Below are positions 1-64,000 of a DNA stretch of 64,000 nucleotides, piece after piece. Source of the stretch: Lepidodermella squamata (taxonomy: Eukaryota > Animalia > Gastrotricha). Below the pieces are notes generated by a model. It was not told where the DNA came from, did no database searches, and saw nothing but the letters and a program-made list of their open reading frames with translations. The translations under genes were made by a program, and so were the position numbers. The DNA is taken from NCBI GenBank assembly GCA_047495785.1, contig JBLDXI010000042.1:3844001-3908000 (forward strand), in the 5' to 3' direction. The first letter of the stretch is position 1. Every line of letters begins with the position of its first letter.

Positions 1-969
1 ATGACATCCAGCCCGCCCTTGTCCAGATTGATGTGCGTGGTCATCGGCCGTCCAGCGTGAACTTTGTCAAACGACCAAATGTTATCACTCCGTGAAGAAT
101 TGTTGCTCACTTCGCACATTTTATACTTCAGCCAGCAGGTGCCTGTCGGGTAGACGAAGACGAAACCAACACAACGCTCGCGATAGGTGCGATCACACTT
201 CTGCGCGCATTTCATAGGCGTCGAGCCATCAAAGTTGGCTATATCATTGCCGGGGCAATTGCCACGGTAAACTCGGTAGCCGGGCACTTCTGCAAAACCA
301 GATTTACGCTTATCGATATTGTTTGTTGTTGAGTTTAGACCTACCGTCAATCGGCCTTGGCCACAGCATACTGTCAAACAGTGCGTACCCATTCCACCAC
401 TTAGTCACATTGGAATATTTCGACGACAAAATCTTATAGGGGATAGAGTTATTTCTACGCGTGATACATGCTTCTGGCGCAATTGTTACCTGGTAAAGAA
501 TGTCCCTCTGCTGAGGTGACTGGAACGTCACCATTTCGGACATGTGGCGCTCCTCGCAGATTTGCCACGCATCAGGGCGTAATCGCGAGACAGTATCCAT
601 GTAATAGCACTTGTTGCTGATAGGATCAGCCTCCCAACCGGTTGGACAGAACTTTTTCTTGAAGTACATCGTATACCCACGCCCGGTTGGGTCAACGTCG
701 GTCTCGGGGAGTGGTAGAGCAAGATCTTCATGGCTATATAGCAGGCAACTGCTATACGCTTGGCTGAATGCGACGCTGGAACACCGTTTAATCAGGCAGT
801 AGGTGAAGCATTCGCCGGAGACTGAAGCCGGAAATTCATAACTCGGTTTCAGGCTTACAGGTAAACGGTTGTTGAGTTCCGGATATGTCTGCCAGATCTG
901 CTCAGTTTCGAGGCTGATGGCCAGCGAAAAACAGACACACAGTGATACGAGTAAGCGGTTGTCAAACAT
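1..969 (-). CDS. Secreted PAN/apple + C-type lectin domain protein (3' end runs off the window)
   Basis: Signal peptide MFDNRLLVSLCVCFSLAIS; PAN-like motif ECFTYC..RCSSVAF..SSCLLY; CTL start CPTGW...KCYY...AWQIC...WWNGY. GT-AG introns 489-433 (57 nt, in frame) and 344-290 (55 nt) lead to a second PAN domain (GNCPGNDI..KCAQKC..RCVGFVF..GTCWLKYKMC). Exons 969-490, 432-345, 289-<1. Confidence 0.8.
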
Positions 970-1536
970 GGCCAATAATAATTTTTGAATTATCTGCTTT
1001 TTAATAACAGAAATTTATACTTCTTTCGGGAAAAGTCACTAGCGCCATTAATGATTCAGCTTTTCACGCCAGCCAGATGATAACTTGTTTTTAACCGTCG
1101 ACTTTGTTGCGATGGAAGCTTATACGGGAAAAGCGCTGTTTGAATTGCACGCGATTAATAATTAAGGCGCGGCATTATACGCACCCGAGGTCTGAGTATG
1201 CATTTTTTATGGTGTACGGTATGTTACCTTCTCGTGCGGAATCGATACAAGTCAATTTTCAGAAAAAAACCCAAAGTGTTCAACCATAATTTATTCTTTT
1301 CGTAAATTAGTTTTCCAACAAATTTCGACGGCAGATTTTTGTATTTATGAAGCTAACAGACAGTTCTGAAATGAAATCATCGCATTCGCATTTTTTCCGA
1401 GAGTATAAAAAAGGGTGGATAAATAGTTGATTTATTCAAGTTGTTGTATAATACTGCACATTAATTGTCTCGAAAAAAATTGTTTAATTTGTTTAAAGTT
1501 GATGTTACATAATTTAGAATTGAATAAAATTGCGCG

Positions 1537-1793
1537 CTAAAAATGACAGTACATAACAGACGGTAGGTAGTTGTTGATAAGTGATATGAGGCCGTTGATG
1601 CACATAAATAGCAATGAATTGTTGACGTTATTGATGATGACAAAGATGAAAGACAGGTGATGATGTAATAAGAACGACGACTGCTGAAGCCGGCCATCTG
1701 CCGACGGCCGAACGCGGTGGTTGAGCGCCGAGGAAGCAGCTCGGCTGCACGCCGTCGAATCGACGCGAACACTCGATGACGTCGCAGAGGTAC
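1537..1793 (-). CDS. ace: Putative alternative last exon of the cholinesterase (Ser/Ala-rich, then hydrophobic; H/GPI-like)
   Basis: Acceptor TTTCCAG ending at 1794. The phase-1 junction from exon 3823-3784 gives an open 85-aa frame (GTSATSSS..STACSRAASS..LSFIFVII..LLFMCINGLISLI..). AATAAA on the minus strand at 1436-1431. Confidence 0.55.
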
Positions 1794-3108
1794 CTGGAAA
1801 TCGATGCATTATTAATGATTCAGTTCGAGTCATTCAAGTGTGTAACAACAGAATAAGAAAAGGCCGTATTGACAAGCTTTGAACAATAGAGCAGAAAGTT
1901 GTGTTTTCTTTTTTCAGGCTTATGGTGGGGACATTATAAATCGATTAAGATCATTAATTCCTAGATGACTAATATTTCTAACTTACTTTTTCAAATTATA
2001 ATTTATAGCTGAAGTAATTAGCATCATTTCCGACTGATACGAATGAATGCTGATTTCAGCTTTTTACAAGACTTCGCGCAAAAAATCGATTTACATCCCG
2101 TTTATGCGCACAATTGCTTCCAATTGCTTCCAATGGTGGTGGCTTCCAATAAAAGGCGAATAAATTCCCTTTTAACTAGTGAAAAATATTGTCTTCCGCT
2201 GCTCAAGCAATAGCGTTAGCCATTCTGACCTGGGAAAGGACAATTTTTACCCTCAGACATGGCCAAAAAACGAGAACTATAATGCCAGCTTGACCTAGGA
2301 TGCCCTGGACGATGTCGAAAATCAATAGGAGACGTAGAATCGTCAAAAGATTACTCAAATTCGTAAAAAAAATGAGCAACTTGTGCGATAGAAATTCAAG
2401 TTTTCGTTCACTACTCTTGAATTTGTGTATTTTCATGAGCTGAAACTAGCCCAATCCAATATCGATATCCAATATAGATTGTTCTAAAATTGATGAAAAA
2501 ATTCCCGAGATCTAAATCTGGAGAATATATTTTGTATTTTGTTCCAATAGTAGCCCATTCTGTAATTGTAGACGAGGGCTGATGATTCAAGTCGGTTCGA
2601 AAATATAAAAAATGTGATTCACCAAAAATTCAGTTTCAAATGTTTCTATATTGCGATAGAAACAACGGTATTCGAATTTAACTGTGGACAAGCGAACCTT
2701 AATTGAGAGATCTTACAAAAACTCAAAATATGCCACAATTTTGACACTTTCGAGGCGTTTAGAGGACCCAAGTTAAAAGATTTTCAGATTTTAAATTTTT
2801 TGATTCGCTATTTTTTGAACGTCATCAATTTTTCAAAAACTCATTTTCAAATTTTAAAATATATTAAAATATTTTTTTATCAAATTTCCTCGCTTGATCA
2901 ACGCCATATACACCTAATATTAATAGTAATTATATTGAGTAATAAAAAATTAAAATATTAAAATTTTGTAAATATCGGTCTATTGTTTCGCCATATGTAT
3001 TTAAGAGTTGACTGACTGAACGTGGCAATGTAACCAGTAGGTGATGAGTGAAAGAATTTTCTTCAATCTCTGAGAATCCTCAATGGAATCTTTCTTCTTC
3101 TGTCTTCT

Positions 3109-6100
3109 TCACAAGTCAAGATTGTCTTCCTCGTCGTCGTTCGCATTCATCCTCGCCTGCTGCTTTCGCGACTGTTGCGGAGAAGGGGCGCAAATTTTAT
3201 TGTTAACTCGGTTCGGGCTGGTATAGGGTGACGGCACACCAGGTTGTCGCTTAGCGTTAGTTGCCGTTGCGGCGGTAAATCTAGCAAACTGAGCCTCCCA
3301 TTCAGGCAAAAGATCATATTTCCAGTGGTAGAAAGATTTCTTCCAGTCGGTTTCGACCCGCCCAACGTCAGCTGGAAAAACATTAATTCAACCAATTAAT
3401 TGGCGTGTTAAAATCTAAATTTTACTACGTAAATTCGTAAAATCAGGCTAAAATCTACATTTTTCTATCGGATGCTATGTTGTATTTAAAAAATGATTGA
3501 AAAATAGAGTACACACCTTTGGATTGTATGCAGAGTAGGTGTTAGTGAGTTGAGATTGGATGTCAATCGAGCGGTATTTTCATTCCATTCTCTAGGCAGG
3601 CGCACTCCGTCGGGTTCAACATGGCACATGGAAACCACGATCAATTTTCAGTCAACTCTTTCAACATCATGGCGAGCAAAAAACCGATAGAGAAAGAAAC
3701 AGAAAAAAAAGATATAACAAAAAATTGAAATTCATCGTGCATGAAAAATCAATGCAAGTTATCAATCAAATTTCATTCCATACCGGATAAGGCATCGAGT
3801 TTTGGAAGGTATCCGTGCCAAAACTAGTTGAAAAAAATAAGAAAAATTAGCGTGAAAATTGTGTTAAAAGGCGACTTACGGCGCATTCTTGGGCCTTGAT
3901 CGAGGTGCCAACTGAAGGTTGGCGCTTCGTGACGAGCGCGTCGACGCTCAACTCGAGGAATGTTTTTTCGTAGTAACTATACTCGGGCCACGGCGGAAGT
4001 TCTAAATTGGCCTGGTTAGGACTTGTTCGGTCGCGAATGTTTGGATCACTAAAATCGTGATTTTAGAATATTATATGTAAAATTTGAAAGAAATATTTTG
4101 CTCACCCAAATTTCGCAAAGTTGGTCCAGTAGGCCATCATGAAGCGAGACAGCATCTTCTCCTCGTCTGTATAAGGCTTTGAGTAGTTGAAAGGTTCGCC
4201 GAAAATGAAGCAGATCTCGTCGCCATGCAATACGCCCATCCACGCCGGCCAAGGCACCTGTTCAGAAAAATACAAAAATAAGTTTAAAAAATTCGGAAAA
4301 ATAAACAGATCAATTGGGGAAAATATTTAAAAATACAAGCATTCAATTTCGCATTTCGCAGAGCATGCTTCTGATCAAAAATGAATCGTGTGAAAATCCA
4401 GCTTTTTAGAACCATTTTTCGATTTGTTAATCGATTATTTCGATTAAAGGGAAATAACAACTTTTCACTATCAATACAGGCAGTCCCATTTAAACCATGA
4501 CTCATAAGTTGTGCAAACAATTTCTTTTTTTTTGGGAATTTATGCAGGTAATTAATCCATAATTTTTAATTTCCGAAGGCATCGCTCTCAGCTTTCATCT
4601 ACGATTTCGGCGAAAAAATTACCGAAGAAAACCGCAATACCTAACTGCAACCGCTGCATGGTAATTTTTGGTATTTTACCCGTTTAACCTAAAATTCTTC
4701 TGATTTTTCAAAATCCAAAAATTGAATATTTGAATACTAAATTATTATTCTCATAGCGTTTAGAATTTTCCTGGCAATGAGAATTGACTTTGCCTCTCAT
4801 TTTTTGACTTTCTGATCATTTTCATAAAATTTTCTCCGTTTGCGTTGCTAATGGGACATGCCGTATTTTTTTAATTAAAAAATATTTATATAATTTAATC
4901 CAAATTTATATTTATTTTATTTTATTTATTTATTTTAGTTTTTAAATAATTTACCTGGCTTGACCGCTGTGCGAAGTAATAAAGGAAGACTTTGTGTTTC
5001 GAATACCACATATCATTCTCCGGAATCGACGAGTAGATCGACTCCGGGTTGCGCATCGCCGGCATGGGACTCGCAGCACCGTCACCGCCGCCGCCGCCCG
5101 CCGCCGCCGCTGCCTGTTGCTCGGGGCTGGTCAGCGGCTGCTGCAGGTAGCTGAACCCGGACGCAAAGCTGCGCTTCAGCCTCACGTAACGCACCGAAGC
5201 GTCGTCGTCATCACTCGGATTTTCCGCCAGATTGCTCTCGCCGCGATTCGACGCCGGCGCGTCGTTGGCGTAGTCGGGCGGCGGCTCGGGCTTACCCGGC
5301 GGCGGCACGAGCGGCGCCGGCGGCAGTTCGACGTAGCTATCCGCCCAACTGACAACCGGGCAGGCAAACGCCCAGTCGCCGGTCGCCGAGTCGACGGCGC
5401 TCAAAATGTCCTGGCTGGTGATAACCGGCAGCCGCCAGGGCGTGTACTGGAACTCGATCGCGTCTAGCACGATTTGACTCGACGACCGATTGAAGTGCGG
5501 GTAGAAGGCGAAAAAGTCGCGGATCAAGTCAGAGTAGACGCGAGTCGTAAAATTCATCTGCCGGTTAGGCGCGCGCGGGTGTTTGAACAACTGGAAGCCT
5601 TTTGTTGTGTACAGCATAAAGTAGGAGCCTTCGTTCTTGTTCAGCCCGCCCATTATTGACACGTTGTAGTACTGGCCGTCGGCGAGCATGTCACGCGGGT
5701 GGCGCGGCAAAAAATCACCGTCGATTACTGGCACGAATGGAAACTGCGCGTAACCGGCTGGGTCCTGTACAAAAAAAATTCGCGAAAATTAGCAAAAAAT
5801 TCGGAAAAATTCGAAAAAAATGAAAATTAAACAAGCGAAAGTGAAGAGCACTAAAATGCAAAATATAGCAAAATTTTTCAGTGTTTTTTCGCTAATAATT
5901 AAGCAAGAATAAAATTCTTAAAAATCAAAAGTGAGCAGTGATTTATTTTCAATTTCAGTCAAATTACCCTTGTTCCATTCTGGAAACATTTCATTTTTTA
6001 GAAAAATAAATAAGAGAAGAATGTAAAGGTAGTCTGAAGGCGTAGAAATTAAGCTGTCACACGCTGTAAAGAAGTTGACGTAAACACGTATCCGGCATAG

Positions 6101-8618
6101 ATAAAAAGCCAAAAATTAGATCAACGCAGATTCATAGCCAATTCGGAAATTAAAAAATCAGTCTACAGGTACAGCAGGCCGCTACAAAATTAATCGAAAA
6201 CTCTTTCGTTAAAATTATTAACCCGGTCAGGCTGAAAATTGTAAAATATATTCATTATTTTTACTTGGAATACTCTATGAAAACCCTTGATCATTTTTCA
6301 TTAATATTTAATTGACTCAAATACAACGCATATTTCATTATTTTACCGCCAAATTTCGATATTCCGACCACGATTCTAATAACTCGGGAAAATCACGTAT
6401 GAATATGATTAGCTTCAACTGACAAACGGACAATCAATAGTAAAAATTGAGTTATCTAATATGATTAAATTCTCAATTAATACATAAAAAACCGGACACC
6501 GACAACTGACGAAAAATATTAATTTACGTCATTTCTGTAACTCAATTACCCTATCTCAAGGGATTCCCGAATTTGGCAGCGGAAAATGTTCTTTTATTTG
6601 ATCTATTTCTCTGTCTCAAATGTCCGTTAATCAGCTGAGCTAAAAAGTAGGAATTGCCGAAAATTAATGTTGAACTTTGATTATTACCTCAGGTTTAGTG
6701 ACGAGAAATATTTTGAAATAAAAAATCTGAACCCACGTAATATTATTTCCGAAGTCGCATCTCAATTGTTTAGGAATATATGCAATTTTTGTCGATTTTT
6801 CTTAATTAATCGAAATTCCGACAAAAATTAAATAATTGATTATGGAAGCGACTAATGCCTAGATTTCAAGTTCCAGCACTGAATTCAGCCCCAGTTTGGT
6901 TTCTTGAGTTCAACGCCTTGCTTGAACTCAATTTTTAATTTAATTCAAATTTCAAATTAGAAGGCAATTTTCTAGATATTCGAGGGTAAAAGATAGCTAA
7001 TTTGGAAAATATTCAAAAAAATTTAGGGCTTTGAATTAGCGCTGGAACCTCAAAAATGTAGACCCAGTTATGAGCGATTTGATATTTCAAGGTTTTTTTC
7101 AAGTGATGCGACTCTTACCGCAGATAGCACGTTCCACTCTTCTTCGGGCAGTCGTAGGAATTGCTGCGAGCGTAAGCAGTCGATTTTCCACCGCATCTCA
7201 TCGGCGGCGCTTTTCGGGCTGCTCGGCGGCACCGGCGGCGGCGCGCCATACATCGAGTCGGCATCAGCCGCCGACTGGCTGAGCGAGGCGGACGGCGGCG
7301 GCGCGCAGGTGGACGCAAATTTCGTCACCAGCTCATTCGACCGCCACATGGCCTCCTCCTGCGTCAACACCGCCCAGCCGGACAGCGCAGAGGCCGACTG
7401 GATAACGGCACGTTGGAAGTAGTCGCGGCTGTGCGGCGAGAGGAGGTGCAGCGCGACCGAGGCGGCGCCGGCGCTTTCGCCGAAAATCGTCGTGTTGCGA
7501 CAGTCGCCGCCGAAGTTGTGCACGTTCTCGCACAGCCACTTGAGCGCCAGCCATTGGTCCCACATGCCCATGTTGCCCGGCGCGTCGTCTGTGCCGAAGT
7601 ACAAAAACCCTAACGCGCCGAGGCGGTACTGCATCGACGCGACGATGATGTTGTTATACCCGGCCAGAATCCGCCCGTCGTACAGATCGAGCGTTGTCGT
7701 GCCGCTCGTGAAACCGCCGCCGAAAATCCAGACTAGAACCGGGTGAAGGCCGCGTTGTTGCTTCGAGTCGCCCTGCCTGCCGCCCTTGTTGAAGTCGTCC
7801 AACACGCGGCGCGGCACCCATAAGTTGAGGTAAAGGCAGTCTTCCGACATTTCGGTGTTCGCGTTCCACATCATCGCGCCTTCGAACGTGTCGAACAACG
7901 CGTCGAGCAGCTGCGGGCATGAGTTCGGCTTCGACGTCGCGTCTAGTATGTCCTTCCACGGCTGGCGGGGGCTGGCCTTCCTAAACCGCCGCTCGCCAAC
8001 AGGCGGTTCTGCGTAGGGGATGCCTAAAAATTCGTAGACCTCGATGTTAGTATTCGGCAGTTGCACGAGCCGGCCCTGCACTAGGCCCATGTTTGTCGCG
8101 ACAGTGCCGGACGGGCCCGGCGCGGTTGCTTGCCGCCGCGCTCGATTTGACGATGTATTTGCGTATTTTGGGTGTAGTTTTGCGTCGATTTTCGATGATG
8201 AGTTTCTTGATGAGTATATCGGCGAGGTTGAAGCAGCAGGCACGTTGATAGTTACAGCTATTAGGACGATGCTTAGAGTAGTTAACAGCAGCCAGACGCG
8301 CCGCCGGTGCCGGTGGTGGAACCGAGGAGGATCCGCGTCTCGCCATCGAGGAGGAGGTGGAGGTGGAGGAGGAGAAAGACGTTGTTGGCAGCTGATTAAA
8401 GATGAGGAGTTATTAGCGCTAATTATCGAATCATTATTATCTTCCGAATCGAAGCCACTTATACGGGACCGAGACGTCACCGCATCGTCCGGTTCGACCC
8501 GACTAGGCGGCCCGGTTTGCGGTGACAGGTGCCTGGGTCGGCGACAGGTCGATTTCAGCGGTTTCGAGGCGGCTGCAGCTATTGTGTTGATTGTTGTTGA
8601 TTTCGTCCGATGTGACAT
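3109..8618 (-). CDS. ace: Acetylcholinesterase/cholinesterase, T (WAT-domain) isoform, about 977 aa
   Basis: Exons 8618-7119, 5764-4955, 4257-4106, 4048-3880, 3823-3784, 3371-3109; all junctions GT-AG and in frame. Motifs FLGIPYAEPP, WNAN (choline-binding Trp), SEDCLYLN, GGGF, FGESAG (Ser), NKNEGSYF (Glu), GVLHGDEI (His), YWTNFAK, ECAFW. Last exon encodes ADVGRVETDWKKSFYHWKYDLLPEWEAQFARF. Confidence 0.93.
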
Positions 8619-11600
8619 CTTTTAGTTTCATTTTGTGTTATTACAATTAACAGTAAGGTGATAATTAAAAACACGGATAAACATCCAGCTAGATCAAGAA
8701 AAAAAAGAAAAAAAAATTAAAATTCTTCAAAATTAAAAAATCCTCCTTAAAAATTCAGTTTAACAAGAAAAGCGAGGCTATAAGCTGAGACTAATAGGTA
8801 ATGGTTCCAAAAAAATGAATAATTCAGGCAATCGATACCGCGAAAGCGCATAAGAGTTCCTATCATCGAAACTAGAATTGTTTATAGTGCTAACGATTTT
8901 CTGACCAGACCCAAAATAACAGGCAAAATTTTGGGTTGACCTATATTTCGTGCGTCTTCTTGACCCGAGCGCGGTTATTGCAGGCAAGTTTTATTGCCCC
9001 ATGCCATCTTATCGTCGAGATCGAAACAAGATTTGCACGTTTATACTAAGATAAGGTCGGCAGATAGCTTTAATAAAGCATCGATGTGTTGCGATAACTT
9101 CGCATTAAAATCAGAATGATCGTATAATGTCTAGCGTGTGCCGCGAAAAATTATTTCCGACCTAATGTCAATCAATTATATCCAACTTAATTTGTCATCT
9201 GCAGTCGCTTGAATCTAGTATAGCTTCAAAAATTCACTATATCAAAATGTGTTATATATCAACGAGGTCTTAAGAGCTGAAAAAGCTGAATGCTGATTAA
9301 AAGAAGATAATTACTAGAACGAAATTACAAGGCGTGAGTGGGAGTAGGTTGCGTTTTTTTTCTTCGTTTAATCATGAAATTGCAAAATGCCGGGTACCAA
9401 GTACGTGTAAAGCCCGCGTATGAAAATTGACAGAGGGGTCTCCCGGCTTGTTTTAATTGCAGCCGTGATGAAACAATAAAATAAGAAAGCAATCACCGCC
9501 AAATATTTGCCGTCAGAGATGCGCCTTGCGATAACAACTCAACTAATAATAGACAGTTGGCTGGAAAAAATCTTAAAAAGATGAACACGGTAGATAAAAG
9601 AGTAAGAAATAATGAGATACCAAAATAGCTCGTGTTCTATATACTCGAATAATTATCATTGCCGCCGCGTGATTGCTAACGTGTTAAAAGGCCACGCGTT
9701 CCATTGCATTTTTCTGCTGGTGGCGACATGACGAACACAGAGTCGTGTCGCATCTATGCCTACGTGTGTCACGCGGCCCCGGCGCTACCGAGTGAATCAA
9801 GCTAGTTTATTAGTTCGGCTTCAATATTCGCATAAAATATGAATAAGTGCGCGGCTGCTTTGTGTTGCCGCTAACCACTTTGTTAGCCGCATGCTTCATA
9901 TAACAACATAATCTAAAACAACAACACAGGTAGTATACGCCTTTTATGTGTATAAATAGCAAACAAATTTTATTGAATTAATTTAAAACTTTCGAAAAAA
10001 AAATTTGGGTTCGAAAATATTTCCAGGCCATGATTTTTGAGGCCCGGAGTTGACTGAAAAAATGATGAGGGAAAAAATAATTTTGTTATATAGTTTTTTC
10101 TTACTACAAAATGTACGCAAAGTGTAATTGCATTTTTCGGAAAGTTTCGAAGCGAAGATATATTATACGCAGATGCGTACGTGTAGACAGGGCGCAAAAA
10201 ATTATTAGAAATCGCAGTTAGGTATATTTCATAGATAGGTATATATTTATCTATCTATTCGAGTGACGGCGGGCTGGCTATGACACTGATATGCGACATG
10301 CAGTGTGCGTATAGATATTTATTATTATTATTATTAAACTATACACGTTATTTTGAAGAGAAGGAATTTTAGGCGGCAACAGGCGCCGCCGTAGTTAGTA
10401 GTTGTAGTAGGTAGAAAAAACACGCCGCAAATTTTCGGCTATTTTTCGCGCGCGTGAGACGCCCGGCAAGACGCGCACGCGCGCACGCGAAATATTGTTG
10501 TGCGCGAAACACACATTATATAAGGTGGCTAAAAAAAAGTATTGGCGCGCGCGCGACACCTGTAAGGATTGCGCGCTCGCTTGATAATTGGCCGATCGAT
10601 AATACAAGGCAATATGTGTATCGAAATAACAAGCCGCCCGGCGAGTTAGTGCCTACACTTCCGTATATATAATATACTTTTTTTTTTACTTCTACTGCTA
10701 AGGAATTTCGCCTGCTCTTGATCGCGGGTGTTGAGAGTTATATCGACGCACTTGAGGTGGCGAAAAATGTGTATTTACTCGTCTCATCATCGGTTTTATT
10801 TATACAATAATAAGTGAGTATGATAGGTTTGACCGGGCTGCTGACCGTGGCCCGATGAAAAGTGACATGCGATTTGTGCCTTCACCTTGTTGCGTGTATA
10901 TTTTCACAACAACGGCGCGCTTCGAGAGCGAGATGCGCGCCAAGTGCAAGGCGGCGGCGCGCTAAAATAACACGCGTTATAGCGAGCACTAATTTTTCGC
11001 CGGCCGCGCCGCCGACAAGGCTAAGGAATGCGATAGATATTATTATTATTATTATATAGCAACAGCAGACTAGTGAGGACATTGGCGCACTTGCGGTTTT
11101 TTCGCCCTTCTTTCTTTCGCCGCTCCCAATGTCCCAGCGCTCTCACTGCTGTCTACACGCAGCATCGTAAAATTGATGATAATGCACTAATGATGAGATG
11201 ATGGTGGTAATGATGAGAAGAAGAAATTTTTGGCCCGCTGTTCACATCTCGAGAGATTTCAATTAGTTTGTACGTGTTGATACAATAAAATGATCCGGCG
11301 ATACGAGATAAACGACTCAATAGATGCGCGCGGGATAAATTAATTTTATTATATGCGGTTTTTTTCTTATATGTATAGCTGGAGTGGAAATGTCTCGCAC
11401 TTCGAGTGCAGGTCAATGGGCGCTTCAAAGGCGGGGGAGGAAACAGATTGATCGAGGGCTAGAGCGCGAAAATTAGCACCTCTGACCAATCTGAATAACA
11501 ACCGATGGACAATATGAGTGGGAAAAAATAACAAATCATAAATAAAATCTTGATTAATATTCAAGCTTGCATATTAAAAATCAATGCATTAGGTTGATTA

Positions 11601-14600
11601 CACATTCCATGTTCACTCGAAGTAATTGAATTAGTATAGCTTTTCAAATGGACCTTGGTTTCAGCTGAACCAAACTCGGATGTGGAACCAGATTCCCAAT
11701 CATTCCGACCCACAATTTGGGAAGTTTCGAAAAGCATAATGGGGGCGACAAAATCCACCAAAATTGGTAGACGATTCGAGAAAAGACAATATATGGCATT
11801 GGAAGGCTGATGAACCAATTTTTTTAGATTTGGCTAGCTACCAATCTAGGTCGAGGTGGTCCATCAATTTTCTAAATTTACACTTCGCGACATTAAGATT
11901 CTAAAATTACGAATGGTTGCTAAGGAAATTGCGTATTTAGCCAAATATTTGCAAAACGCGTCCTTAGCAACGAGTTTTTCGCCAAGGTAAAGAACCGGAA
12001 CAAAGTGATCATAGGTGAATACGTAGAAGCAGGAGCCAACGTCAGAAGAGAGTTGAGTGCGTGGGCATGTACATCAGCGGCTGCTGTTTTACGTCGACGC
12101 ACATTTTTGACACCTCATTATAGCAGGGTGTCTAAAACGATAATAGCGCGAAATAACGCGCCAGTTTTTGTTTTTGAGACGCACCATCCTACTCCTACTC
12201 CTACTTCCTTACAACTCGCAGTCGAAATGCTCAGCCCACGTAAACACGGCTAGGAGATGTTTCAGCTTTCAGCCAAAGGATGAGAGCTGGCCACTGTAAC
12301 AATAACAAGTCATGTGTCTATGAAAGCGTTCCGCGTTGTTGCCTCTTTTCATCGACCGAGGGCGATAGGGGCAGGCGAGAGGTAAAAGCTATAACGCAAA
12401 ACACGTGGTTATAAAATGAGATATTATATTGGTGTCTATTATTTTTGTTTTTATAGCTAAATTATTGCGCGATAAAAAAAGCGCGGCGAGTGAGAGCGAG
12501 TGGGAGAGAGCGCGCGGCAAGACGCCAGCTAACCTGGTAATGAGTAAGAAGTCGGCCCAGACAAAAAACGTTTAGTTGTTCTTGAAAAATAATCCCTATT
12601 ATATAGCGAAAAAACACGCCATAAAACACAGGGCTGAGACAAGCGAGTTGAAAGATAAAAGAAGATTTTTCGGCTCCGAGAATAAAGCGGTGCCGGCGTT
12701 TAAGTGGAGGTGGCTATCCATTTTATTACGAGTGATGGCACTCGTACTCGATGGAGTGATGATAGATCCATGTCGGCGGCGAAACGCTTGATTCTTTCGC
12801 GTTCGCGTTTTTTGCGCGCACGCGCGCGCGCACAGCTAATGACGATTATTATCAAAGCGATTATTGTCTATTATACAGGCGGGCCTTCAATCAAAAATGG
12901 TAACCTATTTACACGGCGTTTCGAGAGCTTGTTTTGTACGCTCAAGTATTATTTACGTTAACTAGTGTATAGCATAATATATCCGCTAGATGTATTTTAA
13001 ATAATAGGTATAGTTCCGGCTTATCCACGCCACCAGACTCTGCTGGCGCTATATCACTGCTGCGTACACTCATCAAGCTCCGAAAAAACTGTACGTGTTT
13101 TGGCCCATCAAGTATACGGACGCAGCACATAGCTGACGTAAGCAAGGTTGGAGGGTTGAATACTAGAGATAATAATAATTTTATTGTTATATAACACCCG
13201 TTATAAATCGAAAATAAAACCCAAGTGTTATTTATTTGATTAAGGCGATAATTTTGTTTTATATATCACCGATACCGAAACGGCCTCTACCGGTTTTAGC
13301 TAGGCACGTATATATAGATAATTAATATCTTACTCTGTTTGCTTATTGCCGAAATAATCAAAGGCGATCTAGATATATACTGAAAGATGAGAGCTGAGAG
13401 TTCGAGTGCGAAGCGAAAAATAATAAAAAATCCAGCTTAAAAAAAGTAGAAGAGACAATAATTTTATATTATTATTCGAATAAAAATAGTTCAAGGCTTG
13501 TTGAGTGAAGAGAGGCCAACACTATATTTAGGTACTCATAATCGCAAGTCACACATATACGGAGGCGAGAAATTAAACTTTCCGCATGGGTGATTTTACT
13601 GAACAGTTAAAAAAATGCGCTACACGCGCCGTAATTAACGAGTCTATTCAAACTGCAGACATTGATACACCGCGGCCGCAACTAGCCAGGACACTTGACT
13701 ATTGATACATGTGTTTTTTCGTACTACAGCAGGGGTATCAATTTACGCGGCGAAACCCTTGTACCTGTCGTTTTGAAGGGTTTGCTAAATGATACACCGA
13801 AAACTAGTTCAGTGCCAAAAGCGCGGAAAGTTTGATGAGCCACAAGAAAAACGGTTTATTGGCGATGAACACAATACATATTGCTGATGGGTGACTATAG
13901 AATTTCAGGCGCCTAGATCATCCGAAAGACAATGGATATTATAAGGCGGTGCGAGCGCCTGGGATATTATAAGCGCATGCAAAGTCCGTCAACAAATAAA
14001 CAAGATCTAGGACTATAAACGGCGGCTGCGAAATTGGGCGCGATTGGGATATGCATAACCGATGAGAAAGAGACGAAACACGCCGCGTCCTATACCCAGC
14101 ACCACAAGCCGCATATAATAAAGCCTATTAAGACTAGATATAAAAAAATCTCCCAATTTTTGCGCAATTAGTACAGCTCAATCCTTAATAAAAAAAATGA
14201 TATTATTCGCGAAAAAAATGTTTGGACTAAAGGAAATAATTTAATTAAAAGAACGGAAGATCGCGCCTATATATAGGAAATTGAGAATAAAAATCGGAAG
14301 GAATTGAACCTTAATGTTTTATTAATTTTTTTAGATATTTAACCAGCCTTGGGTTATTTTATTGGTCATTGGTTGGCAGACAGGCCTGCTCTTAACGCTG
14401 GCAGGGTGGCTCGAGGCACGCGGTTTTCCCGCGGGTAAAAAAATTGCCTAAATTATTGATGACGTTTTCATGCGTCGACAAAATGTTCAATCTAGGCCAC
14501 TTTGAAATCATGTTAAAAAACCACGTAAAACGATGACGGCAGGATGCACTTGTGTCGCACTGATGACAATTTAAATGTTATCTAGATCGATGCAAATTTT

Positions 14601-16064
14601 CATCTAATTTGTAGCGAAAATGTAAAAATACAACATGTTGTTCGGCGGTAATGTAATAGACTTAAACTGTATAATCATGTGTAAAACGGCGAAAAATAGG
14701 AAGGGTATTTAAAAAGTTTTTAAAAATTACAATGCCTGGGAAACGGCCGCACGAATATAAGAAGCGTGTGCGCTATTATCTAGTAGATAATATTTTTATG
14801 CTAATAAAAGGCGAAGCCTGGGCGAGTATTGGCTTACAGTACCTAGTAATGGTACATAGCGCCACATTAGATCTCATCAAGTTTCACATATATAGCGATC
14901 ATTAACATGTATCGCTACAAAGAAGGGATGATAAAAGGCGAAAAAAGGACCGGGCCACCAGAAAATATCTATAAAAACGAGGCAATATACGATAAAATAG
15001 GTCTTCGTAACTGTCTTTTCCCAATCGCAATATATATATATATACTTGAGTTGTAGCGAATATATATATAGATGGTTTCACACTGGCTATTGTAATAAAC
15101 GAGCGACACAATATGAAAAAATAGACCGGGGAACCCTGAAAAACGCGAGCTATTAGGCCGATCATCGCCGCGCGAGAGAGCGGCAAAAGCGCCTATTTGA
15201 GCAGATGATAGCTTTTTAAAAAAGCGAAGATGGGGAGCCCCTTATCGAGGCGCCTGTTTAGCGGCCGTCGCCGAACTGCGCGCTTTATTATACTATCATT
15301 ATTATATCGTATTTTTTTCTAATGGCGCGCTTCTTATTGCAGTCGTAGTTGCAGTTGTAGTAGTAGTAGTAGCAAGCGGTCACCGGGGCGCGCCAGGGCC
15401 CGATGACAATGCAAGAAACCGTTTAACTTGGCCCTGTTTAATAATAATAAAATACTACATCATAGAATAAATCGCGTAATAATGATCGATCACGTCTGGT
15501 AAAATAATTGAATTGTAATGAAAAATTAATTTTTGCCCCCAATTAGCCCCGACGTGGCTTGAAAATTCGAATTTTAGGAATGAAAACTAGAATACTAACT
15601 GCATATTTTTATTTTAGTGCATCGCTATATGGTTGTAGTATAGTATGCTATGCCAAAAACTTGCCTGGGTAACGGCACTCTGGGAAATGTTTTACGCTCA
15701 ATTCGACCCTGGAAACGCCTATAAAAAAGCTCATTAAATTTCCGGAACTGGCCCTTCTTTGTCGCCAGCATTCATCGACGTGAGCTAAAATGTGCAGGGT
15801 AAAATAATACATGTGCCTAGTAGAAATACGATATAATTATTGCGTGTGTATATGGCAAGAAAAAATCACTCGGTGTTCACTCGACCGCGGCCGAATTACA
15901 CGGGGCGCGACAAAAATATTACGCGTTTTTCCACACAATATCCTTTTTTATTATATTATTATTCATTATAAATATTTCAGAAAAATTCAACGCGCACAAA
16001 AAAGTCATTCGCACACGTGATTATTTTTTTATCTATATATATTGTTCGAAAAATTGGATAATAA

Positions 16065-19000
16065 TCATACAAATATTGCCTCGTCGCTGCTGTAAATGGA
16101 TGATAGCCGGCAACTTTCAGCCGGCGCAAGTGGCGCGTAGCACAGCGCACTTGCTTCACGCTTCGAAATAACAGCCGGCGATGAAGCTGTGATTACAGCG
16201 TCAGTTTTAGCCACTACTTCACCATTTTTAAGGCGGTTATTATTATTGTCGTTATTATTAACTTTTTCGAAACTACGTTTCCGCTTTTGCACCGGTGACG
16301 CGAACGCGTCGAGGCGTTCCGCTTGAGCGATTTTCTCCTCCTCGTGTGTGAGTTCCAACAATGATTCACCCGTATGCTCGATGGGTGCCTGCAATGTGTT
16401 CGTTTTATTAGCCGCAGGTGGTCGGTTGTTATTCTCAACATCAGCTTTAGGAACGTTTTTCCCTGCTTGGACTTTCGGTTTTCGTCTGTATTGGCTTTGA
16501 CCAGTTCCCAACAAATTGCCGAATATAGCTGTTGTTTGACGACTAATAATCGCTGAGACATTCGTCCTGTGAAGATAAAATACATCTCTATTAGTAAAAA
16601 TTTGAGTTAATTTTTGCAGGCTGCTGAACCGAAATTGGCTAAGCGGAACCTAGCCCGGATGTTATTAGAATATCTAAGAAGAAACCCAGAAATAAAAAAA
16701 ACCGAGAGCTATAAAAACCTCTAGACCTCTAGATTTCTAGCGGTCATAGTTCGTGAGTTAAACTTCAATCTATCAAATTTGATTTTTCATCGAAATATTT
16801 TTAAACGACACCATTTGCTTTTCAATTTTCAAGATTCAAAGGATCCCCGATATTTGGAACTATCTGGAACCAATAAGAATTTAAATTTATTAGAGTGTGC
16901 TGATGTCTGAAAGATAAAAATTAGCAACCTAAGATTAGAAAATAGCTAAAAAACTTCTACAAGAAGTGATGTAAAAACTGGTCGAATTTCGGACATTTTT
17001 CCATCACTTCAATACCGAACCAAAAATGCTATGACGAGTAAAGCAAAATTGATCATTAATTTATGAACCTTCTCCTCCTTAAGTCAACCCAAGCTGCATT
17101 GTTCCTGAATGTCAAGTTCACAGAATCTGGTAATCATCCTCAAGTTCGATAAAAACCATAACCAATCTTACCTGAAAGTTTCATTGACAGCATAGTAGAT
17201 GAAAGGATTCGCCCAAGAGTTGACGTAGTGCAGATAGAACACAAAATGCTGCGCGTCGAGGCTGAGGAAGCTCAAATAGCCAGATTTGAACAGCAAGGCC
17301 GGCGTGGTCGATGCAACGAAGACAATAGTAACCAGCAAGACAGTTAGCAGAGTTTTGAAGTATAATTTCAGCGTTTTCGCTTGGATAGTGTGATGACTGG
17401 AAGATGAAGGCGATCCGATGAAAGCTGATTTTATCGTTGTGCTTTTCCGAATAGGTTTCGAAGATTTGGCCGCGTGATCTTGTTGGTTCGCGCCGCCGTT
17501 GGTTGGTTGTTGCGGCGTGTTCCAGCTTTGTTTAGCCAGGTAATTTTCGCGCTTCTGTTGCACGGCGGCATGTTGTAGTCGCCGGCGAATGGCCCACCAG
17601 AATACGAAGAAATACGCAACGCATGTTACAGCAAGGCATGCGATGAAAATCGCCGTGTTCATGTGGGACAGAAAGAGCCTGTGTTGTGGGAGAAAAGTTT
17701 GGGATTACCAACAAAAAGCATTAAAGCATTAAAGCCCAGCATGTTTTCGGCAAATATTTTTATTTTTCTTTCCCTATTGACACGTGCCATTCCGATAGAG
17801 AAAAATTCGGGGACGAAGAATCTGAAAACCGCATATTTTTATCATCTACCGTTGTTGAGATATTCCAGTGTCAAGTTGTCACGTGACCTTACCTGTTGTC
17901 ACACCTGAACGATTATCTCAAGAACGGTGATAGCCTAGGAAGCCGCTCTCAAAGAAAAAGTTTATCAGCGTGATGAGATCTATCTGGAAATGCATTCAGT
18001 TGGGTTATAGGTGATACTTCGGGCAAATCGATTTTGATGACACTTTAGTGCAATTCGGTGACAGTCCCAAAAAACGGCCCCTAGCTCATCACCAAGCCGA
18101 GACACTGGTCATTTATCAGTTTTCCCCGACGTGATACGATTTCCCAACATGGAGATATGCCTTGTAGTCACCCTACATGATTTTTTAAATATAATAGGGT
18201 GGGGTGGCAGGAAAAGATGCCGTTGGGCGTTAATGGGTTTTATAAGCTGAAAGCTGAAGGCTGAAACCCACTGATATGCGCTTGACTTCTGCAAGTCACG
18301 ACTCTGTTTCAATCCTGGATACTGGATCTGGAGATTCAGGTTTCTGGAATCGATCAATGTGTACGGCTGGGCTGGGTGGGAACCTCACAGCTTGGGTTCC
18401 AGCATTGCAAGTTAAGACTGCTGCCCCAGATTTTCCCAATGTTAGGATTTCAGGTTTTCTTTTGAATCTCACTTTAAGTGTCATAGGTGGCAGTATAACC
18501 GGTTAGATGAGGAATATAAGTAAAAAATAAGTATCATTCGTTGATTCATTCGTTGAATCATGATGATTAACTCAGACACTTATTACGACTATACATTTTC
18601 GATTGATATGATTAATATATTTACCTGTCCTAAAGAATATCCTCTACCCTGATTACAAGCCTAGCAAATTCTCAGTTCCATCAATTAATTTACCCCGCGT
18701 CTATTTTTGAGATGTACGGGTGTCATTTACGCAATTTCATTCCTTGGCAAGCAACCATATTCCCAATTTAGCGTTGATGGAAAAAATGATCCATGATGTA
18801 AGTCAAATTGTCGGGACGAGAAGGTACTGAGAGAAGGAGCGCGAAATAGAGGGCCCAGCTTCTAATCAACTTGAGCGCATGGTAAAACATGGCTTGTAAA
18901 GAATGTGGATTCTTGCTCAACGGATAAATGCTCTGAAATTCAACGATCAAGATAATTTATCTATCTAATTTTATAAATCACAGAAGCTAACGTAAACACC

Positions 19001-21508
19001 CACTCGATACGCATGCTACTCTGACAAGATCACTCTGATGAGTGTGGATTCATTATGGACAATGCATCGCAGCAACATAGGTATGAAGGTAACTGCGCAT
19101 TTGGCAATATCTTAGTATGTCACTTTTATAGGAATATTTCTTCGTCTTCAAACTACGCAAACAAATTCATATACTATAAAACTAAATCTGCAGAGTGAAT
19201 TATTTATCATTTTGAAAACGGCTATGGCATCGCAAAAGATCTACAAAGCCACTGGTGGCAATAAGTTCGTTTCTATAGCATTCTGTTTGATTATCCTAAG
19301 CCAAGCCGTTGCTTCAGAGCAGCAAAGCGACAGTGGAAAAGTTTTGCGACGTATCATGGACTTACTAGCAGGTAAAAGCCTTGAAAGTTTGAATCAATCC
19401 GTTCTTAATTATATGTCTGTATTGAAGATAATCCAGGAAAGTCTACGTCGAAAATGGTTCTATCGAGCGCTTTGAAACATAAAGCACTTCGACTGATGCG
19501 AATGAGGAAATGCATTGAGATGGTTGGGCGCAATCTGTGCGACAAGAACAGCCAAGGATCTTTTTTCTTATGGGCGAAACTGTACGCTAACGACATTTTG
19601 TCCGGAAAATATGACAAGCAGCTATTTATAACGAAGAAGAGTTTAACTTCTTAATACAAGTCGATTTAGCGTCAATCTGTTCACAATTTTGCAGATGTGC
19701 CAACAATTTGAACATTTAAGCTGACTGATTTTCCGAAATAAACCACTAAGTTTTAGCCTTCAGTTGATTCCCTAGGCTTATATTTCAAAGTAAGTCTTAC
19801 ATTTGTTCGAATGAAAAGTAAACTGGCTGAGCGGTGCATCGTCCTGTGTAGAGATTGAATTCTTGCGGGGTATAGCCCGTAATTTGCTCGACAATTTGCT
19901 CGTTTCCTACAGCAGCTGTGGTCCTTAAAAGCATCGCCGACTCTGAGACGGCTAGCACCGAAGTTTTGTTAACAAACACTTGGCCAGCTGTTGTTGTCGT
20001 CGGGTCTGAAATTTCCGGGTTTTCGATAACGACTTGGTACACGCTGTGGCACAGTGAGGACATTATTGCGAAGGCGAGGGTGGCTACGGCAGCCCCGATT
20101 GCGAAGGCTTTCGTCGCTCTGACTTGGTTGACGTGGCAGAAAGGCACAATGGCGTAGCACAGGCGATCGATAGCGATGCCGGTAACTATGATTGCCGAGT
20201 ATGGAACGCTGGTTATTGTGAACATGTAATAGATGTGGCAGATTATCTCGTAGTTGGCCATGAAGTTTGACAGCAACTGAAAACAAGAAAACAATTCAAT
20301 AACATCATGAGAAACTAAATCGAGAATCCTTTATTATGGATTGGCTCTTTTAAGCATAGGGCTTTTGCAAAGCCGTTAACACATCGCAAAGGGGAGGATG
20401 TCCTGAAAGCTCCAAATTACCTAAACGAATTCGAATGAGTTGCGAAGGCTAAGGGCCATGTTAAAATAAGAAAGCTGATGATTGAAAACCAAAGATTCCA
20501 TTCCTTCAAGCTGTTCGCTCCGAAACAGCAAGTTTAAAATGGAAAGGAGGCAGGAGAATTCAAGGATGTTATTTCAACGAGATGCAACTAAGTGGCTGAA
20601 TGCTGAATGCTGAATGCTGAGATTTTGGTTACCATTTTGACCAATTTGATGCTCCAAAAACATGGCCTGTAATGTTTCCAACTTCCCTAGAGATACCTTG
20701 TAGGCTTCATTTAAATGCTTTCACTTAAATGCATTGTCTATTGGGCGTCTCTCTTCTCTCTTGCTACAGCCATCATGAATGCCTCAGGATTCCTAGATGT
20801 TTCATCTTAACAGAACCCAAAACCCTAAGCGTGTTCACCATATCGACTCGGCAGTCTCTCAATATTGAGGAGATCTTTGATTTCTAAATCTGAGAAGGTC
20901 AAATAAGAAGCGACATCGGGTCTGAAGGCTTATGCTAAGCTTGTAGTCAGAACTTAAGGCTTTGCAAAGAGGACTCAAATTTCGGATTCACTCGGCGATT
21001 TTTTGAATAACCCAACGCCATGCAAGCCTAATTTGATGGCAGTATTTTGAATCCCTCGATTTTCAAACTTTTGGTCCTATACTAATTAGTGCTTCGATCC
21101 AAAGGTGTGAGTTTCTGGTAGACAGGCGAAAGCACTTACCATGTAAACTGTGGCTGGAAGGGTTATTGCACATGTGACAAGATCAGTAATAGCCAAGCTG
21201 GCGATGAGCACTGTTGACGTTTTAACGTGAGCTTCTCGCGATATGACCGCGAGCGACAGGGCGTTGCATACCGTACCAACTATCGAGAACAATATCAGCA
21301 TGGCCGCTATTGCGCTTCTCACGATTGGATCCTCTGGAATCAAACCATCGCTCATGTGTTCCTCGGAATAATACAACTCGCCGTCAGCTTGCAAATCTTC
21401 ATTCGAGTAGCTCGGTACAGATGTGGTGGCGAATAGAAAATCATTGGTTGAAAGGTAAGAGTTGAGATCGGTTGATCTCACAGTCATGCCCATTTCATCA
21501 AATTTCAT
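16065..21508 (-). CDS. Class A (rhodopsin-family) GPCR, peptide-receptor-like orphan, about 617 aa
   Basis: Exons 21508-21140, 20276-19801, 17678-17172, 16566-16065 join in frame. TM1 GTVCNALSL, TM2 SLAITDL, TM3 IAIDRL, long ECL2 with Cys, TM6 FVASTTP, TM7 NSWANPFIYY, helix 8 NETFR. Confidence 0.9.
17848..17928. repeat. Intronic inverted repeat, probably the core of a small non-autonomous element
   Basis: ACCGTTGTTGAGATA (17848-17862) pairs with TATCTCAAGAACGGT (17914-17928), one mismatch. Confidence 0.5.
19224..19654 (+). CDS. Putative secreted peptide/neuropeptide precursor (124 aa) nested antisense in GPCR intron 2
   Basis: Exons 19224-19371 and 19428-19654 joined by a 56-nt GT-AG intron. 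Signal peptide (FVSIAFCLIILSQAVA), RR/RK/GK sites and a C-x8-C motif. TATAAA at 18972, candidate 5'UTR intron 19081-19193, AATAAA at 19737. Confidence 0.65.
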
Positions 21509-23926
21509 ACAGCATTAGCGTGAACATCTTGCGATTAAATGATCCTAAATGTTTATTTAAAAAATTTTAGGCTGAAAATATGAAAAATTAGAACCATTAA
21601 AAACCGTGAGTTTGAGCAACAGATTGCGGAATGAGTGTCCCCTCTTAATTTTGGAAATCGCTAGGTATATCGGAAAATTTAATGCCATTATGATGGTAGA
21701 TTATAGGAGCTTCAATTTTATAGTTCACCAGTTAGACCACTTCGAAATTTAGAATTTTCGAGCCATTATAAGTCCCCTGTGAGTTTCTTGGCTAGGTGGT
21801 ATTTTCTGAAAAGGATGAAAATTCCCAAGTTTTGACATTGGAAAAATTCCTCACCTTTAATTCAAAGCTATGCGACCTTGTAGAATCGTGAAATTGCGGG
21901 AAAAATCTGAAAAAATTGGATCTAGACACTAGAAAATGTTAATCGAAATTGCGGTTGCCCTATGGTTTTATTCCATAATTTGGTATAACCTTGGTTTAAC
22001 CTTCCGTAATCCCAATTTTAGGTCAAAGGACCGAAAAATCAATAGCCAATGCTGGCTTTTGAAGCAGGCTAATTAGGAATGTGAAAAGATACAGAAAATA
22101 GGGTCGCGAATCATTTTGCCTGGTCTAACATCTGCCGAAATGAATCGTAAACAAGCTCGTTAAACACGGTCTCACAGCGCTATTATATTATACAGCCGAT
22201 ATATATGGGGTCTTGTAGGAAAAAAATAGCGCAAAAATCACTATCGCAAAAACGTCTCATTCATCGCGCGTATTTTTGTATGGAAATATTATTTCCTATA
22301 CATTTTAATTAAGGAGCAGATAAGCCGTGCATGAATACGCGTATGTTATAAATATATAAAAAAGGTCTCTAGGCGTAAAAATCGTGTAAAAATAACGTGC
22401 CGAACCTTGTTCGATATATGACATAGCTTTATCAAAGAATACCACGTGCGATAAATCGATATTGACCACATTTAAACAAAACGGTTATGAATGTAAATAC
22501 ACTAGCCACAATTCTTAGTAATTATTCAAAAGGTTTAAGCCTTAGATACTTCAAACCCCATCCTAACAAAAAAAAGTTGTCGATATTTTGTCTGCTCTTG
22601 ATAAAATTATTTTCCTTAACTAATTTTTTGCGTTTTCCGGCGATAAAAAAAATGAGAGATTCTATTACAGGATAATACACCTCTAGGCGGACAGGTGAGA
22701 AGAGATCAGAGTTATATAGCCCGAAACGAAAATAAACTTGACTAGTGCTCAAGCTCAGCTTCTTTGTTTATCTAATCGGTCATTTTTTCTATATTGCATA
22801 TAAAAATAATATTTTATTATTACGACGCCTGTACAGTGCTAATACATTGAAGGAAGCTGCGCGAAAAAAAAGCTCGATTGAAGAACAAATGATTGAGGCC
22901 AGGCGAAAACTATTATAAAACGATTATACTTTCGCAGTGTAAAATATAATATTATGTATAAGTATCGATAGCTGCGAATAATAGCAGCGGAAGTGGAGAG
23001 CTGCGATTAATTTGTATCGCGTGCTGCGGAAAGAAACTCGGGACTTTTTCCGAAATCGCGCGAAATGATTTATTTTCGCCGCCAACATCTCTCGAGAGGC
23101 GATTCTCCAGCTCGAAGTTCAGTTCGACTCAATAAATAGCGCTGTAGAATAGAACATGAAAGCAGTCTAATTTTGCGGTGATTTCAACATTTTTCAACTT
23201 AATTTTGCAGCCTGTGGTAGTAAATATACGAAGCTAAATGTATTTTTTATAGCGTGAGATGCCGCAACTAATATTGTCCTTTCAAATAACATTACTAGTG
23301 AATAATTACTGGTAAAGCAATTTCGCCAAGCAATTTTTTATGCTAATCGTAAAATTTGTACTACTTTGAGACTGGGATATGCAAAATGTACCCTTGATCC
23401 TGTTCTATAATCCAGTTCTCAAACCAACCTATAAACAACAACATTCAGACCTGAAAAAAAATATTCAAAATTTTGAGTTATTGATTTCATGCTGGTGAAA
23501 AAACTTCTTGAAAATACTAAAATAGCCAATGCGAAGAATCGACTTGTTTCCTTCGATTTCTTTCGTTATATATGAAGAGGAAATGCCTGACTAGCTCAGA
23601 AGAGAGCCACAAGCGAAGCTGAAAAAATTGAATCAAGGACCGAATTAGGCTTTCCTTGTCGCAAACTTTCAGCGCCCCGGTTTTTTTTCTATCGCGCTTC
23701 GTCGGAAATCAAAGGAGTCATTATTTGTGTTACGTTAATTTCGTTTTTTTCCGCAAATTCTGGAGACTCTCACGCTCAACATGTGACATGTTTATTTATA
23801 TACAAAAATAGGAAAAAGTGTCAAATAAAATGACGTGCCCCGCTGAAGTGACGGCAATATACGGTCAAGAAAGCAAATACTCCAAACGAAAGTGAAAATT
23901 TTAAAAATGACTCTCAAATGACCATT

Positions 23927-24472
23927 AACAAGTGAAAAGTGGGGTTTAGCTCAATTTCTGTATTTTCCAGCAAATGGCAAAAGTTGCAATGACTTGAAGA
24001 GGGGCGATTCTTGGAATCCTAGATGTTCTTACTCAGTTTTTCTTGAGAATTTCGAATTTTCAAAATTCATACCTCTTTGAGGCCCTCATCCACCTCAAAA
24101 GTCGGGTGTATCGCCGAAAAGGCTCATCGATTTTGGTTGACGTGGAAGCTTTAGCTTGATTTCATCAAAATTGTTGAATATATCTAGCTAGTTTCCTCAC
24201 CTCAGATTACCCCCAACAATCTCGACTGCGCATAAGAAAATAAGAATTTGAATTTTTTGCGCGGCGAATAATTAATAGATGCAATAAAAAAGCGCGCATT
24301 TTTCGAAATGGCAATTATCACCCGAAAAATGTGAAGCCCATTATCTCAGCAACCCTGATGAGTATCAACCTCTTTTTGATAACGTTCGACTCCTTGTTCA
24401 TTGATCTTAAAAGCGGCATCAAAATCTCACGATGTCAAAAATTTCGCCTATAAACCCCACTTTTCACTTGTT
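23927..24472. mobile_element. MITE-like element with 22-bp perfect inverted repeats
   Basis: AACAAGTGAAAAGTGGGGTTTA (23927-23948) and its exact reverse complement at 24451-24472; non-coding interior; no clear TSD. Confidence 0.7.
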
Positions 24473-25623
24473 GCTCAAATATGCCTATTTCCTATCACAT
24501 GATTTGAAAATCAATAAAAATAATTTCATCGATTGATCGCGATTGATTTTTCGCATTTTTCTAGGCCATTTTTTCCGGCTCATCAGCCACCGTCATCCAG
24601 TTCATTACCTATTAGCTGAGAGTGTCATTCTCAGACATTATAAAGCGTAAAGAGTAACAATCGCTGTCTCATTTGAAGCGCCAAAGCGCCGGTGTTTGAT
24701 GCTGTCATTGTACACAGCCGAGCGGGTTTGTTTTAATAATGTTATTTTTCCTCCGTCTTATTATACATAGCATTTGTTAAATAGGCCATAACTAAACGCT
24801 TGTCCCGCGCTGGTGTTAAACGTCGATGGCCAATAGACAGCAGAATGAGTGGTATGGCAGTTTCAGTACCTAAAATTACGAGAGTAGGCTCCTGTTCTTG
24901 CGGAAAAATTTCGCCATTCGAGATGGAACGCTTTCGCTCAAGTTGTTGTATTTATTTTAACTATTTAAATGTATTAAAACACGTGGGCATATGCGCGCAC
25001 AAAAGAAGCGACGCGCGTCTTATTTTCTATAAAGAAGCGCACTTCAAACACGCAGATCTAGCGCAACAATTTTGCGACTCAACATCACCACCACCTTAAG
25101 ATAGCGAGCGCGCTCGCCATCTACTTGCGCGCACACATTAGGTTGAAATATAAAAATGCCCCGTGGTAAAACCCTGGCAAAAATTCGCTTGAGCTCGATA
25201 TGTTTTATGTTATTATACACCGGCGCTCGCAAAAATAATGCAATATATTAATATTTCAAAAAACCGTCGGCTGTTAGCCTTTTAGCAGCTTAATAAATTC
25301 TCTTTCATAACATTACAAATTTTTGAAAATAACCTTGAACCATTTTGTAGCCCGTCAATCAAAAGCCATCGTCGTGTGTTTTGAAGCACGAACCGAAAAT
25401 TAAATAGAAAACAAATCTGTTTACAACTTATCGTTGGCCATCTTCGTTTAATATAGCTAATACGCTTATTGCTTTTTTATATTACTAATAATAGGTACGA
25501 GCTTTAATTATATCAACCCGCGGCCGTACCGAAAAAACAACTCAGCTCGGGTTGGACGTGCAACAATTTTTTTGCACCTCATAGCGCCATTTTCTCACTT
25601 TCCTTGAAGCATCAAATCACATC

Positions 25624-25916
25624 ATGGGAACTCCTATTGGAGCCGAAGAGGTATGATTCAGCTTTTCAAAATAATCCATAATTACCACCTAATATTATTT
25701 ATAGGTATTCATTGTATTCGTGTCAATAATCGTATTACTCATGCTGGCCGGAATTGGTAATATTTGTAGTATAACTTTCCTCGATTATTTAATTTTTTAA
25801 TTTTAGGTGCTTACGTATGCATACAATTTGGACCCTGCGGGCCGAAATACCCCGATCAAACCATCGACAGATCAGCGCCTTTCTACGACCCTGGGCCTAT
25901 TATAGAAAAGTTCTAA
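25624..25916 (+). CDS. Single-pass transmembrane microprotein, 62 aa
   Basis: Exons 25624-25650, 25705-25756, 25807-25916, with introns of 54 and 50 nt (GTATGA..ATAG; GTAATA..TTTAG). Product MGTPIGAEEVFIVFVSIIVLLMLAGIGAYVCIQFGPCGPKYPDQTIDRSAPFYDPGPIIEKF. Confidence 0.75.
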
Positions 25917-26137
25917 ACAAATCAATGCATCAAAGCCATTTATTCAGTCACCTTGTGCCAGCTTAAAAAAATTCTTCTATTTAGCACTTTTTAATACCGA
26001 TTTTTCGGCCGGCGATCGGGTGTTTGTAACATGACGTGCCCGCCAAAACTGCGTTTTGTAAAATTCAAATAAAAACAGAGGATTGATGACAATTTTTCTG
26101 TCATTTTTTCCATGGGTCGTACATTTAGGTTCAAGGC

Positions 26138-26700
26138 GAAACCAAAATTGCCTGTTGCAGAACCAAATTTTACATTATACTCAATTCTCCCATAAGTGAC
26201 TTTTCTAAAATTTTTGGAATTAAACAACAATTATTTAGCTATTATTTAAAAATCCAGATAAATAACGTTGGAATTCCCGTGATTTTCTGTATGAGGCCTG
26301 GCCCTACTTATAGAACCCGACAGTCATAACAAATAAAATGGGTTCTTTTACCGGAACCAAATTTTCCTGTAAGAACCAAATTTTGGAATTGTTAATGGGC
26401 CCTATAACTACTTTTCGCAACTTCAAAGGTTGCCATGGTTGACCATGCAAAATCTAATTCTAATTAAATAGTCATTAATTTCATTGCGAAATTCTGCGTA
26501 AGGCGCAGTGTTCAATTCTGAAATCGTGATTTGCCTCAAATTCCTAACTCTTTTTATATTTTGGTTCCGCTACAGCAAACTTGTTTCCGGTAAAATATAT
26601 TCTGAAAAAAGTATTCGAAAATGGCACCTTTCATAAGTTTGCCATTTCGTTCCGCTACAGTCAATTTATATTCCGCAACAGGCAAATGTGGTTCCAGTGG
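26138..26700. mobile_element. Degenerate repeat with many GAACCAAA/GGTTCCGCTA motifs; related copy at about 41140-41390
   Basis: Repeated GAACCAAATTT on the left and inverted GTTCCGCTACAG motifs on the right. Internal AAATTCTGCGTAAGGCGCA resembles the reverse complement of 41251-41270. Confidence 0.45.
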
Positions 26701-27375
26701 AAGATATTCCTTTTCTCACCTTCAACAATAGACAAAATTTGTTCGTTCATCTTTTATTTTTTCTCAATATAATAATAATAATTATAATACGTATAATATG
26801 AATTTTAGCTGTATTTTTTCGTCGCGCTCGTTCTTCACAAAATTTCGAAGCATACTGCAACAGGCTGATTGATACGCACAAAAACGAGAAGAATAGTAAG
26901 TAGTGGACACAACGGTTTGTTTGCTTTTTTATTCAAGAATCGATTGCACGACCGAGACGGCCTTTTACAGAAGCGCACAACACTAGGCAATTAAGGTGGA
27001 CGACATCACTTGTACACCGTAAAAAGGGTCACAGACTCTGGTTAATCAAGCTCATATGGAATAGAATAATAGCTAAAACACCTCGACGAGTGAGAAAAAA
27101 TTATTTTCGGTCTAATTTTTTTGTTTGCAGCACAGAAGTTAGGTACACAATTTTTCGTCAATCACAAATGACACATTCATTTTTTTTCGCAAAAATTCAA
27201 TAAGAAAAAAACGGAAAGATACCAGGCATGCTAGAATGTGCGTAACTTTTTTCCCCGAGTAATTTTTTCCAGTCGAAAACTGTAGAATAAAGCGTATAAA
27301 CATTCGATTTTTTTCGGCTAATTTATTGATAACATATAACGGCAATTTCAGGAACTTTTCATCCGAGTCGCGCAA

Positions 27376-30300
27376 CTAGCACCTTGTCTCGTAGATGCCG
27401 CTGCGGCCGATGTAGCGCACCCACTTGACGACGTCGTGATCGCTGTAGTTGAGCTTGGGCTCGAACACCTTGAGGTAGCGCACCTTGAAGCCGGAGGGCG
27501 CGAACGGCACTTCGAAGGACATGCTGATGGGCGGGCGGTTCCACTTCTTCTTGTCGCCGACGGCCAACAGGTCGATTTCCGCCGACAGCTGGCACTCTTT
27601 CATGCCCGCCATGCGCTTGATTCTAAAACACAAACACACGCCCGTTAAAAAGTTACAAAAACCAAAAAATTAGACAACAATCGATTTTTCACGAATCTCA
27701 AAAAATTGAAGAATAAAAGAGATATTACTCAAATTTTAGGCATTAAGGAGGCTCTGACTGAGCAAAACTCGACTATTTCACTACAACCCACAACTCATTT
27801 GCTTCTGATAGGTTACTCAAAGGGAGAAATAGCCGATATGGTAACTCTTTTCCTTGAAAACCAACGACCTATTCATTTCGAAAAAGTCATCCAAGCTGGT
27901 ATATTCAATCGGAAACGATTCCAAAGCTTTCATACAGTGAAACGGCACTAGCCCACTACACGCAGATCATCTGGTAAGTTCAACGGCGGACCGGAGAAAT
28001 GGCGGTTTGAAACACTCTTCGGAGGCTAATCTCGATCTTACTTGAAGGAAAATGCGATTTGTTCATTCTTATTAGCTATTTTGAATTAGCCAACTACCAC
28101 AATAATCCAGCTTCTAGCCATTCATTCGTCATAAAACACGCGAGCCAATCAGCTCATCATTGAAGTTGAAGTCGATTTCGATGACGGTACGTTTCGGATG
28201 CCGGCCGTAGCTGATTCCGAGATCGCCGACGTGTATTGGGTCATTGGGCACAACATCAGGGAGATCATTCCCGTGCCTGACTGAGTCGATCCTGCTGAGG
28301 AAGCTGAAAAAGCCCGTTTGGCTGCTGAGAAGCGTGCGATTGAAGCTGCCCGCAAAGCAGCGTTCGACAGTATCCCGGACCTCCCAATCTTCGACGAATA
28401 AGATCTTTGACGAAGACGTGTGAATAATAACTGAACCGCTCTTTCTCACAATAAACATTTTCGGCCGATTTGTTGTTCATTTGTTCTATTACTGGTCTTT
28501 CAATTAATGTTACAACACCGCCTGCCGCCACTCCAGCCCGGCGACAATGCGTTAATTCCGATACCCGAGCTCGATCGATGTCCTGTGGACCCTCGAAATG
28601 AAGCCGGCGTGGTTATTGAAGTCACAGACCGCGGTCACTACTTTCTCGGCACTCCACATGGCCACTTAGATCGCCATTTCCTGAGGCAAGAAGTTACGAA
28701 AACGGACTTGGTCACCCTGCGGCCGGATCAAGTCCCCGAGAAACAAATCATCGGCAATTCTATCGCGACCCCGCAACAATTCGGCTGCTGACGCTGGTAA
28801 GAAGGTACAGAAGGGCTGCAAGTGCAAACTAGATTGCGAAACGGGACACTGCTTTCGCTTTATTTCGCTCACGTGATACAATTTTTGACTTAACAAAATT
28901 GTATCTTATTTTTCTCAAAATTGTTTAAAAAATCTCGATTTCACTGGTGCATTTTTTTTATAAAATCTGATCACAGTTGTTTTGTTGCGCCCATGCATTT
29001 GCTATCACTTCTAAAATTATTTTCTGTCGTGGTCGATTTCGGACTGATTGTAACAGAAACATAACTCTTCCAATCTCCGCACGTCCATGAATGGCGTTGA
29101 AATCTTTTTTTCTCAACTTCTAGCTATCTCTCTAAATATCTTTTCCTCGAGTCAACTCACATACAACAATAGAATATGGAATCCGATAATCGATTGTGAG
29201 GACTATGCCAATTTCTTTATTTGCACAGCGAAAATTGTCTACAACGGAACATTTTGAGAGGCTCGATACGAAATTGTAGATTGTAGGCTTCACTTACTTA
29301 TTTTATGGTCTAAATCGGACTCAAAAATCGGTCCGGTTTAGACCATAAAATCAACATGTGAAATTTGAAGTCAGATTTAGGCATGAAAAGGTCCATTCTA
29401 GTATTTTCAGTATTTTTCCCGACAAGAGACATCTTAAAATTTGAAAAATCGGCTGATCTTCCCTAACCTAGCTATATATTTCAATTATTTTTTATGAAAA
29501 TTTAAACATTTCAGAAATTAAAATGACTAGGCAGCTGGTAAAATCTAGAATTTTTTCATTATATTTTCGAACCCAGACTCGCTCAAAACCGGAGCGTTTT
29601 TCCCGGCACAGTCATAGAAACCGAATATTATTTTAGTAACCAGCGACTTACTTCCATAGAATGGCGTTATCCGAGGCCTTGTAGCGCGCCTTGCCCTTCA
29701 TGCACAACACCTGGCAGCCGCTCGTGTTCGGCGGCGTCGGAATGCGAACCTCAATCTTCTGCGCCAGCAATTGCGGCTTGAAGTTGGACTTGAGTACAAT
29801 TTTCACCTCCATCTTCTGTCGCCCGATCTCGCGAACGAGCGGCAAAATGCGGAACGGCAGGCTGATGTCCTTTGTCGTGCGGTAGCGCATCAGTTCGAAC
29901 TCGCCATCAGGCGGCACAAAGCTGATCGAGTGTTCGGCTTCGAATTTGCTCAGTTTCACGCACTGGTGGAATTGGCAATCGTCGATGACAATGGCATTCC
30001 GCGACTTGCTCATATCATCTGACATTTGCTTGCCCTTCGCCTCCATGATGACCTTGTCGTTGATGCCAAACTTGCACTCGGGCATACCGCTCAAATACGA
30101 CTTCATCACGACCTGAAAAATTAGGAAAAAATCGATAATTCAAATCGATCAAAATAGAAATTTCCCAACTATAATAAACTATTAAGGAGGATTTTGTAAA
30201 TTTTAGTATCAAAAACTCATTTCCATCACAAAATTGAAGTCAAAATTTCAAATCAAGAGCTTATTTTTGTGTCAAATGTTACCTTAAATTTGATTCAAAT

Positions 30301-30984
30301 TCGAAATTCTGAAACTTTTTCTAATTTTTAGGCTAGATTTTCCAACTTTTTCCAACTTGGGTAGGGTTAGATTTGATTTAAGCTCACCTTTCCAGCAACA
30401 TGGCAGCTCAGCACTTGACCCTGAGGCGACATGAGTAGGTTGACGTATTCGATAACATCGAGGAAGAGCTCGTTACGGCGGTATTTGATACCCTCACGAC
30501 GCCAGCCAATCTGCCCAGTCACTTGACTAGTCAACTGAGACGCCGGCTCCTTACCAGCTGTCTGCGCCCGGATGCCCTGCTGCATGATAAACGACTTCAA
30601 ACTGCCGGCTTCGGTCGTTTGCGGGTAGCCATAGTCAAGGACTTCGTCCAGAATTTCGTAAATGAGAACGAAATTGTTTTTGATATTGTCCTCGGAGAGT
30701 TTGCCGAAATACGCGGCCATGACTTCCATCATTTTGTACATGAATTCGAAAACAAGGGCTGCGTTGATGTTTTGCCGCGTGACGGCGCACAGCCAAATAT
30801 TCGACCGTTTAATGTGGAAAAACGACGTCCGAGAAATGTTCATGACAGGCGAGCGAACTTGCTGGCGGGCATGGATGACGTTGACTCGAAACGCATCGAC
30901 CGCATTCCTGCCAATATCGTCGCGATAGATTCGAGAAATCAACACCTCGCCCTTGTGGTTGTATATAAAAACACCACCAATCAT
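27376..30984 (-). CDS. AP2M1: AP-2 complex subunit mu, 434 aa
   Basis: Exons 30984-30388, 30112-29652, 27622-27376. Highly conserved sequence from [47 protein letters not shown] to [16 protein letters not shown]. Confidence 0.98.
28150..28860 (+). mobile_element. Decayed Ginger2/KRBA2-SCAND3-like integrase transposon C-terminal fragment in AP2M1 intron 2
   Basis: [44 protein letters not shown] followed, in another frame, by the Cys-rich [14 protein letters not shown]. This matches my recollection of that family's C-terminus. An upstream coding-like stretch (28153-28400) has an internal stop. Confidence 0.7.
29300..29351. repeat. Intronic hairpin
   Basis: ATTTTATGGTCTAAA / TTTAGACCATAAAAT form perfect 15-bp arms, extended inward by CGGAC/GTCCG. 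Confidence 0.7.
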
Positions 30985-31412
30985 TTTTCAATAAATAAAA
31001 AATGATCTAAAAAATCGAGTCAATTTTAGAATAAGTCTGACTTTTGAATATTTAATTGCAAGACAACATCTACCGTTATTTGCACTATATATATAATTTT
31101 GTATGATTGGTGAGCATCCATTCAGTCGTCGTCATATGTTTTTTGCAGCTGAGATTCTTGCCTAATACACGACAGAAAAATTGTAGCCATAAAATTCGCA
31201 GTGAGCATATTATTACAATTAGTGTTAAAAATGACAAGCAAAAAAGACAGAATTTTCCAGATATTTACAACACGAGGAATGAAGAACGCGCACGAGAACA
31301 AATACAAAATAAGATGATGGTGGGACCTCAAATGAAAACAAATAATTTCTGTTTGGCCAAGATGTAGAAAGATTCGGTTTTCAAGTGGGGCTAGGTCCAG
31401 ATTAGACACAAC

Positions 31413-32630
31413 TCATGACGCGCCTTCCGTCGCCGGATCCTCGCTCTCCTTCTTCGGCCCATCCACTTGGTCCTGACTTGCTGATGACGGCCGATCACCG
31501 CTATTACGCGCCTCACTGCCGTCGGTATTGCTTGATCTTGATGCGTTATCAGCAGCCTCAGAGATTTGGCGGGATGCAGATGATGATGGTCGATTCACTG
31601 CGGCTTTCGAAGATGCCGCATTTTCGTTGAATTCGCTTAGGCACAGTCGGCAACTCCAACTACCCTCTGGCGGCTCAGAAATCGGCGGGTCAAGGCAGTA
31701 CATGTGGTAACCACGGTCACAGTCGTCGCAAAACAAGAGGACATCGTCATTTTCTGATGTGCCGCAAATGGCGCAAGTTTTACAGTCGATGCATTGCCAT
31801 TTGTACTTTTTAACGCTAATCAACATGTTATCGGTAAATTGAAGGCAAGTTGGATGGCCGCCTTTGCCGCAATCTGAGCAAACAATCAATTCTTCGGGTT
31901 TGCCAGTCTTTTGACTATTGAGAACTTCAACCCGGCATACGTCACAAATATTAGATGGCAACCGAGGACGCACAAACTCGGTAGGAGGCGGAGGTGCGGC
32001 TGCCACTGGAGCTGGATGAGCTTTCATCAAATGGTAATGGAGGCCTGGCTTTGTTTTGTAACCCAAACCACAAGTGTCGCAGATGAATGGCTTCATTGCG
32101 TCCTCATCTGTTACCTGGCGCCTTCCGCCACTTCTCCGAGCTGCATATGGAGCGCCTGTCGAAGGAGAAACGCCGGCTTTCCTGCGACGCTTCTTGTAAC
32201 TTTCGTCGTAATAATCATCCTCCTCGTCTTCGTCTTCGTTAAATTCATCTTCGCCATGCAAGAAGCTGTCTAACTCTGCCTGGGACCAGTTAACGTTAGA
32301 ATTAGCCCCTTCGGCTGCTCCAGCTCTACCTGAAGCCTCCAAGTCATTAGTCGCGTCTACACCATTACTCCCAGTGGCGGCTTCCTCGGATGCAACAGGC
32401 CGTGCTTTTCTTATCCACTTCCAGCGAGGAGCAGGATAAGAGTAAACCTGATCCATTCGCACCCCCGGAAAGCGTTCAGATTCTTTGTGCCACAAATGCC
32501 TATTGTCGGTTTGGGTGACACCCGTCTGAGCGTCATAAAATGGTAGTCGATCAGATCGGTCTCGCAGCAGCATCCCATTCCACCTAGATGCATTATCCAT
32601 CATGTCCAAGTATGTTTGTTCCGCATCCAT
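31413..32630 (-). CDS. DPF2: d4/DPF (Requiem) zinc finger protein, BAF45 subunit, about 405 aa, single coding exon
   Basis: Requiem N-domain (RLPFYDAQTGVTQ..YSYPAPRW), C2H2 finger (KPFICDTCGLGYKTKPGLHYHLMKAH) and tandem PHD (CSDCGKGGHPTCLQF..WQCIDCKTC..LLFCDDCDRGYHMYCL). The ATG directly follows an acceptor TCTCAG. The symbol denotes the single invertebrate DPF1/2/3 orthologue. Confidence 0.95.
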   Translation of the reverse strand: MDAEQTYLDMMDNASRWNGMLLRDRSDRLPFYDAQTGVTQTDNRHLWHKESERFPGVRMDQVYSYPAPRWKWIRKARPVASEEAATGSNGVDATNDLEASGRAGAAEGANSNVNWSQAELDSFLHGEDEFNEDEDEEDDYYDESYKKRRRKAGVSPSTGAPYAARRSGGRRQVTDEDAMKPFICDTCGLGYKTKPGLHYHLMKAHPAPVAAAPPPPTEFVRPRLPSNICDVCRVEVLNSQKTGKPEELIVCSDCGKGGHPTCLQFTDNMLISVKKYKWQCIDCKTCAICGTSENDDVLLFCDDCDRGYHMYCLDPPISEPPEGSWSCRLCLSEFNENAASSKAAVNRPSSSASRQISEAADNASRSSNTDGSEARNSGDRPSSASQDQVDGPKKESEDPATEGAS

Positions 32631-33299
32631 CTGAGAACAAGTCAACAGAAAAATCTAAAAACAAATGATACAATAGGCTTGATTAGAGAGTTCGTAAACA
32701 GTCAAGATTGAAAGTTCCCGGGTCACCGGTCACCGGCATTTGGAGTGCGGAGTTGAGTATCCACTCAGTATGATTCGGTGCAGTCGATGACCAAAGACAA
32801 CCGGCTCTCAAACACAACTGGTTCAACTTCTAAATGACGACGACCCCAAGAAACCACTAAATTGCCATTCTTATCAGGGAAGTAGTAGCTAGTAGTGTGT
32901 AGTAGTTTAGAAATCGAAAAACGAACATGTTGGGCAAGCAATTCCGTCTACCGAGGTTTCAAATTATGTAGGCGGTAGCTTAGATAATCCTGAATAGAAG
33001 GCTCATACGCTCAATACTTTGAGTAGGGTTACATTTATGTATATCCTGACAGCGACCGTTTTTACAACTCAAACTTAAACCACGTCATACGTCATATTGT
33101 GTCGCGTGACGCTCAGAATGCCGCTCAGAAGCGGGATACGCCACTGGGAAATGGGAGGCATGGGACATGAGAGACACCACAAGAAACGAGTGGGGGTGAA
33201 GATTGGGGTCCAAGAGCAAAGAGCATGCAAAATAAGGGTTGCTCCTCAAACCTCTACTTTCTACTTCCATCATTCATTTTCACGTTCGGCTCGGCGCTG

Positions 33300-33900
33300 C
33301 TTTATTCTCTAAACGGTGGTTTTCCCGCAAACTCTTTCGCTTTGATACCCCCTATTCGTAATTATTTGAGTTTGTAAATTATTATTGATAACGGAGAAAT
33401 CAATCTAAAAATAATGAATTACATATTTTGGAAATTATTATATTTAGGTATTTTCAAGAATAAATGAAGATTTTCGTATTTAATCCGACTGACCAACGAT
33501 CGAGTCGATCATCTGGGCGGATCGCGGGTTTGGAGCACCCGTGATTGTGGACCGTGTCCTGTTTTGTGTTTTGTGATACCTTGCTGCTTGCCTGTTAATT
33601 CATCCCTCAACCCTCAAGTCACGCAGCGTACGTTTCTAATAATCAAGCCAATCGTAGAGAATCGTAGAGATAACCCTTTTAGGGGTTATCTCTACGATTG
33701 GCTCTATCTACGATTATCTCTACGATCTCGATCAACGCTGGGCGCTGAGTGCAACTACCATTTTGAGTAGAGTTGTTTTCTAATGCCGGGCGCCGTTCTC
33801 TAACCAATTTGTCTTTTCTGAAAGCTGCGCGCCGCTATTCACTATTGCCGTCTCCTATTGGCTCTTGGCGAATCAATTCTTCTTCTTGCCTTTGTTGTGT
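33300..33900. promoter_or_regulatory. Divergent promoter region between DPF and COX6C, containing a 17-bp palindrome and an ATCGTAGA motif cluster
   Basis: Genes are head to head; AATCGTAGAGATAACCC (33660-33676) / GGGTTATCTCTACGATT (33683-33699); several CCAAT/ATTGG boxes nearby. Confidence 0.5.
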
Positions 33901-33951
33901 CAGTATCTCATAACTTTTGGTTCATATGTAGATTTTATTCAACATTTAACG

Positions 33952-34203
33952 ATGTCCGTCGCAAGGCCAGTTTTGCGCGACTTGCACAACAGCTACTCCA
34001 AGCTGACGATGATTATCGGACTTGGCGGTGGCGTCATCGCCGGCGCTGCTTGGTGGTTTTTACACGCCGCTCCTAAGCGCAACGCCATTCAAGACTTTTA
34101 CAAGAACTACGATGCCGATAAGGCTTTCGATCAAATGGTGAAAGCTGGTCTGTTTCAGTCAGTCAACAAAGACGGCTCGATCAACGCTGAAAAGTACCAA
34201 TAA
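33952..34203 (+). CDS. COX6C: Cytochrome c oxidase subunit 6C, 83 aa
   Basis: MSVARPVLRDL, one TM helix, then PKRNAIQDFYKNYDADKAFDQMVKAGLFQS, the COX6C signature. Confidence 0.92.
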   Translation: MSVARPVLRDLHNSYSKLTMIIGLGGGVIAGAAWWFLHAAPKRNAIQDFYKNYDADKAFDQMVKAGLFQSVNKDGSINAEKYQ

Positions 34204-34624
34204 TCGTCTGAACCGGTTTTAGTGGCTGCAGACAAACATATTTAAGATGTCAAATCAAATAATCGGGAAATAATTACGCTAATTAGTTGATTTTGTGATG
34301 GAAGCAAAGAAATACCGTATGTTAGGTCATCGCCACTTGAAATTTTCTAGTTTTCACTCTCTGACTTACTGCCCTAGAGTACTCTTGCATCTCCTTCGAC
34401 TGCTAAACTTGTCAATATTGCCATCGGTTGACAAAAAGCGACTTGTTGTGTCATTAATAATTAGATGCGTAATTAAAATTTGAAGGAAAGTAAACATGCA
34501 CCAGCCCCGAAATTTCCCGTGAAATAAAAGTTATTACGAGTTACTTATGCTTCATTTCTTAGATTTTAGCTATTATGTATCGCACAATTTTTGACCAACT
34601 CATTTGACTCTTCCCCTATCTTCA

Positions 34625-37600
34625 ATGGAAGTGGCACCAGCCAGAGATCCTGAAGAGGATCGGCCGGTTGAAGGAGCAGAGGTCAAGGAGGAGAGCCAAG
34701 CGCCGGAGTCCGTTGAAGCCCCTCAATCAGACGTAGATTGCTCAACGCTACCCGACTTTCTCGAAATTTTATCTTTCTTCGAAAAATTCGCCCCTTTGTT
34801 GGATTTGCAAAATCCGATATTGTTGGAACACCTGAAGAATGGTGCTGAAAACTCGAAAACTTGTGGTATGATGGATTTTTTCGGCATTTTTCAATTAATC
34901 ATATGCTTTCTTTTCAGCTGAATGGCGCATATTGCATTGCAATTTATTGAGGAGAATAAGTAAAACTTTCAAGGCTGAACGTTGGACTCAAGAGTTACTC
35001 AAAGTCTGCGCGCGATATGGATTAGTCGCGGAGAATATCGAAGGTGGCTATTCAAGTCTGCCGATCGAAACTAAATTAGAAATTCTCAAGCTGCTATGCG
35101 AACTTCAATTCACAGCAAATGCTAAATTCAAGGATAAAATCGAAGCTATCGAAGATCCATCAATATTGCGGCAAGAACCTGTTGGCCGCGATAGGAATGG
35201 GAGGAGTTATTTCTATTTTCAAGTATGAAATGGTTTTTTCTTCAAATCAGTTACTAATTATCTTATTTCTTTAGGACAGCGAATGTAATCTTTACTTATA
35301 CGCGTCACCTCAATCAGCACTCGAAACATTTGAAGTAGTCGCTAATGATCGGGATAGTTTCGCGGCAGCAATTGACAAATTGAAATCTGAAATTTCTGCT
35401 GAGGAGGTTGCAGCTGCGGATAAAAGTAATTTCGTGCTTAACTGTCAAACTTACTAATAAAATTTATTGTGTTGAAGAAAATGGCGGCGATGCCAAATCA
35501 GATGGCCCTACCTCAACAGCCGGCGATCGGTCTCAAAGCGCTGCTTCCTCGAACCCTCAGGCTGCTCAAAACGGAAAAAACGGGTCAAAAAATAGCGAGG
35601 ACAGTCGGCCCTCTTCAAGTCAGACTACTAACGAAGAAGCCGAATTAGATTCGCCCGAAAAAGCTCGAGGCGGCAATTCGCCAATTGCGTCTTCACCCCC
35701 AACTAGAAACCGGGGTCGTAAGAACGCCTCGCCAGTCAGTGCTTCCACATCTGCGTCGACTACTCGTTCGAGCTCGGCGGCATCTTCCGCCAAACCTGCT
35801 TCTTCTAAGAAGAAAAAAACTGCTGCAAAAAATTCCAGATCAAAATCAAGCAATGCAACTCCGAAATCAACCGCGAAAAATGGCCGAGGCAGAGGTCGGG
35901 GGTCAGCGAAAAAATCAAAGAAGGAATCTTCCGACGAGCAATCCGAAAGTGAGGCCGAAAAAAGCGAGGAGGAGCAGAATAGTGATAGCGAAAGTGATCC
36001 TGAAATTCCTCTAGCGAAAATTAAAACTGGCCGAACACCTCGGGCAGCTGCAGCGAAAGCCGTAGCTCGGATATCGAAACAAAAAGGAAAAGCTCCGGCT
36101 AAAAAGGCCGCGCCCTCCAGCGATGAAGAGGAGGTCGAAGAGCCACCGGAGGAGGATGAAGAGGAGGAAAATTCCGAATCGGAAGAGGAAGATGAATACA
36201 TGCCTTCTAGCGCAAGAAGGGGCAGGGGTCGAGGCAGAGGCCGGGGCGCGGGTAAGCAAGTCACACCAGCCCCGCCTAGATTCACCCCGGTAGGCAAGAA
36301 GGGCGGTAAAAAGGGCGCTGTAATTGAGCCGGAACCGATCGATTCTTCAGAAATCGAGGATGACACCGAGTGTGCGAAATGTCACAAATTCAATCACCCT
36401 AGTAAATTGCTGCTCTGTGACAAGTGCGACACTGGCTACCACACATTTTGCCTGGTCCCGCCTATCGTTCTCATACCCGAGGGTGACTGGTTCTGCCCGG
36501 TTTGCGAGCACCGGGTGTTGATCGAGAAATTGACGGCTATTTTGGAAAAACTTGACCATGACATTAAAGAGCTCGAGAAAAAGCGGGCACGTGAAAAGGC
36601 TGGTCGAAAGGAGCTGCTCAAATTAATGGACGATCCCTGGTATGGCAAGAAGGCGAAACGTCGCGAAGAGGAAGTCGAAGCTAAGCCTGGCGATAACGGG
36701 GCGAATAACAGCGAAACTGAATCGCCTGAAATCGGCGACTTCAGCGTTCGATCGTGCCGGCGGAAGAAGAAAATCGATTATTCTATGACTGATTTTGATC
36801 AGCAAATCGAAGACGCGATTTTGGTGCCGAATAACTCCACCCGTCGCTCGAGAAATCGAATTGTCGACGATGAAGAGGGCGCTGTGAAGAAGGAAGGCGG
36901 TGATAACAATGACGAGGAGGGGGATGACGAAGACAGGCCTAATAGTGCTGATTTTGCCCTTCCAGCGTGGGCGAAAGATGAAGCTGGCGAAGACAGTCCG
37001 ACTCCGAAACGCGGCCGAAGTAGGGCTAGCAAGGAAAGTGACGACGAATATCAGCCGTCTGAGGACGAAGATGCGCCTAAAAAGGTTAAGGCGGGTCGGT
37101 GTCGGCCGAGTGGGGCGAAACCGAGCGCGTATCGAAGGGGCCGCGGACGGAGGGCGAGTGACGATGATGATGACGATGAGGAGTACGATCCGACCCCTGA
37201 GCCTGTTCCGAAAAAACCAAAGAAGAAACTCCCGAAGAACTGGGAGGAAGAGGATTACCACATGTCATGGTAAGATTTTATTTTTTTTCAAATTTTTAAT
37301 CTAAGAAATTTTTCGAAATAATTGAAAAAATTTGCTTATTTATATACTTTATTGAAAGTTATTGTACCTATTATGTCAATTATGAATCGAAAAAAAATAA
37401 AAATTTGCATTTTTTTCTACTAGGGATTCTGATGAAGTCGAAGACGAATGGGACAGTGATGCTGCTTCGGATTTCGGTGGTCGAAAGCGGAAGCGTAAAG
37501 GCGGCAGCAGTGGTGGTCAACAAAAGCGGAAAAAGCAGCGTTTCCTGTACGCCTCGTCCGAATCTGACTCTGACAACCAAGACTATCAAGACTATAAAGA

Positions 37601-39782
37601 AAAATCAGTCAGCCGGCATCGTGGTCGCCGCGAATTTCCGTCTGAATCCGAGGAAGAATCTGCGTCAAGCGCGTCGACGAGTGGCAGTGAGTGGGGCAAG
37701 AAGCCTCGAAAAACTTCTCGGGTCAAGATTAAGAAAGTGTTGGCGAAGGTTAAACCGAAGTCGAACGGCGCGAGGAAGAAGAAAATTCTGGATGACGATG
37801 AGGAGGAAGAAATGGGAGCTCATCGAAGCGCTCGGCTGGCAACTCGTGGTAAAATTGATTTCAAGCAGTTCCTTGATGACGAGGAGGAAGCCGAAGAAAA
37901 GAGGAAAAAACGTAAAAAGGAAGCTCTACTCGGTAAAATCAAGTTACCATTCGCTGAAGAAGAAGAAGTGGAGGAAGAATCTGGTTCTGGTAGTGAAGAG
38001 GCCAGCGAAGAAGAAGAGGAAAAGCCCAAAAGACCAGCCCGGACTCTGCCACCTAAACCTAAACCGAAACCAGATGAGAGCGACGAGGAGATTGAGTTGA
38101 AAAGCCATGAATCCAGCGAAGAGGAGGACGAGTATTTCGAAGATGAGGAGGACGAGCCGCCGGTCAAAAAAGCGCCGCAAAAGCCTTCCCCGCCGAAGAA
38201 AAAGACGGTTACAGTCGTACCTGGTCCTTCCGCGCCGAAGCCTGGTCTAGTGCTACCGCCCAAACCAGGCGTTTCCGCCCCGGTCCCGCCTAAACCGGCG
38301 GCTATTGCGAAGGTACGAGGCTCAGCTGAAACTGGCAGTGACGCTGAGAGTGAAGGTACGACGAAAACTACGACTAGTACGTCATCTGCCGGGCCTCTGC
38401 AGACAAAACCGCTTGTACCCGAGTTGCCGGTTAATCCGAATAAAGTGCCGGCTACTGTGGCTTTGAGACCGCCGCCTGTTCCGGCCGCTCCAGTTCCTGT
38501 TCCGACCCCGCAACAGCCTACCTATCCGCACTTGCCTCAGGCGCCTATGCCCTTGGAAAAATCGCCGCATAGCATCATGCCACAGGCTAAGCCTCATCCG
38601 TTCAGTCAACCAATGCCGGATCAGAGCATGCCTCCTGGTTTGTCAATTTTACTTGAACCATTTGCATAAAATCTATTAGGACTGAAAAATCGTTTCAATT
38701 CATTTTAATGGGCTCTTATCTTGCATTTTCATTATGGTTTATGAAATATATTGCCTTGAAAATTAAAAATTGAAACTTGAAATTAAGATTTATCTTGAAA
38801 GGAAGTGTCACCCTAAATTCTCGAATTTCAATAGGGATATAGTGAATAATTCATTACCAAATTGGATTCAGTACCCAGTCCCCAATTTTAAGACCCAGCC
38901 TCTAACCCCAGCCCCAACCCTAAATTTGTCCTTGTTAACTATAAATCCCAATATTGTTACTGGTGCCTCTACGGAATGGAACTAAGCTGAAAGTTTTTGC
39001 TAATTTTATATTCATCATGAACACTTTTTCGGGACTTTATTTTAATAGATAAATGAGAGTTGTATCTTGAAAGTTGACCAAATTTTTTACAAAAATTCTT
39101 AATTTTGAAAATTTCAGGCTTGAATCATGGAAAGATACTGTATTTATTAATTGAAAAATATGTAAAAATTTATTTATTCATCTTTATATTTATTCATTAT
39201 TTTATTATTATTATTTTTTCAGTTGCTGCTCGGCCTGCACCCATGCCTCCTGCTCAATTCTACGGAGTGCCTCCGCAGGGTTACCCGAACCAGCCTCCAG
39301 TCAACATGCCGCCTCAACCCTACCCGAACCAACCACAGTATCAACCATACCCGGGTCAACCCGGCTTCGTACCACGCCCGCCACCTGGCCAACCAGGCAT
39401 GTACCCGCAGCCCGGCTACAACCCAGCAATGCAACAACCCCCTCGCGGCTACATGCCACCGCAACACAGCCCCTACTTCCAACCGCCGCCTCAACAGAGC
39501 CAGCCGTGGCAAAGCCAGTCCCACGCTCCAATGCCCTATGCACCGAACCCGTACGACCAGGGCGGCATGCCGGGCTACCCGCCTCCCCACATTCGGCCAC
39601 CTATGCATGGCGACCCGATGGCCGCGAACCGGCCACCCTATATGTCGCAACCGCCGATGATGGGCCAACCCCCGCCTCAGCCGCCGCCGCAGCAGCCGCC
39701 ACCACCCGGCGGCAGTACGTTCGACGACTTCGGCCTCGACGACCTTGGACCTTCGGCACCTCGAGCCGAGCCCGTCCAGTAG
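34625..39782 (+). CDS. RSF1: Remodeling and spacing factor 1, about 1420 aa
   Basis: Exons 34625-34865, 34918-35222, 35275-35425, 35478-37269, 37424-38637, 39223-39782, all in frame. DDT-like N-terminus, WHIM1 (GYSSLPIETKLEILKLLCELQF), WSD (LRQEPVGRDRNGRSYF), PHD finger followed by CEHRVLIEKL coiled coil, acidic/basic low-complexity tracts. Confidence 0.88.
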
Positions 39783-40533
39783 TATACAATTTGTTGTACA
39801 AAAAAATCTCATTTTTTGATATAAAAAAAGAAACTCTGGTCTGTGTGTAACAGTCTATCGTTCGTGTTTTTCTAAATCGACAAAATCTTGTCTTTAAACG
39901 GTGTCCAATCTCGACGTGTAAAGCGCGTATAATTTTCAAGGAATGACGATTGATTTTTGTGAGTTCATTCGTGAACAGCCTTTTGCTTAGGAGAAATTTA
40001 GAACTATGCCTTTCGTGTCTTTTTTCCAAGGTGTGCAAATTCCGCGTCTTCTCTCTCTTATTCAAGGGCCAACTTCGTCTTATTGCTGCAATTCGCACAC
40101 TTTTTTATAGAAAAAAATTTGAAAAATTATGGCGAAAATTTTGAACCTTTTTTTCGTTGTTTTTTATAGAAACTTTTAGTAGTCAGTTTTTTGGTTGCGA
40201 ACTATTCTTGTCTTGTGTTAACTAAGTGTAATAGCGCTTGTTATTATTTAACGACTTATTGTGCTCGTTCCTGCTGTAAAAAGAGTTTGAAAAAGCGAAT
40301 GGTGAAAACACACACACAACTTTTGAAAATTTGAAAATAAAAAGCTCTATTCATAAAGATTCAACGTCGTTTTTCAGGTGGAAAATTTATTCATCTGTAT
40401 TGTTTGCTCAGTGGTGGTATAGGGGTGGGGTTTGTTTCGTTATCAGTGCGATATCAAAATGCTGACCGCTTTTTCTCGCCCTGTTATTATTAGAGGCAAT
40501 TTTATCGTTTTATTCACAAGAAATTTTGCTGTA

Positions 40534-43500
40534 ATGGCCCAACCGACTTACACGCTGCCAGCTCCGTCGCTGGAATTAGTCACCCTGGATTACATCCGGA
40601 AGACGCATGAAGCAATTAAACCTTATATTGTGCGAACTCCGGTTATTTCGAACGAATATTTAACGCAGCGAGTTTCGGACGCGGTTGGTCATGACGTGAA
40701 TTTGTACTTTAAAGCCGAATTGCTGCAAAAAACTGGCGCTTTCAAAGTTCGCGGGGCGTTGAATGCCGTGATCGCGGCGAAGGCTGCGAAGAACGGCGAG
40801 CCTCTGCCCGGTGTGGTCACCCATTCTTCAGGCAATCACGGTGCTGCAACTGCCTATGCTGCGATGAGACTGGGCGTCAAGGCAACGATTGTCGTACCGA
40901 ATTTTGCGACGCAGGCGAAGTTGAACAATATTGCGCAGTATGGTGCTGAAATTATTAAGGTGGAGCCGCGGCCTGAGGCGATGAAGGAAGCGTACGAGCG
41001 GGTGATGCACGAACGTGGCTATTCGCTGATTTATCCGTACAATCAGAAGGAGATTATGGCTGGCCAGGTGAGAGATTTAAACCTAGCTTATTAATCGTAG
41101 TTAGCTAGTTGCATCTTCGCTTACTACTATTGAATATCTTATAGCGGAACCAAATCGGCATTTTGCGGAACCTAATTTTAGGTAACGAAAAGGTTGCTTT
41201 TTGCATTTTTCTACGAAATTAAGGCCATGCATGAAATATATAGTAAATAATGCGCCTTATACAGAATTTTACGCTGAATTTAATGATGATTTATTTCAAA
41301 TTATGCTGATAAATCATGAAAAGCTTGAAAGCTTCGAAAAGTGCCTTTAAGCCCATTGAAAATTCCAAAATTTGGTTCCGCTAAAAGTAAGACTCTTGAA
41401 TTATTTTTCAAATCATGTTTTTTTTTTATTAATTTAATCATTAAAAATAATTTTCCGATCTGGTTTTTCGATTTAATAACCATTTTTCATGGTATTATCG
41501 AGTATCGATAGCTCAATGCACCTGGACGGATAATCAAAATAAAAATCTGAAACCGGAAAATGAAAAATGATTATTCTGATCTTTTCGGAGATTAAAACTG
41601 TAACTTACATATTTCACGACTAGGCATCTTCGGGGTTTCAGCAAGGCAAGACAAACCAACAAATTTAGTCACCCGCATTTTTCGACATTTTTCGAGATTG
41701 TCCCCCCATTTCCCAACTGCAAGCTTTGATTGATTCAAGGAATTTAGCAGAGTTTTTAAGGGGTTGACACCAAAAAATATTTGCCATGCAAAAATGTGCT
41801 CAACACTTTCAATCACAAATCAAAATTGCTATCACTGTTCGAAAGCCGCAGCAACTCAAGTCCTTCAGTCGCATCCGCAAAATTTCTTCAGAATCGGTGG
41901 CTTCTTTTGGGAAAACTCTCCAGCATTTTCCCATTTTTTCTGCCTGTGGTAACAAAGCAGGTTCGTTGATGGAGATGCGCATAGCAGTGACATATAGATC
42001 GTCCTGAATCCGATTTCGAGATTTTGTTATTATTCTTGATCTTGCGCTGAACCCTCTCCAGACGATAGATTTTGCCCGGCTTTTAAAGAAAGTTGCTAAT
42101 CTCTTTAGAATTTCAGAATTTCATTTAGTTATATCCCGAAATTTAAGGAAGATAGAATAATATTTAGTCAACATATCTGTCGCGTAAATCAGTCAGCTTG
42201 CTCATGTCTGAGCAGCTTCCAAATGAAGTTATGTAGTAAGTGGCATCGACTGAGAATAAGTAACAGAGCAGGTGAATTGTTTGCAAATTTGCTAACAACT
42301 CGCAAATGTTCCGGCCAGGGATGGAAAAAATGCCATCCCTCGATCCCAACGGGATTGGGGAAAAAATTTCTGTGACCTAAAAAGGTGGGGAAATGGATTT
42401 TTTAATTAAATTACATTTTCAAGTGCAATAATTTGGGACTTCAAAAAGCTGTTACCATTGAATTAAACAAATGCTATCGACATCCCAAAAACTTTTGCAC
42501 TTCTTTGAAAGCGAGCAAAGTTCCTCGTAAATATCGGTCAAAATTTCGAGTCTGAGAACGAATCGCCAAAACTGCTTGCTTTATTCCTCTTCATTTGTAA
42601 TTAAAACGTGTTGAGTCTGATGACTCGTATTCACGCAATACCATCTGTAAAATTGGTAAAAACAGCTTTTTGGCGAAAAGGCACTTTTCGTGGAGAAATG
42701 GAGACTTTCAACCCTGGCTCCGGCTCTGGTATGTAGTGTAGTGGTAAATTTTGCCTCAAATTCTGGAGGAGTCCGCTTATAAGTTAACGCGTACTGATTT
42801 TTCTTCACATCAAAGCGACATTTTGTTGACTAGACTGACTTCGGCGAGTTTACGTAGCCGTTCGGTGAAATTACGGAGTTACGGTTGCAACTTGTATTAG
42901 GAACCAGTCGCAGAAATCCGATCTTAGTTGAGCATCACCAGGATACAGCTGTTGTACCGCGTGTTTCTTTCAAGGTATGAAGTCCATTTGATGTTCAGAA
43001 ATGCGGTCTTTGAAATATGCAATGTTCTTCCTGCATTACGCGTCGAGTCTTCGAGTTTCAGTTCGCCGGTTACGAGCACCGCGTAGTACTACACCGTTTT
43101 TTCAGTTAGCGGGTCGATCTTGATGATTTTACCAGTAGCATTCATCGCCAGCTTGCCGAAACCTTGCTTGAGACCGTTGTAGAAAACTTCAAGTTGTTCA
43201 GTCGTCCACAGGTAGACATCAAATGGGTAAAACCTAAAAGAGTGTCTCGCTGTGAATCTTCCGGATTTAAGTTTCCTTTTTCCTCTAAAAATGCGTATTA
43301 ATTGGACCGATTCGGAAATCGATTGCGGTGGAGGCTGAGGCATGGTGCAGAAATTCCACGAACCCGTGTACGTTATGCAAGACGCGACAGTTTCCGCTGA
43401 TAATTTCAGTTTCATTGCATCGATATTATTTTTCTGATGTCAGATGGAATTACCCGGTTTTTCAACGCATTTATACGTGATTTCCAATGACGCGAAAGTG

Positions 43501-44419
43501 AGGACAAAAATAAATACAACTCTCATGGTTCTCAGACAACGAAAATATTATGCTGAAATCGTATGCAACCTTTCATGTTAGCAAATAATCCGAAAAGACT
43601 GTTAAATGAGACTATTTGAAGATGTTAAAATTGACTCGGCTAATTCCCGGACAACCAAGTTCTTTGGATTGTAATCTCGTGCAAAATGCTACACTGTAAT
43701 TTTGCGAATCCAGGTGTACAAATTAGTGTAGAATGACTCCCAACGCGACCAACATCATGTTTTAATGAGCTGCCGTTCGCCTTACGGTTACATGTCTATT
43801 TCTATTTTTAGGGAACATGTGCGGTTGAATTTGTCGAAGATGTCCCAGAACTGGAATGTATGTTGGCACCAGTCAGTGGAGGCGGTTTGATCGCTGGCCT
43901 GGCTCTAGGCGCTAAACACATGAAAAAAGACTTGAAAGGTGAGCGGCAGTCGAACATCTCATAATTTGACTTTTTAAAATGTAAAATTAAAATGTGAATT
44001 TTTTTCATTAATTTTCATGAAATCTAGTTTTCGGGGTGGCGCCTATTGCTAAGCAGCTGAATAAAGCCCTCGAAAACGGCGTGGTTCCGGAACATTGGTC
44101 ACCCTCGAATTTCATCGATACGCATTGCGACGCCCTGAAAGCCCACCCCGGCAATTTAACTCTGCCCGTCATGTGCGAACTGCTCGAAAAACAAGCGTTC
44201 GATGTGACGGACGAAGACGCGGCGGCCGCGATGAAAATTTGCTGGCAGCGACTGAAACTGACCGTCGAACTCAGCTCGGCCACTGTCATTGCAACCCTCC
44301 TATCGCCTGAATTCACAAAAGTTGTTCGGGATCAACATATTCGCCACATTGGCATTGTTTTGTCGGGTGGAAATGCTGATTTGGATGCTCCGTTGCCCTG
44401 GACTGTCTTGAAAAATTGA
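40534..44419 (+). CDS. SRR: Serine racemase/serine-threonine dehydratase family PLP enzyme, copy 1, 350 aa
   Basis: Exons 40534-41067, 43812-43938, 44028-44419. Motifs KAELLQKTGAFKVRGA (PLP Lys), VVTHSSGNHG, AGQGT, PVSGGGLIAG, IVLSGGNADL. In-frame upstream ATG at 40459. Confidence 0.88.
41142..41383. mobile_element. Small element bounded by 14-bp inverted repeats
   Basis: TAGCGGAACCAAAT (41142-41155) / ATTTGGTTCCGCTA (41370-41383); shares motifs with 26138-26700. Confidence 0.55.
41930..42060 (-). mobile_element. hAT transposase C-terminal dimerisation domain remnant
   Basis: Minus-strand translation RGFSARSRIITKSRNRIQDDLYVTAMRISINEP matches the hAT consensus ERxFS..IxTxxRNRL...MRISINGP. 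Confidence 0.7.
42600..43415 (-). mobile_element. Decayed NOF-FB/Mutator-like transposase fragment
   Basis: PFDVYLWTTEQLEVFY..LAMNATGKIIK..EKTV*YYAVLV resembles the PFxVxxWTxEQ...IDATGS...YY segment of NOF-like transposases; several stops. Family assignment is from memory. Confidence 0.5.
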
Positions 44420-45335
44420 AGACGATACAAATGAATGGAAAATGCAATATTCCGCTATTTACAATTATTTTTGATTTATCTGAAACGTTTATGCCATCGA
44501 AAACATAGTATTTTTTGTTGCCTGTGAGAACGAGACAATTACCTATAATTATTCTATCGACGCTATATTATATTACGAATTTGGGAAAAGAATGAACAGT
44601 AATTATTTGAAATATTGGTTTTTTTTTATTGCGAGATGCCAACATTTTCAGAGACATCATTGCGAGATGAAGAGAGATGAGAGAGTCCTAGCGACGTAAC
44701 TTGTTGTCAGAAAAAGTTGAAATGAAAGAAAATGTTCTCGAAGCGGGCGAAGGCAGGACTATCGATGGAATCAATCTCAAAGGGCAGACCAAGGAGAGCT
44801 CTTGAGGCATGCAGATCCAGAAGATGCTGCTGTGATGGCATCTATTTATATCATGGGATAATTCCTAAACAGTTGCGTTGTTAAATTCACTGCGTACAGC
44901 TGAAGCGCGACCGCGAGCGGGCCGCCCTTCCCCCTTCCCCTATGAGACGTACCAGGAAAACGGTATTTTTGCCGAACTCGTGCACCAAATCAATGCGATC
45001 AGCTCATGAATAGTCCGACACGCAGAGATGTTTGTTAAGGAGGATGCAAGCCCCGGCGTGCTGGTGCCCCGAGCCCGAAGACGACGACCTCACATTTTTT
45101 CGTTTCGAGGCACGCCCATCGATTTGCCATGACGTGAAGACCGCAAGGCAAAATGTATTTATTAGTTTCATATCACTTTTTTAGTGAAAATATTTTCATC
45201 TGTATTTGCACGGTTGTTAAGGGGTGTAAATTTCGTTATCAGTGCGATATGAAAATGCTGATTGCTATTTTGCGCCATGGTATTAAAGCCGCCAATTTTA
45301 TCATTTTATTTACTAGTAACTTTGTTGTAGTAAAA

Positions 45336-46716
45336 ATGGCCCGGCCGACTTACACGCTGCCAGTTCCGGCGCTTGAATTTGTCACTTTGGACTATATTCG
45401 AGAGGCGCATGAAGCAATTAAGCCTTTTATTGCGCGAACCCCAGTGATTTCAAACGAATATTTGACCCAACGAGTTTCGGACGCGGTTGGTCATGACGTG
45501 AATTTGTATTTAAAAGCCGAGCTTCTGCAAAAAACGGGCGTTTTCAAAGTTCGCGGGGCGTTGAATGCCGTGATAGCGGCGAAGGCTGCGAAGAACGGTG
45601 AGCCTCTACCCGGTGTGGTCACCTATTCGTCGGGCAATCACGGAGCTGCTACTGCCTATGCTGCGATGAGGCTGGGCGTCAAGGCAACGATTGTTGCGCC
45701 GAATTTTGCGACGCAGGCGAAGTTGAACAATATTGCGCAGTATGGTGCTGAAATTATTAAGGTGGAGCCGCGACCCGAAGCATTGAGGGCAGAGTGCGAG
45801 CGAATTGTGAGTCAACGTGGCTATTCGTTGATTTTTCCGGACAATCAGAAGGAGATCATGACTGGTCAGGTAAGACAAGTTATCTTAATATTAATTAATT
45901 CAGCGCTTTTTCTTCTTAAGTCTGATAACTTCGTGCAATTCATGCAATTTTTTTCATCCTCTTATAAGATATGGATGGATTTTCTAGATCAGGGGGATAA
46001 TTTTTGAGTTTTATGTTTCGGTGCACATAATTTTCATTATTTTCATTTTTGTTAGGGGACTTGCGCGGTCGAATTTATAGAAGACGTCCCAGAACTGGAA
46101 TGTATGTTGGCACCTGTCAGTGGCGGCGGTTTGATCTCTGGGTTGGCGTTGGCCGCGAAACACATGAAAAAAGATTTGAAAGGTTAGTTCAAGTTCACTT
46201 CTCATAGTTAGAACCCGGATATATGCGAAGATTTTTGAATTACCGAGAATTTATTTTGAAAATCCGAAAAATTGTTCTAGGTAATGGAAGTGCTCGAATT
46301 TCTAAGTTTTAGTTAATTATTTAGTGTTCGGAGTCGCGCCTATCGCCAAACAGTTGAATAAAGCCCTCGAAAACGGCGTAGTCCCGGAACATTGGTCACC
46401 CTCGAATTTCATCGACACGCACTGCGACGCCCTGAAGGCCCACCCTGGCAATCTAACCCTGCCCGTCATGTGCGAACTGCTCGAGAAGCAAGCGTTCGAT
46501 GTGACGGACGAAGACGCGGCGGCCGCGATGAAAATTTGCTGGCAGCGACTGAAACTGACCGTTGAACTCAGCTCGGCCACTGTCATTGCTACCCTTCTAT
46601 CGCCTGAATTCACGAAAGTTGTTCGGGATCAACATATTCGCCACATTGGCATTGTTTTGTCGGGTGGAAATGCTGATTTGGATGCTCCATTGCCCTGGAC
46701 TGTCTTGAAAAATTGA
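45336..46716 (+). CDS. SRR: Serine racemase family PLP enzyme, copy 2 (tandem duplicate), 350 aa
   Basis: Exons 45336-45869, 46056-46182, 46325-46716, the same sizes as copy 1 (534/127/392 nt). Motifs QKTGVFKVRGA, VVTYSSGNHG, TGQGT, SGGNADL. Confidence 0.88.
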
Positions 46717-46983
46717 AGACGATACAAATGAATGGAAAATGCAATATTATTTTAGTTTCCTGTAAAATCGAGATGATTAAAATTTTTTTATGAAAAATGA
46801 ACATCAATTATTCAAAATTCTGACTCGTGTTTTATTTTCGTACAAAAATTGCCAAATGTTCAGAGAGAGATTACTTTTTTACAAAAAGGTTACCAGTCGC
46901 AAAAGATGTTATTAATATAATATATATATATACTATAATTACTAAATAAATACCGTAGCGAAAAGCTAAATTGTTGCGTTGGT

Positions 46984-49900
46984 TCACACAAATACCGAAG
47001 AGAGCAGTCTTAGACAGAAGACTGTCACGAGGTGAAGGGCAAGTGAATGAGACGGTGATGAAACTGTCAATAATGAGGTGCTGAAATTATCAAGGCCGCC
47101 GACTAGACTTGCTGTTCCGCGTTTCACGGTTCCGGGTTGAACTGAAATCAAAGAAAAAAATTACATAAATAATTTTACAGGCAAATTTGAACAGGAAAAA
47201 TTCGATTTTCAAGTGAATTTTACAGCGAATATATATTTATGAAATTGCGAGTGCGGTTTTTTTTTTAATTTTGAAAATGTTCTGAAAATAGCTCTCACCA
47301 TTTAGCACAACAACTTTGTAGCTTTCGACAGCGTTGAGATCCGGAACCCGGCAAACGTAGTCACCAGCATGTCTCACTTCGGCCTTATACACAATAAGCG
47401 TGCTGTACAAGGTGCGTCCAACCGCGTGCTTCGTAATAAAATAGCCAGATTCGCGAGACGATTCCAGCTTTTCGCCATCTTTGAACCACTCGATGCTATT
47501 CGGAGCTCGTTCCGTGTGGGGGGAGAGTGATGTTGCGTTACACGATAATTCAACATTTTGACCCCGTTCGACATAATCGGTACCACCGATCGCCAAATCT
47601 GCGATAAAAAAATTATCAAATTAATTTTTGAAATTTTTTAAAAATTAAAATAAAATTTCAAGCAAATATTCTAAAAATACACACTCGCGCTAAAAATTAA
47701 CGGCTAATTGGCAAAATCGTTTAAAAAAATCAAAAATCGGCAGGCGTGGGGTGAAAATTAATTTATTAGCTATTTTCTTGCCAACTTTTGTTACCTCCGG
47801 CTAACGTGTAAGGAGCCAGAGCCTTGCTGTTATGCAAGTGTTTACTGCGCCGCGTCGACAAACTTTGTCTCGACGGCGCCAAGGTTGGCATGACAAGGCT
47901 AGGGTGGTTAGTTATATAGCTAGGCACAACAACTAGCGACTCGGCTGGCAGCGGCTGCAGGTGGATCGGAATTGATGGCGCGGTCACGTGATCGTCTTGC
48001 TGTTGTTGTTGATGCTTCAGGGCGGTTATCAAATCGAGCAAAACTGTGCGCGGCAGAGCCGTCATGCCCGCCAGTTTAGTTACCAGTAGCGAGTCAGAGC
48101 GACCGGCCTCATGGCCGTCAATTACAAGAAGCGGGATATCTAATTTTATATAGCAATAAGGGTTGCATTTTAATTTGTTAGTTTTTCTGTTTTATTTCAA
48201 GGCTAGATATTTATTTATCAAATTTTAGCTAGCTATATTCCAGCACCACTCGACTAGCTCTGTCACGACTAAATTGAGGAATTTTTTTTATTCAGAACGA
48301 GACTATTTGAGATTTATTCCGAAAATGAACCTTATCTTAAATGAATAATGCCCGAACCTATTAGGTACACGTGATTTGTCCGCCTTCATTGCCCATTGAA
48401 AGGTCTATTATTGTAAAAAACCTTGTAAGGTTTCTAGGGTGACTAAAATCACAGGGTAGGCTAAAATAGGCTAAAATATCCAAAAATTGGCATTTCATCA
48501 AGCCGTGAAGTTGCTGAAGAGTCGCGAATAAAAATCAGCCAGTCTTAGTCTTAAAGATGATCTGGGAAGGATTTATTTGATATCAAAAATATGAAACGGC
48601 GTCTTCCTAAATGGTTCTAAGTAATATTGAGGTTCCACCATTGAATTTAAGGGTTCTATACCTACTTTTTGCGAATATAAGCAATTTTGAATTTTTCCTT
48701 GATTGATCGATAATGATGCCCTAATTTTAGCTACCTGGTTCCCTAAGGTAAGTAGAATAATTTCCACTTTTGGCCTCCTATACTGCGGAAATCGGAAAAA
48801 TCACTGATTTGAAAAATCGATAACAGAAAATCGATATCGGTTCTGCAGGCTGAGATATAACTCACAAAATAACCTCCGATACGCAAAATACGCGTAACAG
48901 TGAAACCTTGGTAGCAGAACAATTTAGATTCAAAAGGAGACATGAAACTTGAAAAACCGAAGTAGGGAATTTTGAACTGGAACCTCAAATTTAGTGGCGA
49001 AACCCGAAATTTAGGACACCCGATCGAAAGCCTTGGTATTTGGCTAGAGACAGTATGGAATCCTGAAATCTTACGTTTCTAGGCCGATTTAAACAATTCC
49101 CAATTGAATTGTAAATTGAAAAATGTACAGATATGCGTTGGTTGAACCAAAACACTCGCCGATTTTGTAGTAAACTTTTCAAAAATTAGCTAAAACTGCT
49201 CTTTGTTTCAAACTAGTTCCAAGATTTTTCATAGTTTCCCCCCTCAACGGAATATAGGTACCTTTTCAAACTCTGGATAATAAAAAATCTTGCTGAATTC
49301 ATATCGCATTCTGAATTAGGTCTATATGGGTTCCTAATCATAGCTAGGAAGTTATAGGTTATAAAGAGCTGGTCTATTAGTAGAAGAAATTAGAGCAAGT
49401 CCGCGTAAAGCTCCTCTCATTAATTTTTACCTCGAACTCGAAGTAGCACGTGCCGTTCCAGGTAAGTCCCATCGTCCTGTATGACATTAACCTGACACCG
49501 GTAGATGCCCGAATCTGACAGCTTCGCCTCCTTAATGATAAGCGACCACTCGCCAGTCATCGCATTGCCATCAGCCGATATCCTTTCGTCCAGTACATGG
49601 CGAGCCCTAGCGATGGTCAGCGGTACCATCTGATCAGCCCGGCGCCATATCACCAAATGGCTGCCCAAATTCCGAACCACGCATTTCAAGGCCGTCGTCT
49701 CGCCTGGGTTAACGGTTACGTTCGAACTAGACATGGCATCGACGAAGTAAGGCATTTCTTCTGGGGAGAGTTTAGACAACTGGCTGGGTCCAGGATCGCC
49801 CCCGCCCCCGTCGTCTTCGTCCTCGTAGCTTGGCAGGGGCGGTAAATCACTGTTGTAATACGCTGCGCTGTTATTTCGAGAATTGCTATCGGTCTTATCG

Positions 49901-50010
49901 CCGCCTTCATTTTCGGTTTTCCGATCAGGGTCAAGGCTGTCGAAAGACCCACTTACAATATCAGCAACAATAGCAAAAAATATCGATCTGATTAAAATTG
50001 AGCCTTTCAT
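46984..50010 (-). CDS. Two-Ig-domain cell-surface protein (Dpr/zwei-Ig-like), probably GPI-anchored; 460 aa, or 345 aa without the linker exon
   Basis: Exons 50010-49431, 48139-47795, 47598-47299, 47141-46984. Signal peptide; Ig1 (NVTVNPGETTALKCVVRNLG..VIWRR..WSLIIKEAKLSDSGIYRCQV); Ig2 (VELSCNAT..IEWFKDG..HAGDYVC); Ser-rich then hydrophobic tail ending LHLVTVFCLRLLSSVFV. Confidence 0.85.
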
Positions 50011-50140
50011 CTATCAAAAATTCGTGAAAAATAATTAAATTTAAAATTGAAATCAATTTTAATTTTCGAAGTGCTCTTTGATAAACAGTTTTCTTAAAAT
50101 TGGGTATTTCGGCAAAACGATGATTAGGAGCCAAAGTTAT

Positions 50141-50174
50141 GGGGTTAGGGTTCAGGGTTAAGGTTAGGGTTAGG
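50141..50174 (+). repeat. Short degenerate (TTAGGG)n-like tract
   Basis: GGGGTTAGGGTTCAGGGTTAAGGTTAGGGTTAGG. Confidence 0.6.
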
Positions 50175-50305
50175 TCGAGTTTCGGATTTCTACCAAGTTC
50201 GATTTTAGGCTAAGGTCATTTTCATGCGGAAAAAATGGCTACATTTTCGGAACCCTCATTTTCGCTATATATAAACCGAAAATTGTCCGCTGGCATTTCC
50301 TAAAT

Positions 50306-50759
50306 CAGCGCTTCTCAAACGGTGGGTCGCGACCCCCGCGGGGGTCTCGGGCCAATTTTTGAGGGGTCGCGGACCGGTCCAAGGGTCGCGGGGGTCGACT
50401 GATCATTTTGATAAAACTAAAACATTTGAAGATTTGATCCATTTTATGGTCACTCTTCCAGAAAATTATTGACAAATAGCGTCAGCTAAAGCTCGCTTCG
50501 CTCGCCACCCACAATATTTGACTTAAAACCGGTCGAAAATGCGGCTTGGAACCTCATATATGTAGAAGTTTCAGGAAATGTTTAGAAAAATGGATCGAAA
50601 TTGTGCAATATTTGACCATTTTGTCGTAGAATTTCGGAATTTGAGGCATCTTTTGCTACACCAAAAAACCATAAAAATTTAAAAAAAATCGGTAGGGGTC
50701 GCAGCCTGGTGAGAATGTAAATTTTGGGGTCGCCGAGGGTCAGGTATTGAGAAGCCCTG
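50306..50759. mobile_element. Non-autonomous hAT (Charlie-like) MITE, 454 bp
   Basis: TIRs CAGCGCTTCTCAA / TTGAGAAGCCCTG; multiple subterminal GGGTCGC motifs at both ends; left flank TCCTAAAT, right flank TTAGGA-CCTAAAT. Confidence 0.85.
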
Positions 50760-53700
50760 TTAGGACCTAAATGTTTCCAGCTCGAATTTAATAAAAATAG
50801 TCTCTATGAAATATTGTACGCTTTAATTTTTAAAAATGTCTGAAATCCTTTTTTGCACTGAAAGAAATTATTAAAAAATATTTAAGGGATTTATATTTCC
50901 CATCTTAGAGAGAAGCGTAAAAATGAATATTAATTAAGGCAGTATTTTTTAACTGGAAATATAATTCGCTAAATTTAGAATTTCTCCAGATTTTTCCTGG
51001 GTTATTGCAAAAGAGTGGTGGGCCCCCGAGAGTTAATACTTAAAATCAAGCATACACTTGAGAAAAAGGTGACGGAAAGTTTGATAATATTAAGTGATCG
51101 AATATTAAAGAGAAAAAATGAGTATTATTGCGGAAACTATTTATTGAAGCTGTTCCGACCGCAAAAACATAAACGGGGCAAGAGAAATATTGCGCCGGCT
51201 GAAAGCTGAAAATATAGCCGGCGGCACACCTGTTGTGACAAAAGTGACGTTTGCTTCTATTATTAATACGTGTCAATTTTGAGACCGGCCCTCGTCGCGT
51301 TGTCTAAGACGAACAAAATCTAAGACGTGTGCTGCTGCTTTTGCTAATAAAACACACACAGACAGCAGCAAGGTATCTGTTTTGTGGGAAAACAAATGTT
51401 AAATTTAAAGAAAGCCGCGCTTGTTTCGATCGACGCCGCGCGCTATAATGCGATATGCTACATTTTATACAGGGCCATTGTTGTTCGCGGCTCTGAGGGA
51501 CCTTGGGCGCGCGTAAAACTAGTAATTTTGTTGTTGCTCGCAAACAATCGGCGCGAGAAAAAGACGACGACGACGCAGAAAACTGAGCATCATCTTTGTC
51601 GAGTAAGTAATCGTTTCGTCGTCGGGCCCTGCTGCTGGTTAGCAGCTGCGCCGTGTTAACACAATGCGACGCCGGCCGGCTAACCTGTAAATTAAGTATT
51701 AAAATGCAATTTACAACAACCGCGCCCCGCGCATCCACGATTATGATATTATACGCGCAAAAAGAGCGCGCTGTCTTGTCTTGTCTTCATATTAACATAT
51801 ACAGCCATGATGTTATTATATGTGGCGTGCGTTATAGGGTTAGCTAAGCGTAAAGCAGACCGGCTATGTTGTGACTAATCGGCCAGTGGCGAAAAATTGT
51901 GTTGTTTTTCCGGCGAACAAAAATGTGTCCGGTGTTGTGATGGGAGTGAGAAAATACGGCCGTGTATATCTTGTTGTACCCCGGGTCGCTAATTCAATTA
52001 CAGGATTGCCGCTGTATAATTTGTGATTTCTATCCGTTTTTTCGTTTTCAAAACAATAACAACGCTAAGAAATATTTAAAGCAAATAACATCGGAGGAAA
52101 ATTTTAAGAAAAATCTACATTTTAATTATATTCACGCATGTATTAGGCTTGGAGGAATGAATCCTCCTAAAATGCCTGTTAAACCTACAAGTTTCGAGAA
52201 CCAGTGGAGACATTAGTTGGTTCTTTCAAATAACTGTACCTACTGTTCAAATAAAAGTAAACCAGTATTTTGCAATGCATCCATAGAACTTTGTGATAAA
52301 TCGTGAGAATTTGGGGAAAAAATGAAAATGGCCATTTTTAGCAAAGGAATCAAGGTTCCGGTAGAAGGTAAGACAGCCGCTAATAAAATGAAACGGAAGA
52401 GGGAAAGTTATTAATCTTCTCTCAGTATCAGCAATCAGCATAGATAATTTTAATGATTTCGTCGAAATAAAGCTGGAAATTTAGGTACAATAAGAGAGTA
52501 AGCCCAAGCTACTACAGTCGAAAAAAGTAAGTTTGAAAAGAGTTGGTTAAACGAAAAAAAACGATGGAAAAACCCGGTATAATTATCCCACGTGGTAACG
52601 CTTTCTGGTTCGAAATTCGAAATAATTTATATAAAACTAGGGAAATGAGAGAAAATGAATAACATTAGGTTCCTAAAATCTGATGAAACAATCCATAAAT
52701 TTACGGCTTTGGCATAAAAAAATGCGAGTGCACAAAAAAGCAATAATCATCTAGAATTACGCGTGTAGCGAATATAAAAACTGGGCCATGCGAAATAAAA
52801 CATTGATAACATGGTTTCGGAATAAAAAAAACGTAAATCTCAAGAAGCTCTTGATCGAGTTGGGACAGACCAAGTTAATTTCCCGGAAAGATATTAATCC
52901 TACTTAGTGCAAGTGAAGCTGTTATAATGAATCCCCCGAGCCGGTATTAAAAACGACGCGCGAGTGTCTGTTTAAGGAAGACGATGATTATCGCGTTTAA
53001 TAATGAGAAGACGAGCTCGGTATATCGGTTACACTGTATGGTTTGGCGGGGAATATATACAACAGACTAAACACACTTTCTTCATTTACACTGCTAACGT
53101 CGTGTTATTATTACCTATTCAAAGTGACTCGCGATAGATGATGATGACCTAGCTGTAAGAAAAGCGCGCTTTCTTTTCGGCCTAGGGATTAGGATACTCG
53201 CGTAAGTATAGCGTGCGCTTCACAGATAATAATAGGTAATATCCTATATATGTTTTACCTAGAATCGCAGCTTTTCACTTTGCGTGATTAGTTTTCCGTG
53301 TTCGTCTTTTAATAGCTGGCGCTTGCTTTGAACTGAAAAACATATATCGACGATTAGTTATGGACGGTTCCCCCGTCTTCTCAAAGGCCCTCTTAAAGGT
53401 GTTTATGTTTACTCAACACGCATTCGAAAACGAATATTTTATAGTCTTCCGCCTATGATGTATAGCATACAGTAGTAGTGTACAAGGTATAAAAAGGGCC
53501 CACTCTCATTTCTGCTATTGAGCTGCTATATCAATATACCTGGACTTACATCGGCGTAATACAAGGGGTCAACTTTACCGTATAATACGATAATATAATA
53601 TTTTATTTATTGTTCCGCCGCTGTTCTTTTGTTTTTCGCGCATTTCTTCTTGTTAAGTGAGTGAACAAACGCTGAAAACAAACGTAGATAGGAATCCTAT

Positions 53701-54422
53701 TGACCGACCGCGCACGTAATTAACCGCACGCGCGTTTGATTTATTGCCCCCGCGCCAACGTAAGTAAGTAATCAGCCAACGCGCTCCATTGGCCGCGCAT
53801 ATTTTCACCTCATCGCGCTCAATTTTTTTCGATTCCATCGCGATTTTTTTTACGTCGTTGAAACTCAAACAAAAGCCGGTGCAATCGAACCGGAACCGAA
53901 AACAACAACAAAAACAAACGCACTTGAAATCGTATTAGCACTTTTCGTTTTATTGAGTTCTCTCAGTTCATCATCTGGTTTCATGTTTTATATATATATA
54001 TTGATAATAATATTCGAAAAACAAACCAAAAGCTCTTTTTACAGATTTCTTCCGTCAAGTACAAGATGAGATGCGCATCAATTATTTACAAATTCATTCG
54101 TAAATAAACTAGCTGTTTACAGATATTTTATTATATGAGATACAGGGTACTGGGCTTGTCCGAAAAATTGCCCCAAAAATTGATTTCGTCTCTATAATAA
54201 TAAATTCAATTTTTTGTTATGAAAGTTCTGGATTAAAGAAAAGATCAAAAAAGCACACATTATGATGATGTGATTCAACGCGTTGACCAGATGAATCTTT
54301 TTTGAAAAAAATTGTTAAGAAACAACCGCAAAAATCGGTATATATAACGAGGTTCATTTTACGCAATTTGTTGGTCGCGGGAGTAAAAATATTATTTTTG
54401 CCATATTTTTTTTCACTAATTT

Positions 54423-57400
54423 TCAGCGCCCATTTCCGACCCGCAGCTGCTGCAGGGGTGATGGAATGACCGGGGCCGGGCCGGGTGCGCCGAGTCGCTC
54501 GGCCTTCTCCTGCAACCGGCCGCTCAAATCTTCGATATCGACCAGCAACGCGTCCTGGGCCGTGTGCAAATCGTCGCGTTCCTCCAACAAATTGACTAAT
54601 TCGCGATTTTGGCCGTCGATATCCGACCGCATCTGGTTTAGGATGAGTTGCAGTTTCGCCCCAGATAGCGACCAGAGGTAGCGCTGTAGCGCGTGGGGCG
54701 AGCGGGGCGACTCTTGCCGGCCTTGGAACCGCCGCATTTGGTTCTGCGTTTGCAGCCACTCGCAGAACCCGGGCACCATGCGCTCAGCAGCACTGCGCTT
54801 CCGCCGGTATTTCGCCATCTCCTTTTCAACCTACGAAAAATTAAAAATTAATACATCATAAATCGATAGTAGACCGAATTTTGAGAATTTATTAGAACTG
54901 GAACACGCAATTCTGAGATTTTAATGGACTGGAACTAGAATATATCACGCAAGTACCAGAAATCAGTGCGATTCAAATTGACCGTAAAATTTCGACCGAA
55001 AATGCTAGATCTGATTGCTTCCACAATTTCTTCCTGAACCGACTTGTTAATATTTGGAATGAGCTACCTGGAAGTGCTTTTGATATTGACAAAACGCGTA
55101 TTATTAATCAAATGATATCTTCAAAAATAATATTAGAAAGACTGACTTGAAAAATTATCCACTTTCACAATGTAAATTGTAAGGGCCGATGTAAGTGGTC
55201 CTTGCCGGCCCTTTCTGCCCGCGAAACCTGGATCGATTGGCCTCCTTTTTCCAATTTTGAAAAGGTCGAATTTTTGTTACTTTTTTCTCGTAAATTGCCA
55301 CGTTTTTTCCCTAGATACTTGATGGCGCATTATTTCTCTTTCGCATTTGCTGTGGACTGGTGACGAAATTATTCGTGGGGCGACTAGCGGTGAAAGTGGC
55401 AGTGAAGAGTTGGCGAGAACTGTCGGGGACTGCGAAAAATTCGCATTAGTGTGCTGCTGCCATTGCCAGTGGTGCATGCGGCTTGGGTGGCTATGTGGCC
55501 GATCACTGTCGTCATCGCTGTTGTATTTAGTTCATTCCTGATGACCATTAAATTTCGAAATAATGGCGAATAAGCGCGTTATCTTTATTTTGCTTTGACT
55601 GATTCCAAGCAATCTAAACGACACCTCGATCTCGCCAGGCGATGATGTTCTTTTCGATGCTACGGATTCAGTCGGAAGGCTGCAAGAATTCTGTTTCCAA
55701 CTACCTGAAGGACAATTCGACCTTGATACTTGTAAACATTTTCACTCGTTTCAGTTTGGAGGACGCCGTACAGACAGCTGCTTGCACCGAAATGGTCGGG
55801 GACGCAGGAGGCTAGCTCCGCACGAGTTTGCCGTCGCATCGTTACGGGTGTAATGAATTAGGGCATAACTTAGGCGACTGCTTGGATCTTATTTTTGTCA
55901 ATGGCTTCCCTAAATTTCCACCTTATGAAGTCAGGGCCGGCTATCGTCTGCGGAAATCCACCAAGTGAGTTCACCGCGGTTTTCCGACATTTGGGTCATC
56001 ACAATTGCATAGTGGGTCGATCCTACAAGTAACGAGTCCGCCGTCACCCCGAGTCCACCTCGTTTTCCATCGATTTTTCGGGGCAAATCAGATTCTTGAA
56101 ATACGCATCACCTTAAACGCTACCCATCAAGCACAGCGTGTCCCATACGTTGCGCGATTTGTAATTTTGGGAAATTTGTTTAGGAATTCAAACTAATTTT
56201 TCAAATTATGCACAAAGAAAGAATCTCCCATAATTTATCCACAATTTTACCGAAGAAACTACAAAATAACCGGAGAAAACCCTGAAAACCCCGGTGGTAA
56301 CAGGTTCGGTAATTTTCGGTTTTTACCTGGTTGGATCAAATTTCTTCATATTTTTTAGTCCCATTCGCAAGATACATAAATTATTACTATTCTTATGGCA
56401 TTTGAAATTATTCCAAGACTTTTCGTGGCATGAGATATGAATTCCCCTTCATTTTAGAGTTTCTGATCCCTTTCCGTGCATTTCCTTCGTTTGCGTTGCT
56501 TATGGGAGACATTTTCCCTTATGCGTTTCCATAAATTAGGAAAAAAATTGGCTCCAAAACAAAATAAAAAGTTGTATTGATAACTAACCTGAAGTTGCAT
56601 GACCGCCATGCGAGCAGCTTGAGCATAGGCGATATTCGCCTCCTGCCTCAGCAACGCGTACCGTTCGATCAACGCCGTCACAAAATCGGCGGTTGCCAAC
56701 GAATTCGACGAGGCCGAAACAGATTCGGACGAGGTGGACGATGCGGAACACGAGGCTGACGACGGCGCGAACGTCAACGGCTTCAAACTGATGCCATTCA
56801 CCGCATCGTCCGTCGTCGAGCCGGCCGAGGCGCCGCTGACGGAGGCCGTCAAATCGACGCCCTCGTCCGTGAGACCCGCCGTCGACGACTGAGCACCGGC
56901 GTCGATTTCCGAGTCTGAACTCGTTTCGTTGAGGAAGCAAATTTGTAAACTGGTATTCTGCGGCCGTAATAACCGGGTACTTAACCGCGAAGATCCGCCC
57001 GATGACATCCTATATATAGATAAAATTCGTTACAAATTTCAACGACCGTAAACAATAAAAATACAATTATTACTAGCTACAGTTTTTAATTGAATTTTCT
57101 ATGTGTGTATTTATGTACTTGATAGAAGAGAAGAAAGTGACCACAAATATTGAGACGGATCGCGTGTTTTTGCGCCTGCTATATAAGCGCATTAATATTA
57201 AAAATACCAACTCCCAAAAGTCACAAAAGTATCCTCCTACACCTTGTATAATAGCAACTTTCGGTTGCCACTTGGGAGACGAGCGAGACGAAAATTTGAT
57301 ATAGAATAAATACTATAAATAATGCTCAATGTCTGTCTCGTAATACACAACATCGTGTTTGCTAGGTCTCTATGGAGACAGCAGCAGTTACAATATATGC

Positions 57401-60400
57401 AACGAGAAAACGATCGGCGGCGCAAAATGGCATGTGGCGCACTTGAAAAAAAGAGCGCGCGCTCGCTTCCTACCTCGCTAATGATGACAAGATCGTGTTT
57501 GAATTGTTTCCTATTGTTGTTATTTACGTCGCTGTTAAACGTAGGAAACATGGATAAATATCATGAGCTCCCGTGGGTAAACACAGGCGATTATTTCCTG
57601 CCAGCGCGCTCTCTCTCCTGCCAAGGAAAATATTTGCGAAAAATTAAGGCGCTGTAATACGAAAAATCCACCTTAAAAATAAAACCAGAATTGTTTTCCG
57701 GCTATATATAAATCTAATAATTATTTTTGACGGGCATTTCTCCGATACCTAATAAAATCAGGATGGTGGCGGTGGTGGTTGTTCACTTCAATATGTAGAT
57801 GAGCTTTTAGCTTTCAGAAGCCCCTCTTATTAATACACCATAAATAAGTCAGTAAATAACTAATGAATTTATATAGCTGCGAGTGATTTTCCTAAATAAA
57901 AATGGCGGAAAGACACGCCAAAGTTTTACAGCGTCGTCGCGCCATGCGAAAAACAACGGCAAATTATGAAATCAACATATGTCGTGATTTTGTGTTGTCT
58001 CCTGCTCAAATGAGCAGCTAGTCTATATACTGCTGCTATGCTATATAATAAAATGAGACAACAACCAACAACAATAACAGCTCACAACAGCTTTACGCAA
58101 GTGCGTTTAAATTCGACATTTTGATCGCAAAAATGTCAAATTTATTTATACGAGCTACTGTTGCTTCATTTTGCGATAGATAGATAGATCACTGCTAGTA
58201 GTACTTATGCATGCGTTTTTATTACTTCGCAGCCTCATCGTCGTCAATTTCTGGCTGGTTCGTGTTGCTAGCAGTAGCAGAAGTGGTGGCACTGGGCTCT
58301 GTCGGCGTCTCTCTCGATCGAGCTGCCGACTCTAATATCGCCCTGACCAAGCTTTTCCCACTGAGAACAAGGTGTCAACAAATGTAATTTTTCGCAAAAA
58401 TCAGATAAAAATGGCCAAATTTGCATATTTTACAAGTTCGAGCTAAACAAAAATTTCGAAGCTTTTTTCTTTAAAACGCATGTATTGTGGAAATATCGAT
58501 GCCATAGAAAAATTAAAAATATACACAAAAAATTAGTTGGCCCGAATTTTCCTAAACACACACTTGCGCTTAGCATTTTCAAAAATAACACTTCTCAAAA
58601 CGAAAAAATTATAAGAAAAATTGGAATATCAAATTTTAAGGAAACAAAATATTCAAGTATCAGATCTAACCGTTTTCGATAAAAAATTAAGTAGGAATTT
58701 TGAAATATTTACTCGAGGTGTAATAAAACGTAATTTATATGAAAAACCAAAAAAATGAATAATTTAGGCTAAAACAAGGCGTTTAAATAGCTAATATTGA
58801 AAATTGATAAAATGAACGTACCGTTCGTCTTTAAAACTGGATTCTGCGCTGGCGAGACTGTCGAGGATGCTCTGTTTCAGCATTTGCGAATATTCGGGCT
58901 GGTGGTGGTGGCGGCGGTGGTGGAGGCAATAAAAACAACGAGAGACAATAAATAAGCGAAGTTCATCGAAATGCTGATGCTATTGCTGCTCATCATTATA
59001 CGCAATTAATAGAACTGCCACACTAGGTCAAATCAATCGAAGGGCGAAAATTTAACGATAATTACTACCGCCGAAGCTTCTCACTCGGTCAGTACAACGC
59101 GATCACACCGAACGCAACGCACGCGCGCCTAAAGCCCCGGCTGATGCTGCTGCGGCTACTACTGAGTGTCGCAGTGAGTGAAAGAGACAACAACTTGGGA
59201 GATGACAATTCGCGCCTATCTCTGACTGACTGTGCGCCGAGCGAGTGCTGCGTCGCCAGTACGCGCGAAATAAATGAGAAATCAATCCGCCTCGCCGCAG
59301 CTCCTCCGCGCGTATTATATTTACAACAATTTCGCACACACTACTATAATGTATATATGACAAAAGCTGCGATAGTAAAAGAAACCGGGTGGGGACGTGA
59401 CACACGACAATAGGCGCGGCGAAACAGGCGCGCGCGTGCCCAATCAATCGTACAATTACATAAATGCGCGGAAGAGGAGCATCCGCATGGGGACACTCGC
59501 TTGGTCAGCAGCCAGCAGCTTGGGTTATCTCTTCGTCGCATTATCATTATTAAATAAAATTAGCAGCCAAGTTCGAAGTTCGCGGCGCAAAAATGTATCG
59601 AAAAAAGTGACATGGACGCGCGCGCGCTATTACCATAATGATAGTGCCAAAAAAATACACCAAAAATTGTAGAACAAACCTTGCGACAAGAAACAGCCTC
59701 CCTCAGCGACGCCTCCAGAGCTTGCCTATAATATTAACGAAAAAAATACATATTTCAGGACTTTACTTATGCAAAATCGTCAGCTTATGGCGTATAAATA
59801 CAAACGGCTCGATTTCAAGTGCAGAAAACTTATATTTTTTCCGGTCTTTTGGGTGTAAACTAATACTGCGAATATTTTACAAGTAATTAGCGCATAGCTA
59901 TCAATTATTCACACGCGGCGAAAAATCAGAGCCGGCTTTTATACGTGATATAAAATGGTTATTTTTCAATCAGCCAACCGGCCTGGAGCTTTTGTACGCA
60001 GGCGCGATTTTACGGCCGGAAAAACAGGATAGCTTTCTTATAGTAGCGACTAACCAACTACCAGTCTGGACTTATTGATTTTTGCGCGAATGTTGTTATG
60101 TATAGTATAATTGTATAATGATGACGTAGCCACCTCAATGGGTGGAATGGTCACTTTACAGGCAAAACAAATTAATTATGCAAAAATGTATATCATATAT
60201 CATATATCGTGTACCTAAAGGCCAGGTGGATTGGAAATCGCTAATTTTGACTTGTTATAAACAACTTGAAAAATCAAGAAAACGAGTCACGATGAGGCCT
60301 CGTATAGAGCAAAATCGAGCTAATTTCCCAAAGAAACAACCCGATAATTCAAGGATTTAGCAAACAATATTGGGTTCCATTATAAGTAAAACCTTCTTTG

Positions 60401-60596
60401 ACTTGAAAAAAATACATTTTTGTAGCCATCTAAACTTTTTCATTATTTATCTCAGAAATATTCGAAGGTATAGAGTTAAAGCATACACTCACCAATCCAT
60501 ATCGGGCAACATTGTATCAAGACTGAATGCATCGAGCCCAAGTAGCTGCTGCATTTTCGATGGCTCAGCTGAAGTTGGAACCGGTTTACTTGTCAT
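54423..60596 (-). CDS. SCHIP1: Schwannomin-interacting protein 1, about 351 aa
   Basis: Exons 60596-60493, 59725-59680, 58898-58822, 57009-56589, 54830-54423 join in frame. Motifs LPDMDWQALE, SLQICFLNE, QEANIAYAQAARMAVMQLQVEK, LQLILNQMRSDIDGQNRELVNLLEERDDLHTAQDALLVDIEDL. Confidence 0.88.
55320..56150 (-). pseudogene. Degenerate coding-like insertion in SCHIP1 intron 4, origin unknown
   Basis: More GC-rich than the flanking intron; long minus-strand reading stretches (FIRWKFREAIDKNKIQAVA*..LYGVLQTETSENVYKYQGRIVLQVVGNRILAAF) broken by stops. Confidence 0.3.
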
Positions 60597-62171
60597 GTTC
60601 AGTATAGAAAAACAGCCTAAAAAGTATTCAAAAACAGGAGAGATTTTAGACATTTTTCAACTTTTTATTACATTTTTGACATTGTTATTATTAGTTTATC
60701 ATCATTTTAGCCAATTTTTTCCATGTATCGTATCATAACTGTCATCGTCGCGCGCGCGAGAAAAAACACCCATCATTTTAAACAACAATACATCATCATC
60801 ATCACCATCGAGAAAAAACACGATTGACACCGCGGCGTAATTTTATCGCGAAATTACAACGTCCTTGTTGCGAAATAAAGAAGAAAACCAAAAGAAAATT
60901 TATAGCAATTATTAAAGAAACCTAAACATTTTTTTACCAAGAATATATTTACATACACAATTATCGATAGCGTTATCGTTATTAAAAACTTCCGTTTACG
61001 TGACAAAAAGTGGAGTGAGCATTCCCAAGTCTCAAAATTTCGTCTCATTATACTCTCAGCTTCTGCTACTATAAAAAGTCGACTCTTTTGTACAATTCAA
61101 TCAGCACGCGGAAGATAGATGACGAAATTTCAAAGTGTTGAAGAGACGAAAAAAGCAGAGAAACAGCTGGGCTTTTTCAATACGAAGATTGCTTTTCGGA
61201 AAAAACCACGAAAAAATACAGCGATGCGATTTGTTTCCACCTGCGGGTCGTGGAAGATTTATAGTAGTATAAAAAATTGCTCAAATAACTGAAACATCAT
61301 CAGCCATATTTGTTTCATCGGTTTGCAAAGAAAAGCGCAGATCGTTCGCTAATTTTTCAACGTTATCAAAAGCAGCACCACCAAAATGCTACCTCATACG
61401 ATTAATTCATCACAATCTGAACAAGGCGTAGCTTGAAAAGGAGTCCTAACAGCCGAAAAAATGAATGAATCTTAACAAAAAAGCCGAGTGAAAACGAAGA
61501 AAATCACCTAAATTGCTGAGCGTATGTTTCAACAGCCGTCATTATCATCGCGTTTTTCTGTGATTGAATTGCCTGTTCATCATCATTATCGAATAATGTA
61601 GAAGTAAACAAATAAATGGCTCGCGTTATCGGGTAATAATTCGTTAAATTTATATACAACACGATTCGACGACTATTTGCTAGAGAAGAGAGAAAAAGCA
61701 TCGTCCGTTTCGCGATAAACGGAGCATTTTTCATCAATAAACAAAAACAACAAGAGACGAGAAATCACCTTAATATTAAATTTAGCGCGCGGAAAATTGC
61801 GCATTAGCCGTTATATTATCGTCATCATAATTGTCAGTCGGAAAAGAAGAAAAATTACTACAACAAAACGAGATTGAACACGCACGGGTAAAGTTTCGTA
61901 GTAGCTGTATTGCGACCGATAGAAAATCTCGCCACTTATATTGCATCCAGAAATACACACAACTTGATGTGGCAAGCCGTCGTTCGTTCGATGAATTGAT
62001 TGACACAACTTGTTTTAATAATAATAATAATTGTGTAATTTATATCCAGATCATAAACAATAATCGCAGAAAACATCACAACTAAAACACCCAGCTATTT
62101 TCATATAAGATCAGTAATTACTTCGATTAATTTCGCTTCGAAAAATTAATTATGTGTTGAAAAAGTCTGCC

Positions 62172-62498
62172 TTAATTCGAAAGTTGGCGGTTTTGGATCG
62201 AGTCAGCCACCATGCCGCCTCGACCGCCGTGCTGCGACTGGTAGACACCAGCCCCGCCGCCGCCTGGTTGCTGTGACGGCGGGATGCCCAAGGCCGCATT
62301 TCCACCGGGATGCGCCGTTTGCAGCAGGTCATGCCACGCGCGGCGTAGACACTGTTTCAGCTCTAGGTAGGTCTGGATTAGCACGATGCGTTCGTCCGGC
62401 GAGACCAGGCAAACTGGTTCTTGAACGCCGGCGTCGAGTTTGTTCAGCGACAGAACCACGTGACCCATGTCGATCCAAGGTTGACTGTCACTGGTCAC
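62172..62498 (-). CDS. PAN3: PAN2-PAN3 deadenylase subunit PAN3, last exon (rest of gene is outside the window)
   Basis: Acceptor TTTCAG, then VTSDSQPWIDMGHVVLSLNKLDAGVQEPVCLVSPDERIVLIQTYLELKQCL, the PAN3 C-terminal knob. Confidence 0.92.
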   Translation of the reverse strand: MTSDSQPWIDMGHVVLSLNKLDAGVQEPVCLVSPDERIVLIQTYLELKQCLRRAWHDLLQTAHPGGNAALGIPPSQQPGGGGAGVYQSQHGGRGGMVADSIQNRQLSN

Positions 62499-64000
62499 CT
62501 GAAATTAACGCAAAGTTTAATAAAAATTGTATAACCATTTCCAGTTCGACATGAGAGAGAAAATGTAGTGAAATACTTATTTAGGCCAATTTAGCTGAGG
62601 AAAAGATTTGGCCAGGTGGATGAATAAGCCCAAAAGACGAAAATTAACTTATGGGTAACTAAACTAACTTTTGAAAACGCTAGGTTTATCCCCGAAGCTT
62701 CGAGATGCTAGGGAGAAAAAACAATTAAGATTGAAATTCGGCAAATATATGCAACAGAATCCGGCTGAAATTCTCAAAACGAAACCAGTTTCCTTAGAAT
62801 AAAAAACTATTCGAGCAACTAACTATTCAGGAGGCATTTAAAATCGCGAACTGCATCCTTTTTAGATATTGCTATTAAAAACTAATCTCGGTCATAGACC
62901 CCTATTACTACTCCGAAAATTACCGCAGTCCAGAAATTGCGACCGCGAATATCCCCAAATCTGAGGTATTTCCACCTCATGACGCATGTCAAAGGATCAG
63001 AGAGGGCCGAACTAGCTTCGCAATTATGCCGTGGCAACACTTAGTTCGAAAGTGCGGTAGATCTTTTGTTAGGAGCTTTAAGGGGAAAAATAATAAAGAG
63101 TTGAGTGCCTTTCAATCAATCAAAATCAAATGCACGCAGCGGGTGCATGAAAGTACCAAGTGCGACATTTACGAATAATACTATGAGTTTAGACCAAGCT
63201 CGATTCACAAAAGAAATGATGCCGTAAATTTTATGATCAACTCATAGATATCAGAATCGTGTTATTACGACTTTCGTTTATGAGCCATCAAAAAAATTGG
63301 TATTCTACTACATAATTTCAAAGTTTCCTCATAAAATATCGATGTTTCTTCATGTCTTCTGAAAGGTATCAAAAAGTAAACAGAGAAACGATAGGCCAAC
63401 TGATGACCAGGAAAATTTAAAGTTTAATGACAGTTGAAATTAAATATGCAAATGGTAAACAGGAATAAAATAATCCGGAGAAATTGGGTCCAACCGGCTA
63501 ACATGACCAAACCAATTATCACCGGGATTTCCAAGTATTCTCTATAATGAATTCAGAATTCGAGGGAATCGCAAATAATTGATGAAAAATGCTCCTCGCA
63601 AGTTCAATTTTGAAAAAATGGGACATTTTTCTGCAAAATGCTGCAGACTGAAAAATTGGAGGCATGAAGCTCACCAAGATATACGGGAGAATGGTCCAAT
63701 CGATTAAACCTAACGATTTACCCAACTCCAAGATCGCAGGTTTCACCGGAATAAGCTGATATACTAAGCCACCCTGGGAAACTGGGAGTTTCATAAAGGG
63801 AAAAACTGGGCTCAAAATTGGCAAGGAAACTCCTAAAATAGTGTAATTGGATTTTGTAGCCTAAATTACTATGAAAAACAATTTAACGGAGTATAATTTA
63901 GCAGGACACAATCCACTCCCTAAACTATTAGTGTAGTAGTAAACATCTTTAATGTACAGTAATAGTCCAGGGCGGCGTAACTAAATAAGTTGCCAGACAG

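Follow-up and report, generated by a model that had tools for sequence, protein, structure and literature searches.

A long-standing question is how a single cholinesterase gene came to encode a tetramer-forming enzyme as well as a lipid-anchored one. The T (WAT) peptide is an amphiphilic aromatic helix that lets cholinesterase subunits tetramerise around proline-rich partners. In a stretch of 64,000 nucleotides from the gastrotrich Lepidodermella squamata (the whole of which is referred to here as the window), a sequence-only reading had described a cholinesterase gene with two alternative last exons, a T exon followed by a hydrophobic, H-like one, and had proposed that the animal makes both forms from this single gene through either convergence or an older origin of the switch. 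We asked whether both tails are real, whether both are used and whether the arrangement is peculiar to this animal.

The gene lies on the minus strand, with the exons through the end of the catalytic part spanning 8618-3784. The previously noted coordinates hold, and these exons are as follows.

7119-8618, minus strand: exon 1, from its open reading frame and a Pfam COesterase match (E 4.3e-91); boundary checked.
4955-5764, minus strand: exon 2, from a Pfam COesterase match; acceptor and donor checked, with an RNA joint between 4955 and 4257.
4106-4257, minus strand: exon 3, from Pfam; the RNA joint skips 697 bases with CT..AC ends on the plus strand.
3880-4048, minus strand: exon 4, end of the catalytic domain; RNA contig record 1 spans 4022-3880 and is joined to 3823.
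3784-3823, minus strand: exon 5, the last common exon (FW..YLPKL....); RNA joints 3880>3823 and 3784>1793.

All protein searches were run exon by exon. Exons 1 to 3 match PF00135 (COesterase) at E values of 4.3e-91, 3.7e-13 and 4.8e-13 respectively, which places the catalytic domain above the Pfam threshold. Exon 1 encodes a long N-terminal extension, containing a Pro8 run and a hydrophobic signal or anchor segment, together with the first half of the catalytic domain, where the active-site serine (FGESAG) lies, and is followed by a gtaaga donor (from 7118). The middle of the catalytic domain is found in exon 2 (VPVIDG motif and the context of the acidic triad residue), which also carries an insert of ~110 residues rich in Pro, Asp, Gly and Ala, whilst exon 3 contains the catalytic His (HGDEI) and WTNFAK and ends in phase 2. 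The translations show the motifs of the Ser-Glu-His triad and the surroundings of the choline-binding Trp (FGESAG, NKNEG, HGDEI, MWN..SEDCLYLN). These matches bear out the proposed cholinesterase identity, and the context of the catalytic triad is intact. Its closest relative, P0001, is 65% identical overall and 78% identical across 265 aligned tree columns; the P0001 contig is 3.7 kb long and stops in exon 3, with the tail region lying outside it. No nematode SL1 pattern was found in the genome.

Exon 5 ends at a phase-1 donor (G followed by gtatgg, at 3784), four residues past the LPxL motif. Downstream of it lie the following features.

3106-3371, minus strand: alternative tail exon T, from the T-peptide profile and thin RNA contigs; stop at 3108-3106.
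1794-3105, minus strand: interval from the T stop to the H acceptor, spliced out as an intron in H transcripts and probably kept as 3′ UTR in T transcripts.
1537-1793, minus strand: coding part of alternative tail exon H, from RNA contig record 1; stop at 1539-1537.
1270-1536, minus strand: H-form 3′ UTR, containing one ATTAAA (1488) and two AATAAA motifs (1436 and 1295); the end at 1270 is estimated.

Both tail exons are in frame with donor 3784 and sit behind TTTCCAG-type acceptors, a pyrimidine-rich ...ttccag ending at 3372 for T and ...tttccag ending at 1794 for H. The positions of the two exons bear out the reading that T precedes H.

The H exon encodes a Ser/Ala-rich linker containing one Cys, then a hydrophilic spacer, then ~47 residues that are for the most part hydrophobic, with Asn interruptions. 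The single Cys is exon residue 15 and falls within a Ser/Thr/Ala-rich stretch. It is conceivable, though on balance somewhat improbable, that this distal tail stays on the mature protein instead of serving as a GPI signal, either anchoring it through a membrane-spanning or other hydrophobic segment or marking it for retention or degradation. The tail is long (85 residues, versus 38-57 in the H tails compared), its two hydrophobic blocks are divided by an Asn-rich stretch and its last 12 residues are less hydrophobic, with a mean hydropathy over the last 20 residues of 0.82 versus 1.3-2.2 in most compared H tails. Moreover, transmembrane-type tails occur in related genes (the mite P0112 tail and the Pristionchus cassette exon). 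However, the general layout of an H peptide is present: the Cys sits in a linker of small residues, there are candidate omega sites made of small residues, and the end is hydrophobic. The best 19-residue hydropathy (1.64) lies within the 1.42-2.44 spanned by the H tails compared. Invertebrate H peptides are, in addition, known to be variable and non-homologous (PMC3045457).

The T exon has an intact frame of 87 codons behind a canonical acceptor. It encodes W-x3-F-x2-W-x7-W-x3-F-x2-F, such that Trp residues fall at +0, +7 and +15 and Phe residues at +4, +19 and +22, followed by an acidic end; the first Trp is the 10th residue past the junction. A T-peptide profile, built from 12 non-redundant nematode, tardigrade and fish T peptides, matched this frame with 21.2 bits (E 2e-5), the sole match among 2126 six-frame fragments of the window (runner-up 6.8 bits). 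The Pfam model PF08674 (AChE_tetra) scored 15.3 bits on the exon, below its curated cut-off of 25, and reverse transcriptases of retrotransposons in the same genome reach 14-17.6 bits with this model. Genome-wide, all AChE_tetra matches (8/8) were such reverse transcriptases and not T exons, so that this search was of no help in finding paralogous T exons. The helix contains a Pro between its second and third Trp, and the exon has one distal Cys, 27 residues from the end rather than 3-4. Outside the window neither the T nor the H peptide had a match in its own genome, and a word search of a protein database excluding full-length proteins returned no match to either frame. Given the profile match and the spacing of the aromatic residues, the exon is, as the sequence-only reading held, a genuine homologue of the T (WAT) peptide. 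A complex prediction that combined four T peptides with the Pro-rich N-terminal stretch of the same gene scored 0.10, which counts neither way. A search for a PRiMA homologue with the Pfam PRIMA1 model gave nothing over the cut-off in this genome.

Splicing was assessed in run X1, the only RNA run at hand, whose label is a guess and whose RNA nature is shown by its spliced joints. Contig record 1 of this run (683 nt) covers 4022-3880, 3823-3784 and 1793 to beyond 1400, the last part unbroken; both introns are GT..AG, and one letter differs from the genome in 574 aligned bases. None of these joints were found in the DNA run X2. As record 1 joins 3784 directly to 1793 at the highest depth of the locus (26.8), the H form is real and dominant in run X1. 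The hydrophobic exon is therefore spliced to donor 3784 as an alternative tail, and 1537-1793 is neither unspliced nor untranscribed sequence. The distal poly(A) signal (1295) is probably the one used, since the RNA contig extends to ~1294.

Of the proposal that one gene makes both forms, the H half thus stands on a sequenced joint, whereas junction 3784>3371 was not seen in the RNA contigs of this one run, which are assembled and as such drop rare variants. Low-depth contigs do lie on the T exon (3190-3285 and 3320-3370; depth 2.5-4.6 versus 26.8). The cover is thin and this junction absent, so that use of the T exon in transcripts is a probable reading and not an observed one. The cover is not clearly above that of sparse contigs in the downstream interval (2882-3035, 2160-2327 and ~1900-1955; depth 2.5-3.2) and could therefore be pre-mRNA. 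A gene making the H form only, with the T exon a relic that is always skipped and its thin RNA unspliced precursor, would account for the missing joint and for a T-exon depth equal to that of the intronic pieces 2160-2327 and 2882-3035, and would fit the Pro within the helix, the Pfam score under the cut-off and the lack of a poly(A) signal downstream of T (interval 3105-1794 contains neither AATAAA nor ATTAAA on the minus strand). However, an open frame of this length with all key aromatic residues and a strong acceptor would be unlikely in an unused AT-rich intron. Moreover, RNA cover on the T side begins at 3370-3372, with no RNA contigs in the 195 bases upstream of the acceptor (3372-3566), contigs of comparable depth (2.5-4.6) extend from the T exon as far as the H acceptor, and both exons are used in the tardigrade and clam genes of the orthologous clade described below. 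We consider an H-only gene unlikely. Lastly, it is highly improbable that joint 3784>1793 arose by chimeric assembly or belongs to a different locus or organism: the evidence does consist of assembled contigs, under a guessed RNA label and an organism code in X1 that differs from that of the DNA run, but the joint has canonical GT..AG ends and preserves the frame, the same contig carries a second canonical joint (3880>3823) and the one mismatch to the genome noted above, and both tail peptides are unique in the genome.

The sequence-only reading had suggested looking for the same exon pair in related ace genes, and it was found in a tardigrade and a bivalve. In Ramazzottius varieornatus, RvY_02659-1 (667 aa, T) and RvY_02659-2 (655 aa, H) are identical over 617 residues, and the end of the catalytic part (21033) is followed by T (20626-20396) and then H (~20001-19873). 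The Mya arenaria isoforms X1 (T) and X2 (H) are identical over 585 residues, with the catalytic end at 16739, T at ~20753-20908 and H at ~30920-31045. In these two species and in L. squamata alike, the donor is in phase 1 and lies four residues past LPxL. The junction position of the T exon also matches rotifer-like genes, and the order T then H is kept in Paramacrobiotus. Phylogenetically, the window gene, the tardigrade and Mya genes, nematode ACE-1 and arthropod ace-1 form one clade (SH-aLRT 96). No T-like exon was found within 10 kb of the H-type loci of one annelid, one sea slug and one rotifer, or of amphioxus ChE1.

The arrangement cannot be regarded as special to L. squamata: T and H isoforms of one gene are already known, being annotated publicly for the R. 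varieornatus and M. arenaria genes, and the order of catalytic part, T and H looks to be shared among protostomes. A literature search covering few subscription journals found no published description of single-gene T/H splicing in a protostome. Taken together, it is likely that one gene in L. squamata produces alternative T and H tails from donor 3784, and that this module is shared with the tardigrade and bivalve genes.

We propose that at the 3′ end of this ace-1-type gene the single phase-1 donor (3784) may be joined to either of two acceptors. Use of the distal acceptor (1793), the main form in X1, gives an enzyme ending in the Cys-bearing Ser/Ala linker and hydrophobic tail. By analogy with H subunits, this form would make disulfide-linked, membrane-bound dimers, held by a GPI signal or a membrane-spanning tail. 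Use of the proximal acceptor (3371) would give an enzyme ending in the T (WAT) peptide. As the interval behind the T stop has no poly(A) signal, the T messenger probably continues across the H exon and ends at the poly(A) site of the H form. On this model the switch would select one of two 3′ splice sites within a single composite last exon, in mirror image to exons 5a/5b of human ACHE.

Between convergence and an older origin, which the sequence-only reading had left side by side, the older origin gains weight from the same order and phase-1 site in the tardigrade and bivalve genes. Since these genes belong to the same clade and share both order and split site, the module was most likely inherited from an early protostome ancestor, and the comparison suggests that a vertebrate-style tail switch is probably old in animals. 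The evidence is more evenly balanced as to whether the last common protostome (possibly bilaterian) ancestor had a T-then-H module on one phase-1 donor in an ace-1-type gene, from which the one-tail-per-gene state of nematodes, the H-only state of arthropods and the H-before-T order of vertebrates would all be derived. The shared split site, phase and order in gastrotrich, tardigrades and bivalve make protostome ancestry a testable hypothesis. The arrangement also brings in small, tractable animals for studying what sets tail choice, and which partner a T peptide has in the absence of ColQ and PRiMA.

Amongst known systems, tardigrade RvY_02659 has an identical phase-1 donor, T first and H second, with both isoforms already deposited. 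Its T peptide scores far above the window T exon (~48-54 bits) and is without Cys, and its H tail, of 38 residues as against 85 in the window gene, has the typical look of a GPI signal. The M. arenaria gene has the same split site, phase and order as the window gene, whereas its introns, at 4 kb and 10 kb, are much longer and its T peptide has a Cys four residues from the end, as in vertebrates. The Mya T looks like a true separate terminal exon, since AATAAA follows 293 bases past the T stop. Arthropod ace-1 belongs to the same clade, and its H-type tail carries a Cys within a Ser-rich linker; hydrophobic tails alone were present in the gene models retrieved.

The T peptide of nematode ACE-1 aligns gap-free with that of the window gene, sharing an A-D-V-G start, a first Trp at the 10th residue past the junction and a Trp/Trp/Trp/Phe spacing of 0/7/15/19. 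In work by Arpagaus and Combes, the nematode tail types are reported to lie on different genes, ACE-1 (T) versus ACE-2/3/4 (hydrophobic), whereas the window gene carries both. The Pristionchus ace-1 model does have an extra hydrophobic cassette, but before T and not after it.

In vertebrate ACHE (Torpedo, mammals) the catalytic domain of a single gene ends just past LPKL and is followed by alternative 3′ coding sequences that encode either the tetramer-forming T peptide or an H peptide, which has a Cys and a hydrophobic GPI signal (PMC3045457, PMC2289553). The H variant is patchy among vertebrates, and H peptides are said to have arisen repeatedly (PMC3045457). The T partners ColQ and PRiMA of vertebrates have no known counterpart for the window gene, the window T peptide has one extra residue before the third Trp relative to vertebrate T and the window H tail is approximately twice the length of the vertebrate one. 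Human ACHE uses one or the other of two 3′ splice sites in a composite last exon, with the H-specific part 5a before the T part 5b (PMC5388418). We infer the same composite-last-exon logic for the window gene, with the order reversed: H before T in vertebrates, T before H in L. squamata.

The cholinesterase gene lies on the minus strand of the window, where three open frames match Pfam COesterase: 8618-7071 (E 4.3e-91), 5734-4925 and 4275-4105. The active-site motifs of a cholinesterase are readable in the translated frames, and exon boundaries were set by reading splice sites in the sequence, as follows.

8618-7119, minus strand, exon E1, 3' end in phase 0
5764-4955, minus strand, exon E2, 3' end in phase 0
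4257-4106, minus strand, exon E3, 3' end in phase 2
4048-3880, minus strand, exon E4, 3' end in phase 0
3823-3784, minus strand, exon E5, 3' end in phase 1
3371-3106, minus strand, T exon (tetramer-forming type), in frame after the first of two ...ttccag acceptors, stop 3108-3106
1793-1537, minus strand, H exon (membrane-anchoring type), in frame after the second acceptor, stop 1539-1537
1488, minus strand, start of ATTAAA, poly(A)-type signal
1436 and 1295, minus strand, starts of AATAAA, poly(A)-type signals

E5 ends four residues past LPxL, the closing motif of cholinesterase catalytic domains. The sequence-only reading had described two acceptors beyond it, each opening an in-frame exon, T and then H, and the structure found here matches that description exactly. 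In the N-terminal extension, eight consecutive prolines precede R-W (8300-8420, minus strand), just upstream of a hydrophobic signal/anchor segment. Vertebrate T peptides wrap around proline-rich peptides, but the stretch here should be cytosolic or cleaved. E2 carries an insert of ~110 residues (4990-5330, minus strand), Pro-rich, then acidic, then Ala/Gly-rich, which other cholinesterases lack at the same place and which is reminiscent of the hydrophilic loop in insect enzymes. The next gene downstream (310-975, minus strand) codes for a protein of 221 residues, rich in Cys and hydrophobic at its start, that matches no Pfam family.

Only two public sequencing runs, here X1 and X2, contain this stretch. 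X2 is DNA, with 0.98 of sampled words present. X1, dated 2015, carries an RNA label that is a guess, behaves as RNA when aligned to 1400-7300, and supplies all of the RNA evidence as assembled contigs. A 683-nt X1 contig (depth 26.8) covers 4022-3880, skips 56 bases, continues through 3823-3784 and jumps to 1793, from where it runs unbroken beyond 1400 to about 1294. Every gap begins with GT and ends with AG when read on the gene's strand. X1 also contains a third splice joint, linking 4955 to 4257, and none of these joints occurs in X2. Donor 3784 is thus spliced to the distal hydrophobic exon at 1793, and this H form is the dominant one in X1. The sequence-only reading was to fall if the T junction alone were found and 1537-1793 were untranscribed; the opposite is seen. 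Many joints labelled as opposite strands, spaced about 105-110 bases, also occur and look like concatenated mates of 51-base reads rather than biology.

RNA evidence for the T exon is weaker than that for the H exon. Short X1 contigs lie at 3190-3285 and 3320-3370 (depth 2.5-4.6), with sparse contigs further downstream at 2882-3035, 2160-2327 and about 1900-1955 (depth 2.7-3.2); the 3784>3371 junction is in no X1 contig, and none covers the 195 bases upstream of the T acceptor (3372-3566). Further upstream in this intron, a 33-base piece (3637-3669) is matched by contigs of both runs that extend into unrelated sequence on either side; it is probably a short repeat with another copy at a strongly expressed locus, and it artificially raises the depth in bin 3567-3763.

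Beside the observed splicing of 3784 to 1793, a minority of transcripts would use the proximal acceptor at 3371. Since the stretch from the T stop to the H exon contains neither AATAAA nor ATTAAA, and the thin X1 cover, absent upstream of 3371, stays at much the same depth between 3370 and the H acceptor, the T messenger probably continues to the common poly(A) site. In that case 3371-1270 would form a composite last exon in which two 3' splice sites compete. In Mya arenaria and Paramacrobiotus an AATAAA closely follows the T stop, so the detail of the tail switch may differ between lineages.

The T exon scores 15.3 bits with Pfam AChE_tetra (PF08674; cut-off 25), which proves nothing alone because retrotransposon reverse transcriptases of the same genome reach 14-17.6 bits. 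These are non-LTR enzymes carrying a W-x3-W-x3-F stretch (loci L001-L008; C13, C46, C7, C10, C23, C25 and C4 of the window's genome, G000), and give rise to false T-peptide calls when all six frames are scanned. We built a profile of our own from 12 non-redundant T peptides of homologues (nematode ACE-1, a tardigrade and fish) and ran it over all of the window's 2126 six-frame fragments. The best score, 21.2 bits (E 2e-5), fell to the T-exon frame; the runner-up reached 6.8 bits. The T peptide and nematode ACE-1 tails align without gaps, sharing the A-D-V-G start, a first Trp at the tenth residue past the junction and Trp/Trp/Trp/Phe at 0/7/15/19; unlike them, the T exon has a Pro inside the helix and its Cys far from the end.

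The H exon is built like H peptides in general, with a Cys in a linker of small residues followed by a hydrophobic end (PMC3045457). At 85 residues the tail is longer than ten compared tails (38-57); its best 19-residue hydropathy is 1.64 (compared tails 1.42-2.44), and that of its last 20 residues just 0.82. It may be either a GPI signal or a membrane-spanning tail. Neither tail peptide has a second match in the 121-Mb genome.

No close named relative was found. The closest is a fragment from a metagenome: its identity is 65% overall and 78% across 265 aligned tree columns, and its contig stops in exon 3. Nematode SL1 is absent from the genome. In a quick maximum-likelihood search, with the window row at half-length, the gene fell in a clade with nematode ACE-1, arthropod ace-1, tardigrade genes and one Mya arenaria gene (SH-aLRT 96; weaker inside the clade, 81-87). 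An H-only annelid/mollusc group, an ace-2-like arthropod group, amphioxus and fish lay outside.

In three taxa, Ramazzottius varieornatus, Paramacrobiotus and Mya arenaria, a single gene has both T and H tails, ordered as in the window. RvY_02659-1 (667 aa) and RvY_02659-2 (655 aa) of R. varieornatus are identical over 617 residues and then diverge, the first into a T peptide (about 48-52 bits, own profile) and the second into a short Cys-plus-hydrophobic tail (catalytic end 21033, T exon within 20626-20396, H exon about 20001-19873). The Paramacrobiotus counterpart has T first, then a weakly similar H exon. The two Mya RefSeq isoforms, X1 (634 aa, ending in T, 38 bits) and X2 (626 aa, ending in H), share 585 identical residues (catalytic end 16739, T about 20753-20908, H about 30920-31045). 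In the tardigrade, Mya and window genes the donor is in phase 1, with G as last base, four residues past LPxL, and the T exon begins with Ala.

Rotifer-like metagenome contigs have T-type tails at the same junction; one 28-kb contig, Ga0209930_1001899 (L024, L026), holds two T-type gene copies in opposite orientation, a palindrome-like arrangement. The H-type genes of an annelid, a sea slug, a rotifer and amphioxus (ChE1) have no T exon within 10 kb. In the deposited 769-aa model of Pristionchus pacificus ace-1, the T exon is separated from the catalytic end by one more in-frame exon (locus L011:26104-26418). Its product has a Ser/Thr-rich stretch, a segment resembling a transmembrane helix and a basic motif of stop-transfer type, and it may be an alternative membrane-anchoring cassette. 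A tail switch of a different kind occurs in the neighbouring paralogue of Paramacrobiotus metropolitanus (RvY_02661 counterpart), where a 14-residue mini-exon (locus L095:13272-13313) ends isoform X2 and precedes the T exon used by isoform X1.

Single-gene H/T splicing is textbook knowledge for vertebrates. In the open-access literature searched, we came across no account of it in a protostome, and none of T preceding H. Publicly available annotations already include both isoforms in a tardigrade and a clam, and the window gene therefore adds one more case, from another phylum, to what looks like a conserved arrangement that has gone unremarked. By analogy with vertebrate and nematode work (PMC2289553, PMC3045457), the T form would give tetramers, possibly on a proline-rich partner, and the H form membrane-bound, disulfide-linked dimers. 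Human ACHE exons 5a/5b, in which the H-specific part comes first (PMC5388418), would be the mirror image of the proposed composite last exon of the window gene, where T precedes H.

Follow-up and report, generated by a model that had tools for sequence, protein, structure and literature searches.

Intron 2 of a receptor gene in the gastrotrich Lepidodermella squamata holds, on the opposite strand, two open reading frames that can be joined by splicing. The question is whether these frames form a gene of their own, what this gene would produce, and whether its product has anything to do with the surrounding receptor. The locus lies in a stretch of 64,000 nucleotides of contig JBLDXI010000042.1, which was analyzed as a whole and is called the window; all positions refer to it (Table 1). 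Very probably, the intron carries a separate gene of two exons, antisense to its host, whose product is a small secreted protein; this protein may be a hormone-like precursor.

Results

Two reading frames can be spliced in frame within the receptor intron

Table 1 Features of the nested locus and of its host gene, in window positions
Feature	Positions	Strand	Description
Distal TATAAA	18972-18977	+	Paired with the putative 5'UTR intron
Putative 5'UTR intron	19081-19193	+	GT..AG pair
Proximal TATAAA	19175-19180	+	49 nt upstream of the ATG; no ATG in between
Exon 1, coding part	19224-19371	+	Met1 to first base of codon 50; signal-peptide-like start and RR site
Intron	19372-19427	+	56 nt, GT-AG, phase 1; donor CAG|GTAAAA at 19372; acceptor TTGAAG|AT ending 19427
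Exon 2, coding part	19428-19654	+	Stop TAA at 19652-19654
Conserved module	19460-19609	+	LSSALKHKALRLM-RMRK-C(x8)C-...FFLWAKLYANDILS-GK
AATAAA	19737-19742	+	83 nt past the stop, about 60 nt before receptor exon 2
Host gene	17171-21508	-	451-aa rhodopsin-type 7TM receptor; exons 21508-21140, 20276-19801, 17678-17171
Host intron 2	17679-19800	-	2,122 nt; donor GTAAGA at 19800-19795, acceptor CACAG ending 17679

A preliminary description of this DNA had placed a precursor gene antisense within intron 2 of a class A GPCR gene, and the exon and intron coordinates, read directly, agree with this placement. It had joined two ORF fragments through a 56-nt GT-AG intron; all of these elements were found where it put them, and translation gave the same sequence. 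The spliced coding sequence of 375 nt encodes a 124-aa protein, starting at the first ATG (19224) downstream of an in-frame stop at 19113. The exact junction proposed, 19371/19428, is not supported, as it is one of four in-frame options: there is a second donor at 19387 and a second acceptor ending at 19436, and both GT donors can be combined in frame with both AG acceptors, so that the junction is not fixed and the length of the protein ranges from 121 to 129 aa. Since a TAA at 19406-19408 closes the frame of exon 2 on the upstream side, the signal peptide can reach the conserved part of the protein by splicing only. Introns this short do occur here, as one of 55 nt was verified elsewhere in the window, in a different gene.

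The predicted protein has a signal-peptide-like start, made up of a basic n-region, the core FVSIAFCLIILS and A-V-A|S, with a cut predicted after residue 30. The N-terminal signal peptide proposed earlier passed a crude rule-based test through its basic n-region, its 12-residue uncharged hydrophobic core and the A-V-A.

Such a pattern is, by itself, not beyond chance. In sequence simulated from the window with a second-order Markov model, 64 kb contained about 32 models with two exons and 120 aa or more, and still about 0.95 when a crude signal-peptide-like start was required. As models of this kind arise by chance about once per 64 kb, the status of the locus as a gene is supported by homology, to the protein P0002 described below, and not by the pattern. 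Codon usage was uninformative (about 0 per codon, equal to many stray ORFs), and a score built on it could not tell the candidate apart from them.

Reads covered 19067-20880 evenly, at the depth of a single-copy sequence, and no second copy of the locus was found within the window. The possibility, raised at the outset, that the sequence derives from a transposon is countered by this single-copy depth and by the lack of any repeat, transposon or Pfam match. A 202-nt contig from a small 2014 run on the same organism covers 19496-19697, i.e. exon 2 and 3'UTR, the type of that run (RNA or DNA) not being on record. It was the sole match from this run in 17000-21600, and no spliced read or contig joining exons 1 and 2 was seen. 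An adult transcriptome of the presumed species, from 2014, exists (PMC11660948). No mention of SRR31012058 was found in the literature searched.

The C-terminal part is conserved in a single relative

Translations of exon 1 and exon 2 were used separately in the searches. When the exon 2 translation was compared exhaustively with 1.84 billion proteins by phmmer, one relative emerged, the 134-aa protein P0002, which matched over a single stretch at E 5.3e-4. By BLASTP, 22 residues out of 51 are identical and 37 out of 51 similar between exon 2 and the last 51 residues of P0002; both proteins have RMRK (RMRKCI), a loop between two cysteines, F-LWA-L-A-DI and, at the end of the match, Gly-Lys. 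In the reciprocal search, tblastn with P0002 gave an E value of 3.5e-10 at this locus alone, the next one being 0.9. Different codons encode 13 of the 22 identical residues and blastn finds almost nothing, which together point to selection at the protein level. The match is modest in E value and stands alone, and the reading of the locus as a gene depends on it. Another candidate, P0001, outscored P0002 and was rejected: it is a WD-repeat protein whose score was inflated by five copies of one segment.

P0002 has an N-terminal signal peptide of its own, and the core encoded by exon 1 (SIAFCLIILS) aligns with its residues 7-16 (SIAICTLVLS; BLASTP E 0.006). This agreement exceeds what composition would give (shuffle P 0.005 to 0.0008). 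Thus, both exons match one protein, in order. Apart from the signal peptide and these last 51 residues, nothing in the two proteins aligns; the spacers differ in sequence and in length, by about 30 residues. The similarity ends at Gly-Lys, and P0002 itself ends two residues farther (A-G-K followed by L-G-stop, where the window protein has S-G-K). Upstream, the 13 residues ahead of RMRK are also weakly similar. The cysteine ring is C-x8-C in one homologue and C-x9-C in the other.

It could be argued that there is no gene at all, and that two stray intronic ORFs, which happen to be joinable by a GT-AG pair, match P0002 by chance, P0002 being spurious as well. Besides the chance level given above, this would fit with the neutral codon usage, the failure to see a spliced RNA, the fact that neither the word-indexed collection nor the gene calls contain the candidate proteins, and the ranking of a false positive, P0001, above P0002. 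Yet a single stretch reached its E value library-wide and was returned as the reciprocal best match; the signal-peptide core matches independently; the two proteins share order, C-terminal position, similar length and aligned cysteines; and there are synonymous differences at conserved residues. We consider the absence of a gene to be quite improbable. The window protein and P0002 apparently form a small, lineage-restricted family.

The preliminary description had recognized no family, and indeed none of the known families in Pfam, the PDB or the ESM Atlas matches. Pfam gave no match even at E 10 with either exon translation, P0002, the C-terminal part of P0002 or the antisense ORFs; a PDB profile search returned noise only; and the ESM Atlas contained no usable match to exon 2 or P0002. 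A word-indexed protein search with these same two queries retrieved P0002 itself alone, and exact look-ups of the two ORFs as they stand before splicing (66 and 83 aa), and of two further ORFs of the window, found none of them on record. Scanning metagenomes for two conserved motifs produced 158 pattern matches, 0 of which were confirmed as relatives. If the gene reading holds, this peptide-signal gene is therefore absent from all protein collections searched here.

Promoter and 3' signals

The proximal TATAAA at 19175 is probably the core promoter of the nested gene, judging from its position; the contig of P0002 has a TATAA 64 nt ahead of its ATG. The distal TATAAA at 18972 had been put forward instead, in combination with a 5'UTR intron. 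Both this box and the GT..AG pair are present, but their use as promoter and 5'UTR intron is less economical and less likely. ATGs occur at 19013, 19038, 19055, 19062, 19083 and 19117 between the distal box and the start codon, and the first four would stay in the spliced 5'UTR of that model. At the other end, the AATAAA at 19737 is the only AATAAA or ATTAAA within 19600-19900 and presumably serves as poly(A) signal.

Nature of the product

The reading that we favor, to which we assign about an even chance, is that of a lineage-restricted secreted precursor giving rise to a disulfide-looped amidated peptide of about 31 residues, a hormone or neuropeptide. We infer the following sequence of events. 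Transcription would be driven by a TATA box that belongs to the gene itself and lies about 50 nt ahead of the start codon, and after splicing at one of the possible junctions a preproprotein of about 124 aa would enter the secretory pathway through its signal peptide, to be cut after A-V-A. A prohormone convertase would then cut after RMRK and a second cut would follow the Lys of Gly-Lys, this Lys would be trimmed by a carboxypeptidase, and the Gly would be converted to a C-terminal amide. The product would be a peptide of about 31 residues, nearly neutral and closed by one disulfide, that signals as a hormone or neuropeptide. The existence of a separate gene on the plus strand, on which this explanation builds, is very probable by itself.

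The predicted released peptide corresponds to residues 78-108 plus the Gly donor. It coincides with the part conserved in P0002, including the RMRK before it and the Gly-Lys after it, and so agrees with the 31-aa Cys-ring peptide predicted from the window sequence beforehand. A second proposed peptide, IMDLLADNP-amide, found no such backing: P0002 contains nothing that corresponds to it, and it requires one of the four in-frame junctions. In the two sequences compared, the conserved peptide is bounded by basic residues and flanked by unconserved spacers, and Gly is followed by a basic residue in both, an amidation-type end. Variable spacers and a similarity that ends at Gly-Lys are the usual pattern of peptide precursors.

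If, alternatively, the gene product were secreted and stayed intact, as a small helical protein with about 94 aa left once the signal peptide is removed (e.g. a binding protein, a pheromone or a matrix component), RMRK and Gly-Lys would be conserved residues of a helix surface. AlphaFold models P0002 entirely as helices, one of which passes through RMRK, and is most confident (72-79) in the 'spacer' helices, but the model as a whole is of low confidence (pLDDT 57, pTM 0.33). The partial conservation of the residues just before RMRK would also fit. Furthermore, Arg-Lys, as at the end of RMRK, and a single Lys after the amidation Gly are less common and weak sites for convertases. A ring that varies between 8 and 9 residues is unusual for a pharmacophore ring, which counts against the looped peptide and would be less surprising in an intact protein. 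In contrast, a folded domain would not be expected to have about 30 residues of spacer that differ between homologues, with alignment confined to the signal peptide and the C-terminal 51 residues, nor does it account for P0002 stopping right after Gly-Lys. We regard an intact protein as possible but doubtful, behind the looped amidated peptide.

The secreted peptide might also work in defence, as a toxin-like agent or as a pheromone, and not as an internal signal. The module helix F-LWA-L-A-DI is amphipathic, with a hydrophobic moment of about 0.7, and the distribution is lineage-restricted. Yet, with net charges of 0 and +1, the predicted peptides are unlike typical cationic membrane-active or antimicrobial peptides, and the gene exists in one copy and does not belong to an array. 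Such a role appears unlikely.

Comparison with known peptide systems

In neuropeptide prepropeptides, prohormone convertases make the cuts and PAM carries out the amidation. The window protein resembles bilaterian neuropeptide and peptide-hormone precursors in being a small precursor with variable spacers, in its two exons, the first of which encodes the signal peptide, and in the location of the conserved peptide after a basic RMRK and before Gly plus a basic residue. It differs from them in that its sequence matches none of the curated families, in its Arg-Lys and single Lys where Lys-Arg or Gly-Lys-Arg would be found, and in being one of two members, known from sequence alone.

The layout had been described as calcitonin-like. 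Calcitonin, CGRP and amylin have an N-terminal disulfide ring of the C-x5-C type (7-membered), an amphipathic helix, a C-terminal Pro-amide or family-specific amide and about 30 residues, and calcitonin ligands act on class B receptors. The resemblance in layout (ring, amphipathic helix, C-terminal amide, about 30 residues) stands, but membership of the family does not, as no Pfam match was obtained at E <=10. In contrast with calcitonin, the predicted ring is x8 or x9, the end would be a Ser- or Ala-amide, and the host gene is of class A.

Melanin-concentrating hormone and elevenin have in common with the predicted peptide a two-Cys ring of about 8-9 residues, situated C-terminally in a small precursor after a basic site. 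These peptides are short, end a few residues past the ring and are non-amidated, whereas here the ring is followed by a helical tail of about 20 residues and a Gly-Lys end; no sequence similarity to them was detected.

If the looped-peptide reading holds, RMRK, the Cys loop, F-LWA-L-A-DI and Gly-Lys would define a peptide family in a phylum whose peptide signaling is almost unstudied, and a concrete peptide of about 31 residues is on offer for synthesis and localization. It would also mean that raw sequence can yield short, spliced, secreted intronic genes, given one distant relative.

The host receptor and the nesting

The Pfam domain 7tm_1 matched each of the three host exons separately (E 0.0037, 0.038 and 1.3e-6); as each exon was scanned by itself, these matches did not attain the cut-off for a whole protein. 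DRL and NPFIYY motifs were read directly in the receptor, and its neighbors in the ESM Atlas all belong to the rhodopsin family. Past the acceptor of intron 2, the frame runs on into MNTAIF... Among solved structures, a muscarinic receptor comes closest, all such matches being weak; somatostatin and opioid receptors are among them (E 0.04-0.2). No relatives of the receptor were found in a search with exon 3 within the allowed length range.

The peptide had been suggested to be the natural ligand of the receptor that houses it, the nesting keeping the pair together. A ligand gene inside the gene of its own receptor would be remarkable, the argument for it being one of position alone, to which one may add that the host is of the rhodopsin type and that its weak relatives include the peptide receptors just mentioned. 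Conservation of the nesting had been proposed as a check by tBLASTn; P0002, the one relative found, lies on a contig of only 1,079 nt that contains no receptor exon. The muscarinic receptor as nearest, if weak, solved match and the failure to find receptor relatives do not favor a peptide ligand either. Moreover, ligand and receptor genes usually need different expressing cells, and antisense nesting tends to couple or to interfere with transcription. We judge the ligand-receptor link to be very improbable, and give an equally low chance to the combined proposal of an undescribed family of disulfide-looped amidated signaling peptides whose member is the ligand of its orphan class A host and is inherited with it as a unit. 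The nesting is probably incidental: complete small genes on the opposite strand of a large host intron are known from other nested genes, and nothing is unusual here in this respect.

No inverted repeats were found around a high-copy element of host intron 2, a dispersed repeat at 17770-18230 with about 60 times the single-copy depth. The intron is large for the window, the other five verified introns measuring about 55 to 863 nt.

A probable two-exon precursor gene in the second intron of the receptor gene

Comparison with a distant relative indicated that the plus-strand two-exon candidate, nested in an intron of a minus-strand rhodopsin-type (class A) GPCR gene, is in all probability a real gene. 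The preliminary description had proposed a neuropeptide-like gene in this antisense position, and its start codon, intron, coding sequence, TATAAA, AATAAA, GT..AG pair at 19081-19193 and nesting were all borne out in the sequence. Exon 1 translates, up to 19371, as MASQKIYKATGGNK-FVSIAFCLIILS-QAVA/SEQQ..., and the spliced coding sequence amounts to 375 nt (124 aa). A TAA at 19406-19408 closes the frame of exon 2 upstream, so that without splicing translation could start only at Met 19454, with no signal peptide. The two donors (19372 and 19387) and the two acceptors (ending at 19427 and 19436) are in frame in all combinations, the choice of junction leading to ...LLADNPGK..., ...LLAGKSTSK... 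and two longer forms. The splice joint was not seen in any contig of X1 or X2, two sequencing runs of the same organism with contigs at this locus, and the junction is thus a predicted one.

Positions of the candidate gene, the host receptor and other genes of the window
Feature	Position	Strand	Remarks
Candidate, TATAAA (distal)	18972	+	present in sequence
Candidate, GT..AG pair (putative 5'UTR intron)	19081-19193	+	present in sequence
Candidate, TATAAA (proximal)	19175	+	49 nt upstream of ATG, no ATG between
Candidate, exon 1 coding part	19224-19371	+	ATG 19224, first after in-frame stop at 19113
Candidate, putative intron	19372-19427 (56 nt)	+	GT at 19372 (CAG/GTAAAA), AG ending 19427; phase 1
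Candidate, exon 2 coding part	19428-19654	+	stop TAA 19652-19654
Candidate, AATAAA	19737	+	present in sequence
Receptor exon 1	21508-21140	-	donor ATG/GTAAGT
Receptor exon 2	20276-19801	-	acceptor TTTTCAG/, donor AAT/GTAAGA
Receptor intron 2	17679-19800 (2,122 nt)	-	holds candidate gene
Receptor exon 3	17678-17171	-	acceptor CACAG/G
PAN/apple-domain secreted gene	3-969	-	
Clathrin-adaptor mu-subunit gene	29648-30984	-	by eye from translations
Serine racemase/threonine dehydratase-like tandem duplicate	40432-41094, 45153-46716	+	family by eye from translations

An intron of 56 nt, described earlier as typical of this region, is plausible in size: in the PAN-domain gene, a well-supported 55-nt intron (290-344, minus strand; GTAGGT...TTTTGCAG) joins two exons, the downstream one matching PAN_4 (E 9.5e-9). 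Other verified introns of the window measure about 140, 190, 274, 863 and 2,122 nt, so that 56 nt is a possible size and not the sole one.

The combination of two exons and a signal peptide would not by itself suffice to establish a gene. We took every first ATG on both strands and retained the best model with an intron of 45-100 nt bounded by any GT and AG. In the window itself there were 71 two-exon models of at least 120 aa, five of which had a crude signal-peptide-like start, as against 31.6 ± 7.1 and 0.95 in second-order Markov sequences of equal length; at least one signal-peptide-like model arose in 58% of these simulations. A codon log-odds score, for which 11 secure exons from the window served as the training set, was about 0 for the candidate, compared with 0.04-0.43 for the secure exons and 0.05-0.10 for those of the receptor. 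Among the remaining unmasked ORFs of 60 aa or more in the window, about 40% equalled or exceeded the candidate.

Both exons match one small secreted protein

The translation of exon 2 (19430-19651, 74 aa) was compared with 1.84 billion representative proteins in an exhaustive phmmer search, which returned two proteins, P0001 and P0002. P0002, a protein of 134 aa beginning with a typical signal peptide (MLQVIFSIAICTLVLSVSLDPAFG), matched in one stretch (E 5.3e-4) covering its residues 84-132, almost to the last residue. The aligned segments are LSSALKHKALRLMRMRKCIEMVG-RNLCDKNSQGSFFLWAKLYANDILSGK in the window protein and LPAAAKDRVMYMLRMRKCIARLGSKQICENNT--AFYLWAQLLARDIMAGK in P0002, the latter followed by L-G-stop, with identities at 22 of 51 positions and similarities at 37 of 51. 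Reciprocally, tblastn of P0002 on the six frames of the window found 19460-19609 (E 3.5e-10), the next match being at 0.9. The conservation is at the protein level, because different codons are used at 13 of the 22 identical residues and blastn detects only a 24-nt patch. In exon 1, SIAFCLIILS aligned with SIAICTLVLS in the signal peptide of P0002 (composition-corrected E 0.006); shuffled sequences reached the score in 0.5% of cases when only the hydrophobic core was shuffled and in 0.08% for residues 1-31. As judged from these alignments, a single small secreted protein is matched by both exons in the correct order. The two-exon model predicts such a result, which stray ORFs would not yield.

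P0001 was rejected as a relative. It is a WD-repeat protein of 778 aa in which a segment of about 43 residues occurs in five near-identical copies, a feature suggestive of an artefact of assembly or prediction, and its score was the sum of four weak stretches. This false match had a better E-value than P0002.

P0002 is encoded by an uninterrupted ORF (600-1004) on L001, a 1,079-nt contig of run SRR31012058, and its locus looks genomic and single-exon. The protein could come from a related species; it could even be a paralogue. A (CT)n microsatellite (1058-1079), 50 nt beyond the stop codon, closes L001 and is the probable reason why the assembly broke off at this point. A TATAA lies 64 nt upstream of the P0002 ORF, an arrangement that agrees with the proximal TATAAA of the candidate gene. 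The distal TATAAA and possible 5'UTR intron proposed in the preliminary description would leave four ATGs in the spliced 5'UTR, and we prefer the proximal TATAAA as the candidate promoter.

Sequencing runs at the locus

X1 covers 17000-21600 without a gap and on that account behaves as DNA. Its depth is flat at about 82 over 19067-20880, in one contig without differences from the window, so that the candidate locus is single-copy and not a repeat; no second copy was found in the window by blastn or tblastn. Heterozygosity is patchy around the locus. Second, haplotype-like X1 contigs differing by 7-10% were seen at 17047-17198 (13 of 152 nt) and 20851-21041 (19 of 191 nt), and the 1.8 kb of 19067-20880, comprising the nested gene and receptor exon 2, form a single contig at summed depth. 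Elsewhere in receptor intron 2, X1 depth climbs roughly 60-fold, to about 5,000 as against about 80, over a dispersed repeat (17770-18230). This repeat is represented by numerous variant contigs and shows internal deletions; terminal inverted repeats were not found.

X2 (2014; 21 Mb of contigs) contributes to the 4.6 kb of 17000-21600 a single 202-nt contig (19496-19697) that lies within exon 2 and the 3'UTR. By our own arithmetic, the chance that a random 202-nt contig falls wholly within 19428-19760 is about 3%. X2 may be RNA, since a publicly available adult transcriptome from 2014 is named in the Lepidodermella squamata genome paper (PMC11660948).

Processed peptide or intact protein

The product of the candidate gene is probably secreted. 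Its similarity to P0002 is limited to the signal-peptide core, to RMRK with weakly similar preceding residues, and to the segment that begins at the first cysteine and ends at Gly-Lys. The module is separated from the signal peptide by a spacer that does not align and that differs in length between the two proteins (about 30 versus about 59 residues), and beyond Gly-Lys there are 14 unrelated residues in the window protein and two in P0002. Peptide precursors usually show such a pattern, and the conserved stretch coincides with the 31-residue Cys-ring peptide proposed previously, predicted to run from Cys78 to Ser108 (30 residues in P0002; net charges of 0 and +1, with an amphipathic tail). 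The predicted processing of this peptide and its amidation are evenly balanced in our estimation. A serious rival is that the product is a helical secreted protein that is not cut, because Arg-Lys and single-Lys are weaker kinds of convertase site, the ring counts 8 residues in one homologue and 9 in the other, and AlphaFold runs a helix straight through RMRK, though in a poor model (pLDDT 57, pTM 0.33). The confinement of similarity to three segments, with unaligned spacers, argues against it. The other product that had been proposed, IMDLLADNP-amide, has no counterpart in P0002 and depends on one of the four in-frame junctions, and thus finds no support here.

Neither the candidate nor P0002 had a match in Pfam, PDB sequences or the ESM Atlas, and a motif-based metagenome scan yielded no further relative. 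The layout of ring, helix and amide does resemble that of calcitonin, as had been suggested, but the ring size and the C-terminal Pro-amide that define calcitonin are missing. MCH and elevenin are comparable in ring size, but the long amidated tail is absent from both. The candidate is apparently a new, lineage-restricted secreted peptide precursor, and with P0002 it may credibly represent the first two members of a peptide family not yet described, in a phylum that has been little studied. Genes of this type and nesting of this kind are both familiar already.

The host receptor

Each of the three exons of the 451-aa receptor matches Pfam 7tm_1 weakly; the protein has DRL after TM3 and NPFIYY in TM7, and its ESM Atlas neighbours are all rhodopsin-family. 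The receptor is divergent, as the nearest solved structures (muscarinic M5, somatostatin SSTR4 and kappa opioid) were matched only faintly (E 0.016-0.2) and no relatives were found among proteins of 93-296 aa. That the peptide is the ligand of its host receptor, an idea whose sole basis is the position of the gene, is very improbable; L001 shows no receptor exon over its 1,079 nt. The second extracellular loop of the receptor, between TM4 and TM5 in exon 2, is unusually long (about 70 residues).

Among the other genes, in copy B of the racemase-like duplicate a small exon (about 46057-46184) is flanked by introns of about 190 and 140 nt, and exons 1 and 2 of the clathrin-adaptor mu gene are joined by a 274-nt intron (GTGAGC...TTTTTCAG).
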